Below, piece by piece: positions 1 through 64,000 of a stretch of 64,000 nt of DNA; the stretch's first letter is position 1, and each line of letters begins with the position of its first letter. The notes under the pieces were generated by a model. The model was not told the DNA's origin. It was given only the letters and a program-made list of their open reading frames with translations, and made no database searches. The position numbers and the translations under genes were made by a program. Source of the stretch: Saccostrea echinata. Lineage: Eukaryota. The stretch spans positions 15,686,001-15,750,000 of the forward strand of contig NW_026889779.1 in the NCBI RefSeq assembly GCF_033153115.1, read 5' to 3'.

Positions 1-645
1 TGATGGCACTATAATCTTAAATTAAGAATATCCTGAAAAATTATCAGTAGGAAAGGTACATTGCATATGTCCTTAACTTAATATATTTACATTTATTTTT
101 GTTTCACCTAATGATATGTATTAGACAGTTTAATAAGTTATATATACACTTTTCACACAAAACCCAACCACTAGGGTCTGTCTGGCAAATGAATATAAGA
201 TTACTTAGTTTTTACATATAAATTGTTTGCTTACTAGTCACATTGTATCATTTGTTAATAAATAAACTTAGTAATTACTATCAGCTTTTCAAAAAAAAAA
301 ATCAAATTTGGGTAATCAAAATTTTTCACTGTGTATACTCTTTTCTTGAATGGTAGTAACTGCTGCAATGACTCTTCCATAATTATAACTTACCCAAAGG
401 ATAATACCAGGATTTTGAAATAGAAAGCAAAAATGCAGACAAGGCAGGGAGTTAAAAAAAATGTAAATACAAGCACTGAATTATCATTTTGAAAGATGTA
501 GTCTCATACCTGCAAGGGTGTGTTCAAATAAATTTTCATAATGCACTAACATGCCTTACTCCGATTTGTTTGGACACATTGTTGCCATTATGACACTACA
601 TCATTCAAAAAATAATAATTCAATGCTTACATAACTGGTCAATAC

Positions 646-1455
646 CAGGGTTGGAAATTCACTGTAAATAGCAGACACAGGGCTGGCTATGTTTAAAAGT
701 TACCAGCCCTGCTCACAATCTGCCAATCCTGATAAAAATGTTCATTATTATGAATGTACTATTAATAAAGCCTAATATTTACCAAGTTCACAACGAAATC
801 CAGTCTGTAGATTTTTTTGTGAATGAGGTAAACAACTAAAAAATAGAAATTCTCGGTTTAAAAATAGGAACTGGCTATATCACTCGGAACACCTCGGCCG
901 ATTCATACCTCATCTAACCTCGGCTGTATCATGTAAACCATCATTGAACTGGAGATATTTATAGGCAATATGGCTGCACCCTATAATTACACGTGCACAA
1001 TGTGCTGAACCTGATCCATTAACACAATGTGACTATCTAAAGATACTAAGTGCATGTTTCTTGGTAAATGTTATTCTAAGTGTTACCTAACTGCTTTTGA
1101 AATTTTTTATCGTATGTCTGATGCTTGTTTATTTTCATTTTAAAAGAGTTATGTTTTCCGTAAGCGGTAAACAGGCTTACAGCCTTATCACAAATGTTAG
1201 GCGGAGACAAATATCAAGTTTCCTTATACAGCCGAGGTTTGATAATGGTGACGGAATCAGCCAATGTTGGCCAAATGTGGCTATATTTTATTTATTAATA
1301 AGTAAACAACTTAAAAATAAAAATTCTCAGTTTAAAACTAGGAACTGGCTATTAAAATTAGCCCGACCACCGGGCTGTCATCTGAAGTTTCGTCCCCGCC
1401 CACCTGAGAAACAGACCATCTCGGGCACTCGGGCGGGCTATAATTTCCAACCCTG
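646..1455. mobile_element. hAT-like non-autonomous DNA transposon (MITE)
   Basis: TIR CAGGGTTGGAAATT at 646 and AATTTCCAACCCTG ending 1455; flanking (g)tcaatac duplicated on both sides (7 bp clean, 8 bp if the terminal G is shared). Confidence 0.8.
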
Positions 1456-1514
1456 TCAATACAATGAAATGATAGTGAGATAAACATTCAAAGCACAAGA
1501 TCATGACGTCTGAC

Positions 1515-1855
1515 CTTCTGGCAAGTAATCCAGCTCGCCATCAGAATCCGCTGTACCATTAGTTTCTGCCTTTTCCTCAGAATCTGCTCTTTTTGTATTT
1601 GTTGGTTTCCTGAAATGAAAAAAAGAACATTCCCATCTGGCATCTCACAGTCAGAAAATATTGCATTAACTGATATCCGAAAGTTGGATTTTGTCTTCTC
1701 AATTTAAACATTTAAGAATGCTCTTAATTTGAATTATCAGGATTTTTATTTTATTTTTTTTTTTGATTGTAGACTTAATATATTCAAAACTTTTTTTTTC
1801 TTCAGAATTTGATAAATATTAACAACAAAAATGTATGTTACCTTCTCGAAGACAT
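1515..1855 (-). CDS. 5' part of an unidentified spliced gene running toward the left edge (MSSRRKPTNTKRADSEEKAETNGTADSDGELDYLPE...)
   Basis: 14-nt exon 1855-1842 (cag|ATGTCTTCGAGAAG|gtaaca) joins in phase to exon 1609-1515 (ttcag|G...GAAG|gtcaga). A probable 5'UTR exon ends at a gtaagt donor near 2484. Downstream exons not resolved. Confidence 0.5.
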
Positions 1856-2545
1856 CTGCAAGAGACAATTTTATGATGTAAGATTCAAACAGTGTAATTT
1901 ATACTGTGTGACAGCTTTAATGTTTTTCAGTCTGACTAAAGCCAGACCTCTATTTACGCTATCTCACAGAATAGAGGTATGGCTTTAGTCAGATTGATTG
2001 TTTTTAAAACTAATGTCTTAAAACTTCTATTTGTTATTTTTTGTTGTTCTATTATTGATTTTGAATATCAAAATAAAAAAACTAACATTATCATCATTTA
2101 TATACGTATTATATGTTCATTAAACGTTTAAATCGTGACAATGTTTAATATTTATCCTATTACATCTTGTAAATAATGCACAAGGGACGTCACTCTTCAT
2201 GCCGGTTTTGACAACACCTGCACCACGTAAAAACTTTGAACAATGTGAAATAGAGTTGAATGAAAAACTCAAATAAAAAAGAACTACATAAATGAGCACA
2301 TCTTTTCGGACATGTATGATTTATTTCAGATTAGCTAAACGGGGGATCACTTGTACAGATTCACAAAATGGCGCTAAATACGGGATTCCGCATGTTATCA
2401 GCAAAAACGGCTGCTTCCCGGTGGTTCTAAAGAAATATTGATCAAGTCTGGAATGGAATATTAAGAAAGATAGATTTCACTTACAGCTGATGTTTATATC
2501 CAAAGATCCGCCAACTCACTGTTTTACTCAATCCATTTTTCCACT

Positions 2546-2665
2546 ATGGCGGACGGCTGAAATGACGTATCGGGTCACGTGACTGACCCTACCTTGACCC
2601 TAATTTGCATAATTTATGCATGACGTCATGAACTCTATTTGCATATAATTTACATAATTATGTAA
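2546..2665. promoter_or_regulatory. Dense TF-motif cluster at the putative promoter of the left-edge gene
   Basis: YY1-like ATGGCGG (~2546), GTCACGTGAC (2574-2583), two TGACCC half sites, octamer ATTTGCAT (2603, 2637), CRE TGACGTCA (2621), palindrome TTACATAATTATGTAA (2650-2665). Confidence 0.45.
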
Positions 2666-4650
2666 TAAAAAATTGATGCCACACGAAATATTATCTCTTT
2701 TTTGCGCGACTTTATTTTCCCGAAATTTTGAATTTTCCGCCAAAGAAACTCGTATTTGTCGATCCCGACGGTAATGGGATTACAGAATTTGAAAGATTGT
2801 CATTGAACAAAAACGCAAATTTATCTTCATTTTCAAAATGAATGGAACTTTTGAAATTTTAATTAGAAGTTGAATGAACAAATGTTGATTATAATTAAAC
2901 TAAAAGCAAAATGTTGTCAATTATTATTTATGCATTGTAATTTCAGTTTGATGGATAAAAAAAAAAGTTTCATTAGACATGCTGTGATTACGCTTTTAGA
3001 AAATTTTGTTCCTCCTTGGGAAAAAAAAGTTTTAAAAAATTTCGTGGGTTTTTTCCCTATGAAAAAGGGGGGCTTTAACAGTAATTTTCTGGTGAGACCA
3101 AAATGAAATTAAATCGAATATGCGCACCAAGTTGCTATGTTCTAAATTTTTATAGTTTGCTCCCATCCTGTAAATTCATATATTCAAAATGAAGACAGGC
3201 ATATGACTATGATTGTGACCCCTGTCGGAATTTTGATGTCATTGAATAAGATAACGATAAGTTCCCAATTACTGGATAAAATATGGAAGAGGTTCTAGCA
3301 TGTACAATGTATATTTATTTAATCTATGCTTTCATGCTTTAGTGTTGATGAATTATACATAACAGACCTGTATTTCACGTCTTCAATATTTGATATTTTA
3401 GGGGACATCATCTTAAAGATTTTTTCCTTAATCTAGTCAAATTGGGGGGGGGGGGGGGGGTTCCTTGCGGAAAAGAGATGGTCAAACAAGGCGTGCAAAA
3501 TGTCTACAGCTTTAAATTCATAAAAGCATTTTTGAATTTAATATTTATAGTAAAGTTTTTATCATTTAAAGAAAAGAAACAAAACAAAAAATTTTATGGC
3601 AAAAATCATTCTATGAATAACCCCCCCCCCCCCCCCCGATATTCTTGGGGTTCAAACCCAAGCAATCAAAATCCTGAGGTCATTAATTTTTCAATCGAGA
3701 CTAAGCTGTATACCACTACGCTATATACCGCTCATAACAAATATCGACATTTAAGGATAAATAACACAAACAAACCTTGTTCAGAAATCGGCAATATTTC
3801 TCATAGATTTATATTCAAGTAAGTAACCTGAATAATGTTTACCAAGTAAAGTGGGAGAATTTTGTTAGATTTTTTCGCAATGTTAAAAATATATGCAAAA
3901 TTTTGTATAGAATTATATAGCAAACAAAACAAAGTCGCATACTATAGTATTTAAGCACCAAAGAATACTTACGATTTCTTTATATTTTAGGGATTTATAA
4001 TTTATGTCATTTCTATTCAAAATCAGTCAAAAAATATGGATCAATCCAGGCATCAAATTTTTCTTTGTGTTATGTATCCTTAATTCATGTTTGTAATATG
4101 ACCCTCGACTAAATGGACTATTTCTTGGAAATTATAAGTTTGTGATAACCGAGGAATGTATATTTTTGCGCATACTTTGAAGATAATCTTTCAAAAAAAA
4201 AATGGAGTAAAAACCCACTAACATGGAAAAATTGTGTTTTAGTATGAAGAATTGATCATTTTTGCTCTCTTTGGTGTATGTAATGTATGAAAATGTAATG
4301 TATGAGAGAGGGGGGGGGGGGGGGGGGGTATGAGTAATTCCTTTACCATTAATTAAAAACACTGAACAAGATGAGCTTGTATAATTTTAATGATTGATAT
4401 ACTTTGGTAAAAAATACTGCTAAATTTTTAGAAATACATATTAATAACATAAAATAAAATTCAAGTGTAAACAATTGTAAGTTTTGAAACTTATTTATAC
4501 TAGTTTATAAGTTAAAAAAATTAAACCATTCGTAATTCAATGTTGATTGAATCACAATGCATACCAAAAACGTGTGTGAGGATATAAAAATAACTTCACC
4601 AATTGTTGAAGGGTAGACAACATAAAAACTGCCATTAGGAAGGTTACTAT

Positions 4651-5046
4651 TAGGGCTGAGACGATATATCGAGATATCGATTCAATGTTAGGATGATACG
4701 CATATCGATACGTATGAAGAAATATCGAAATATCGCAAAATAATTTCTTACAAATCTTTGTTTACTTAACATTTTGGGTGAAATATACAAAATAAATATG
4801 CTATATATAAATATAAATACGAAATACATAATAATTAATACCACTTAAGTAAAATGACATTGTTTTGCAACAGATTTATAACTTCTTTGAATTAATTTTT
4901 CTTATTTTGTGAAGAGATGTTTCGTTCATTTCAATACAAAAACACATTTTATAACCAATTCAACATATCGTGATACATATCGTATCGTGGCTCAAATATC
5001 GTAATACGTAATTGATATAGAAAAAAGTTGTATCGTCCCAGCCCTA
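4651..5046. mobile_element. hAT-family MITE
   Basis: TIR TAGGGCTG(A/G)GACGATA, perfect 8-bp TSD GTTACTAT (4643-4650 and 5047-5054), subterminal ATCG/CGATA repeats. Confidence 0.9.
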
Positions 5047-5461
5047 GTTACTATAAAGCTGATGAGTGAATAAATACAATTCAAAATTTCTACATTAACA
5101 TATTCAAATTGTCATGCAGTGAACTATCTTAATGGGATTGACAAGAATTATTTTTTTAAGAAATAAGTACAATGTAAGTATTTATCTACTAGTATTTCTC
5201 TTAAGTTTGAGATACAGAAACATTTTTAATGATAAGAAAGACATACATATATAATTATATATAAATCAGCTTGTGCCCCATATATTGATTTAATTTATAT
5301 CATTATATATTTCAATATAATTTATATATAATATATTTTTATATAATTTATATTATAATTGACATAGTTTCTAACTAGAGATACAAAAGATATACATTTA
5401 TCAGCATGACAATACACTGAATTTTTAATCTAATCATACAAGAGTCAATAGTACATGTATA

Positions 5462-8064
5462 TCATTTTACATCAATTTTGGTTACATGAGGGCCTCCAGA
5501 CGAATTATCCCCCGGCTTCGTTTTTGTTTGAGTTTTTACTGTGCCATTCTTTATACTGTCCTTGTTGTTGTCTGAGTTATCAACATTTGCATAAATTGGA
5601 TCTTCTGCATGCACTGTTTTATCGTTGTCTACAACAGACTTGACCTCGCTATTTTCCTTTTCTTTTTTCCCATCTCTTTTCTTGAATTGAGCAACTCCTT
5701 TGTAAAGTAGGGGTCCATCTTCATGCAACAATAGGCTAGGCCAAACAACATATTCAATGAGGTCACCAGATCTTGTGTATGCCCTGTACATCTCCATGGA
5801 ATCGGTGCTAGTAACCATATACACAGGCGGATCCTGAAGTGCCATCATCCAGCAGAGGCGTGTACAAAGTTTAAAAAAGTCATTGGCATGTTTACAGTTC
5901 TCCAGTTGGTTCACAGCAATTCCTAATTCTTCTTCAGCCGTTGTCTGATCTTTAATGACTTTATATGGAAGGATCTAAAGATAATATGTAGAAATATAGG
6001 ATTGTTAATTTGTTCTTTTTATCCCTGAACAACAAATCTGTTCAATATCAAAATGTACTAAAATTAATTTGTCCATTTAAAGGACAGAGGATACAAACTT
6101 TTATAAAATATCATAAAAATAACAACCAAAATCATGTTTATATAAATAACAAATGAAAAAGTTTGTATAGATTAATATGGGTGGTTGGAGAAAAGTAGAA
6201 TTTTGAACATCATAAAAAGTTTACAATTTCTTAATATTTTATGAATTAAATATTTGCATTGNNNNNNNNNNNNNNNNNNNNNNNNNNNNNNNNNNNNNNN
6301 NNNNNNNNNNNNNNNNNNNNNNNNNNNNNNNNNNNNNNNNNNNNNNNNNNNNNNNNNNNNNNNNNNNNNNNNNNNNNNNNNNNNNNNNNNNNNNCATAAT
6401 ATGGTCTTACATTACCTTTAAAGCTTGACTTAGAGTGATTTCGCAATGTCTCCTGATAAAATCTCGGCATTTTCTGTCCAATTCGATTGCCATTTCCTTA
6501 ACAAAAAATGAATAGATGATCTCCAATAATTTTAATAATGCAGGCTTGTTGGAGAATTAACCTGCTTTTTATCATATTACTTGAATTTCCTGGACTATCT
6601 CTTGTTTATTTATACACTTACTCCAACATTTTCGTTGTGAAAGGAGACCGCATCCTTGACGTGTTTTAACTGCTCCGCTGCCTTTTTCTTGCATTCTTCA
6701 TACGTTACCTTTGGTTAAAGGGAGAACGAAGAACATTTAATAAAACACACTACATAAGATAGTATTTACATAATCTCAATGGATTTAACCATGAAAAAAA
6801 TCGTATTAATTTGTAATTCGAATTCTCAGACAATTAATTGCAGAGTTGAAAGACCAATTTCCTACAGTATATGGAAGAAGATAGCGACACCTTAGCAAAA
6901 TTATATAGAAACTTGATGACAACGATGTCCATTTCTTCTTCCGACGTTTCCTTTGGGAATTTTATCGTTTGCTTCAATTCCTCTGCCGCATCCGTCCATT
7001 CGTTGTCGTACAATTCAGAGAACTTCTCTGCCAACTTACTAGGTCGATTCTGGTCGCTAAGATCTGCTATGGCAGGATTGTTTGATTTTAAACGGGCACC
7101 TGCTACTTCCGATATCCTGAAAAAGGCGGATGTTAGATGGAGGTAAGAAGACACGTTTTGGTTTTTGAAATGGACATTAAAATTTTCATATCTGAAATTG
7201 TAGACTTCTTGTGGTCCGCACAATTTAAAAAGTTTGTTTACAAACACGACATTTGCTCTCAAATATACACAGATTCCTTTCACTATCTCAATTTATAATT
7301 TCTAAGGTCAGACGACACGTTTCTCAATACTATAATGTTTCCCAAAAATTGTTATTGATGGAAGTATTGCTATATATACTTTAACAAGTTTCCTGGCCAA
7401 AATATTTTTTAGGTACATTATATCAAGCATTTGTGCAAGATTCCAGAGGATGGTATTTCCTACATATTATCCTATTATCAATCCTTCGGCGTATATATAC
7501 ATTTTTAGACATTTTGAAAACAATGGTAGTAAATCGCAGGATTACTAACTAGGTATATTATTATATATTATTATTATTGTTATTATTATTTTTATTAAGA
7601 GATACAAAGCAATGTGTCGTCAGACCTTAACATTCAGAAACTGCTGCATAAATACTTTACTTATTCAAAATATCTTGGCGTTGTTTTTCAAAACTTGAGA
7701 GCTGCTGTTTCATTGTTATCAGTCCGTGGGTTGACTGTGAACTTCCATCCTACAGAGTTAAGTATAATATCAGGTATATTCACTATAGTTTTAACACGAC
7801 TGGGTTTTTTTTTCTCCGATAAATAAAATTCACTTTTCCTTATTGTGAATTATGACAATTGTATACCTTTTGGTGATGTTGGATAAATTCCTGCAAAGCT
7901 TTGACATCGTCCACGGATAATGATTTCTTGCCGTCTTTGTACTCACTCAAGACGTTGTTGAGTTGTTGGTAAGGGTCTCTGGGCGGACGGGGTCCATCAG
8001 AAGTGCCTTTAGGTTGACTCGGAGAACTCCCATTTTGACTGACACCACTCCCCATTTTATCCAT
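5462..8064 (-). CDS. Mitochondria-eating protein (Mieap/SPATA18) C-terminal-domain protein, ~394-397 aa, bivalve-type paralog
   Basis: Phase-consistent GT-AG exons: (8064 or 8055)-7867, 7749-7661, 7116-6891, 6708-6622, 6496-6416, 5974-5462. Family motifs NPAIADLSDQNRPSKLAEKFSELYDNEW, LCWMMALQDPP and YRAYTRSGDLIEYVVWPSLLLHEDGPLLYKGVAQ. An N-gap lies in the last intron. Confidence 0.85.
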
Positions 8065-8823
8065 CCGATAGTCCCTGTATATATATACATATATAAACTT
8101 CCAGCAGAGACGGATACAAACACAATAGAAATATATACTAGTACCTGGTGATGTATCACCTACCATTATATGCATGGACATCTGTAGTTCATGACATCTA
8201 ACATCGATTCTTAAAAATCTGCTTTCGGTTTGGCAGTAAGAATGCTATATTTACATTTTTTAAATATTACCAAGGTGGAACGCCTGACCTGGAATTTATA
8301 GTGCCATGTTGTTCGTTCAATAAAAAGGAAACCGTGGCATTACTATCGAGGTGCTGTTAGTTGAGTGTTTCCTTGCATCACCATTCTCATTGCAATATGT
8401 CACAAGGTTTGTTTAACAACATAGTCATTTAAGCTCATATCTGCTTATTTGATGGCGTATCACAATAAATCATTTAATCGTGTCTAGTACTTTCGTTTTA
8501 AAAAATTAACATCCCTGTTTAACACTATTAAGTTGAGTAGTAACCGAGGAAGTATTGTTTAATTGGACCAAGTTTCCGAATGAACAATTTAACCAAAGCG
8601 TCTAATATTAATTAATACTTCATGATTAGTTTTCTGACCATTTAAGGTAAACATGAAAATTAAAGAAGATGGGCAAAAAAAGGCGAGCGAAGTGCCTATA
8701 GTGCGACAAACATGAAGATGAAAAATTAAATCTCATAATAACAAAATTTTCTTTGATATTTCATCTAAACTCAAGGCATACTTTATGTAAAATATCCTAA
8801 ATTTGCAAAAATCTCGCAAAGAT

Positions 8824-8901
8824 CATGGCCGCAGGAACCGTCTGAAAATGTATGGCTGTGCCCCCCCCCCCCCCAAACTGAATATGCTTCCTACGGGCCT
8901 G
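8824..8901. mobile_element. Short MITE (CATGGCCGTAGGAA...TTCCTACGGGCCTG family)
   Basis: Imperfect TIR; flanks aagat/aaggt (5-bp TSD, 1 mismatch). Related ends at ~12265, 22079-22307 and ~48578. Confidence 0.65.
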
Positions 8902-9695
8902 AAGGTTGAAATTATTTGCCTATGAAATAGCATACTAAAGAGGGCAAAAAGGATAATTTTCTCATACTTTAACACATTTTTTCGATACGAGTGGGTCTTT
9001 GCTCCATATTTTTGAAAGTTTACCCCCAAAGTTTGCGTAAAAATATACATTTTTCCGTTAACAAAAACATTGAGCAATGACCCACTATACCTTGAAAATA
9101 CACTTTCATGACACAGCATTTGCATTTTTCCGAGAAATAGAAGTTCATTTAGTCAAGGGCCATATCACAAACATGATTTAAATGCCACTATTCATCAGGA
9201 GCTGTTTTAACGTAGTGGGTAGCGTGTTAGTCTCAAAGGAAAATGATACTCAGGATTTTTATTGCTAGGGTTCGAACCCCAAGAATACCACGGTGACATT
9301 ATTTTTTCAATAACAAAATAATTTTTGCCGAGAAAAATTTCCTCAAAAAAGTTTTGTTTATCATGATTTCTTATATATATCTGAAGCTATAGGCATTCTG
9401 CGCACCTTGTTTACCCATCTCATTTCTCGAATCAACTAGATAGACCTTACAGACTACATGTATACATGTTCCCTCTTGCATATTTAGAAAAGTATTTAGA
9501 ATTTGGGAAAAAATAATCAAAATCGTAGATGTTACAGTGTAATTCGTGTTATTTCATTCATCATTTTCATGTTGTCAGCACAGATCTGATTATTAAAAAC
9601 TAGTGCCGTACTTAATGAGTGACACTTTAAAAAAAATGTAGGTTGGATAGAAAATACAATATATTATTGTACTTTTGCTCCCCTTTTAAATACAG

Positions 9696-12029
9696 AGGCT
9701 ACCTCGTGGTTTTACCACCTTCGTAAGTCACTAAACAATCTAATAGAAATTTTCATCTTCAAAGAAGTTAATATGTACAAATTAATAAGCTGACAAACGA
9801 GTAAGAGAGAATTTAAATTAATACATTTCGACCACATTAATTAATTGTTTATTGTTTTCTGTCAACAGGTCGAGTGTCAAAGACCGATTCCCTCTTGGTC
9901 ATGGCCATTGACTTCGGAACAACCTATTCTGGATACGCCTTTCAATTTAGACATGACTACGAATCAGACAGGATTGGAAGTATTTTTGCAAACACGTCTT
10001 GGGTTGCAGAGGGTGGAAATGGCCTAATGTCTTGGAAAACACCAACCACCTTGCTTCTGAATCCAGACGACAGTTTCAACTCTTTTGGTTACGAGGCTGA
10101 GGAGGTGTACCAGGAGCTGATAGAAAACGAAGAACATCATGACTTCCATTACTTCCGCCGATTCAAAATGATGCTTCACAACAAAATGGTACAAAAATGG
10201 TGCAGAGCATGAAACGTCATTTTATCATATTTCATATCCAAAGTTTAATTGTGCAAATATCAAAGCATAAAAAATGAAAACTCGCATTTTTATATTACCA
10301 AGTTGATAACTGCATACGTTTCATCGTTTTTGATGCATGTATAATGAGTTCAAGTTTAATGTCATCTCTTTATCTATATTTAAAGATAATGAACCGTGAT
10401 GTCATTATAGAAGATTCAGGTGGTCGTGGATTTCCAGCTCGTACAGTGTTCAGACATTCCATTGACTACCTGAAAAAGCATTTCTTCAAAACTATTGAAG
10501 AACGTGCACTAAACTTAGAACACAAAGACATCCAGTGGGTCCTCACAGTTCCTGCAATATGGAATGAACCCGCCAAACAATTCATGAGAGAAGCTGCAGT
10601 GGAGGCAAGTGACTGACAATTAAATTTTATTTGCCATTTCAAATTAATTTTTACAAGAAAGAAAGAGATAACGTTTTGTGATTTTGTGATTCAGGCGGGA
10701 ATACCCTCAGATAATCTGCAGTTGGCCCTTGAACCTGAAGCAGCCTCTTTGTTCTGTAAATATGTTCCAGCGGAGAAGCAGTCTGATGAAGACGGACAGA
10801 ATATGAAAATAGTTCCATTTAGCATCGGGACTCGGTACATGATTCTTGATCTTGGTGGTATGTAAAAAAACAATCTGTTAATAAGAGAAAACATACACGC
10901 CAATGAATTTGATAAGGTATTAAATTCGAATTCATATGTACATTATACATTTTCAGGTGGAACCGGTGACGTCACAGTTCATGAAGTTGTAGATGAGAAT
11001 TCCCTACGGGAAATCAACGTAGCCAGTGGGGGTGCATGGGGAGGGACGAATGTGGATAAGGCATACTACAACATGCTTAAATCTATCTTTGGTGAGGATG
11101 TTCTTATGAAGTTTAAAACAGAAAGACGAACGGATATGTTAGAGTTTCAGAGGGATTTTGAAATGAAAAAGAGACATATTCGAGATAAATTGGGACAAAA
11201 CACTCGACCCGTTATCATCTCTGTCCCAGCACTGCTTTCTGAATATGTAAGAGAACTAAAAGGCATGAGCTTGCAAGATATCGTGGCAAACTCGGAGTTT
11301 GCTGACAAAATAAAAATAAAACCAGGGAACAAACTTGCAATCGCTAGAGAATTAATGGAAACGCTTTTTGATGATCCTAGGGAACAAATCGTAACACATG
11401 TTCGAAACATTCTGGAAAATCAAGAAAATGAAAACAGAATATCTGCCATTCTGATGGTTGGTGGATTCTCCACATCCAATATAATAGTGGATGCAGTGAA
11501 ACAGGCGTTTCCCGAGCTTCGCGTTGTAGTTCCACCGGAGCCTGGTTTAGCCGTTGTGAAGGGAGCTGTGTTATGTGGACATGCCCCGTTGACTATCTCT
11601 TCGCGCGTTTGCAAATATACGTATGGAGTTGCTGTGTACGACAATTTCGATGAAAATAAACACCCATTGGAAAAAAGAGTGGAGCATGAAAACGAGGTTC
11701 TATGTAAGGATGTCTTCAGTATGTTCATTCAGGCTGGTCAAAGTGTTGATGTCAATAAAAGTGTTGACGAATCATACGACGTACCAAAGCCACACGCTCC
11801 AGTGTCTCTACAAATATATGCGACCCCCGATAAAAATCCCCTGTTTACGACAGACGAACACTGCGAGATGCTTGGTAGAATCATTATCAAACCTCCAGCG
11901 AGTGGATGGCAAAAAGGCGCGAAAATAAAGATATCTATGAAGTTTGGAGGAACAGAGTTCGAGGTTCACGCCACAGACCCCCAGAATCCAGAGACAGTGT
12001 ACTCAACTAAATGTGATTTTCTGCTGTAA
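9696..12029 (+). CDS. HSPA12: Heat shock 70 kDa protein 12A/12B-like atypical Hsp70 (~600 aa; start exon not located)
   Basis: Exons 9869-10188, 10386-10604, 10695-10857, 10957-12029 (probable microexon 9696-9722). Motifs IDFGTTYSG, WVLTVPAIW, KQFMREAA, LEPEAAS, DLGGGTGD, LMVGGFS; no C-terminal lid or EEVD. Confidence 0.93.
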
Positions 12030-12408
12030 TCATATAACTTTCATTGTTCTATCTCCTCCCTATATTTGTGTACATTAGCTGAATAATTACAGGGTGATCT
12101 GTCCATTATATATTCTTCATACCCCTGTACAAATCTGCAAGTGATGAGTTATGCAAGCAGGAAGTAAACTTTCTAAACTTACTGAACATGCATTATACTG
12201 ACAGAGCTATTGATGTATATTCCTTCGATACTGATTCAAACAAAATATGGAAAACCATTTATTTCAGGCCCATAGGAACCCGGGGGTAAGGGAGGGGGAA
12301 CCGTGTTCCCTCCACCCCAATAATTTTGCCGGCAACTACATGTATATACCGGTAATAGAAAACATGCTTTTCTACGGTTGTGCCCCTCAATAATTATGTC
12401 TGATGACC

Positions 12409-12490
12409 TTTTAGCACACCTGAGACGAAGGCTCAAGTGAGATTTTCTGATCATTTTTGTCCGTTATCTGTCGTTGTAAACTCTTCTCCG

Positions 12491-12535
<45 letters not shown>

Positions 12536-12848
12536 TAGTAAAGGGGATTCAAATTTATTCAAATGAAGGGCCACGTCCTCTTTCAGGGGGAGATAATTAA
12601 GAAAAAAGTAAAGCAAAAGGGGGGCATTTAAAAATCATCTTCTCAAGAAACACTGAGTCAGTAATGAAAATTATGTGAAAGCTTTCAGACATATTGTAGA
12701 TTCAAATTTGTTCAAATCATGACCCCCAGGGATAGGGTGGGGCTACAACGGGTGTGCAAGTTTTACATTGGAATATACAGGGAAAAGAATCTGCTGATAA
12801 ACAAGAAGGGTAATAGTTACTCAGGTGAATGTTGTGGCCTCTTGTTTA
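12409..12848 (+). mobile_element. Non-autonomous Helentron (HINE/DINE-1-like)
   Basis: 5' TTTTAGCACACCTGAG...GCTCAAGTGAG inverted repeat, 3' ACTCAGGTGA...GGCCTCTTGTT; same architecture as other copies in the window. Confidence 0.75.
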
Positions 12849-13778
12849 AACTAATATATGGTTGGTTGCCCTCATCTGGCCTACCGTGCCAGTGCTCTAC
12901 ATAACCACTGAACTATTAAGACCCGATATACTGGTATTGACTGCATGATACTCATATATACTCATATGCAGATACTCATACCTGTTAATTAATTCGGTGA
13001 CATTTCATACAGANNNNNNNNNNNNNNNNNNNNNNNNNNNNNNNNNNNNNNNNNNNNNNNNNNNNNNNNNNNNNNNNNNNNNNNNNNNNNNNNNNNNNNN
13101 NNNNNNNNNNNNNNNNNNNNNNNNNNNNNNNNNNNNNNNNNNNNAGAAATTTCTACACAAAGGATGATTATTTAGAATTTAACCGTTCTAATTCGGACAT
13201 ACATGTAATTATGAAACCGTTGCGTATTTGGTGATCAGTTCATGTAGTGTTAATTTCTGTGAAAACACCATGTCGTTACCCCGACTGACCTGTAATTCTT
13301 TAATGATAATAATTGAATCATTGAGCACTGTGAATTGGTGTGTATGTCGTTTTCAGTTTTCATTCCTATTTACGTGTAATTATTAAACAAACCTTGTAAA
13401 TTAAGGGCTGTAGAGTTCACATGTAGTTTTGATTATCATATCATAGTGAAAATGCAGAAAGAACTTTTGTGACATCTGCTCTGGAAAATTATCAAAAATT
13501 TCTTAGGCTTTTTCATGTTTTTTTTTTCTTCAATGTTTTCTTGTGTACTGAAATTTAAATAAAAAAAAAATATGTACCCGTAGTTTTCTGATCCAGAATC
13601 AAGACTAATGGAATGTTTAAACTTCAATCGTCTTATTTGGGTCTATTTGTGTATATGGACAGAGCTACTTGAAAAACAATTATCAAGAAAAAGTGCATTT
13701 TGATACGATTAACCGGTTAATCAGTCGGAACGTCTTGCGGTTAACCGATTAGCAATTCTGTAATCGATTGCCATCTCT

Positions 13779-13782
<4 letters not shown>

Positions 13783-13868
<86 letters not shown>
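13783..13868. repeat. (TA)n microsatellite next to the end of a hAT-like MITE (...AATCGATTGCCATCTCTA)
   Basis: Seen directly. Confidence 0.9.
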
Positions 13869-13874
<6 letters not shown>

Positions 13875-15697
13875 GTATACTTTAAAAAAAACGCTTAATA
13901 GGAAAATATGAAATAGGTATGTATTACATTTTTTTATGGATATGATTCATTAGAGTAAAATTCGTTACTTTTTAACACTGTTGTTAACCAGACAGGCATT
14001 TTATAAAGCAACAGGCAAGAAGACCTGATCTTGCAGAATATTAAAATTACCTTCCTCACTTTTTTTGGGGGGGGGGGGGGGGGTTCTGATCCACATCAAT
14101 CAGGTGCAAAAGGTCTATCAAAAGCTGGGGTTTTCGATTTTTTTTATTCTGGTATTTTTGAAAATTCACGCTATTTAAAAATACTACATCTGAATGATGC
14201 TTAACGCAGAAAGGAAGTTGGGCGACTGGAAACAAGTGTACCACAGTCTACAATTGCAAGAGGTTTTAATGTTGCACAAAGCACCCTATCTCACCTTTAA
14301 GAGCATGTCTACGAGAAAACCATGCAAAAGGTGGTGGGAGCAAGGTTCTCTGATCAACTTCATATTTTGTATGTAAATTTCTTCTAGAATATGAAATATT
14401 TTTTTTCAGTGTGGTCTCACTTAGTGAGGTTATGCAACACTGTTACTAAAAATAGAATTGTATTTTAGGATAATATATTTCAAAATTCAGCATTTAGTTT
14501 AATAATGATATAAAATATCCATACATGGTTAAAAGTAACAAGGTACACCTGTTTCAGTAATTTTTTTATAATCACAAACTGTGCCTCCGTTTAAGTGCAA
14601 ATAGGTCACAAATCTGGCATATTTCCAGATTTTGGAAAACTGGTAAAAATTTACACTTTTCAAAAACCTATAACTTAGAAAGTGACACTTAGAATTAACT
14701 CAATCTCATACCATCTATTAGACAACATGTCTGATTACATTATATCAAAAATCTGTCTTTGGACTCTCAAAATTTTTGGTTATATTTTTTACCTAAAATG
14801 GGAATTTTTTTCCAATTTTTAAATTTTCTAGTCCCTGAACTTCAGCATTGGACAATTATTTTCATATGTTTATTGAAAAAAAAATATCACAGAGTCAAAA
14901 ACACTTTATTAAATTCCAATATTGCTTCACTGCATCTCATCTTCATAATATATTTTTATCCAGTATATATTTTTTTTCCTTAATTAAATCCACAAAATCT
15001 CAATAAATTGCAATGGCTAACCACTTTCTCTGATCTAGTATGTGAAATTAAAAACAGTTTGTGTGTGTGTGTGATAAGCCACCACACCAGAAAACCAGGT
15101 TCATTGATTTTTTTTTTTTTTTTACTAATTAAATCGAGACTTTTGCATTTTCAGGTGGCTACAGTATTAATAAGTAAAAATGCAAATTGAAAGAGTGAGC
15201 AAATATCTAACACTGACTTCTGGAAATTTGAATTTATATAGTATGTAGTCAAAATTCTATATGAAGATCAAATTCAAGTGCAAAAAAGTCAAGATTCTAG
15301 TACAAAAAGTTTAAGATCAAATACTTATGATTTTCCAATTAGAACTTCACAGTTCAGAAATTTAGAAAGGTTTCATTTTTACTTTCAAACAAACCAAATA
15401 CAAGCATCTAATTAGATAATTATACAAAAAATTAACATTTGAATAAATAAATAATCACTTTTATGAAAATCTGCATGAACCCTCAATACATGTCTACATT
15501 GTAACATCCTAAATCTCTGATAAACGTAATTTCTTTGGACCCTTTCAATGTGCATACATTTTTTTTTACAAGAACTAGATTCAAGATTACACACAGATAT
15601 AGAGGAATTGTGAGAAGCTCCTAAGAATATATCCCCTTCTGCAATGTTTTAAAGGGCCTTTTTCCATATCCCTAAGAAATGACCTTGTATTTTTAAA

Positions 15698-16772
15698 AAA
15701 CAAGAAGTCCATGGGCCACATCGCTCACCTGGGCACATTAGCTATAAAAAAGCAGAAATCAGTTTAGTGAAAAGGTTAAATATGATCGATCACAAATACC
15801 CCCCAACCCCAAGAAAATGGGGGCATGATTTATTCACACTTGAATTTACACTACTTGGGAATTCTTCCATGTTTCTTTGTTTAATCATGGCTATAGAAGA
15901 TTTTTTTCCTGAATGTTTGATCTTCTATTGTGGTGATGCCCTACCCCCAGGGGACATGATTTGAACAAATTGGTATGCCTTACCTGAGGATAATTCTGCA
16001 TTAATATGACTGATCATGGATTTGCTTTTCTTGGGAAGAAGATTTTTTTTAACAATTTCTCCTATGTATTCCCATGTTTTTTGCTTGTTTGTTTGTTGTT
16101 TAACGTCCCTCTCGAGAATTTTTCACTCATATGGAGACACCACCACTTGCCGGTGGAGAGCTGCAAATTTTTTACCTATACTCAGCACTCAGGGTCATTG
16201 AGCAGTGAGGAATCTTTTTTGTGCCAGCGTCTACTGTGACATAGGACCTTGGTATATACAGTCTCATCTGAATGATTGGTCTCCACGCCCCACAGTGGGA
16301 TTTGAACCCATGATGTAAGGATCAACACCTTACTCCGCGACTCTAGAGCAGACGCTCTACCACTGCGCCACGCAGGCGACTATTCTCATGTTAAACTTTG
16401 ATCACCAATTATGGCTCCTCCCTACCCCCAGTGGTCCCCCAGGGGTAATGATTTGAACAAACTTGAATCTACATTATGTCAAAAGCTTATACATAAGTTT
16501 CATCTTTTTTGGCTCTGTGGTTCTTGAGATTTTTAAATACCCCCACCCAATTTTCACTATTTCTTGATTATCTCCCCTTGGAAGAAGGTGTGGCTCTTCA
16601 TTTGAACAAATTTGAATCCCCTTTACCCAAGAATACTCTGTCCCAAGTTTGGCTGAAATTGGCCCAGTGGTTCTGGAGAAGATGAAAATGTGAAAAGTTT
16701 ACAACAATGACAACAACGAACAAATCTTGATCAGAAAAGTTCACTTGAGCCTTTGGCTCAGGTTAGCTAAAA
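15698..16772 (-). mobile_element. HINE/Helentron non-autonomous element carrying a nested SINE
   Basis: AACAAGAAGTCCATGGGCCACATCGCTCACCTG at left and TCACTTGAGC..GCTCAGGTTAGCTAAAA at right, the reverse complement of the 12409 element's ends. Confidence 0.8.
16079..16380 (-). mobile_element. tRNA-derived SINE
   Basis: Minus-strand A box TGGCGCAGTGG and B box GGTTCAAATCC, (AAAC)n tail, 12-bp TSD TATTC(C/T)CATGTT at 16067-16078 and 16381-16392. Confidence 0.85.
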
Positions 16773-16798
16773 AAAGACACATCCTGTGGACTCTGGTA

Positions 16799-16978
16799 CC
16801 GTATATACTCGCCTATAAGTCGATCCGCCTATCAGTCGGTTGTATTTTGTAAGCTTAAATTAGAGGGAAGGACCAGCTAAATAAACCAATCTTTTTATAA
16901 CTTGCGTATAAGTCGGATAAAGAGTTTTAGACCAAAGTTTAACTCCCAAAAAACTGACTTATAGGCGAGTATATACGA
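16799..16978. mobile_element. Tc1/mariner-pogo-type MITE
   Basis: TIR CGTATATACTCGCCTATAAGTC at both ends, TA flanks. Confidence 0.85.
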
Positions 16979-19440
16979 TAATCAGTATTCTAGTATTTCT
17001 CTATTAAAAAGTTGTGAACCTTGTATGAATTTTACATATCTCTCTGAAGTGACCTTGAACTTGCTGGAATGACTTTGGGCCAAGATTATTTCACACCTTA
17101 AGGCTGTTAGTATTATTTTTGTAAAGAATGAACTTCTAGTGTTTTTAAATTAGATATCAATAGATCAGACATAAATTTAGAATTTTTCTTGGCAGTGTCC
17201 TTGAATTTGCCAAAATGACCATAATCAAGATCAAGAACATATCTCTAGATCATAAGGGATATTATCATGTCAAGTAAGAGTTTCCAATGTTTCTCCATTA
17301 CTTCATGTGGTCAAGAAACTAATTTTACATTTTTCTGAAAGTACCTCATTTTTTCCCCATTGATCTGTTTATATCATCAGTCTGTTACAAACTAGTAGTT
17401 TGTGAGGGTGTGTGTGTGGGTGTGGGTGGGTGGGTTACATTCAGAGCCTCTACACATATACACATGCATGCTGTTATATGTTTATTGTGACCTCTGACCT
17501 TCTTCATTAAGTAATGGAAATTATTATAGTAAATTTTAGTCATTTTCAGATTCTTGGATAGACAGGCAGAGGGTTTTTTTTTCAACTTGTCTGCAAGATC
17601 ATCAACCTATTATTAAAATTAGATCTTTCAGACTCATCACATATTAAAAGGTGGGAGCATGATAAATACTGGTAATATCTCAATTACATTATGAGGTAAT
17701 TGTAACTGGGTTGTATTTCAATAAAATGAATGGGTTATCATATTATTGTTACTGGAAATACAGTGTAATTAAAAAGCAGGTATTTTAAAGCCAGTGAAAA
17801 ACAAGGGACCAAGATTCTTACCATCAATATCATGTTCAGATACTTCAGTATCATGGTTTTCACTATCATGATGAATTTCTTTACTTGCTTCAACTGAAAA
17901 AAAAATGAATCCATGACATTTTCAGTAGTGAAAAGTTTTGTTTGGAAAAAAAGCCCCCCCCCCCCCCCCCCTGGGGAATCTATGGCCTGACTTTTCACTT
18001 CATCACACAGTAAATTTCATAACACTGAAAATATTATTCTGAAATCCTTCCACTAGTTCTAAACACTCAAGAGTTGCTTCATGAAATATTAATCAGAATT
18101 CATGACTGTTCTATTGATTCATAAAATCAAATAAAAACAATTTTATTCTATATTTTATAAGCAATACCTTCTTGGGTAGAATTTTTCTGTGGATAATTCT
18201 CCATAATCTCATTGACTGTAAAAATTCTTTCTGAAAAATTTGATAGGAACTGAATATTCGAGATTTTATTTTTTGAGGATGAATCATAGAATTATTCAGT
18301 TTAAATTTGATTTCCAGGCAGGTTTGGAACATGTAAATTTATACTAATACTTAATACAATAATGTTACAGTAATGAACCTGTGATTTCTTTTGAATGTTG
18401 TGGAGCAACAGGTGCCTCTATGGATTGAAGTTCTTTCAAATCCTCAGCAATATGACCAATCATACCTTGAAAAATGAAACTAATCTATAACAAAGGAATT
18501 ATATTGTTTCTTATCTAAGCTACATTTTAGCTATAACTTTCGAATGAATTCCCTTCCAGTTTCCCCCTTTCAGGTATAATCACCGCACATCTAAGCCTTC
18601 ATTTAACAATCGATCATGTCAGCTCAGCCTCCATTCATAAGCTTTCATCTCTAATTGATGGTCAACCGGTATATGCTATCTCTCATGCTTTTAAGTCATT
18701 TTTGAAAGTTTGTTTTTAAAATAATTTTAGTGCTAATTAACCTTTTAGCTATGGTTAAATTGTAAATACCTGTATGTTTTAATCATATTTTTCTTTTAAA
18801 GAAGTAGAATTTATGCACTAATATTATCAATAAATAGCAAATATTTTTATTTCATTTCATGAAAAAAATATTTAAAGTTGTGAATTTCTTACCGAAATAA
18901 GTTTAGGGGTTTACAATACTACTTCATAAAGTTTAGCATTGACTGGTCACATAGAGAGTTTATTTAGGAACCCCTTAGGAAAAATCAAAGTAAACTGACC
19001 TAGTATTGACATCATCTTATTGATCAAATTCATTAAAATTATCTTTGAATATAATATTCATTTACATGTACTAGTCTGTTGAAATAGGAAACAAGTAAGT
19101 ATAAAAAATAAATACAGTTTTATGCTATTGTCAGAATTATCAATATAATGCTTCTAAGTTATATGTTTGATAATGTATAATTGTTTCTTTGTATAACTAT
19201 GGTTGGTTAGGGAAAGTAAACAAAACAGACTAGAGATTTTAAAAATATATATATATATCATATTTCATAGCCCCCCCCTTTTTTTAATGGCTGGCATGTA
19301 TTCAAAAGTGTTTATTACCAATTAAAAAAAAACATTAATGTTTAATACATCTATCTATGAAAGTTTTCAGAATATATTTGACAAATTAATTAATACGCCA
19401 ATTTTCCATAATACTGAATAAATAAACTAAATTATTTTAC

Positions 19441-20251
19441 CTATTTCTTCTTCATGATTTACTTCTTTTTTATGTTTCACCATGCACTTTTTGCACAAAG
19501 CTATAAAAAGAAATATCATAGTTCATAAGAGCTTTAAATTTCTAATTTACAATGAAGTCATAAAATCAATTCCAAAAACTACATTACATTGATAATTACA
19601 TTGTTTAAAATGTATAGGGATACAACTTTAATTATAACATCCTGTCATTATTGATAGGCATCAAACGTGCAACAACAAAAAATAATAAAAAAAATAAATT
19701 AAAAAAAATCATAAAGCATCAGGTTACCGTTATTTAACATATAACATCATAGTTCATATGAAGGATCAAAAATTGTGTCTGCTTTTCCAAAACTTTTCAT
19801 CATCTTTATATTAATTCAAATGGTTCTTAATAATGAAAATTATCATTGAAATTTTTAATCAAATACCTGATCCAATTGGCAATGTTTGCCCTGTCTGTAA
19901 CCACACTTCTTTACAAAGTGTGGGAGAAGCCCCGCGGTCAGCTTTTGCATTGCCTTCATGACCGGGATATGCGCAGGTCCTCTGTGGTCGCCTCCACTGC
20001 ACACCTAACCTTTTTCTGTGATTGTCACATATTTTCAAAAGGAATAAGTGTTTGTCAATAACAAATAGACCAGCCCTGTATAAAAGAACCAAGTACTCCG
20101 GGCAGCTTACATTTTCTGATGTTGTTTTTATTCCTGAACTCTTTAAACTGTATAAGTGATTTGATACGTCTTCATCACATTCATATAATTTATAGGTAGT
20201 ATCTAACAAATTACACTCACAGGAAGGAGCAAATTTCTTGAAATCACACAT
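19441..20251 (-). pseudogene. Spliced Cys/His-rich N-terminal fragment, probably from a DNA-transposon gene (Sola-like, tentative)
   Basis: Exon 20251-19867 splices in phase to 19500-19441 giving ...ICDNHRKRLGVQWRRPQRTCAYPGH...PIGSALCKKC. The pattern resembles N-termini of large transposon-associated proteins in marine invertebrates; no catalytic region found. Confidence 0.45.
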
Positions 20252-21139
20252 AATGCATGATTAATCTATTAGATGACAGACATCTTTTGGTATCTCTTTG
20301 TAAACATAATCATTATCTACCTTCTCTACAGAAGAGTGCAACAGGGGAGATAATTCTAACAATAATAAAAAAAAAATTGTTAAATACGGATTTTTTAAGG
20401 AAAAATCAGGGGAAATATTTATTTTTAGTGTTTTATAAAATTCAAAATATTTTTTATTATTTATATCTGTAAATATATTACACGAAGTTCATTTAAATTA
20501 CTTTAAAAGTTAAATTTATAAAACCACAAAATTTTCTATTATTTGAATTTGATATAGATTCATTACAATGTTACTTTTATGTCCTTGAGAGTCCAAAGGT
20601 GGATATTACATATTGCAGGGATAATATCTTAGAGGTTCCTAATGGCACAAAATTTTGAAAAAAGAAGCGTCACTTTCTTAGAAATGCTTTCTTCAATATT
20701 GACAAAAAATGAATCATTTCATTTCTTGGCACCATGCCAATATTTGCACTCTTGGGACAGCCTCATATATAAGGATATTACAGAAATTTTGATTCCAACT
20801 TAATTTTACAACCCTATTCTGTGAAAAAATATTCCCCTTTTCTTCTTATGTTGTTTATTCATTTTACTTTTAAATATTGAAATTATCAATTTTACACCAA
20901 CTTTTTGTATTTTTCTCTGGAATATTGACCAGAATGAATTGTTAGTTGTTACTAAAAATAGAAACAACCAATGCAAAAATAAACAATATATTTCTGACTC
21001 TCAGTGGGTCTCCTTTAATGTTATAATAAAATTTTGTTTGTTCTTGAGACTTGCTACTGCAGCCTTTTTGTCTATTTGCATGGTTTTCTCTTAAAACAGA
21101 TACCAACAGCACGGTACAACAAATGATCGCAAAACATTT

Positions 21140-22010
21140 GGCAGACCAGGATCGCTTCATTGTTTTGCGTAACCTTCATCATCGTTCCACAATGACGTCA
21201 TCTACAATATTGAGATGCTGGACTTCAAAGGTCTCAGACCAACAGAGTACGGCAACACCGCTGAACAGTTCGGTTTATCTACTAGTCCAATAATTTTATT
21301 GCACAGCTCAGCGGAAGAGTCAGAGTGCATAAGTTCGTAATAAGTTCGTTTTGCAGAAAACTGATTCCGGGAGATTGGTAGATTTGATGATGGTAGTGTA
21401 ATGATATGGGCAATGTTATGTATACAGACAGGTCTAATTTGGTTCATATTCAAAGGACTTTAACGACACAACGGCACTCTGACGACGTCCTAGCTGCACA
21501 TGTCTTTCCAATAATGTAGCACCCTGGAGCCGTACTTTAATCTGACAATACACAGCCACATATGGCTCGTTTGACAAGCACATTCTTGCAAAGCCACGGC
21601 TTTGCCTTGGCCATGTAAATCGCCATATTTAAACCACAATGAGTATGCATTGGACAAAATGGATAGACCAAAGACAACCGCATCCCTAAACTCTGCAACA
21701 GCTGACCCAAGCTCTACATTTAGAGTGGAATGGCATTCCTATGCAGTTTTAATACATTCATTTGCGTTCATAAGGATGACGTTTTAAGCTATCACTGGTG
21801 TCTGTGTGTGTGTTTGTAAAAGGGGGGGGGGTGTACCAGATATTGATCTTAATGACGTTGAACTGCCTATGATTATAAAATTCCTGAGTAATTATGACTA
21901 TTACATTTTACATTTCTTTGTTAACAATACATTATGCTACTGTGTAACCTTATGTCTTAACGTGTCACTTAAATTTTACTCTGCGTTTTCTTTCTTTTTT
22001 TTGAACAGTA
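21140..22010 (+). mobile_element. Degenerate Tc1-like transposon (transposase pseudogene)
   Basis: Frameshifted remnants QDRFIVL, GSVMIW, DNTQPH and LPWPCKSPYLNHNEYALD (cf. WPxxSPDLNPIEHLW); Tc1-like end ...TTTTTTTGAACAGTATA. Confidence 0.75.
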
Positions 22011-22030
22011 TACGTATACATATGTACAGG

Positions 22031-22590
22031 AACGGAAAAAATTTATGGCTGGAATGGGAATCAGACACCTGACCCCTGCATGGCCGTAGGAACCAGGGGA
22101 CACGGGGGGGGGGGGGTCCCTTATAATTTTGCCGATATATAGAATACTATAGAAACATAGCTAGCATATGCTTTTGCCCCCTCAGTAATAAAGTCTGATG
22201 ACTTTTTGTTTTGCTTGTCAAGGAATTTTTGGTAGTTGATAGTGCCCCCCAACTGAAATGTATGGTATGCCCCCCCCCCCCAACTGAGATTGCTTCCTAC
22301 GGGCTTGCCCTGCTTTACTAGTCAGGTGCTCCAACCACAAAGCTACCCAAGTTACACAGTCCATATAGCCTAACCCACTAAATTCCTCCCTCAGTCTGCC
22401 CTCAACAACACAAACCAAAGTTCTTCAGCACCTTGCAGGACTTCGCCTGCAGGTGTAGGGGTGGTCAACAGCACCAAACAAGGAAAGAGAAAAATTATGG
22501 GCTGGACTGGGAATTGAACCCAGGACACCCAGCATTATTAGCCGTCTTTACCACTGAGATTAGCTGGCCGCTATCCTCAATTCCCCACAT
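22031..22590 (-). mobile_element. Dimeric tRNA-related interspersed repeat interrupted by a MITE (22079-22307)
   Basis: Two similar units (GAAAAATTTATGG..GGGAAT.GAACCC..ACCACTGAG); flanks catatgtacagg / cacatgtacagg; MITE flanked by duplicated CCCTG. Confidence 0.55.
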
Positions 22591-23030
22591 GTACAGGGTG
22601 TTTCATAATATCTGTCCCAATGACTATTTAATATGTGGTTTTACTTTACTAAATAATAGTTTATGGCTAGAAAAATCATATTTCATATTTGGGGTGGATC
22701 TGTTGGGTAATTTGTTGAACAGCCAGCTTTATATTACTTTGAAAGTTTTTTGTGTATGCTGATGCTATAGTCGGTAAATGAATTGCAAACTAGAACTGTC
22801 CAAAAGGGACAAATACCCCCCGCTGGGTTTTTCAGAGAAGGTACCAAATCACTAATGTTTTCTATATGCGAGAGGTGTTCACAATTTGCTTAAACATTTA
22901 GAGTGAAAATTTAATTACTCATTATATTTTTTTAATGAATGAAACTAAGGTGCAGCCTAATAAAACATCAATACTAATAATTACAGTGTTTTTTATTACA
23001 TTGAAAAAATAGTTTACCACTATCTGTCAT

Positions 23031-23522
23031 CTTTGTGAGTCATGACACTCTGCAAATTGATTGTTGAAAAAAAAAATCATAATTAATTATATAAAATCAA
23101 ATTGATCTTAATACCTTTATCTCAAACTCATTTTAAAAATAAAAGGCTGGTCATCCAGTAACTATGTATTTTGACAGACTATAAATTAAAATAGAGTTAG
23201 AGAACAGAGATCTTTATTTCTTTCTGCCCAATTCCTAGGAGATATAGATAAGACCTGCTTGATCAGAGATGCCCTACTTTGTGAGTCATGACACTCTGCA
23301 AATTGATTGTTGAAAAAAAAAATCATAATTAATTATATAAAATCAAATTGATCTTAATACCTTTATCTCAAACTCATTTTAAAAATAAAAGGCTGGTCAT
23401 CCAGTAACTATGTATTTTGACAGACTATAAATTAAAATAGAGTTAGAGAACAGAGATCTTTATTTCTTTCTGCCCAATTCCTAGGAGATATAGATAAGAC
23501 CTGCTTGATCAGAGATGCCCTA
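23031..23522. repeat. Apparently perfect tandem duplication of 246 bp
   Basis: 23031-23276 repeated at 23277-23522. Confidence 0.9.
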
Positions 23523-23749
23523 ACAGCTTCCCACACTGAACTCATTAATTAATCTTTAACTGGATGCATGTCCACTCATTACTCCCAAGGGACAAATGGA
23601 TTTACACTATCTGCTGTGTAATGTAAAAACTGTTTTTAATACTTCCTGATTTTTTTTTTAGTTCTAATGAGTAGTTTTAAGCTGTAGTTCACATTTTTGT
23701 ACAGATGTTCTAGACTCTATGTCTCAAACCTTAGACATGTACCCAAAAT

Positions 23750-24150
23750 GACTAAGTCAATAAAAATGAAAAAAACACCTCTAAAATGCAGAAAAATTAT
23801 TAAATAATGTTGAAAATACCAGGTGGACATCTTCATATGGTAAATAATAAGTGTACAAATTTTCATACAAATCTACGCAATAGTCTCTGGGAACAGATCC
23901 GGACAAAACCACATAAAAAAAAAATGAAAAAAAACACCTGTAAAATGCCAAAAAAAAAAATCCAATCATGATGAAAATACCAGGTGCACACCTTCAAATG
24001 GTGAATAATAAGTGTATAAATTTTCAGACAAATCCTTGCAACAGTTTCTAAGAAATGGTCCGGACAAAATCTCGTCTACAGACAGACGGACATGCTGATT
24101 CCAATATACCCCCCCCCCCAAACTTCGTTTGCGGGGGGGGGGGGGTATAA
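23750..24150 (-). mobile_element. HINE-like repeat fragment
   Basis: Two ~150-bp internal units, GACA/GACG microsatellite, terminal hairpin TATACCCCCC..AAACTTCGTTTGCGGGGGGTATA. Confidence 0.5.
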
Positions 24151-25248
24151 ATATGCTGAATACGCTTTTTAACTAGTGTACAGATAGAGATCAAAGTTAG
24201 TGGTGATAAAAGTTTCAAACATAGCCACTTAACGGTTAAATGATAGAAGAGGTGGTCCCACTTTTCATAACTTGGAATACTTCTAAAATTCAATAAAAAA
24301 AATCTGATGACAATACTCAAAAGCAATTAGACTCTCAAGGCCATAAAGCTATGTTCTCACTCAAATGATCTACAGTGTATTAGTGAATTTTATTGGAACT
24401 TGTATAATTTTAATCTATTATACACTATTGTGCTTATCACCACAGAATACATGCTGTGGAACTGTTCATTTTCTATGTGGATAAAAATGTATGATTGTAA
24501 CATGTAATAGGATGTTTATCCTACGCAATAAAATAAATTGAATCTGATATTATTTTCTCACCTTCTACCTCATAATATGCAATATTGAAAACTGAGTTTG
24601 TTGATTTTATTTAAATTTACTGTTATTTGTATATATCCTAAAATATAACCCTCATCTTTTATGTTTATACATAAATTTTTGTACAACACCCATGTTGACA
24701 TTTCTGAAATGAATTTTAGGGCTGAACTTTTTTAACAATAGTGATAAAAAGATCCTGAAAATGAAGATACAATATTCTTTCTTATGACACATTTTAAATT
24801 CTTATGTACATGTCAGGCTTTAAAAGCTTAACACAGATCAATTCCTCATTCCTTAGGGATCATGCATCTCTTTGTTATCATTTTGGTATTTCAACTTGAT
24901 TCATAACCATTGCTTTCTTGAGTTATAGGAGTCTTATTGACTAACAATTCTAATCAGTAATGGAATAAAAACATTCAAAAATAAGTGTCTCACACTTCCA
25001 ATTGAACATGAATAACAATAAAACAATTATCACATACTAGTCCTTCTTCTCAGATGAGTTTCTTGCATATGTAATAGAAATTCACTCCAATGGTCTTTAA
25101 ATGAACCCACATCAATAGTTACACTCGCTCTATTTCTTACAGTTGTATGAATGTGAATGCTCAGAATTCTTCCTCTATTTCTTCCATGAAGTAACAGATC
25201 ACAGACAGATGTTTAAAACTGACATATAATTTTAAGGAAACACTTTTG

Positions 25249-25585
25249 TTAAGTTTTAGATTCCTCTTGAGTCTCACTAGTCCTTGATTCCTGGTCAGAT
25301 TTCTTAAACTCCATGTCAATCCTTTCTTTTGCTCGATATACCTGAAAATATTGACAATAATTTTTTTCTTTTATATTCATAGATATTGTGAAAGTAATAA
25401 AATACATTAATTTCTTTATACCCAGACTTGGATATTTTTTTTTTATAAATGAATTTCAGAAATATCTTAATTTCATTTCTCCCCTTTCCATATCAATAAA
25501 CCTTTCATTTAATAAATCTTTTTATCACAAAATTTGACCAAGTAACCCATCCACTCCCTTCCCCTCTTCCCTCTCATAAATCCTT

Positions 25586-25649
<64 letters not shown>

Positions 25650-28600
25650 TATTTACCTTGGACTGCAAGTACAGGGAACCTCCTTTTGCTTTATCATTGA
25701 CTTCAAATAAATGTTTGTAGTTTTTCTCAATGGTTTCTACATCTTCTAAATTGTTGACATTTAGGATTTGCTTGGCCTCCTAAAATAAAGTACATAAATA
25801 TAAACAAATAAGCAGACAGATGACTTAAGACAATAAAATAGGATGCACAATGTAATAAAGAAAAGTATATTTTCAAATGATTTTTTTCAGGAAAACATGA
25901 TGCATTTAATCTTATGTACTACAATGTATAGGCAGTTAAATTTCAATATCTTTAACACTAATATCTCGAATACCATGAATATGTCGAAGTTTTTTTTCTC
26001 GGTCCTATTGAGTTCGAGATAATGAGGTTAGACTCTGTTGTATATTAACCAGCTATGAAATCTTCTTGACCTGTTCAATAAGTTCAGTGTAAGTGTATTT
26101 ACAATCCTAAGTCTGCTACACGTAAGGATAAATTTCTCTGATTAATTCCAAAAAAAACCTTACAAACAAGAGGTTGATGAGCCACAATGCTCATCTGAGT
26201 CACCTTAGCCCTGCAGTTTTTCAGAGGTAGATTTTTAAAAGAGTTTTGATGGATATGACAAGTCCAAAAAGCACTTTTTTGTTAGTGTTTAGAGCTTCCT
26301 TAATAAATTAGAAATATGCCCTTTTGGTCATGTTGGTTGACAAAAGCTTAAGTAGCAGAGAATGCATCACCTGTAAACTAATTCCTGAAACAGTATCATT
26401 AGCAGCTCTTCTAGCACCCTGTCTCCCTCCCCCTGCTCTCTGAGCGGCCTGTTGACTTGCCCTAAATTCCTCCTGGACTGCTCTAGTAAAGGCACGAGCC
26501 ACCACTTGAGCACCGCCAATAATAAGTTCAATTAATGGTTTCTGAAATAAGAAATATAATGATTCAAATTCTTTTGATCATTCATCAAAGCCTTTTCATA
26601 TACTGTAGTATCAATAAACATTAACCATTTATGAATATTTACATTTGTTGTGTTTTTCTACTAAGCCAACTGTGAAATTGATTTGAAAGTCATTTTTGTG
26701 TATACTCATGCGTAGAAATATGCACGGTGAAACTCGCGCTAAAGTGACGTCACAATGAGGATACAGAGAAGTTAATAAAAATGTAACGATATAGGGCAGC
26801 AAGAAATTCAAATACCGAGTATATTATTGGTGCTTTTAAACTTGTAAAATGTAAATATAAGGAATGTTTTTAAGTTTAGTGTGAATTATTGGTGTGTAAA
26901 TCACACAGACTTGCACGTAGGCATATTTTTCATGAAGTGCTAGCGCGCTTCACAAAATATGCCTACGTGACAAGTCTGAGTGATTTACACACCAATAACT
27001 CACACAAAACTTAAAAACATTCCTTAATTATAATGTTAGGATGAGAGCTAAGGTACTACAGAAATTGAGGAATACTTAATACACACACTTTTTCATCTTT
27101 ATTTAATGATCTTACTCCCAATTTTGGGGAAATAAGTGGCATTTTAATTTTAATCTAGCGCAAAGTCAGAAATGTCAATTTATATTAGTAGACTACAATA
27201 ACTGAGGGACAGCTCTTTTGCAGGGCAATTTGATTGGCCTCAAATTGATATACTGTAGTGATATATGAAATATCAGTGTGACAGGTTTTTGATACAATCT
27301 GAAAATAATAAGCCCATATTCCACAATGCTCACCTGAGTCACCTCCTGTTCCTCAACATAAGATTTAAAACAAAATGTTCATATCTTTAAATACAAGATT
27401 TTTTTTTTATCTCTTATTATGGGCCCATCCAAAAAAGGTCATGTCATATAACCTAACTTTAAAACATCCTAAGAAAATTGCCCAATGCTTCAATATCACT
27501 ATGACTAAGATAAACTTCCTGTTCTGTGGCTAAGGGTGAAATGATTAAATGTGTAAACAGCAATGTTTCAATTAACTGTTCCAAATTTTTACAAAATGAG
27601 TAAATGTGTACACATTAAGAATAAAATAAATTGAATACATCAGTTGTCCAGTTTTTAGCTCTACTGGTCAGAAACCAGAGGAGCTTATGCGATAATAAGG
27701 TGTCTGGCGTCCGTCCATCTGTCTTGCTGTCTGTCCGTCTGTAAACAATTTTTCAAAACGCTACTCCTCCTACAGTTTTGGTCTGATTTCAATATTACTT
27801 GGCACACAAGTAGACTACACTAAGATACGTATTTCAGTGCACCGGTTTTTGATTTTGATGAACGGTGTTGCCATGGTTACTAAAAATAGAAATTTCTGTG
27901 AAATTCCTTTTAAAAACTACTCCTTCTACAGTTTTAGTCTGATTTCAATATTACTTGGCACACAAGTACACTATACAAAGATACATAATTTGGTGTATCG
28001 GTTTTTGATTTTGATGAACGGTGTTGCCATGGTTACTAAAAATAGAAACTTCTTTGAAATTCATTTAAAACGCTACTTCTCCTACAGTTTTGGTCTGATT
28101 ACAATATAACTTAGCACACAAGTAGACTACACTAAGATGCATAATTAGTGCATGAGTGTATGAATTTTTTGAGCAGTGTTGCCATGGTTACTAAAAATAC
28201 AAATTTCTGTGAAATACTTTCAAAAAGGTACTTCTCCTACAGTTTTGGTCTGATTTCAGTATAACATGGCACAGAAGTAGACTACATTGAGATACATAAT
28301 ACTTTTTATCATTTTTTTTTCGGGGGGGGGGGGGGGGGGCATTGTTGCCATTGTAACTATAATAGAGATTTTTGTGAAATACTTTGAAAATGCTACTCCT
28401 ACAGTATTTGTCAGATTTGAATATAACTTGGACACAAGATTTCAAACTCAGATAAATGATTCAATTTATAGATATTTGATTTGGAATAATAGTGTTGCCA
28501 TGGTTACTAAAAATAGAAAGAACCATGCACCCTCACTCTCGATTCCCACCTAAATTTTGCACACATTTAATTCCATATAAATGGCAGTATGGCAATTAAA

Positions 28601-29560
28601 ACTTGATTGAATGCAAAGAAGAGTTCAGTATTGATTAATTAATAATTTTAAAACCTGTGTCAAAAACTTGATTGCTCTTATTTACAACTCTTTTCAAAAG
28701 GGGGGTTTAAAATTTTATCTACTGAAATCAGGCTTCAAAAATCATTAGATTTTCAAATCGCATGGAAATGGATAAATAACCCTTAAATCTTTCCGTATTT
28801 ACATGTTAAACTTATTTAAAATTCAATGTCTTCGTCGTCAGAGGTTTAAATGAATATGTCAGTGCTATGAAAAAATCAACAACTTGATTTTGGTTTGATT
28901 CAAAACTTTAAAAGGTAAGAAACAAAAGTTTTATAGAGACAGGGAGTTAAAAGGATGTCCAAAGCAAAATGTTGAAGGATGTCCAAAGCAAACGGTCGAA
29001 GTCCAGGCAAGATTTCCCGAATCACTTTGTGTGCCACTGGTCTGAGATTCAGAAGAGATGTCTATCCAAAATTTTTAGTCTCGACAAATCTCGTTGAGAT
29101 TAGAAAACTTGGACAGTCACAAACACTCAGCAGTCTTGACAACCAACAAATTTTATTCAGGCGACTTGAAATTTTTCCGGCAATCTGAGATCAGTACCAA
29201 GGTTGCCGGAATGGCGAGACAAGTGTTGAACCCTGTAGCGATTGTACAGGGTCTGTGGAAAGTTGAATCTGAGTTGTCAAAAGATATTCATGATTATCCA
29301 AGAAAAAAAAAATATTTCTGAAAATTTGTGAACATGGTTTAATGCAACTTAACATACAATCTAAGTTATGATGCAATAAAAATCATTTAATATTATTCAC
29401 TGATACACCATATATGCCATTTATGATTCTGTTTATTCGAAAATATCTATTCCATCACACTCATCTGACAATGATGTCCGATTATTTTTCCTATTTATCG
29501 CAGCAAAATTAAACGTTTTCTACATTACCATCACGATAATGATAATAACGTACTTACCAT
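25249..29560 (-). CDS. PAM16: Mitochondrial import inner membrane translocase subunit Tim16/Pam16 (Magmas), 129 aa
   Basis: Exons 29560-29558 (ATG|gtaagt), 26541-26371, 25779-25657, 25341-25249. Protein [27 protein letters not shown]...[13 protein letters not shown]...[31 protein letters not shown], diagnostic of the J-like Pam16. Confidence 0.95.
25933..26037. mobile_element. pogo/Tigger-like MITE remnant
   Basis: ATATCTCGAA...TTCGAGATA motif pair; a longer relative lies at ~42300-42470. Confidence 0.5.
26857..27027. repeat. ~170-bp palindrome (foldback/Crypton-like non-autonomous element)
   Basis: TAAGGAATGTTTTTAAGTTT...GTAGGCATATTTT | AAAATATGCCTAC...AAACTTAAAAACATTCCTTA. Confidence 0.75.
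27652..28520 (+). mobile_element. HINE-like element with ~156-bp tandem array (about 5 units)
   Basis: TTTTAGCTC...GAGCT head, GTCC/GTCT microsatellite, repeated CTACTCCTCCTACAGTTTT...GTTGCCATGGTTACTAAAAATAGAAA. Confidence 0.75.
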
Positions 29561-29894
29561 AGTTTTACGTAAAAGACCGTGGAAGGACACCGAACATGCG
29601 AAAAATCAATGTGAATTTTGTGCTTGAATTAGAATTTTGCTTTCCGAACCCGATTAGAAATTTTAAAAATCCAGAGAAGAAATCAGGAAGAAAACTTAAG
29701 TTGCGTAACTGTTCTGATCTTTCAAAAGTCGTTTTTAATATACAGAAATTGAAAAAAAAGTAACGTTAAACGAAATGAACAATCGAGGAAATGAAACAGC
29801 TTTCTGACTCTCAATTCAAACATTGTATTAACTCGGATGAACATGACAGCAGCTTCCGGTGTGCAATATATAACTTTCACTTTAAACGTTCAAG
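29561..29894. promoter_or_regulatory. Bidirectional promoter shared by PAM16 and LRRC59
   Basis: Divergent ATGs only 334 bp apart; ETS-type CTTCCGG near 29853. Confidence 0.75.
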
Positions 29895-32800
29895 ATGCCG
29901 AAAGATAATTTGAGGGATAAGCTTGAAGGAAATGAGCTCGACCTAAGTCTCAACAATTTAGATACAGTTCCTGTTAAAGAATTGGTATGTACGATTTTTT
30001 TTTTTCCTTTTGAACATAAGTCGGGCAGATTTTTTGTCTTGTGAAACAGAGGCCACGTCTGGTACAATCTGACAATCCCTTGATTAAAATATGCTGACGG
30101 TGCGACAGTTTGGGTGGGTGCAGATATGTTTATTATTGGATACCTATTCAGTTTTAACTTAGATCCGCCTCTTCAGGCGTCTAGACCGTGAAACGTCTAG
30201 ACCGTGACATCACATGACGTCGTATGTTAGTTACATTTTCATAATTATAAAACTTTGAAAGATGCAAATTTTTTTACAAAGAACATTTAATCTACTTTTT
30301 TATGGAATATCCATTAATTTAAGGTACCGTAAGTTTCTTTTTTGATGAACGCAAGAATGTAGTTAGCAGCGAGATTCATTTGCGTTGCATAGCATGGGTC
30401 TCAAAGTTATTGCAGGAAAAAATCATTCTTATACACCTGTTTTATATAATCCATTTTGATAGGCTAATTTTTGATAGGCTAATGTTTAAGGCAGTTAAAC
30501 AAGCATTAACGAGGGTGAAAGCATTTGATGGTGAAGTCATAATAGCGAGCGCCGCAAGTAGCCCAAAGCGCCGCTCATCACTGTGAGCTCTAACGACAAC
30601 GCTTGGGCAAAGAGAAAATTAGGACTACTGCACATTCATTCAATAGAATTTTTTTTCGCAGTAATTCTGGACCCACGATGTACCGCTTGTTGTTCTCCCT
30701 GCTATAAACTTCGTTCAACAACAACAAAAAATCACAAAAAATAAACTCACCTTAATTTAATGGATATTGCATAAAAATAGTAGATTAAACGTTCTTTGTT
30801 AAAATTTTTGCACTTTTCAAACTTTGTTTATGGAAATGCAGCTAACATATGACGTCATGTGACGTCAAAGTCTAGACGTTCCAAATGTCTCATGCAGTTT
30901 GAAGAGGCGGATCTAAGTTAACAATGCGCTCGCCCCAACAGTAGCACCGTCAACATATTAGAACAATGCAAAAACACAACACTTGACGTATTTCATGTAA
31001 CAAAACTCAACAAAATAAGACATAAACATCAAACACAATGCACAGACTGCATTAGAATGGGAATAACTATCTTCTCATTTGTTATTTGAAACCATTAATG
31101 CTGATTTAACAGTCACAAACCCAGATTTACCAGCAATGTGTAAGCGGAACCTGTAAAAAGTTTGTTTATGACAGTAAATGCAAATAACAAATGGGAAGAC
31201 AGTTATTCCCTAATTTCGATCATTGTGCAAAGTCTGAATTTTCTCTTCGATCAGGTGTTGCTTTAAGAGCTCACAGTGTCAAGCAACACTCACTATTTCA
31301 TAGTACCATTGTGTACCTCCTACTTTATCTTTTGACTGTACAGATATATGGGCTTTCCTATAGCAAAAAACTTTGCCATTATACTCATATTGGGGGGGGG
31401 GGGGGGGTATAGTGCTCACAGTACCTCTAGTTTGTGAAATAGCATATATTAGTACAATTTCATTGCTAGTTTGGTCTTTGACTAGGTAGTGACATGCTTG
31501 AAAATCAAGCAACACCTTGAGCTGTCAAACAGTGATGTATGATGTATATTTTGCTTAGAGCATGTTATAGCATGAGAAAAGTGAGCGTAAATTCATACAG
31601 TTTAATTGATGCAAAGAGGGTCCACTTCAAGAGTTGAGACCATAACATCAATTTGTGAGTAATACGCAGAAGTTGATGAAAAACAAACTTTGATTTGTAC
31701 TCAGTGACACTTTTTTCTAACAAACTCATTGAAATCTTTCTTTATAGGCTGCCATTCCAAAAGCGACAAGGCTTGATTTATCCTGCAATCAACTTGTATC
31801 TCTACCAGTAAGTGGTTACAAAAATTTCCCAATATAGTCACTTATTATTATGATTAATATACAAAGTATTAATAATTTAATTTAAACTATATTTTATTTG
31901 ATGATTCATAGCAATGAAAACAAACATACAATGAAGGAAAATCAAAAAAAAAAAAAAGATTCAAGAACAAAGTACAAAACTTTTACCAATCTGCCTCCGT
32001 AATAATTGATAATGATGCTTATTAAGTACCTGGTAGTTCAGAATAAATACCATTGAAGGCAGTGAATAACACTTATGATATTAGAATATGTCAGACAATG
32101 AAAAATTTGATTTTATATTGCAGGACAATTTTAGCTCATTGACCCACTTGGTAAAGATTGACCTCAGTAAGAACAAATTAACAGAACTTCCTGACAACTT
32201 TGGAAACCTACAGAATCTTCAGCACCTTGATCTCTTAGGAAACCAGCTAACTCTTCTTCCCATTAGTTTTTATAAGCTGACCAAACTAAAGTGGTTGGAC
32301 CTAAAGGATAATCCACTCCAGCCTGACCTTAAGAAAATTGCTGGAGATTGTTTGGATGAAAACCAGTGCAAGAAGTGTGCAGCTCAAGTAAGAAAGTGAC
32401 CAGGGAAATTGCTGATTAATAATGATTTTTTTAAAAAAATTATTTTTACNNNNNNNNNNNNNNNNNNNNNNNNNNNNNNNNNNNNNNNNNNNNNNNNNNN
32501 NNNNNNNNNNNNNNNNNNNNNNNNNNNNNNNNNNNNNNNNNNNNNNNNNNNNNNNNNNNNNNNNNNNNNNNNNNNNNNNNNNNNNNNNNNNNNNNNNNNN
32601 NNNNNNNNNNNNNNNNNNNNNNNNNNNNNNNNNNNNNNNNNNNCCGGTAACCGGATACTCGATCGAACATCCGAGTATCGAATACTAAAAATGGTACTCA
32701 GTTACTCTGATGTGTATTTTTTCTTATTTCAAAGTACAAATTTTTGTCAAAAACTTTAAAAATTAACTTCAATATGCACACGGTAATTAGCGTGTCGTCA

Positions 32801-34418
32801 TCAACACCTGTAAAACACCAGTTATCGCCTGTGGCTGTGTACATACAGTAATTAGTCACCAATCACCTGGTACACAGCTGTTCTCACCTACTGTGGCCCT
32901 ATTTTTGGAAGGCTTCAATGATTGTTTTCATGGAACATCGTTTAAGTATGGTCTATTATCTTCAAATCATTTTTAAATTATTTATTTAATAAACGACAGC
33001 GAAATCGGACATGCATAACCCACTTCAAAAGTGAAGAAATATTTAGAAATAACTAAAGATTAAAAAAAAAGTTAAAAGTCAGTTTGCGTAGGAAGTTAAG
33101 TGTATACGGGGGAAACAACCAACAAATGAAATGATACTAGACTAGCGATCCCAACAACGTCCGTTCCTCCTCTTTCGCTAGTCTTATCATCACAAACCTA
33201 TATGTACGTAACAGATTGTACTAGCTCCTTTTGCGTTTAATCCTAAACAAGAACTGTAAACCATTCGTAATTTTTTATGTATTAATTGTGTCTTTCGTGT
33301 TTATTTGATAAATAAATTTAGTACCAAATGATCATTTGTGTTGGAATCTATGTTTATATACATTTATAAACGTGATAAAAACATCTTTGGGGTTAAACAG
33401 AGCTTAACTGGGCTCAAGAAAATTAAAACACTTGTATTTACATTTTTGCCGAGTACCCGGGTACTCGATCGGAAAAACGTCCGAGTAACCGATTATCAAA
33501 AATTGACNNNNNNNNNNNNNNNNNNNNNNNNNNNNNNNNNNNNNNNNNNNNNNNNNNNNNNNNNNNNNNNNNNNNNNNNNNNNNNNNNNNNNNNNNNNNN
33601 NNNNNNNNNNNNNNNNNNNNNNNNNNNNNNNNNNNGGTCACGCCAAACCCCGATGGTCTGCGCCAAAACCCGATGGTTTGTTGTCGATACGGATGCCAAA
33701 GTCTGACGGTCATGCCAAAGTCTGATGGCTCGTTTCCTATGAGACGTGTTGCACTAATGAGCGATGGTCTGATACGCCAAGGTCCAATGGTGCGGAGAAA
33801 CAATCAAGGTTTATGACGTCACAATAATCCAACATCAATCCTTGACGCCGTTGTCCTGCATTCAAAAGCTATCAATTCAGTATTCATCCTTGCATACAAT
33901 CTTACTGATTTTGCTTATTGCATGCACCCACCAGATATATTAGGGTTAGTCCTCACACACCACTCGACTGATGAGGGTTAATCCTTGTACATTATTTGAG
34001 TAACAATGAGTAACTTCGAACTTACCTGAGAGATTTAGGGTTAGTCCTCACACACTATTCGACTGATTAGGGTTAGTCCTCGCATACTATTCGACTGATA
34101 AGGGTTAGTCTTGCACCCACCCAAGATATCTAGGTTATAGTTGTTACACACATTTCTACTGATAAGGAAGAGTCTCGCATCTATCCAAAAGATTAGGATT
34201 AGTCCTTGCATTAAATATTTATTTGTATTTATTTTTAAAAGCAATCTGACCTTGGCATGGTGCAGCATTGCAGTTTGCCGTAGTAGTACTATGACGTCAT
34301 AAATGTTAATTGTTTTCTACACCATCGGACTTTGGCGTGTCAAACCATTAGGATTTGGCTCAGACCATCAGACTTTGGCGTGACCATCGGACTTTGGAGT
34401 CCCATCGCACTTTGGAGT

Positions 34419-34495
<77 letters not shown>

Positions 34496-37400
34496 CAGAG
34501 TAATTTATTTGCATTAATTTTTGCAAAATAAATCTGGAAGAAAAAGAACTCTTACTTTTCAATCTTTGTTTTTGAAAACATGTTCTTGAAAACATTTTTT
34601 TCTTTATTAGGTTCTAAAGTACCTCAGGGATTATAATTCAGAACTTGAGAGGTTAAAACAAAAGAAACTAAGAGAAGAACGAGGTATTTAATAGATTACT
34701 AAAGTAAAGGAATATATTCCTTTCAGTAGCAATTTTTCAAAGCATCCTGATTACGTTTTAGTAAGACTTGTTAAAAAAAGCTATGTACAACTTGCATATT
34801 TTATACATTTACCTTACACTCATATTTGAAATTTTTTCAGACATATTGTATCACCATATCAATGAATAAAGTACTTTTAATTTTCAATTCTTGAAATTTA
34901 CTCAAAACATCAATGTTACTTTATATCTGATGTTATCTACTGCCTATTTAGAATGAAGGCTTTTAGTTCTATGAATTCAATGTATCTAAACCTTGTGCTG
35001 CTTATTATTGCCTTTATAGCAAAGCAGAAATCATCAGGAACTGCTATCCTTCAGCAGCACTTCTACTTGAATATAATGGAATATATGATCATTCAATCTT
35101 ACAGAGGCAAAACAACGACAAAAAGATCAAGAAGAGGCAGAAAGAGAAAGAGTGCGACGAGAGAGAAAACAGAAGAAACTTGAAAACAAGAAGAGGAAGG
35201 ATGAATCTGCAGCAGAGGGGGACATGTCTTCTTCACCTGATAAGAAACATGGTAAAACGAGAATACGAGCTGTTGAACTCAGCTGAAAATGAGCTTTTGC
35301 ATATTTTTTTTAGCTCACCTGAACTGAAAGCACTAATGAGCTTTTCTGATCACCAGTTGTCTAGTGTCCATCTGTCTGTCCATCCGTCTGTAAACTTTTC
35401 AAATTTCGACTTCTTCTCAAGAACCACAGGGCCAGTTTTAACCGAAGTTGGCACAAAGCATCTTTGGTAAAAGGGATTGAACAAAGGAACAAGTCAGCTT
35501 CCAAGGGTAGATAATCATGAAAGGGCAAAAATAGGGTGGGATCATTAAAAGATTTTCTTCTCAAGAACTGGGATATAAAATAAAAAGTGAAACTTTTTTG
35601 GAAGTTTGGTGGGGGGGGGGGGGGGGTGTTTAAGTGGGGCCACAATAGGGGATCAAAGTTTACGTTGAAATGTATTAGAAAAAAATCTTTAAAATCTTCT
35701 TAATAGGTGTATCTTAAGTGGAAGCTTCCTGGGGAATTGTAGATTCTAAATTGTTCAAATCATGATCCCTGGGGTTAGGCTGGGGCCACAATAGGGGATC
35801 AAAGTTTTACATTAAAATATATTAAAAAAAATCTTTTCAAGAACGACTGGGTCAGAAAAATTGAAAATTTTGTGGAAGCTTCCTAAGGAAGTGTAATTTG
35901 TAAACTGTTCAAATCATGGACCCCGGGTTTAGGATTACGCCTCAATGTGGGATCAAAGTTTTACATTGAAATATATAAGAAAAATCTTTAAAAATTCTTC
36001 TTAAAACCCACTTTTAGTTGTGTAAATACATCGCATTAATATTCCCCAAAAGGTGTTAAAAGTTTTACTTTGAAATATCTCAGAATTTTCTTTTATAAAG
36101 TCTTCCAAAGAAACACTAGAGAACCATTAATTTGCAGGCATTCCCATATTGTGTGAAATTAGTTTTTAGCTCACCTGTCCCTTGACCATCTGTCTGTCTG
36201 TACCTCTGTCTGTTCACTTTTCACATTTTAGACGTCTTCTCCAGAACCAACCAAACTTGCCACAAAGTACTCCTGGCTGAGGCAGATTCATATTTCTTCA
36301 AATGAAAGGCCATGCCCTCATTCAAGGGGAGATAATTAAGAATGTGAAAATTTGCAGGCATCTTTTAAAATCTTCTAAAGAATCATTTGGCCAAAAAAGT
36401 TGAAACTTAGTAGAAACCTTCATTACATATAAATTCATTTTTTTCAAATCCTGACCCACCGGGTAGGGTTTGGCCACAATGGTGGATCAAAGTTTTACAT
36501 AGAAATATATAGGAAAAAAATCATTAAAAAAATCTTCTTCTCAGGAACAGCAGAGTCATGATTAGTCATATTGATGTGGAAGCATCCTCAGGTATAGTAT
36601 ATTCAAGTTTGTTCAAATCATGACCCACCAGGATAGGGTGGGGCAAAATGGGGAATCAAAGTTTTACATAGGAATATATAGGGAAAAAAACTTCAAATAA
36701 CAGAAAGGTCCTGATAAGTCATATTAAATTGAAAGCTTCCTCAGGTTATGTAGATTCAAATCATGACCCCTGGGGGTAGGGAGGTGCCCTTTGAGTGATT
36801 AAAGCTTAATTAAGGAATACCTGGGGAAAATCTTTAAAATTCTTCTCCTGAAGAAATGCAAAGTCATGACTAGTCATACATATTTATATGGAAGCATCCT
36901 CATGCAGTGTAGATTCAAGTCTGTTCGAATCATGACCCCCAGTGGTAGGGATGGACCACTATGGGCAATCAAAGTTTACATAGGAATACATAGGGGAAAT
37001 CTTTAAAAGTCTTCTTTTCATGCCATGATTAGTCGTATTTAGTTGGAAGCATCTGAAGGTAGTGTAGATTTAAGTTTGTCCAAATCATGACCCTGAGGAG
37101 GGAGGGGGGGGGGGGGCACTATTCACGATCAAAGTTTTACATGGATACAAATAGGAAAAATCTTTAAAATTCTTGTTTTCAAGAACAGCAATGTCATGAT
37201 TAGTGATATTTATATGGAAGCATCCTCAGGTAGTGTCCAAATCATAACCCTCTGGGGTAGGGTTGGGCAATCAAAATTTTACATAGGAATACATTGGAAA
37301 AATCTTTAAAATTCTTTTTTTCAAGAACAGCAATGTCATGATTAATTGTATTTATATGAAAGCATCCTTATGTAGTGTAGATTTAGTTTTGTCCAAATCG

Positions 37401-39907
37401 TGATATCAGAGGGTAGGGTGGGGCCACTTTGGGCGATCAAAGTTTTACATAGGAATACACTGGGAAAATCTTTAAAATTCTTTTTCTCAAGAACAACAAA
37501 GCCATGATGCATCTTCAGGTATTGTAGAAACTAATATGGAAGCATCCTCAGATTCAAGATTGTTAAAATCATGACACTTGAAGATAGGGTGGGGCTAAGG
37601 GAAGGGTGAGGCCATAATATATTATCTTAATTCTACATAGGAATATATTAGGGAAAAATCTGCTGATAAAGAACAGGAGGAGTGTATAATTACTCAGGTG
37701 AGCATTGTCGCCCATGGACCTTTTTTTTGTCAGTGGAAAATACAGATCCTCTGTATTGTTTTTAAGGTTTATCATTTTCTGCAACATTTTGTAGGTTGTA
37801 AGTTTTTTTATATCAATAAATATTAAATATTGTCTGGTGCATAATAAAACATCAATAAATTTCCAAGTTTGTGACTTTTATGTTTATCAATCTGTTAGAT
37901 ACATGTAATTTTAAAAAAAAAACGTAACCCTTCCTACCTAATTTGAAAAATTTTGGCTAGAGTAGATCAAACCAAAAAAAAAAAAATAATAATGATGGCC
38001 CTGTTCATTTATAATAATTTATGTTATAGGAGAGGGAAAGAATGGAAACATTGGAAGCAAAACAGACAGACAAAAAAATACAGGTGAGGAAATAATTAAG
38101 GTTATTTGATTCTGAGATTTAATACCAAGAAAACAAATAAACAGAAGTTTTACTTGAATTGATTCCTTGTAATTAGAAATACTCTTAGGAGATAGTTGGA
38201 AATTTTGACAATTTTAAATAGACTTGATTAAAAGAAAAAGAAGAAAAAATAAAGGAAAAACACTAATGAGTGTTTTTTTTTAATTTAGTATCTGGTTTGG
38301 ACCACATGAGGTTTACTGTTTTTAGCAGTAGAAAAATAGAAAACAGGACATGCACTCAATTTGTTCCAGATTATCTCATGCTTTGATTTATCCTCATTTG
38401 ATGTAAATGCAGAAAATTTTCAATTGCAACATATTTAAAAAAAATAATGACCTGTGTTTGTGAGGGGTTGTTTGTTTGCATGGTTTAATAATTAAATTAT
38501 ATTTTTAATAGTAGCATTCTGAAATCTGAGTTTAGGTTTCACAGTTCATACTTATATGCAATGAGTCTCAGGGAGCTCTTAGGCAAAGATCTTTATTCAG
38601 AGTTTTATTTTAAATATAATGTCATATACTAATCATATGTAAGGAGATTATTTTTGCAACCACTTATTTATAAAAATGTAAGAGAAGTTCCAGTGAAAAG
38701 CTTGATTTTCATCCCTACTTGAAAAAAGGAGCATATTGCTTTGGACATGTAGGTTGACGTGTTGGTTGGTATGTCAGTTGAGCAAGTGTTTTTTTCTCTA
38801 TATCTTGAAAACCCTTTGTTTGACAGATATAAAATTTGGTAACTTGGTAAACTGGTAACAACACCCCCCCCCCCCCCCCCCCCCGAGTAAATGACCCCTG
38901 TTGATTTTGAGGTCACAAGCTCAATATTTAAAGGTCAAGGGTCAAACAACAAAGATGCTTGACATATTGTTAGCTCAGTTTCTTGGAAATCATTTTGCTT
39001 TAGAGACATTTATTTTGGTATACTGGTACCCTCTAAGAAGTACTTTCCTTCTAATGATATTGAGGTATGATAGAGATCTTAGCATTATGTTTCTCCCTGA
39101 CTAAATGATGACCAGTTGTTTCCACTATCATTATAGACATTCTAAATTTAAAGTTGTTCCCTTTTTAGAATTGAAGGTGGGGAGGCATATATGTTTCTCA
39201 AACATTTCTTTTGTAAAGTAGTTCCCTTTTTAGAATTGAAAGGGGGGGCATATTTGCTTTGCAAACATTTCTTGTTTAATGATACTTTTTTATGCTTTTT
39301 GAGTCTAAATTGAAATTTTGAAGCCTTAGTGCACAACCTGATCAGCCATTCAATACATGTTCCAAAACAATTTTTGGCTTCCTCTGAAAATCAGGAGGAG
39401 AATTGATAACAAGATCAGAATCTGAAATGTATTGATAGAAAAATGGGGATAAAAACAACAGGGATATACTATAATCAAACTTTATGATGCTTTAATGAAA
39501 TTAAAGTATTATGTTGCAGCTCCTAATTGATTGATTACTGAGTACTCTATTTCTTCTGATAAGTGTATTAATATGACTCGTGTATTCTAATTTTTATTCT
39601 TTATCGTACAGATTCAAAATCCAGAATTTCATGCCTCACCATCCTTGCCATTCTTGTGCTTTTGGTAGCAGTAATGACTGGTGTGTTTTACACAACATGT
39701 AAAGATAGCAAGAATGACGTGTGTGAACATTACTGGAAACCCATGGAGACCAGAGTCATGGTTTTCCTTGGCAGTGTCAAAAGCAACACACAGGAGTTAA
39801 TTGAAAAATTCAAAGAAACAGCACTAAAATATTACAGTAAATCTTTTGGTAATGAGAAGAAAACTTCAGAAGATACAAAACTTCCAAACGAGACTGCTCA
39901 GACTTGA
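29895..39907 (+). CDS. LRRC59: Leucine-rich repeat-containing protein 59 (ER/nuclear-envelope LRR, coiled coil, C-terminal TM), 327 aa
   Basis: Exons 29895-29984, 31748-31807, 32124-32387, 34611-34683, 35105-35251, 38030-38083, 39612-39907, all in phase. [41 protein letters not shown]-rich coil and C-terminal TM helix. Confidence 0.92.
30158..30917. mobile_element. MITE with TTAA flanks in LRRC59 intron 1
   Basis: TIR CTTAGATCCGCCTCTTCA, TTAA on both sides, long imperfect inverted subterminal arms. Confidence 0.85.
33636..34400. mobile_element. Non-autonomous DNA transposon with repeated subterminal ACCATCGGACTTTGGCG motifs and internal ~36-bp repeats
   Basis: Inverted motif arrays at both ends; internal GGGTTAGTCCTC repeats; (TA)n follows at 34402-34468. 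Confidence 0.65.
35305..37722 (+). mobile_element. Compound HINE/Helentron with ~145-170-bp satellite-like array in LRRC59 intron 5
   Basis: Two heads TTTTAGCTCACCTG (~35305, ~36163), repeated CATGACCC..GATCAAAGTTTTACATAGGAAT..GGAAGCATCCTCAGG units, one 3' end ACTCAGGTGAGC...CCCATGGACC. Confidence 0.8.
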
Positions 39908-40196
39908 TCCTACCATTTGTTTTTGACAAAGATGTAAAGTATTGGGCAGGCATAGAATTTTCATAGAATTTTGTAGATTGTATTTCTTTTCTTTTTTTCA
40001 AAGAAATTGTTGTAACTAGATAATTTTTCTTCTTCTGTTATGAAAACAGAGGTATAAAATTTTGCTGTCAGCTTCAACATTTTTTCTTAAAACATTACCA
40101 TTGAAAATGCACAAGTACATACCCACAGTCTTAAAAAAATAATATTTGATGTTAATTGCTTTAACGTATGTGCCATTTCCCTCCCAAAATGCTTAA

Positions 40197-40651
40197 GGTA
40201 TCCGATCCATATTAAGACCTAATTTTCTGACCTTAAATATCCATCCTGTTTTAAATACTCTGATATTAATTCAAAGCATTTTAGAGAAGAAAAGGATTTA
40301 CCAAGAGAAATTGTCAAAAATATAATTACCTAAGCAGAAATTAACTAATGAAATACTAAGAATATCAAAAAATGCTGTGGTGGAAAGATGTATTTAATTA
40401 TTAAGAATAGAAAAACGATTGAAAACTAGTTTTTTACCAGATAATTTTATTTTAGAATTGATTTTTAGTGATTAAAACCAAAGGGGAGTAACTCTTCAAG
40501 GAGAGGACAAGGTCAAAAAATAGGACACATTCCGCTCTTATACATTGATACTAAAACATGAAGATTAAATAAATATACCGAGTATTCAGCCAATATGTAT
40601 CTGTAATGCATTCAGATTCATTGAATCTGAGGCTATTATGGGTTGGATACC
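40197..40651. mobile_element. Kolobok-type MITE downstream of the LRRC59 stop
   Basis: TIR GGTATCC(G/A)A(T/C)CCATA, TTAA on both sides. Confidence 0.75.
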
Positions 40652-40889
40652 TTAATGACTTAGTATTACATGTATGATGAGATATTTGAAAGAATATGAA
40701 TGTTAAATTGTTAAACTATTCTTGATTAAAAGTGACCAAAGGAAAAAAGACAAACCTGTTTCCCACTGTAGTGGCATGCTGTCATTGAATATAGTCCTGT
40801 TTTCTGGACTTATGAACTGTTATTAAGATGATGAAAAGGGTATGCTACTCACATATTAATTTTAAAAGTTTTATCATTCACGCCTTTAA

Positions 40890-41788
40890 TTTTTAGCTCA
40901 CCTCGACGAAGTCGAGATGAGCTTATGCTATACCCCCGGCGTTGGCGTCGGCGTCCCAGGTTAAAGTTTTAGGAGCAAGTCCATTCCCAAGTAACTACAA
41001 GCCCTACCTGGACCAAACTTGCATGGATGATGCATCTAAAGATGGACACTACCACACTTGCTTCAGATGCTGGATCTGACCTAGATTTTCCAGATGAGTG
41101 ACCAGGTTAAAGTTTTTGGAGCAGGTCCATTCCCAAGTAACTATAAGCCCTACCTGAACCAAAGTTGCATGGATGATGCATCTAGGGATGGACACTACCA
41201 CACTTGCTTCGGATGCTGGATCTGACCTATATTTGGAGCAGGTCTATTCCCAAGTAACTATAAGCCCTACCTGGACCAAAATTGCATGGATGATGCATCT
41301 AGGGATGGACACTACCACACTTGCTTCGGATGCTGAATCTGACCTAGATTTTCCAGATGAGTGAATTTTAGCCATATTTTAATCAAATTAGCATGGATGA
41401 TGTATCTTAGGATGGACACTTTCAGACTTGCTCTGGATTCTGAATCTGACCTACATTTTCCAGATGGGTGACCAGAGTAATGTTTTTGGAGTAGCTATAT
41501 AATATTATGGCATGTTATGATTAAACAGCTTGGATGGTACATCTAAGGATGAAAACTTCCAGACTTGCTTTGGTTGTTGGAACTGTCCAAAATTTTCTTG
41601 ATTAGTAAACAGGTTAGAAGTTTTTTGAGCAGGTCTATTTCCAAGTATCGATAAGTCCTTCTTAAACCAAACTTGAATGCATATTGATCTTGGGATGAAC
41701 ACTAACTAGAAAAAATATGATGTGAGATTTGCCTTACTTATAGATAGCCTTCGTCGAGGTGAGCTTCGTAATCTTTGATTACCTATGT
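40890..41788 (+). mobile_element. HINE/Helentron of a second family with ~120-145-bp internal repeats
   Basis: AGCTCACCTCGACGAAG at the 5' end, inverse CTTCGTCGAGGTGAGCT at the 3' end followed by hairpin GTAATCTTTGATTAC. Confidence 0.8.
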
Positions 41789-43061
41789 TTTATGTATAGT
41801 ACATGTGGACCTGAATGGCTTCAGTAGATGGAAACCCTGTAAACTGAGGCATATCTTATTGTGCAAGAAATTAGTGTGTTTAGAATCAAGTTCATCATAG
41901 ACAATGTACAGCCATTTTGTCAATTCAACAGATTTTCTCAAATTATTGTACTATATTTTTATACTTGGTGTGTGTGTTTCTCATTTGAATGATGTTTTTA
42001 ATATCTAATTTAGCTCTTTGTCATGAATGGTCAGACTTACTCTTTTGTATAATTTAACAGAGAGTCTGAAGAATGTTTGAAAGGTACAAAAAGATCCACT
42101 TGTGTAAAATGGGAAGAAATCTTCTGCCCACCTGCTTTATCTTCACCTTATGTAGAGTGCCATCAGTGCTAATGTCAAAAGGAGGTACTGGTAATTTTTC
42201 AGAGGTCACAAAAGATAAGGAAGTCTATGGAAAACTACAGGGGATCCCCTAGTCAATTCTGGCCCCCTGTTGCTTTCCATAAAAGTCTCATTTTACATTA
42301 ATGTATTTCATATCTCGAATACTGATATCTCAAATACCATGGATATGTTGGATTTGGAAGTCCCAACCCCTTATTCTTTAAGTACTTAACCCTGGATTTT
42401 TAAAATCCTCAGATATCTCGAAGTTTTTTCTTGGTCCCAATGGGTTCGAGATAAGAAGGTTTGAGTGTATTTCAAAATAATAAGGCAAATAATTTTACAT
42501 TAAATGGTTTTTCTTGAGAATTGTGTTCAAAGTTGTATTCATTTTGTTGAACACCTACTAGTATTTTTCGTTGTTTTCATGGTTGAGCCAGACAACAAAA
42601 TAGGGTGATAAATTAACTGGAAAATTCATTAATGATAGAATAGGATGAGGTAATTATCCAAANNNNNNNNNNNNNNNNNNNNNNNNNNNNNNNNNNNNNN
42701 NNNNNNNNNNNNNNNNNNNNNNNNNNNNNNNNNNNNNNNNNNNNNNNNNNNNNNNNNNNNNNNNNNNNNNNNNNNNNNNNNNNNNNNNNNNNNNNNNNNT
42801 TAATCCCAATGAAAATGAATGCAACTAAAATGAAGGATTAGGTATTGGCATAAAAAATAGCATATTTAGCAGCAATATATAATTTCATAAAAAAGTCATG
42901 AAAAATTCTTTAATGTTTGAATTTTTTATGTACATGTTTTAGAAAGAAAAAGATGTGAAAGAATAGTAGTCTTGTAAAAGTAATTTAGAACTATTTCATT
43001 AAAAAAGGTGAGGTGATAATGATCGAAATTACAAGTCTAAATAGGTAGTATATATAGAGGA

Positions 43062-43214
43062 TATTCAATGTGTTGTAGTTGGATATGAAATTTATTTCAC
43101 GAGTGGGACAGGATTTTTTGATATTTTCACGAGTGCAAAGCATGAGTGAAAACATAAAAAAAATCCTGTCTCACAAGTGAAATAAATTCCATATCCAACT
43201 ACAAAACATTGAAT
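43062..43214. repeat. ~150-bp palindrome (foldback/Crypton-like element)
   Basis: ATTCAATG..TTGTAGTTGGATATG...GACAGGATTTTTT | AAAAAATCCTGTC...CATATCCAACTACAA..CATTGAAT. Confidence 0.75.
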
Positions 43215-45384
43215 TTTCTGTTTATTACATTTTCATTGATTTCCCTTTCTTAACACGGTGTCATAGGCTGTGACTTCATAGTTGAGCGGTTGAGACGTTG
43301 TAGCTTAAGCAATTGTGAGATTGAAAACATTGTCACATGGATTTTTGCAACATAATTGGGAAGAAAATTCAAATTGGCAGTTTTAGTCTCTATCAAGATG
43401 GTGTAGTTACTATCAGTATCTTATGACAGGCCAGAAGTCATTTTATACTTACTCTGATATCCTTTCACACTGTGACAGAATATCACTTTGATATCCTTTC
43501 ACACTTTGACAGAATATCACTTTTATTCAATAAATAAGTCACAGTATTTCACCATTGAAAATGTAATAAATCTCCATATTGTAGAGGGAAAAATCAATAT
43601 TTGTCATCAACAGACGGAGGCTTGTAAATTGGACCATTGTTGATTAATATATTATTATATTTACCTTTGCTAGACTGTTGTCAAAAGAGAGAATTAATAC
43701 TGAATAAATGATTTTGATTCAAGCATGTTTTAGATATGTTTTGAATATTTTTGAACCCATAGGCAATCCTCAGATTAATTGTTAAAGCAATATGAGCTGC
43801 AACTTTGATGTCAGAAATTTTTGTTGCAAAATTGTAATTAACAATTTCAATGACAAGAAAAAAGAACGTTTATAAACTTCTGTTGTTTTTATTTGCAATG
43901 GAAGAACTATTTTTAAGGTTTTGTTGAAGCAGAATTACAGAATTATATTATTTTCATCCTGTACAATGTTGACTCCTTATATAATATTGTATATTCCATT
44001 GTACAGAAGTCTTTCTTCTGAAACAATTTAAAACACTTTATTTAAGTCAAATTGATCAAAAAGGTTCAAATTACAATTTTTTTTTTTTTTTTTTATCAAA
44101 ATAGCAGCCTTTAAGAGCAAATTAAATTCTCAAAAATGCAGCTTTATATTGCTTTAAAATAAATATATCTACTTTATTATAAACATTAACCTTGTTATGT
44201 TGTATTACAGTAGATATATATCTTTTTAACAGTTAAGTGCCTATGATCTTGAATGCAGTTCTGAAGTCTTCAGTTGATAAAACTGTATTGTGTCCAGTGA
44301 CTGAGAATTTTTATTGGGCACAAAGACCTCAACATTTCACACATTATAAATATAAGAATATTCAAATAACAATTTCAATCACAGTCATGCCATTTGATAA
44401 AGAAATGTGATTAAGTGGAAAATAACACTTTCGTTCTCCGAAACTGATGGAAGTAAAACGTAAAAACTTGTTATAAACTTGAAATTTTTTTTTATGAACT
44501 CTATCCTAAAAGTATATAAAAACAAGGGACACACTGGCCACTACCCTAATCTGTGTCTCATTACACGCTCTCTCTCTCTCTCGCCAAAATGAATACGTAG
44601 GTGATGAATTTCCTTTCAAAACAAGGCAAATGCCATGTACAAGTATGCTGTAACTGATGATTTTAAAGCATTAATTTCACAGTTAAGTTTTTTTTCTTAT
44701 TCCTGTATTATCTCTAATCTCCCACTGGGTCTCCACTTCATACCCCTGCCCACGAATTGGTCAAACTTGAATCAGCGCTACAATGGGATAAGTTGCGAAT
44801 AAAGCTTAGTTACAGCTATAGCATTAAATTGCTGTTTTTTAGAAGAGTAAACATTACTAGGTAAAACTCCAAATCTTTAATGGAACCCCATCCTAACCTC
44901 ATAGGCATGATAGGCTCTGCCTTGATAAAATTTAAGTCTTAGGAACCTCAACATTTGGGGGGTACCACTTTTAACGTTCTTGCCTAATTGATCCACACTG
45001 TTGTTGAGTCGATGGTTAACAAGCAGATTCAAAAGGGACAGAAAGGACAACAAACCCAAATACATACTAAAGTAATTTTTCGGTAATATATCCCAACCCT
45101 CTTTTTCCTTGCAGATATCGTGGATCTGCCCTTGCTTACAGTTGTACATATATAAGAGAATCCGTATAATAAAATACGACCGGGGGGGGGGGGGGGGGGG
45201 GGCTTGTACAGTGTATTTTGCTAGGAAGAGACGCAATTCAATTAGCTGACATAATCTTGTACAGAGAAGCAAATATATGTCATAAATGCATTCATTTTGA
45301 TTTTCATCTGAGTATTATCTTCAATTTTTCCTTTTAACAATGAAAAATGGCGTCGCTTAACTTAAATGTATATGTATTCCAATA

Positions 45385-48300
45385 TTAAAGAGGAATTACT
45401 GAAGTTGTTTTAGAACTTTGTAAATTTGTAATTGACTTCTTTCCATCACCTTTGTCTTCTTTTTTACTTTTTAATGGGCCAATAAATGAAAGTACCACTG
45501 GAATCAAAAGAACTGAATGGACAAGACCGAAAAATATCACAAGAAACATCATTTGTCCAAAAGTTTTAAAGATGTAGCTGTTTGCAAATCCTAAAATAGA
45601 AACGCCTAAGAGGGTAGAAAATGCCGCGTTAAATATAGGTCCTCCGGATCTGTCTAAGGCGAGGTGAACTTTTGTGGCCCTGTCGTCTGCATCTACAGCA
45701 AGATAGGCGTGGCAAATATGGGCGCTAAAATCTACAGAGAACCCAACGGTCATGACTAGGTGTATCATGGTGATGGAACTCAGTGAAATGTCCCAGAAGT
45801 ACATAAAGCCGAATACCCCTAGTAGGATAGTAAACAGGGTAGCCCCGACAATAACGATCAGGGTTGGATGAGGCATGAAGACGATCGTGACGAAGATTAT
45901 TACAGCTATGGCAATTCCAACAGTTTGCAATGTACTTGGAAGAATTTCAACAAACTGTTCGAAGAAAATGAACGGATCAGCGTACACGATCATGGGAATC
46001 GCAGAATTTGAAGTCACTTCCCGCATGCGCAGCATCATCTTCCCTTGGTCATAAGAAGACTTTAAGCTATTGGTTTTCAAGTAGAATCTAGAAGAGGTAA
46101 TGCTCGTTCCAGCAGAATTTATCACCACATCACTAGCATACAGTGGCACATTTGTCAGGAACGTCTGGAGAGCAGCAATGAAGGCAGATTCAGAGGTGTC
46201 CACATACAGTGCAGATTGTTTAAAGGCAGATAGCCAGTTCAATTCAAATGCGTGATCTATGTCCTTGTCTTGTTTTGCTGTAGTAAGAACCGATGTTATT
46301 ACTCCTTGAGTCCAAGAAGATGAGTACGTCTGGGTTGTCTTGACATTAAACGACATAACGATCTCCGTTGTAAAGTAATTCTCAAGCCAGGTACTGTATT
46401 TGTAAAAGAAGGAGTCTTCCGTGACAAGGTTTGGAAGAGATAACCCTTGTTTAAGATGGACAGCACCAAAAACAGAGAATCCAAAGTAAATTACAAAAAT
46501 AAATATGATTATTATCTTCAGGGCTAGGTAGCTCATAATTTTTTGGATGAATCTTTTTGGATACTTCTCCAAAGGGCTGTCGACATCGTCTCGTTCTTTT
46601 GGTGGGTATCCAGCACATGCGTAAAGTGAGCATCCTGTTTTCCCATCTTTCCTCAGCGATTCCCTATCTTTTGTCCTTATACAGCATGCCACACAGTGTC
46701 GATTGCCTTTAATCCTCTTTTCATTGATTGCTATGCACGCAGAGAAAACAGTGATTTGATTGATGTAGCAAAAAAGTACTGCAACACCTGCAACAAAGCA
46801 AAACATATCACAAACAATAGTACATTTCTATGCATGTACTAGTTTCGAGCATATTTGTAGATTTTAATGACATTTAAATCGAAATTTAGAGATCAAAAAC
46901 TATTATACTTGTAATAAGTAACTGTGGCAACCATAACAATAGCCTACCAGTATAAATGCAGAAATTTCGGACGCTTAAGAAAACCGAACTTGCTCCGATC
47001 AGGAACGCCAGGAAGTCCGTGATGGAGGTGATTGTGATGGCGATTCCACTGGTCTTCATCATAAAGTAAATTCTGTCCGATACGCTGGAATTTTCTATAG
47101 TCTCAGCATCAGCAATACCAGACATTAAAATAAAGACATCGTCGATACCAATGCCTGTAGATTCAAACAATCATAAACGTAATTTGATAAATATTGAATG
47201 GAATGGTATGGAAGTTCAAAATAAACATGTGTAGTTTAAAATTCTAAACTGTCCAATGTAAGTATGGGATTAGTATTCTACCCTTGACATGATATTATAG
47301 GAACGCCAAGACAAAATCATGTACCCGTTAAGGATTACCTTGACAAGAATGGAGAAGCATATATGGAGGGGGGGGGGGGCACCCCAAAGGATTCTTTATA
47401 ATCCCACCTTTTAAAAAGATGTAATCAAACTTTTCAGGAGATTGAGAATATCTACTTTTCCTAAGTTGCATTTGCTTACCTATGATAAGGAAAGGCATAA
47501 CACTGACAATACTTATATACTTCACTCCAATAAGACTCAGTAAACCAAAAGAGGACACGATAGAGAGACCAGCCGCCAAAACACCTGCTTGACCTAAAAG
47601 ACTTCTGTCTGCTATGAAATTACAATTCTGTCTCGATGTGGCAATGGATGCATACGTCATCATTAGCGTCAACGTCAAAGCGAAGAAAAGAATGTCTCCC
47701 CCAATATTTTTCTCCAGTTCATCATCTAACGCACGAGAATAAGATGGAGCCAATTCAGAGACATTAACAACAGCACCCGAAATGGATTCAACAAAAGCTT
47801 TTTCCCATTCCTTAGAATTCGCTCCACTGAGGTAATAGGTTAGTTTCAGGCCCATGGCATATGTGAGTATTCCGCTAGAAGAAGATGCTCTTGCAAGAAG
47901 AAAACTTATAGAAGACTCCTTGAATATTGGGTATGTGATATTGTTTGCCAGCATCATCTGTTTGAAATCATTTGACAAGAAGATGTCCCCAGACACTACA
48001 CAATTGCCATTCTGTTTGGCACATATGTTAGCAAATGTTTTATTATTGACGGAAATTGAGTTGCGTACATAGTTGTCAACAGACGTGACATCATCTAAAA
48101 ATGCTGATGTCAGCATGTTTCCCCTGTCCTTTGTTAGAATGAGCACTTCTGTGAAGTCGGACGACTCTTTGTGCGAGTAGAAATCAGAGTTACTTGGATA
48201 CACATTCTTTAAAAAATCTCGATCTTTTGAAGCTTGGCTGTTTTCTGGTGTGTAAAATTTCTCAGATCCACTTTCTGTTTCAAGTCTAAGCATACCAAGG

Positions 48301-48425
48301 CCAAGGAGACAGTTAACAGAGATAGCAATAGCTAGAACTTTGACAGGATGCCGTTCCAGAAAGCGTCCATACAAACCAAAGACGCGACCTATCCTCTCTT
48401 CTTGTCTATGATAGCAGTCACCCAT
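45385..48425 (-). CDS. Patched domain-containing protein 3-like / Patched-related (PTR) RND-family sterol-sensing-domain membrane protein, 851 aa
   Basis: Exons 48425-47480, 47154-46948, 46787-45385 in phase. MPFLIIGIGIDDVFI, ITITSITDFLAF, VRNFCIY, VGFSVDFSAH, SYIFKTF; two 1+5 TM halves. Confidence 0.92.
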
Positions 48426-48626
48426 GACTCTGAAATATTAAAATGAAATTTTATTTTATTTTCATATACAAAGCCATGGATCAATTTAATTAAAACCAGA
48501 CTTCTGATATCCGCGCCTTGTGGACTCTTACGCAGTTATACGGATGCCGAGGGGGTCTAAGAAGTCTGATTTTAATCCATGGCCGTAGGAACCGGGGGCA
48601 CGGGAGGCCACCAATTGCCGTTGGCA

Positions 48627-48805
48627 TTTACGGCCTTGAGCAGTGAGGAATCTTTTTCGTGCTAGCAACTACTGCGTTTTATATGGGCTCATCCCAAGAG
48701 CCGGCCTCCGCGTCACACAGTGGATTTGAACCCGCAACGAGTAAGGATCAATCCCTTGCGATTCTAGAGCAAATGCCCTTATAACCACTGCGCCACGCGA
48801 GCGAC
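48627..48805 (-). mobile_element. Partial copy of the same tRNA-SINE as 16079-16380
   Basis: Shares TTGAGCAGTGAGGAATCTTTTT and ACCACTGCGCCACGC.GGCGAC. Confidence 0.75.
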
Positions 48806-50232
48806 AAAACTTCATCGAAAAAATGGAAACATTGACCAGGAAAACTTATTTTATATGATGGATATTTTGAGAGCTTTTAAAAAAAATTTTTCTTCAATTT
48901 GCAAAACCCAATTACATCCCATCCCTTTTCGTTGGTGCTGTTTGTCACAGTAATTTCGAATTCAACAAATTATCATGATCTTGTGTCTCAATGCAGAATA
49001 GTGGTACGAGAGAGAGAGAGAGAGCAACATATAATTGTGATATTTTTAAATCAAGTTAGGAAAGCTTGAAAACTTTATTAAAGCCACGAACAAAATAAAG
49101 AAAAAATATTTCACTGATAGAATTTTTTTTAAATTTTATATCGAATTTTAAAACTTTTTTTGCAACACTAACCAACAAAAACTTTATGATTGTGAGAGTG
49201 CAAAACAAGATATTTTTAAATATCATCATTACCGAACATTTGTGTCTTTATAGTGCCGAATCATGAAGTTTATTCCAAATTGTCTTAGCTAACCCTCTTT
49301 CGTACAAAGGAGAATTAGGTGGAAATTAGATAACTGTATAACAGGAGCAACAATAGGAAGTGAGAAATATGATTTCTCTTGGTGTAAGACATTATAGTAT
49401 TATTTGACATAAGACGGATCTTTGAGAGACGATAAAATATATCGGATGTTTGATTTTTTTTTTTCGTCGATTAAGTGAGGGCAAACATATTTTTTCATTA
49501 TGCATTGTTAATATTTATCAGAATCCACGGCTATTAAAGCTTAGAATCAGCTTGATTACACTGTTCGTCTGTATGTCAAAATATAGCCCCAAAGAAAAAC
49601 TCTCTATGAAGTGGATCGATTACTTTTTTATATTGTCTCCACCAACAATAACAAAAAAGTCAATCTCGCTTACACAATGTTAGATTATGCTACATGTACA
49701 ATTAATAAGTAGTGTTGTGATTTTTTACCGATTTTAAATTCCAGATACATAAGTTCATTCTTACCTTTAAACCAAAGCGGGCATCGCTGGAATAAATGAT
49801 TTCTGCTAGGTGGAAGTACGTTATAAGAACAATCGATAATGTCTGTTGAGTTCCTGTGTACTAATCCTTACACAACAACACACGTTTTCAAATCCTAAAA
49901 CAGTAACAATAAATTTTATAAATACTCCATTCACAGTTCACCTGGGCCACGTGCTCTAAGTACTTATAAAAAAATACTGAACCAGTCGCGGTGCTATCAA
50001 TATACCATGAACATTTAATATGGAGATCCAATCAGGAAAATAAGGCGAGATCGCCTTGGATACGGTGATATCATATTTCAGAGAATAAGTGATCAATATA
50101 AATAAATATATGACTTACTCTGATATGTTTATTGAAAGAGGAGAAAATACGAATGCTAGTTGTAGGTTTGTATCACATATTTTTAAATGAATGCTAACAA
50201 CTTGTTACACGACATTTTTGCATCATCAAATA

Positions 50233-50780
50233 AATCATTATTACTTCACTACATGTAATTACTTTACTACATTTGTTATTTATTTACTATTTTTGTTACT
50301 TATTTACTACTTTTATTATTATTTTACTAATTTTGTTATTACTTTACTAGATTTGTTAGATTTATTATTACTTTACTAGATTTGTTATTACTTTACTAGA
50401 TTTGTTATTACTTTACTAGATTTGCCACTACTTTACTACCTTTGTTATTACCTACTACTTGTTATTATTATTTTACTCCTTTTGTTATTACTTTACTGAA
50501 TTTGTTATTATATTACCAAAGTTATCGATTTACTACTTTTGTTATTACTTTACTACATTTGTTATTGCTTCACTAATTTGTTATGACTTTAATACTTTTT
50601 TGTATTACTTTACTAGATCTGTAATTACTTTACTACATTTGAAATACTTTACCACTTTTGTAATTACTTTACTACATATTATTACCTTACTAATTTTGTT
50701 ATTACTTTACTACATTTGTTTCTACTTTACCATATTTGTTACTACTTTACCATATTTGTTATTACTTTACTACTTTAGTA
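50233..50780. repeat. Degenerate ~20-bp minisatellite (TTTGTTATTACTTTACTA(C/G)A)n
   Basis: Seen directly; upstream of the PTR gene. Confidence 0.9.
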
Positions 50781-53003
50781 CTCCAGTTAGGATGGACATC
50801 AGTTTCATGTGATTTTTCCACCAAATATCCTGTACATCCGATGATAAAATATGTCAGACTAAGAAAGTGAGAATTTATCATCCCTGAAGCATGTTTCAGA
50901 CAAAACTTAATGTTAAATGAAGGGGAAAAATAAATCAACCGGAAATTTTAACCGAAATGATTTTTTTTTTCGATGAGGAAAGAGCTAAAGCCACGAATCA
51001 TCATATTTGTTCCTATGTTTTACACAAAAATTGATTAACTGTTTAGTTATAGAACAATATACATCTTTTCCATACGTAACTCATTTTGTTTTATAATGTG
51101 CCATTAGAAAAGCGTTATTCCAATTATTATTACATTTTCAACAGTGAAATACCGTTATTTATTTCTTGAATAAAAGTGATATTCTGTCACAGTGTGAATA
51201 TCTGAACATGTTTAAGTATTCTGAATGTGATACATCATTCACGAATCAATGAATAAAAAAAAGAAATAAATAAATGGATAAAGCAAGAAAAATATGAATA
51301 AATTGGTAAATAATCTTTCTGTTGATAATATTTTTGAAAATATTGAATGATTGTGCACATCTATATGGTCATTAACCTATTCATAATACTAGTACCTAAA
51401 TATAGCCAGAAAAAATAACGTACGGTATCAAGGAGTATCACTATAGAACATTTGCTAATAATCTTTCCTAAACAATAGAACGCCATATTTAAAAGGGCCA
51501 GTCAGTAGAAACTGAACAATTGGTTCTCAGTTCATTGAGAGGTCTTTAATCATAAATGGAGAAGACGCGATAGAACGTTGAACGTTGGATAACCCTTTCA
51601 GAGATATGAGTACTCTAATTCTTTTTACGCAGAATTGTTATAACTTATAATGGATTTGTTCTCTGAGATTTATTAGTTCATTAGTATTAGAGATCCCTTG
51701 TGGAGTAACCTAAAGGAACATCTAAAAATGTGAAATAAGCATTTTGTTGTCAATGAAAGGTAAAAAGCATCAGACATTGAATACTACGTGCAGAAATCCT
51801 ATTTCAGAAAAAAAAACTATCTCAAATCTGTGTTAGGAATCCCACCTCTGATGTTTTTAGACGTCCGTGTTTGCTCTGCGCCCAGTCTGTATTGTTCCAA
51901 TGAACTTGTGAGCTTAATATCCGTTACTCTAATATTTTATCAGGAAGCATGCCTTCCTTCCTCTCTCTCTCTCTCTCTCTGTGAGGGTGTGTGTGTATCC
52001 AAACGAATTCTAAATAATATTTTGCTGTTTTCTCCTTTTTAAAGGAATTTTCAAACAGTAATGAAAAAATATTTTGGGACTCTGAGAAAATTGTATTGTA
52101 TAAAGGTGTATATTGGGTTTATCTAGTTTATTTTTAATAAAGGGTACCTGTCATATTTACCCAGAAAAAATGTTCGAAGACAACGAAGTATTTATGAACA
52201 GAAATCTTTGTAATATATGGAATGATATATTCAATTAATTTTTCTTGGTCTAATATAATGTCAAAAATACTTTAATTTATGTCAAATTGTGTCATTTACT
52301 GTAGATTTCCGGCTATTCCATCATAAATCAAAGGACAGATCACTTAACAGCATCGAAACTAACATGGATTTCGAACTCTTCAGTGTGCAGTGTTTGGAGC
52401 TTCAGTAAAATTTTTAGGATAAACTTCGTTATGATTGATAAACACTTTTTTCAGGTTTGAAATATGGTTATATTGATATTAATCTTTTATTCGTTGTTTT
52501 TCCCTCATATACTGACACGCAAAAGAAAAAGCAAACTTCCAATTTTTGGTAATATTTTTTATTATTCCATTCCAATATATCGTTTAGTTTTAACAACAAA
52601 TTAAAGATACAAATTCTAATAGATAACACAGTGAAGTCAGAGTTATAGCCATCATCACTTTGGCAAACAATGTCAAGACTGAAGAGCTGGAACTCACTCA
52701 AATTTCCTACTTCAATAACGAATATATGACCCCGTTTCTTTTCGTTTCTTGTCTTTCAGTGATTGTTTTCAGGTACATTCGAATTTTCATGAGAATGTTC
52801 ATGTTCATTCTCCATCATGCAAAATACAGTTTTGGTATCAAGCTAAATTGACATCTTCTTCCGCTTCTTTAAATCCAACTGATTTACGAACAATGATGAC
52901 GGTATTGCAGTACAACCTTCCATACCATATTAGCATTGTTTATAACAGAGATTGTTAAGTATACAACATAATGTACATAATGTTTTATGTCTTTTATGTA
53001 CTG

Positions 53004-53284
53004 TGTCAATTCGTTGCCGTCGGACCCCTGACAAATTTCATTCGATATCTTGCGGGCTGACTGCAGCGACATCTTTCGGCAAAATTACAAATCTTGATTG
53101 ATTTTCTTATCTCTCAACCAATCACATTAAGCCTTTCGGTGATGAACAATGCGTAACACGTGCATTTTAGGTGTCAACTGACTCCTTTCTGTTTACTTCA
53201 TTTTGATTGGTGCTTCTCCATGAGAGAAGCAAGCCCAAAGATATCGAATGGAATTTGTCAGGGTCCAACGACAACGAGTTGACA
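53004..53284. mobile_element. MITE with ~48-bp TIR (TG...CA ends)
   Basis: TGTCAATTCGTTGCCGTCGGACCCCTGACAAATTTCATTCGATATCTT and its near reverse complement at 53238-53284. Confidence 0.7.
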
Positions 53285-53620
53285 TAGGACCCCTGATGTT
53301 GTGAGGATGAAATAGTTTTGCATCCCAAATAAATTAGATCAAATACTTGTGAATAAAACAAAACAAAAAAAAGAAAAGAATTGGTTTCTTCTCAATCATA
53401 TATTTGAGATTAAACCTACAGTACATTCGGAAATAAAAGCAGTCGAAACAAATATTTTTTACTAAAATATATACACCCATTTCTTACAAAATATTCTCGA
53501 TAAAGAAAAATCTGTCAGTCACATCTATAAGTAACTACATCAGAGTATGTATAATTATGTTTTCAAAAGAAAATTCCAAATCCAATCCCTGCAAGCAGCA
53601 ATTGATTGTTGTTGTATTAG

Positions 53621-56056
53621 CTACTTTTTAAAGGAGTGGCGTACCTGATTCCAGAAAGACTCCTTCTCTCCTTCTGTTCCGCATGCATTCCAGTCTGCAT
53701 ACGTCACTGTTGAGAGAATTAATCGCAGTGAATTGGTGATGTTCTTTGGTTCAATTTTTTCGATCAAAATGACAACGAGAAGGTTATTTTGCTCCAAAAT
53801 AAGTCGATTTTGGGCAATGATTAGCTCAAAGTCGCACCATTTACTTCTAGCAAAACTGTTCGATAAAATAACAATGACTTTTCGGCTTTTTTGAATGCTG
53901 TTCACGATGTTATCTGCAATGAGCTTTCCTACTTGAAAGTCTCGGTAATGAATACAGAGATGATAGCCTTCCCTATCCTCTAATGTTGGAACCAGAATTT
54001 TATGCACAAATTCTTGATCTTCCTCTGCATAAATAACGAAGGCATCGTAATCAAAACCTTCCTGACCTGCAATTGCTTCATACCCATTCCTTCGAAATCT
54101 GTACATATATATCAAATACCGAATGTGCCATCGGGCCTTGTATATGATCAGGGTCACCATTAATACACAAATAAAACAGGAAGTTATGGCAATTACTAAA
54201 ACTTTAGAATATTCCGGAATAGGACACATTTCTGATTCTGTTAAATCCACAATAGCTTCATTCTTAAGATGCGACGGAGAAGCACATACTAATTTTTTAC
54301 AGGCTCTCCTCATTGGGCAAAGTTTCTGTCTATTCTCTATCATCCAGTCATGGAACCATTTGACCTCTTTGCAATTACAAGAGAACGGGTTGTGTTGGAG
54401 TTCTATGAATTCAATGTATTGTAGAAGATGTCCCGGGAATAATGTTTTGTTCACAACAACGATGTGGTTTTTAGAAAGGTCAATATACCTAAGAGTTGTT
54501 GAATTTCCAAACACATCGTGGCCATTCCATTCCACTATCATATTGGTTTGTAAGTAAAGCTGACGCAAGTTTGGCAAAACTCCGAATATATAACGTGGAA
54601 GATAATGCAGATTGCAGTCCACCAGGAACAACGATTCCAGATTTGTAAGAGGTCCCAGCATCTGTTTCATGACCGTTTCATTGTGTTTGAAAAGGTTTCC
54701 TGACAAATCCAATAACTGAAGACTAGGGCTGTTTTTAAATAAGGAGCCTGGGTAAAAGTTTGGAGGGTCAATAGAAAAATGGAATGCATTATCTCTAAAA
54801 TATAGTTGCTGAAGACTAGAACTATTAAATGCGTATTTTCTTATAAAATGGAGTTGTTCGGCCATTGTACTCAGGTGCAGTATTTTGAGACTTGGGAGCA
54901 TTGAGAATGTATTGGAGTAAAGTAACCGTATTGCATGGTTATCTAAATTCAAATACTCTAAATTATCTAGACATTTAAATTTATATTTCAGCGTTGAAAG
55001 TTTATTACTGTGCATGTCAAGCACCCTCAAGTTACTCAAATTAAAATCACAGAAAACTGGCATCCGAACAAACTCATTTTTTGAAAGATTGAGGGATACA
55101 AGATTCTTAAGAGAAGAAAAATTAGCTTTTCCAGAATTCAGCAAATTATCGTGTAGAGACAAATTCTGCAGCTCGAGAACTGGAGAGAAAAGGCCATCTT
55201 TAAGACTTGTAACATAACTGCTCTCTAATGTGATGTTAATGACCTTTGATCCTTCTAATCCCCGGAAGAATGTCGATGGTAGGTTAGAGAGATTAATTCT
55301 GTTTAATATCAGGGTATGTAGACTGCGACTTAGTGAATGAAAACTCCCTGCAAGACTTATCTTGTCTAATTTCCTTTCGTCTTCGATGTGGAGATGAGTT
55401 AGGTCTCTTAAATCGACAAAAGAATCATTAGCCAATGTCCTGATTCTGTTTTTGAGGAGGACAAGATTTTGTAGTTGTGAAGATTTCGTTAAAGGATATG
55501 TTAAGTTTATGAAAGTAGTCCTATTAATATGGTTCAATTTGTTATTGGACATGCAGAGATGTGTTATTTTAATTGGAAATCTTGGAATATAGGTCAGATT
55601 TAAATTGCTGCATATCGCTGACTTCGAGTAACACTGACATGGGTTATTTTCCGAACACTTCTCCCATGGAACGTCTTGAGGAAATGAGCAGCATTTGTGA
55701 TGTTTCACATAAAGTAAGACAAACAGGAAAGAAGCCTTTAACGTATACACCTAAAATTAAGAAAAAAATTCTTATAATAAACAGTTTTATCATCAATTTT
55801 ATATAGGTAAATGTAATAAACAACCTTAAAAGATTTTCTTTTATTTTTGAAATTGTTGCGTACTAGTAGTCGCGTAGTGTACTCATTTCCGCATAAACAC
55901 CCTAGCCTAATTAATCTGACTTTGAGTACAGTATTCAACCAAATGAAAGTCATCCTCCTTCTTAAAAATGGATTTATAGTAATTAATATTTTCAATACAG
56001 AAAAGGAAACGAAAATCTTAATCAACATTTGCAGGAAACACAAATCTTACCGCCAT
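53621..56056 (-). CDS. Toll-like receptor (single cysteine cluster type), ~711 aa
   Basis: Exon 1 56056-56051 (aaaaATGGCG|gtaaga) and exon 2 55750-53621 (ttttag|GTG). Signal peptide, LRRNT, many LRRs, LRRCT NPFSCNC, TM helix, TIR with YDAFVIY / LCIHYRDF / SKWCDFEL / FW. Confidence 0.95.
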
Positions 56057-57879
56057 TTTTTCAATTCGTAAAAGATTCCAACGTTGAGAATTCAAATGAC
56101 ATTTAATAAACCGATTCACGCTTTATAAATGGAGGTTCTTAACAAAATTTTTCCTGTAATGATTTCTCTAAGATAAGCACCACAGTGTTTTATACAATTC
56201 CAATATTTGCTTCTGCGATAAAACAAGGACGTTATAGAATTTATGATATGATTATAAAACTGTGATTATCAGAATATTCAAAGGACGACGGCACCGGACA
56301 CCACTAGAGCCGCGGTGCATTACGGGAACAGGTGTCCCTATCTCCCACATATCTGGATGAGACTATCTGGTGGGATGGAGAAAAAAATCAAATCGGATCT
56401 TACATACAAAGACATTGTCAAAGCCAGCTCAAATCTTTTTATGACTTAATACATCTACATTTTGTATGTCATGAGATTCTTTTTTCAACCAAGGGTTGGA
56501 TCGAGATACCTTAGTTCTTTATCATTCCTTGTTCAGTTGCCAAAATATAGGATATCTTTAATGAGACAACGAAGGATAAAAAGATGAAGATAATGAAAAG
56601 TGGTAAACAATATATATAATGATGACCGTTTTGGAGGGCAACAGTCGAAATTGACACCCCAAGGAAAACCATTGTCAACCGACGCGTTTTCGAATATAAA
56701 TTTAAAGTTTTCTAATACAAATTACAAGATTTCGCATCTATTTCACATATAAATCACAGTTTTTGAATATATATTACATTGTATGAACATCTTTTCAAAT
56801 GAATATGAATCTCAAGTTTTAGAATATAATTAACAAATGAAAATAAACAACAATATTTCAATAATAGATCACAACTGAAATTTCATCAAATATATCACAG
56901 AATTTCAACGTTTAAACACCATATATTATTATTAATAATAACCATATTTTAAAGCGAAACAAGACTTATAGAGACAGAATAATCGGTAAGATGTATATGC
57001 ATGTAAAATGTGGAGATTTTGAACAGCGATCGAAGTCATAAATCCAGTAAACAAACAATTCGTGAACAGAGGGGGAAAAAACACGGAGACCTGGAAACAC
57101 TAGACGTGTTTATTTTTCAATTTGGACAAACAGTTGATCAAAATGCTACTCTTCATTAATCATACTCTTTTTGTCTGACCTGAGTAAAGTCTGATGCAAT
57201 GCAAGTAGACTAAATTAATACAGTGACAACACAGTTCATTGAATATATAACATTCTATGAAAAAGAAAATTGATGCACAACTAGTTACTATTTAACTACC
57301 CCTATGTAGACTACAATGATTGTGTGAAGTTTTGTTTAAATCTGACATTAATTGTTGTAGGAGTAGCTTTAAAAAATATATAACAGCTAAACAGACAGAC
57401 AGACGGATAATGGACATGTTCATAACTAAAAGAGCTAAAAATTTGAGACTTGTCGATACAAGAAACAGTGATGAATCGTCATACATCATATACCATGACG
57501 ATTTACTTATTGAAATTAATGAGCTCTGTGGAAATTTATTATACGACATATGCCAATCGGCATCCACAGTATTCCATCAGGAAGACTTTATTTCCAATTT
57601 TAATCTGGGACGCCCGATGAAATGTTTCCCTCTCCCGACACCTTTGAGGTTCTGTTTATAACTTGCTAAGTGCGCAAATCGAATTTTTTTTTAAATTCAA
57701 ATCGGTATACGCAAAAAACGTTAAAAATTGTATACATGATTTTCATAAGAAATACATTTGTAAATGAACATGATGCCATTGGTGTTTTTCTCCCTTTAAT
57801 TATATATTAAACTGATTCAAATGTAATGATGAAATATGTACATGTATGTTCTCTGATACTCTTATTACACTTTTTAATT

Positions 57880-57977
57880 ATCTGTTTTTATATTCCTATG
57901 AAGCAGAATTTATTCAAAAACTTCTTTATGAGAAGAAGAAAACTCTTGCTGTGGCCCTCAACGCAACGTTTAGATAC
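57880..57977 (+). mobile_element. Reverse-transcriptase fragment of a Penelope-like retroelement
   Basis: LFLYSYEAEFIQKLLYEKKKTLAVALNATFRY, which is truncated just before the expected (Y)IDD catalytic motif. Confidence 0.6.
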
Positions 57978-57992
57978 TCAGTATATCGACTA

Positions 57993-58230
57993 GCACAGGC
58001 AACTTTGCCACATATGATCCACATATGTGTATCATATGTGAATCATATGATTGGTTTCATATGAGAATCATAAAAAAGGCATCATACATGTGTATGTGAA
58101 TCATATGAAGCAAATCATATGGTCCATATATGATTCGCCACATATGATTGAATATACATACGATTCTCATATGACCCTCATATGAAAGGCAACGCATATG
58201 TTGATCATATGTGGCGAAATGCCTATGTAG
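57993..58230. mobile_element. MITE with CATATG-rich interior
   Basis: GGCAACTTTGCCACATATGATCCACATATG vs CATATGTTGATCATATGTGGCGAAATGCC inverted ends. Confidence 0.65.
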
Positions 58231-59571
58231 ATGCCCAGGAGCAGAAAAGATTTCAGGGAAATAATCCATTTTCACCGTAGATTCAATATAGCCCCACCCT
58301 TAAAACAAAGCCCCTGATCCAGGGACAAGATTTTCACAATTTTGGAAGCGGGACTCTTGCTCATCATAACCATGCACCTAGTTTATCTGCTTTATATGCA
58401 GGGAGAGAGAAGATTTTTTGAATTTTCACTGTGATCAATAGAGCCCGCCCTAAAACCAGAACCACTGACTCTGGGACCACAAATTTCGCAATTATTTGAA
58501 GAGACGCCTTTGCTCATCATAACTATAAACTTGATTTATCTGCTAAATACCTAGGAGCAAAGAAAAGGATTTTTAAAGAAATAATGCACTTTCACTATCT
58601 AATCAATAGAGTCCCCTCCCCCTTCTGCAGAACTCCTCACCCTGGGGCCCTAAATTTCACAATTTTGGAAGAGGCACCATTAATCATCATAACCATGCTC
58701 CTGGTTTATCTACTTTATATACAGGGAGAGAGAAGTTGATTTTTAAAGATTTTTTGCAGTTTTACTATATGATCAAAAGAGCCCCTCCCAATATCAGAGC
58801 CCCTGACCCAGGGGCCAAGATGTTCACAGGTTTGGAAGAGGAGCCCTTGGTCATCAGAAGTTTATACTTAGTTTATCTGCTAAATATCTAGGAGCAGAGA
58901 AGAAGATTTTCAAAGAAATAATGCACTTTCACTATATAATCAATAGAAAAACCCCTTTCAAAGAGAACCCCTCGCCCTTGGGCCATAAATTTCACAATTT
59001 TGGAAGAGGCACCCTTGTTCATTATAACCATGCGCCTAGTTTATCGGCTTTATATACAGGGGGAGGAAGATTTTAGAAGAATTTATGCATTGTCACTATA
59101 TGATCAATAGAGCCCCACCCTAACTCCAGAACCCTTGATTCTGGGGCCATGAATTTCACAAGTTTGGTTGGGTTCAATGCTTATTACAATCATGCCAACG
59201 GTGTGACTGCCTGATGTCCAGGAGTGAAGAAGATTTTTAAAGATTGCACTCATTTTGATGGTTTTGGCACCACCCCTGAGGCCCCAGGGGCGCAGAGACC
59301 ATAAAATTCACACTTTTGTTCCCCTTCACTTATAGATGTTCTATGCCAAAATTTGTTTGCCTTCAAATCTAATCTCCTTCGTAGATTTGGTTTACTAGTA
59401 GGTCTTTTGCAGACCCGGTTTACTACTGAAGAAGTCACAATAGTTGAAATTGGTTCAGCGGTTGCAGAAAAGAAACTGAAAATGTTCAAATGTAAACGCA
59501 CGATGCATAACGCACGAAGCCGGGCGAAAATGGATAGCAATAGGTCACGTGAGTGACTCAGGTAACCTAAA
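58230..59571 (-). mobile_element. HINE/Helentron-like element with ~160-bp tandem array
   Basis: Repeated AATTTCACAATTTTGGAAGAGG..CATCATAAC..TTTATCTGCT units; terminal AGGTCACGTGAGTGACTCAGGTAACCTAAA. Confidence 0.75.
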
Positions 59572-60535
59572 CATTTATATGAAAGTCAACTGATTTTTTA
59601 ATTAAGTAAAATAAGAGTGTTTTTGACTCAAGAATTGTTAAATTAAGTATGAAATCTTAAAAGAGGTAGTTCAAATCACTGAGTCTCGATCCAAAATTTT
59701 AACTCATGGGAAATTATAAATTAGTAACTTAAAAAAATCGTAAGACTCGATGTCTCAACACCCTGGGCGCAGCGTTACGAGTTTGCTTACGAATTTTAAA
59801 ATTATATCAGTGCATTTTTGGTCATTTGAGAATTTGCTTGCCCTCTAAAGGCTCAGATTTTCATCTATGGATCCATCCTTTTTACAAAGAGTGTGTGAGA
59901 AAATTCTAAAATTTGTTATTGATGGGTTCCACATGTAATTTTGTAAGTATTTGAATCGAGTAGTTCTTCAAAGGGGAAAAATCCAAAAACATAAACACAA
60001 CAATACCAAAAACTGCTTTTGCAAGCCGAAGCATGCATAAGTATGTCCCCATGATCGCAACGATGTAATATTAGATTTTAAAGCAGAGAGCAAATAATCT
60101 CTCCCTCTTTTTTTTTAAACAAAATTTCAATTTTTTTTAAATAAATGATCCATTTTTAAGTCCATGAACACCGGAATTTTGGAGAGACACTTACACATGT
60201 AGTTTGAAATAAAATTGGGGGGGGGGATCCATTTAATAAAAATTCCTTTTTGTTTTTATGAATACAGTTAAATTTTTGTGTCCAACCAATTACAGGTACC
60301 TTTTTTTTTTTTTTTTTAGAAACGAGGTATGACCAGATGAAAAGAATAAGATTTTAAGCTCAAAAAAGGACGGTTATGGAGAAAAAATGGGAATAAAATT
60401 TTTCAGTTCATACTTCATATGTTTCAATGGAAAAGGTCGCCATTTTGAAGAAGGAACACTTGTAAAAATATGCCTTCCACTTCCCCCTCATACATAAATA
60501 CAACCATGATATTTTAGGGGGAGGGGGGATTGGCT

Positions 60536-60770
60536 CTGGGGAAAATTGCACTCTATAACTATTACTCAAAGTAGAATCCCTCCCCCCTCCCCCCCCCCGG
60601 AAAATTGAATCCGGTGTGTGATTTTCGTAGGGAAAATCCTACTCTATCTAGAGTCATTTTGACGTGGGGGAAATCTTACTTTAGAGCCTACTTTCGGCGG
60701 GAAATCCTATTCTAGAGCCAGTTTTCCGGGGGGGGGGGGTTAGAGGGGAAAGCCTACTCTACAACACCAG
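60536..60770. repeat. Short repeat with tandem GGGAAA.T.CTACTCTA units ending ACAACACCAG (MITE-like)
   Basis: About 5 degenerate ~30-bp units. Confidence 0.5.
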
Positions 60771-60794
60771 AACAACCTATCGTTAGGTTGTATT

Positions 60795-61030
60795 TTTCTG
60801 ACATGTTTCATACTATTTGTTAAGTCATTGTTTTTATACTCCATCTACAAAATCAATACATACAACACATCAATACTCACGGCGGGTGTGACCGGTCGAC
60901 AGGGGGTGCTTACTCCTCCTTGGCTCCTGATCCCATCTATGCTGTTTCAGGGTCCGTATTTTTGCCCTGTTCACGAATCTTTTTTTAAACTAGATTTTTT
61001 TAGATTGATCACTGTTCGTTATCTTTATCT
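60795..61030 (+). mobile_element. 3' remnant of a retroelement/SINE-like interspersed repeat
   Basis: CACGGCGGGTGTGACCGGTC.ACAGGGG.TGCTTACTCCTCCT...GATTGATCACTGTTCGTTATCTT; degenerate reverse-strand pieces near 56580 and 57020-57105. Confidence 0.5.
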
Positions 61031-62141
61031 TGTTCATTATCTTCATCTTTAACATTACATTATTTTTTAATTTTATCAACATTCTTTGATAACAGATTCC
61101 TGATAGGGTTATGATTCAAGTATGCATACAGAGCCATCTTCCTTGTCTGCAATGAATATAAACAAAGATTTTAAAATAGACATATGATAGATTAATGTGT
61201 GTAACTGAAGGAAGAACTTAAAGGCATAATAGAACTTTGTTTGGAATAGATTAATGTATGCAATTGATGGAAGAACTTAAAGGTTTAATAAAAATTCAAA
61301 TTGGAATAGTCTTCGAATTCCGATTAAAACCGTGATCAAATATTTCTTAATATCTGAAATTAAAAAAAAAAGACTTGATACCCTGATTTACCTGCATGTG
61401 TTTGCCTTCAAATCTAATCTCCTTCGTAGACTCGGTTTACTAGTAGGTCTACGTAGGTCTTTTGCAGACCCGGTTTACTAGAGAAGAAGCAACAATAGTT
61501 ACTAATAAAATTTAGATAATCAAAATTGAAATTGAGCATAAAATACTCAGTATTTCACATATAATAAATTTATTGCGTCTAAAATTATAGAACTTAAATG
61601 CATTTTGTTTAAAAAGGAGTTTTGGAAAGAATCTTCTGTGTTAAAATCAGCAGATCTCTAGCTGGTCCGAGTGATTTTTTTTAGACCATTGAGCTACAGA
61701 TATGCCAATCTCCTGTGAAAAGTTGTTGTTCGTTCCTTTTTCAGACACCTCTACAATGGATTTTTCACCTTAAAAAAAAGCATTCCAAGAAGAGGGTGGG
61801 ATATTTTTAACTTTTTTTCCAGAATAAAAAATTCAGATTCCTGTGTTTTTAGCAGAGGACGGTTACAATTTTTTTCCGGTATTTTTTCCCCACAATAAAC
61901 ACTTTAGATTCGTGCTAATACGTCATACCTATGTCGTTGGTAGGGGGTACTCCATGTAATTTGGAGTTACATACCTTGTGTTATTACTATACTATGTGGA
62001 AAAAAATTATAACAGAAACAGGTGCCTGTGCACATTAACTGTCATCCATGCATTTACGATATCAAACGCGACCACGATGAAGAATTCGGAAGGCCTCGGA
62101 AATTTTCCTGCTACTGTGTAGTATATATTTATTTCCGGCGT

Positions 62142-62150
62142 GTCATGTGA
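62142..62150 (+). promoter_or_regulatory. M-box/CLEAR-like element (GTCATGTGA) just upstream of the GM2A-like gene
   Basis: MITF/TFEB-type site ~35 bp before the ATG, adjacent to ETS-like TTCCGG; fits a lysosomal gene. Confidence 0.5.
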
Positions 62151-62182
62151 TTGTTTGCCTTGTGACAAGCAGATTGTTAGGG

Positions 62183-63525
62183 ATGGCTGCAATCATGGCA
62201 GGAGTCTATGTTGCTTTGTCAGCTTTGCTTTGCATTTCCTTTACAAATGCAGAATATCTGAGATATCAGAAACATTACGAAGATGACGTTTCAGAATTCA
62301 TAAATTTTCTAAAGAAACCTTTCCTTCCAGAGCGTTTCAAGTCACTGGATTTCTTTCAAAAGGCGGTAATGTTAACCAATATAATGTCTGCTTATGGCAA
62401 GGATATCATTGCATGTCCTTGTATCAGTCGGCTAAAGTAGTCTTCAGGTTTTAAAAAAAATGCACCTAGATATGCATTAATAATAAATTTAATATATTTC
62501 GACTTTCACTTCTCTGATAACTACATGCACTGATACATACATGTAACTGTTGCATAAGCAATCTCTTGTTTGAATCAGGTTAGGTTGAGTTAGGTAGAAC
62601 TCTAATCAAAGTTGAATTAGCTAGATAGCCTTAATTTGATGTTAAAAAGATATTGCCCTATTGACCAGGTTTAATGGTGAGGGCTTGTCATGAGGCACGG
62701 TTAGATTGTTCTAACAAAGCTTCTATATAAGCCTTTCAAATACAGTGCCACTGATTTTTAAAAGTTATGTAAATGCAGTTTTATTTTTCACAATCATGCC
62801 TTCTTTTTTTTTTATAAATGGAAAAATGTCACGAATATGTGAGTTCTCATCTTTTTTCCTTTTAATAGATAAAACAGGGACTTGTATACTAACAGAATAA
62901 GCAATTTCTTCAGTGCCAAGATGTCACACATGACCAGCTTACAATTGTTCTTACATTTATTCCAAGTGAAAATTTTAGTTTCTGTTCCTTTAGTTTATTA
63001 GGTGGTTTTTTAAATTGTGTGAAATTTTGGAAATTCGACTAATCAGGGCCATTTGTTGATTTTCACAAGAGAATTTAATTAAATTCAGCATTCATTGCAG
63101 TGCATAATTTGACAGAAATTTCCTATTCTAAACTTGACAATTAATATTCATTAATCCAAGTTAAAGTTATCTCTCTTATCAAAGAATCAATGAACCTTAA
63201 ATAATACCTTAAATATAATTAAGCTATACATACAGGTACTTCCAAGCTATATAGCTTAAATAAAGAAATTGTGCTGGATATTTATGTTGATTGTATGTTC
63301 ACTCAATATAAAAAATTCTTAGCTCTGTGACTAACATTAAAGTTTCATTGTATTTTACAGGGCTTGGATCCTAGTAAGAGGTTGACAGCCTTTCATTTCA
63401 AGAACTGTGGAGGGATGGTAGATGTAAAGAGCTTGTCTGTCACACCTGACCCCCTGCAGTTCCCCGGGACCATCACTTTCAGTGCTAGTGCAGCTCTAAA
63501 TACCACTGTCTCAGGTGAAATAAAT
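62183..63525 (+). CDS. Ganglioside GM2 activator-like / ML (MD-2-related lipid-recognition) domain protein, 5' part
   Basis: Exons 62183-62365 (signal peptide plus pro-region) and 63361-63525 (FHFKNCG...VKSLSVTPDPLQFPGTITFS, similar to the GM2A pattern FSWDNC...SLTLEPDPIxxPGNVT); continues beyond the window. Confidence 0.8.
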
Positions 63526-64000
63526 GTAAGTCTTGAAACATTTATTTATTATGATGATGGGTGTAAGAAAAGAGATTGTTTAAGTTGTTATATTTTCATG
63601 GTATACTCGAAGCTTCCTTCTCATTTTGTAAAGTCTTTCAGGGTTGTGGGTCTGTATAGACAGTGAAAATTTCATGTAGAACTTGACATTAATTCTTACA
63701 AGCACAGATTCTCCAGCATTCAGAAGCTTGCTGTCAACAGAAGGATTGCAGGTTTATTAATGACAAGAAGATATGCTTATGAACTGAACTTGACTTCATT
63801 TTAACAAGGTTAAGGTCTTTGGATGTTTAATTTGGACATTTAGGCCTAGTTAGCAACATGAGGTTGTTTTAAATATATTTTTATTAAAGAAATGTATAAT
63901 TATCTTTGATATCAATATGACTAGCTGAGAGCTGATTCCTCATGAGGAATATAATGTCAGTACCTGGAGGTAAATACTAGTGATGGGAATCTGTAAGAAT

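Follow-up and report, generated by a model that had tools for sequence, protein, structure and literature searches.

A head-to-head HSPA12 and Mieap-domain gene pair in the rock oyster Saccostrea echinata, apparently conserved as neighbours in other bivalves, with a predicted complex between the two proteins

Gene structure of the locus

We analyzed a 64,000-nucleotide stretch of the Saccostrea echinata genome, hereafter the window (NCBI RefSeq assembly GCF_033153115.1, contig NW_026889779.1, positions 15,686,001 to 15,750,000), in which a Mieap-domain gene and an atypical Hsp70 gene (HSPA12) are arranged back to back between positions 5462 and 12029. The observation made in the preliminary description, i.e., two intact spliced genes transcribed divergently, is confirmed, and the pair is tighter than first described. 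Exons were searched separately, whole-protein analyses used the database proteins, and the exon sets were then checked for translation into these proteins.

The Mieap-domain gene lies on the minus strand and has six coding exons, with all introns being GT..AG. Exon 1 (8064-7867) carries the ATG at 8064-8062, exon 2 (7749-7661) encodes the start of a long helix, and exon 3 (7116-6891) matches positions 1-44 of the Pfam MIEAP profile (PF16026) and carries the invariant motif NNPxIADLSDxNRPxKLAEKFSELYDNEWTD. Exons 4 (6708-6622) and 5 (6496-6416) are followed by exon 6 (5974-5462), which contains the stop codon and encodes the C-terminal half of the MIEAP domain (a small beta domain; profile positions 112-193, E 1.8e-10) and a disordered tail. 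The exon set translates exactly to a RefSeq protein of 397 aa (LOC133196438, here P0272). This protein scores 77.9 bits against the MIEAP profile, with a gathering cut-off of 27, on residues 120-322 and across profile positions 1-193 of 195. An assembly gap (N, 6262-6394) lies inside intron 5 (5975-6415). The S. cucullata orthologue (P0121), also used as a tblastn query, is colinear across the junction of exons 5 and 6 (..ALK|ILPY..), so no coding exon is hidden in the gap.

The HSPA12 gene lies on the plus strand and has five coding exons at 8397-8406, 9869-10188, 10386-10604, 10695-10857 and 10957-12029, where exon 3 has a GC donor and is followed by a GC-AG intron. Together they translate exactly to XP_061188700.1 (HSPA12A-like, 594 aa, here P0001). 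While the preliminary description placed the first recognisable HSPA12 coding exon at 9696 or 9869, the first coding exon is a 10-base exon at 8397 (ATG TCA CAA G, then a GT donor), which is the only ATG-Ser-Gln match found between 8001 and 9900. The two start codons are therefore 332 bp apart (8065-8396). The repeat-rich stretch previously placed between the genes lies in HSPA12 intron 1, where 8780-9330 is a dispersed repeat with more than 4000 first-look candidates in the genome and scored copies that are 85-87% identical. ARAGORN found no tRNA in this repeat.

The HSPA12 protein retains the motifs of an Hsp70/actin-fold nucleotide-binding domain. Exon 2 encodes the phosphate-1 motif IDFGTTYSG, while exon 5 encodes the phosphate-2 motif, lobe IIB, the adenosine motif, the C-terminal domain and the stop codon. 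The IDFGTTYSG, DxGGGTxD and VGGFS columns are invariant or nearly so, and the profile aligns to the nucleotide-binding domains of BiP and DnaK. Pfam HSP70 scores 30.9 bits (cut-off 20.6) on residues 156-422, but the match stops at profile position 350 of 599 and the protein ends ..KCDFLL, i.e., there is no canonical substrate-binding lid and no C-terminal EEVD. All named hits are "heat shock 70 kDa protein 12A/12B-like".

The 332-bp spacer is presumed from sequence alone to be a shared bidirectional promoter. It contains TATA-like runs and one loose ISRE-like site at 8322, while no heat-shock element was found in 7801-8700. A bacterial promoter scan of the spacer is irrelevant to an animal gene. 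Among the other pairs in this genome, two strict IRF/ISRE matches lie between the pair on contig C25 and none between those on contigs C57 or C30.

Clustering of the two families in the genome

The preliminary description could not exclude chance adjacency and proposed a permutation test across several bivalve genomes, which we have carried out within the S. echinata genome. In a permutation that keeps every cluster on its own contig, 6 cluster contacts within 20 kb were seen against 0.57 expected (p=5e-5), and 4 against 0.41 at 10 kb (p=8.5e-4). Two other expanded families, C1q (150 loci) and AIG1 (47 loci), have no locus within 20 kb of either family. Chance adjacency might be suspected because 80% of the Mieap loci and 46% of the HSPA12 loci lie on three contigs (C25, C56 and C30) that make up 9.5% of the genome. 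However, as the permutation accounts for this, chance is rejected within the genome at p<1e-3, and the accession order in other species described below also argues against it. We consider this explanation very unlikely.

There are four head-to-head pairs and one tail-to-tail pair of the two families in the genome, and pairs and mixed arrays are found at C57:6.81 Mb, C25:23.70 Mb, C30:3.46-3.48 Mb and C56:19.93-20.09 Mb. Such recurrence would be expected if the pair were a cassette that duplicates as a unit, with each HSPA12 matched to a cognate Mieap partner, as proposed in the preliminary description by analogy to paired NLRs. However, only 4 of at least 114 HSPA12 loci and 6 of 69 Mieap loci lie within 10 kb of the other family, and 20 further Mieap genes have no HSPA12 in the 6-7 kb upstream. 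A second HSPA12 query added only four weak loci, none near a Mieap gene. At least 90% of both families are unpaired, and they expand as same-family tandem arrays.

Trees could include 27 of the 69 Mieap genes and 5 HSPA12 genes of this genome, the HSPA12 tree being built with database proteins of other bivalves instead. Paired copies are not clades but are scattered in both trees. Paired Mieap genes need 6 changes on the tree against a shuffled mean of 5.5, while paired HSPA12 genes need 5, and starred branches force 5. The nearest in-genome relatives of the paired HSPA12 genes are unpaired. Furthermore, none of 10 long Mieap proteins, nor a 1015-aa HSPA12, holds a domain of the other family, i.e., no fusion was seen. 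The cassette model is therefore not supported, and we regard it as highly improbable.

Orthologues in other bivalves

Both genes belong to bivalve-wide orthogroups. The HSPA12 gene of the window sits in an orthogroup with Pinctada, Pecten, Mizuhopecten, Mya, Mactra and Mercenaria (SH-aLRT 98). The Mieap gene groups with C. virginica and other oyster sequences (97), while the join with the scallops (79) and with Tegillarca (65) is weaker.

Orthologues of both genes carry consecutive protein accessions in S. cucullata (XP_062594695 and XP_062594696-99, on one 1.24-Mb scaffold), Pecten maximus (XP_033743668 and XP_033743669) and Mizuhopecten yessoensis (OWF41867 and OWF41866, on one 899-kb scaffold). 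In Mactra antiquata, the HSPA12 orthologue, a second HSPA12 and a Mieap-domain gene form a consecutive run (KAL4230003, KAL4230004 and KAL4230005), and in Tegillarca the locus tags are six apart. These results suggest that the two genes are neighbours in other oysters, scallops and a clam. This is inferred from accession order alone, which carries no information on orientation or spacing, and in S. echinata itself the two adjacent genes do not have consecutive XP numbers. If the accession order reflects genome position, this particular pair is old and appears to have been kept together since oysters, scallops and clams diverged.

Predicted complex of HSPA12 and the Mieap-domain protein

Complex prediction supports binding of the two proteins. 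The ipSAE was 0.78, 0.79 and 0.79, against 0.11 for the best of three controls, the runs share at least 44% of their contacts, and the pLDDT of the partner is at least 64. This mark was reached by 51 of 78 solved complexes and 2 of 108 mismatched pairs, and on eukaryotes by 39 of 65 novel solved pairs and 2 of 126 unrelated pairs. However, 7 of 44 blind neighbour pairs also passed in the test of the method.

In the model, the Mieap protein lays three elements across the HSPA12 nucleotide-binding domain: the end of its long helix, the invariant loop NNPxIADLSD with the helix that follows, and its small C-terminal beta domain. The predicted contacts fall on lobes IA/IB and IIB of HSPA12 (residues 27-59, encoded by exon 2, 300-333 and 359-363), and the core of the predicted interface on the Mieap side is the exon 3 motif (interface residues 91-144). 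On the Mieap side, 20 of 47 interface residues are at least 90% conserved, against 19 of 219 elsewhere in the fold (Fisher p=1.2e-7). In contrast, the predicted HSPA12 interface is not more conserved than the rest of the protein (5 of 54 against 130 of 536), which sits oddly with an invariant partner motif.

The predicted arrangement resembles the way a nucleotide-exchange factor such as GrpE grips DnaK. GrpE chains are the best PDB matches of two Mieap models, but in the wide fold search with the second model long coiled coils filled the list and GrpE was not in the top 50. The look-alikes in the ESM Atlas are plant DUF641/GIL1 proteins, not GrpE. At sequence level there is no Pfam GrpE match, as MIEAP is the only relevant Pfam family at E<=0.001 for P0272, P0121 and nine other Mieap proteins.

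Interpretation of the gene pair

We consider it somewhat more likely than not that the locus is an ancient two-gene unit with a shared promoter, where an HSPA12-type ATPase and a Mieap-domain protein are transcribed divergently from the 332-bp spacer and the two proteins form a complex. In this view, the most likely role of the Mieap protein is a dedicated regulator of the HSPA12 ATPase cycle (nucleotide exchange or locking), or an adaptor, and its coiled-coil N-terminus would dimerise it or place it in the cell. Our analysis directly demonstrates the gene structures, their spacing, the recurrence within the genome and the orthogroups, while the neighbour status in other species is an inference from accession order. 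Binding and its geometry are known from prediction only, the shared promoter is presumed, and exchange-factor activity remains speculative. The interpretation in the preliminary description is thus partly supported: the adjacency is not chance and complex prediction supports binding, while duplication as a unit does not find support.

A possible but less favored alternative is shared regulation only, i.e., the two genes are kept together because a compact bidirectional promoter cannot be split without harming one of them, and the proteins act in the same stress or immune response without touching each other. The short distance between the start codons, the divergent orientation of four of five close pairs, the lack of conservation of the HSPA12 interface and the pass rate of blind neighbour pairs agree with this. 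Both families are the largest ancestral bivalve expansions and are discussed as damage-control genes, with no claim that they interact (PMC8382680). On the other hand, the complex score far exceeds that of the controls, the predicted interface falls on the invariant Mieap motifs, and the best PDB fold match is an Hsp70 cofactor, with the limits of the fold searches described above. In addition, independent pairs from different lineages of both families recur in the genome, which a single frozen promoter does not explain.

The function of HSPA12 is called "presently unknown" in a 2026 review, which notes that its expansion in bivalves is unexplained (PMC13580251), and Mieap/SPATA18 has no defined biochemical activity. 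No paper in the library we searched links the two families. The predicted complex gives a testable first partner for two protein families whose mechanism is unknown. A gene pair that appears to have been kept together, a confident predicted interface on the invariant Mieap motifs and a GrpE-like shape in the models together yield one concrete hypothesis, which would also explain why HSP70 and Mieap are the two largest ancestral gene expansions of bivalves (PMC8382680). A broader reading, which we consider doubtful although the evidence does not rule it out, is that the MIEAP domain is a diverged GrpE-like exchange factor or cycle regulator dedicated to HSPA12 ATPases throughout animals. Human Mieap/SPATA18 would then act through HSPA12A/B, and the joint expansion of the two families in bivalves would be the expansion of one chaperone-cofactor system.

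Comparison with known systems

In the DnaK-GrpE system (bacterial dnaK/grpE linkage, mitochondrial mortalin-GrpEL1), an Hsp70-type ATPase is encoded next to a protein with a long helix, a helical bundle and a small six-stranded beta domain. At this locus, the Mieap protein encoded next to the HSPA12 gene is modelled with a similar fold, with mixed support from the fold searches, and in our model contacts lobes IB and IIB of the nucleotide-binding domain. Human Mieap/SPATA18, a p53-induced mitochondrial quality-control protein, shares the MIEAP domain and has coiled-coil N-terminal parts. However, the gene in the window is not the SPATA18 orthologue. The best PF16026 matches in this genome lie on contigs C42 and C16, with no HSPA12 in the 10 kb examined there, and no link between SPATA18 and HSPA12 was found in the literature searched.

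Like vertebrate HSPA12A/HSPA12B and the bivalve HSPA12 expansion, which comprises tens of copies per bivalve genome, P0001 is an atypical Hsp70 with the nucleotide-binding motifs kept, no lid and no EEVD. It differs in that it belongs to a conserved, roughly single-copy orthogroup across bivalves rather than to a lineage-specific array, and in that it has a Mieap neighbour which, judged from accession order, appears to be fixed. Conserved bidirectional gene pairs of animals likewise have start codons under 1 kb apart, and they keep their neighbour relation over long evolutionary time, which for the present pair is inferred from accession order. Here, a physical interaction is also predicted, and the same two families pair up independently several times in one genome.

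Gene structures and family membership

The window corresponds to positions 15686001-15750000 of contig C30 in the 923-Mb Saccostrea echinata assembly (G000). A search with the HSPA12 exons, taken individually, returned a 100% identical RefSeq protein of S. echinata, P0001 (XP_061188700.1, "heat shock 70 kDa protein 12A-like", 594 aa), and a search with the S. cucullata orthologue returned P0272 (LOC133196438, 397 aa), the Mieap-domain protein on the same 36.2-Mb contig. When splice sites were tried around our exon estimates, one exon set was found for each gene that translates exactly to these proteins, and the database proteins were used for all whole-protein analyses. The Mieap-domain gene lies on the minus strand with exons 8064-7867, 7749-7661, 7116-6891, 6708-6622, 6496-6416 and 5974-5462, and all of its introns are GT..AG. 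The HSPA12 gene lies on the plus strand with exons 8397-8406, 9869-10188, 10386-10604, 10695-10857 and 10957-12029, where intron 3 (10605-10694) has a GC donor and is a GC-AG intron. The run of N at 6262-6394 is located in Mieap intron 5. As the S. cucullata protein P0121 reads ..SEALK|ILPYNV.. where the window has ..SQALK|ILPYKV.. at the junction of exons 5 and 6, no coding exon is missing.

The observation of two intact, divergent genes in the preliminary description holds, but the genes are closer than it reported. HSPA12 begins MSQG, and the only ATG-Ser-Gln match found between 8001 and 9900 is at 8397, followed by G and a GT donor. The start codons are thus 332 bp apart, and the stretch 8407-9868, previously taken for intergenic DNA, is intron 1. 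Within this intron, 8780-9330 is a dispersed repeat of about 430-470 bp with more than 4000 first-look candidates in the genome, of which the scored copies are 85-87% identical. The copy in the window carries an extra 78 bases (query positions 45-122) that the other copies lack, and ARAGORN found no tRNA in it. The spacer between the start codons has TATA-like runs and no heat-shock element. Two strict ISRE-like sites (GAAANNGAAA) lie between the head-to-head pair at 23.70 Mb on contig C25 (positions 7796 and 8161 of the extracted locus L002), while the spacer in the window has only a loose one at 8322.

P0272 matches Pfam MIEAP over the whole domain, at 77.9 bits against a cut-off of 27. P0001 passes Pfam HSP70, but only over the nucleotide-binding part of the profile. 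It keeps the phosphate-1, phosphate-2 and adenosine motifs and ends without EEVD.

Adjacency of the two families within the genome

To determine whether the adjacency could be due to chance, both families were mapped across the assembly. The PF16026 profile found 69 C-terminal Mieap exons and the large HSPA12 exon found 114 loci, while a second, divergent HSPA12 query found the same set plus four weak loci. These counts are inflated a little, since Mieap genes at C25:1.02-1.07 Mb and C25:6.36-6.42 Mb are identical in the tree, and HSPA12 loci mirror each other with near-equal scores in inverted order (also C25:45,741/62,775 and C25:7,417,022/7,401,305). This is either a large inverted duplication or a haplotig joined into the contig. 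HSPA12 arrays with pairwise equal scores at C41:1.19-1.25 Mb and C19:2.37-2.43 Mb are likely alternative haplotypes of one array. The best PF16026 matches in the genome (96 bits), likely the true SPATA18 orthologue, are present as near-identical copies at C42:3716435 and C16:29309980, and no HSPA12 was found in the 10 kb extracted at either copy.

Six Mieap loci lie within 10 kb of an HSPA12, and 18 lie within 50 kb. By tblastn there are four head-to-head pairs, namely the window, C57:6.809/6.813 Mb, C25:23.697/23.705 Mb and C30:3.464/3.479 Mb, and one tail-to-tail pair at C56:20.069/20.070 Mb, in addition to mixed arrays. We treated tandem arrays as single clusters and re-placed each Mieap cluster at random on its own contig. 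Within 100 kb, 7 contacts were observed against 1.44 expected (p=2.5e-4), within 20 kb 6 against 0.57 (p=5e-5), and within 10 kb 4 against 0.41 (p=8.5e-4). Of the two other expanded families used as controls, C1q (150 loci) and AIG1 (47 loci), none lies within 20 kb of either family. The two families also share contigs, as C25, C56 and C30 make up 9.5% of the genome but hold 80% of the Mieap loci and 46% of the HSPA12 loci.

The interpretation in the preliminary description is only partly supported by these data, as its proposal of a cassette that duplicates as a unit with matched partners is not supported. Most copies are unpaired, and 20 further Mieap genes extracted with 6-7 kb of upstream DNA have no HSPA12 exon there. 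On a tree of 26 Mieap genes of this genome, the six paired genes need six changes against a shuffled mean of 5.5, and on a tree of 119 HSPA12 sequences, the five paired ones need five changes, with starred branches forcing five. Arrays grow by same-family tandem duplication; for example, the tail-to-tail Mieap gene groups with its array neighbours. No fusion protein was seen among the proteins examined. The annotated HSPA12A-like protein P0387 of Crassostrea virginica (1015 aa) has two Hsp70-type halves, being either a tandem merge or a true double ATPase, but it holds no MIEAP domain.

Probable conservation of the pair in other bivalves

The HSPA12 gene of the window is not an array member. 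It sits in a clade (SH-aLRT 98) whose branching follows bivalve relationships, with Saccostrea, Pinctada, the scallops Pecten and Mizuhopecten, then Mya, Mactra and Mercenaria. The Mieap protein of the window groups with C. virginica and other oyster sequences (97), whereas its join with the scallop proteins P0279 and P0141 (79) and with Tegillarca (65) is weaker.

The accession numbers of these orthologues are consecutive. In S. cucullata, HSPA12 is XP_062594695 and Mieap XP_062594696-99, on one 1.24-Mb scaffold. The Pecten maximus proteins are XP_033743668 and XP_033743669, and those of Mizuhopecten are OWF41867 and OWF41866, and also XP_021371195-97 and XP_021371198-201, on one 899-kb scaffold. 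In Mactra, KAL4230003 (HSPA12, in the orthogroup) is followed by KAL4230004 (HSPA12) and KAL4230005 (Mieap), and in Tegillarca the locus tags are 024349 and 024355. In GenBank genome submissions, protein accessions follow the order of genes on the record. Therefore, these genes are very probably neighbours, although this is inferred from accession order and does not extend to their orientation or distance.

Predicted complex of HSPA12 and the Mieap-domain protein

Complex prediction with full-length P0001 and P0272 gave ipSAE values of 0.78, 0.79 and 0.79, while the best of three controls was 0.11. The mark was reached by 51 of 78 solved complexes and 2 of 108 mismatched pairs, and on eukaryotes by 39 of 65 novel solved pairs and 2 of 126 unrelated pairs. 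The runs share at least 44% of their contacts, and the pLDDT of the partner is at least 64. This supports binding but does not show it, and a pass does not say which family member binds.

On the Mieap side, the predicted interface comprises residues 91-144, 291-296 and 310-324, i.e., the invariant NNPxIADLSDxNRPxKLAEKFSELYDNEWTD stretch and the YRAYT/KGVAQ strands. Of 47 interface residues, 20 are at least 90% conserved among 40 family members, against 19 of 219 elsewhere in the fold (Fisher p=1.2e-7). On the HSPA12 side, the predicted contacts are 6-59, 146-154, 300-333, 359-363 and 431-439, which by the profile alignment to BiP fall in lobes IA/IB, in IIB and in the last helix of the nucleotide-binding domain. 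These residues are not more conserved than the rest of the protein, which we count against a family-wide fixed interface. However, the comparison includes buried core residues and is therefore not clean.

The AlphaFold2 model of P0272 has a mean pLDDT of 76, and above 90 over most of residues 121-330. It has a long helix (73-108), the conserved loop, a helical bundle and six short strands (279-325). Foldseek found nothing significant with this model, and T. thermophilus GrpE was rank 6 at E=1.1. A second model, of a Sinanodonta paralogue 29% identical (pLDDT 82), again gave GrpE at ranks 3 and 6 in its second look. However, in the wide search with this model a 72-residue helix drew hundreds of coiled coils, and GrpE was not among the 50 rows shown. 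For residues 79-333 of P0272 (exons 2-6), both the structure search and the feature search of the ESM Atlas pointed to plant DUF641/GIL1_IRKI_C proteins (TM 0.55 over 196 residues) and to unnamed fungal and ciliate clusters. The MIEAP fold may therefore be far wider than animals.

In the literature searched, no paper held both HSPA12 and Mieap, SPATA18 and HSPA12 co-occurred only in gene lists, and Mieap and GrpE co-occurred in one paper. HSP70 and Mieap are listed as the largest ancestral bivalve expansions and linked only by general function (Regan et al., 2021; PMC8382680), and a 2026 review states that the function of HSPA12 is unknown (PMC13580251).

Collectively, our results show that the pair is real, intact and non-random within the genome. 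It is apparently old, and the neighbour relation in other species is inferred. A physical HSPA12-Mieap complex is predicted with good controls, and a GrpE-like mode of action is possible.

Two other genes were recognized in the window, both on the minus strand. A single 709-aa open frame at 53624-55750 with leucine-rich repeats and a TIR domain is a Toll-like receptor gene about 42 kb from the pair. Two long open frames at 45388-48425 have Patched/sterol-sensing domain matches and are probably exons of one Patched-family gene.

Follow-up and report, generated by a model that had tools for sequence, protein, structure and literature searches.

The window, a 64,000-nucleotide stretch of a Saccostrea echinata contig, carries a six-exon gene on the minus strand at positions 5462-8064, which encodes a 397 aa protein with a PF16026 (MIEAP) domain. 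Approximately 1.8 kb separates its start codon from the coding start of a head-to-head HSPA12A-like neighbour. The window protein is the public protein P0152 (397 aa): a tblastn search, in which the match begins at 8064, found residues 1-397 to be covered by the six exons, the piece in exon 6 being 100% identical, and the exon products of 66, 30, 75, 29, 27 and 170 residues sum to 397 aa. The features discussed below, with splice joints given as the two positions brought together, are:

7867..8064, minus strand: coding exon 1 (66 aa), with start codon 8064..8062, an open reading frame starting MDKMGSG and X5 joint 7749/7867
7661..7749, minus strand: coding exon 2 (about 30 aa), from the frame translation and X5 joints 7116/7661 and 7749/7867
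6891..7116, minus strand: coding exon 3 (75 aa), bounded by X5 joints and matching PF16026 profile positions 1-34 (E 7e-4 alone)
6622..6708, minus strand: coding exon 4 (29 aa), with joints 6496/6622 and 6708/6891 and 100% identity to residues 171-200 of P0152
6416..6496, minus strand: coding exon 5 (27 aa), ending ..SQALK with the donor GTAATG directly after, joint 5974/6416
5975..6415, minus strand: intron 5, skipped by a 653 nt X5 contig with CT..AC ends
5462..5974, minus strand: exon 6 (170 aa and stop codon), matching PF16026 profile positions 112-193 (E 1.8e-10, 41.6 bits alone)
9874..12029 (limits approximate), plus strand: HSPA12A-like Hsp70-family gene, from open reading frames including a DFGTTYSG phosphate-binding motif and from the names of homologues

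Gene structure, transcription and family

The predicted product of exon 1 comprises the disordered N-terminus and first helix, and that of exon 2 a piece of the long stalk helix; exon 3 encodes the end of this helix, a conserved loop, NNPAIADLSDQNRP, the alignment columns of which are nearly invariant, and the first part of the PF16026 domain. The products of exons 4 and 5 are both helical and lie within the Mieap domain, whilst exon 6 contributes the last helices, a six-stranded beta part and a disordered tail of around 70 aa. The minus-strand open reading frame 5462..5914 codes for the peptide MEMYRAYTRSGDLIEYVVWPSLLLHEDGPLLYKGVAQ, which belongs to the last exon (5974..5465). A joint between 8073 and 8163 in one X1 contig suggests an intron in the 5' untranslated region.

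An assembly gap, a run of Ns at 6262-6394, falls wholly inside intron 5, and hence the frame and continuity of the gene are independent of it. In the tblastn alignment P0152 reads ..SQALK/ILPYKV.. across this site, and comparison with the window exons revealed no residues between ..ALK and ILPY.. in either P0152 or its 414 aa ortholog P0001; the X5 contigs join 5974 to 6416 directly, with CT..AC ends that correspond to GT..AG on the minus strand. An exon hidden by the gap is ruled out by this joint and by the coverage of P0152. An interspersed repeat piece is also present within intron 5, at 6163-6241. Four more CT..AC joints are found in the X5 contigs, giving five GT..AG joints altogether: the gene is intact, spliced and transcribed. 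Nearly all matches in runs X1-X3 are to pieces of intron repeats, and therefore the evidence for expression is that of X5 alone, a run from one study that we infer to be RNA from its five GT..AG joints.

P0152 scores 77.9 bits against PF16026 (cut-off 27, E 1.3e-21) across its residues 120-322, which span positions 1-193 of the 195 in the profile. The motifs of the family (NNPxIADLSDxNRP..ELYDNEWTD; LCWxMxIQDPPV; GxxVDYVVWPxLxLHxxGPxLxKGVAQ), composed of columns that are invariant or nearly so in alignments of 132 and 150 sequences, are all found in window exons 3 and 6, and the gene is almost certainly a member of the Mieap-domain family. The last exons of at least 70 such paralogues were detected in this genome, the closest having 51-54% identity to the window gene over about 70 aa. 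According to PMC8382680, the strongest bivalve expansions include those of Mieap (OG24), with 53.1 genes per bivalve compared with 0.6 elsewhere, and of HSP70 (OG10), with 68.1 compared with 4.4.

Predicted fold and its resemblance to GrpE

The AlphaFold2 model used was that of P0001, which is 85% identical to the window protein in exon 6. In this model pLDDT is below 50 at residues 1-3 and 10-29; helices at 43-119, the conserved loop at 120-132, further helices at 133-284 and six short strands at 290-336 follow, with pLDDT above 90 across most of residues 90-340, and values fall below 50 again in the tail (residues 354-405 and 411-414). The model of the window's own exon 6 (me9ff36633595) reproduces the helix and all six strands at a mean pLDDT of 87. 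The long helices, together with matches that are coiled-coil only, point to a coiled coil in the window protein. A preliminary description, made from the sequence, had proposed a disordered N-terminus, a helical region and terminal beta strands; the AlphaFold model bears out each of these parts except the position of the last, as in the window protein the strands are followed by a tail of about 70 residues rich in K, N, D and S, and the beta part is therefore not the true end of the protein.

It had also been suggested that this domain resembles the nucleotide exchange factor GrpE (GrpEL1; Pfam PF01025; PDB 1DKG, 3A6M, 4ANI and 9BLS). With the C-terminal helix and beta part, a Foldseek search, the check proposed at the time, gave GrpE chains at ranks 1-10 of 54 matches, at scores that are sub-threshold (top match 3a6m_A, E 0.09, probability 0.69), and in a comparison with 48,161 chains GrpE alone matched. 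With the whole 414 aa model Foldseek placed GrpE only at ranks 14, 17 and 33, amid membrane proteins, and none of the 488 matches had E<=0.001. A second look at Foldseek's own matches to the whole-protein model put GrpE at ranks 1-5 of 486 chains, the next being TAP (5.4), and another structure comparison put it at ranks 2-4; 141 of the 151 residues of 1dkg_B were aligned to the full model, and the last helix and six strands superpose co-linearly on the C-terminal 80-100 residues of GrpE. In a structure search of the ESM Atlas with P0152 residues 113-328, the nearest entries were plant GIL1/IRKI_C and unnamed fungal and ciliate clusters (TM 0.60-0.65), and GrpE was absent among the matches listed. 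Among solved families, as judged from the models, GrpE alone matches the last helix and beta part.

This likeness is not mirrored at the sequence level. Neither the six exon pieces nor P0152 nor P0001 matched PF01025 at E<=10, the control, oyster GrpE P0248, scoring 144.8 bits; alignment of the Mieap family to 40 animal GrpE sequences with hhalign gave a probability of 1.4%, and to a 117-sequence profile 2.7% and 0.7%. The GrpE pattern quoted in the preliminary description agrees with the consensus of the 40 animal proteins; the echo of it heard in the hydrophobic strands is, by these measures, not significant. A local match of the C-terminal part reached 8.3%, and the sole stretch to rise above column shuffles is an 11-column G..FD.. 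profile match at the equivalent place, which scored 19.3 against a mean of 10.5 and a maximum of 17.3 in 150 shuffles. Global-mode hhalign of the C-terminal parts was discarded, as it returned a meaningless four-column alignment. The canonical mitochondrial GrpE of this genome is encoded by its own gene, on a different contig, which rules out the window gene for that role.

The structured Mieap domain had no previously assigned fold, and a search of PDB sequences with a 132-member Mieap profile revealed no solved relative among the best 60 of 220 matches (E<=10), these reaching profile positions up to 173 and being coiled-coil noise. The GrpE-like fold is probably real, despite sub-threshold scores and the lack of homology detectable by Pfam or hhalign, and we have high confidence that the modelled domain shares the GrpE order of parts.

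The HSPA12A-like neighbour and candidate functions

The neighbouring gene is termed HSPA12A-like because its homologues are so named. It has Atlas scores of 0.97-0.98 to molluscan clusters, partly of PF00012 type. Its single exons have no Pfam HSP70 match, just a weak one to BcrAD_BadFG, and searches of PDB sequences with two of them found nothing meaningful. For six of the 70 Mieap last exons in the genome, the last exon of an HSPA12-like gene lies no more than 10 kb away (0.17 expected), and the other 64 have none at that distance; counted as clusters, the figures are 4 of 26 observed and 0.13 expected. Within 20 kb of an HSPA12-like exon are 10 of the 70 Mieap exons, against none of 150 exons of the C1q control (Fisher 7e-6), and three pairs, including that in the window, are head-to-head. 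The co-location of the two families in this genome is non-random and gives indirect support to the proposed role with HSPA12. A Rosetta-stone search for fusions found no match to the neighbour's last exon (E<=1e-3) in 365 proteins, of which 245 were of the Mieap family and 120 were GrpE. The function of HspA12 is called presently unknown in PMC13580251.

We tentatively suggest that the Mieap protein has a partner in the Hsp70 family and, with equal reserve, that it may be a partner or adaptor of HSPA12-type ATPases. The oyster protein would be a coiled-coil and probably dimeric partner, and the product of the head-to-head gene would be one such ATPase. The helical domain and beta wing might dock onto the nucleotide-binding domain in the manner of GrpE on DnaK, either opening the ATPase and speeding up ADP release, as would a true exchange factor, or merely recruiting it. 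An evolutionary version of this proposal, which we regard as improbable, is that the Mieap domain descends from GrpE as a very divergent cytosolic form, or is a convergent copy of it, serving the orphan HSPA12 branch, with the parallel bivalve expansions representing co-evolving pairs of chaperone and co-chaperone, some of them kept head-to-head; on this version, vertebrate Mieap/SPATA18 might by extension also work through an Hsp70-type ATPase.

Somewhat doubtful in our estimation is a Mieap-type scaffold with no link to Hsp70, in which the disordered and coiled-coil half would form condensates and the C-terminal domain would bind lipids, such as cardiolipin and phosphatidic acid, or mitochondrial partners; the GrpE-like build would be a distant structural echo with an unshared function, and the co-location with HSPA12 would reflect co-regulated stress genes only. 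Clear membership of PF16026 favours such a scaffold, as do the absence of the GrpE sequence signature (PF01025 at E<=10; hhalign) and the presence of a conserved loop foreign to GrpE. In PMC10845071, human Mieap is described as forming condensates and binding cardiolipin through its C-terminal region, the structured part of which is proposed to bind phospholipid substrate and to concentrate Mieap in mitochondrial condensates; that paper never uses the term 'Hsp70', nor PMC3334856 any chaperone term. However, a scaffold leaves unexplained why a lipid-binding domain should match GrpE alone among 48,161 chains, and why Mieap exons, rather than C1q exons, lie beside HSPA12-like genes. Identity of function with the single vertebrate gene is moreover not assured for this paralogue, given that at least 70 paralogues exist and the closest is just 51-54% identical to this one. 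We consider unlikely a chance or generic likeness, on which view helices leading into a small beta meander are common, GrpE happens to exemplify a long helix with a small beta domain in the Protein Data Bank, and the Mieap domain binds a different partner, perhaps in immune or stress signalling.

Were the likeness merely generic, nothing would set the gene apart from the rest of a known expanded family. A GrpE-like protein that works with HSPA12, by comparison, would tie together the nature of the Mieap domain, the identity of the co-worker of HSPA12 and the reason that bivalves multiplied both families. In the literature searched, no paper was found to connect Mieap or SPATA18 substantively with GrpE, as judged by titles and the starts of abstracts; neither name occurs in a review of GrpE-like proteins (PMC12987570), and the available sections of PMC11036304 draw no link between mitochondria-eating protein and HSPA12.

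Comparison with known systems

We know of no bivalve Mieap member that has had its function tested. The oyster protein resembles Mieap/SPATA18 in exceeding the PF16026 gathering threshold and keeping the family motifs, and resembles human Mieap, as described in PMC10845071, in combining a structured C-terminal half with an N-terminal half made up of disordered and coiled-coil sequence. It is shorter, at 397 aa, than the human protein, in which IDR4 alone spans residues 499-538 (PMC10845071). Unlike single-copy SPATA18, the oyster gene is one of at least 70 arising from the bivalve expansion (reported in PMC8382680), and its head-to-head neighbour is an HSPA12-like gene.

The nearest predicted structure to P0152 residues 113-328 outside the Mieap family in the ESM Atlas is the C-terminal domain of plant GIL1, or IRK-interacting protein (PF24994, with DUF641), with 191 residues aligned (TM 0.65 by query, 0.52 by row). 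GIL1 too combines a coiled coil with a C-terminal domain, but its feature score of 0.78, below the 0.9 line, makes it a lead only, and P0152 has no PF24994 match at E<=10 in Pfam. To our knowledge GIL1 has no link to Hsp70. The BAG domain, HspBP1/Sil1 and Hsp110 have the same kind of role as that proposed here, as partners of an Hsp70-type ATPase domain; the folds of these exchange factors differ from that predicted for the Mieap domain, and they are absent among the top structure-search matches listed. GrpE-type exchange factors are, so far as we are aware, known only from bacteria and organelles.

In GrpE itself, according to PMC12987570, a disordered N-terminus leads into a long alpha-helical stalk, followed by a short helical domain and, at the C-terminus, a beta wing, and the same order is predicted for the window protein. 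In contrast to GrpE, the latter has neither the PF01025 signature nor a profile-profile signal, and has a disordered tail after the wing. It also has around 110 more helical residues between stalk and wing, and the very conserved loop NNPxIADLSDxNRP, which is without counterpart in GrpE; these two additions point to a function of the Mieap domain's own.

Structure and expression of the Mieap-domain gene

Three-frame translation and ORF lists of the AT-rich window (GC about 0.30-0.40) gave six coding pieces on the minus strand, running from 8064 to 5462, and a Pfam search run separately on each exon matched PF16026 (MIEAP) in two of the six. The public protein P0152 (397 aa; NCBI name 'uncharacterized protein LOC133196438 [Saccostrea echinata]') aligns to the exon 6 piece with 100% identity, and tblastn found its residues 1-397 fully covered by the six exons; hence it equals the exon translations, and was taken as the whole protein. 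PF16026 scores 77.9 bits (cut-off 27) over its residues 120-322. Among 1.84 billion representatives, residues 1-100 of exon 6 matched 1145 proteins at E<=1e-3, the best match being P0001, a 414 aa Saccostrea cucullata orthologue (85% identical).

5462-8064, minus strand: Mieap-domain gene, six exons
Exon 3, minus strand: PF16026 profile positions 1-34, E 7e-4
Exon 6 (5462-5974), minus strand: PF16026 profile positions 112-193, E 1.8e-10
6262-6394: run of N (assembly gap) between exons 5 and 6
5974/6416, 6496/6622, 6708/6891, 7116/7661 and 7749/7867, minus strand: splice joints in run X5, read with stated cut shifts

Sequencing run X5 is recorded as 'RNA?', and was taken as RNA because its contigs, aligned to 5400-8200, contain these five spliced joints, all with CT..AC ends (GT..AG on the minus strand). 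Exon 5 ends in ..SQALK, immediately followed by the donor GTAATG, and exon 6 begins with ILPYKV, preceded by ..ctttag; ..ALK/ILPY.. is contiguous in both P0152 and P0001, with no residues between, and the summed exon lengths (66+30+75+29+27+170) match P0152 at 397 aa. This places the gap inside an intron, where it is harmless and has no bearing on the reading frame. That this Mieap-domain paralogue is intact and expressed can likewise be taken as settled.

Two contig versions were found in X5 over 6892-7007, 7660-7748 and 7894-8077 (exons 3, 2 and 1), one identical to the window and the other with 6-10 differences; these are alleles or come from different individuals. Nearly all contigs from runs X1-X3 are repeat pieces from introns. 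Short pieces in introns 5 and 2 (6163-6241 and 7427-7466) occur with 90-95% likeness on many unrelated contigs of X1-X3 and X5, and are probably an interspersed repeat. One X1 contig, with a joint at 8073/8163 and GT..AG-type ends, suggests an intron in the 5' UTR, within the intergenic region shared with the neighbouring HSPA12A-like gene.

Predicted fold and comparison with GrpE

P0001 was modelled with AlphaFold2 from an alignment of 132 Mieap-family sequences, with a mean pLDDT of 79 and values >90 over most of residues 90-340. The predicted parts, in P0001 residues, are:

N-terminus: low confidence
43-119: helices
120-132: loop, nearly invariant NNPxIADLSDxNRP
133-158, 167-205, 215-228, 230-248 and 266-284: helices
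Within 290-336: six short strands
Tail: pLDDT <50

The same helix and six strands were predicted for the exon 6 piece (100 aa, from 150 aligned sequences; mean pLDDT 87), and on these models the reality of the beta-rich part can be regarded as settled. The preliminary description had proposed a disordered N-terminus, a coiled coil, a long helical region and a beta-rich end; this holds, but the beta part does not end the protein, being followed by about 70 disordered residues.

No GrpE match was found by Pfam at E<=10 in any of the six exon pieces, nor was PF01025 found at E<=10 in P0152 or P0001; the control, the oyster's real GrpE homologue P0248, scored 144.8 bits. A single canonical GrpE exon is present in the genome, on a different contig (135.5 bits; 99% identical to Saccostrea GrpE proteins). 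Comparison by hhalign of the Mieap-family alignment with 40 animal GrpE proteins gave a single match, 30 columns long and lying in the stalk helix (1.4% probability). When alphaproteobacterial genes were added to broaden the GrpE profile (of 600 matching stretches, 592 were confirmed, 80 kept and 77 used), the best matches again fell in the stalk helix (probability 2.7%) and over 8 columns at G..FD.. (0.7%). The C-terminal parts alone gave a local score of 19.3 over 11 columns (query 36-46, template 34-44; probability 8.3%), which none of 150 column shuffles reached (mean 10.5, sd 2.2, maximum 17.3). Sequence comparison thus indicates no more than the echo of a short motif at the corresponding position, with no homology demonstrated.

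None of the 488 whole-model Foldseek matches in the PDB reached E<=0.001, and GrpE chains came 14th, 17th and 33rd among them. The exon 6 model gave 54 matches at E<=10 and none at E<=0.001, with GrpE chains occupying all of ranks 1-10, and again rank 17; the top match was 3a6m_A (E 0.09, probability 0.69, TMq 0.42). All GrpE structure scores lie below the tools' stated confidence lines, and the aligners pick up the same order of helix and strands that had been seen by eye. Two programs and two models agree that GrpE is the sole solved family resembling the last helix and beta part, and that nearly the entire GrpE chain can be aligned co-linearly onto the Mieap domain. We consider a GrpE-like fold probable.

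Genomic pairing with HSPA12-like genes

The neighbouring gene carries a DFGTTYSG motif, and its start codon faces that of the Mieap-domain gene from about 1.8 kb away. It is listed here with other genes of the window.

9874-12029, plus strand: HSPA12A-like gene
53624-55750, minus strand: single-exon Toll-like receptor gene, 709 aa (LRR_8 E 9.5e-25, TIR E 2.3e-19)
45388-48425, minus strand: Patched/sterol-sensing-domain transporter-like gene, two long ORFs (Patched SSD 1.8e-10, Sterol-sensing 1.2e-6)
19862-20251, minus strand: cysteine-rich ORF, 130 aa, no Pfam match at E<=0.001

Across the oyster's genome, 75 exons among 99 candidates matched PF16026, from which 5 N-terminal or duplicate pieces were removed to leave 70 Mieap last exons; matches to the neighbour's last exon number at least 123. 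An HSPA12-like last exon was observed within 10 kb for 6/70 Mieap last exons and within 20 kb for 10/70, where uniform placement, which ignores regional gene density, predicts 0.17 and 0.29; by cluster, 4/26 Mieap clusters lie within 10 kb, against 0.13 under the same uniform null. C1q exons (n=150), the control for clustering of expanded families with each other, had 0/150 near HSPA12-like exons at 20 kb and 1/150 at 50 kb (Mieap versus C1q, Fisher: 9e-4 at 10 kb, 7e-6 at 20 kb). Orientation is head-to-head in three pairs (the window pair, C57:6.81 Mb and C25:23.70 Mb) and tail-to-tail in one, at C56:20.07 Mb. The Mieap members of the pairs are not mutually closest paralogues, the best paralogue of the window gene being 51-54% identical over about 70 aa. 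The remaining 64/70 Mieap last exons have no HSPA12-like last exon within 10 kb, and none of 245 Mieap-family proteins proved to be fused to an HSPA12-like part. Mieap last exons also occur as tandem clusters with as many as 9 copies (e.g. C56:17.65-17.72 Mb) on contigs C25, C56, C30 and C57.

Putative function and known systems

Both families are reported among the top-ranked bivalve expansions (Mieap OG24, 53.1 genes per bivalve versus 0.6 in other molluscs; HSP70 OG10, 68.1 versus 4.4), and are treated side by side there, with no physical link drawn between them (PMC8382680). HspA12 is described as massively expanded in bivalves, lacking the helical lid and of presently unknown function (PMC13580251). 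In gills of cadmium-exposed zebra mussels, HSPA12A was 1.83-fold and a Mieap protein 1.41-fold more abundant (PMC11036304 Table 1), an anecdotal observation. The earlier proposal of a GrpE-like exchange factor or adaptor for HSPA12 is partly borne out, in the fold, at sub-threshold Foldseek scores, and in the genomic context only. A physical partnership with HSPA12-type ATPases is a tentative possibility, with the balance somewhat against it.

Human Mieap is described as having disordered regions with two coiled coils and a C-terminal region that is structured and hydrophobic and is proposed to bind phospholipid (PMC10845071), a paper in which 'Hsp70' has 0 occurrences, as have chaperone terms in PMC3334856. 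A Mieap-type lipid or condensate role, having no chaperone link, is one of the two main rival readings and only slightly less probable than the partnership. The other, a generic resemblance to GrpE with some other binding partner, is somewhat less likely again. The boldest form of the HSPA12 reading, true exchange activity on these ATPases, appears distinctly improbable.

By titles and the beginnings of abstracts, no related work naming Mieap or SPATA18 with GrpE was found, and Mieap, SPATA18 and HSPA12 have 0 occurrences in the GrpE paper PMC12987570. GrpE is described there as an asymmetric dimer with a disordered N-terminus, stalk, short helical domain and beta wing. The wing and the helix before it are the best-matching part in the models, whereas about 110 helical residues of the Mieap-domain protein have no counterpart in GrpE. 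An ESM Atlas structure search with P0152 96-328 (exons 3-6; clusters of >=50 members) had no GrpE among the matches listed; the nearest predicted structure among them was plant GIL1/IRKI_C (PF24994, with DUF641; TM 0.65/0.52, 191 residues), with unnamed Mucoromycota, Ascomycota and ciliate clusters at TM 0.60-0.63. A Mucoromycota cluster is also among the top look-alikes of the HSPA12-like exon (score 0.96). These neighbours may reflect a wider eukaryotic superfamily, and the co-occurrence of Mieap-domain and HSPA12-like families.
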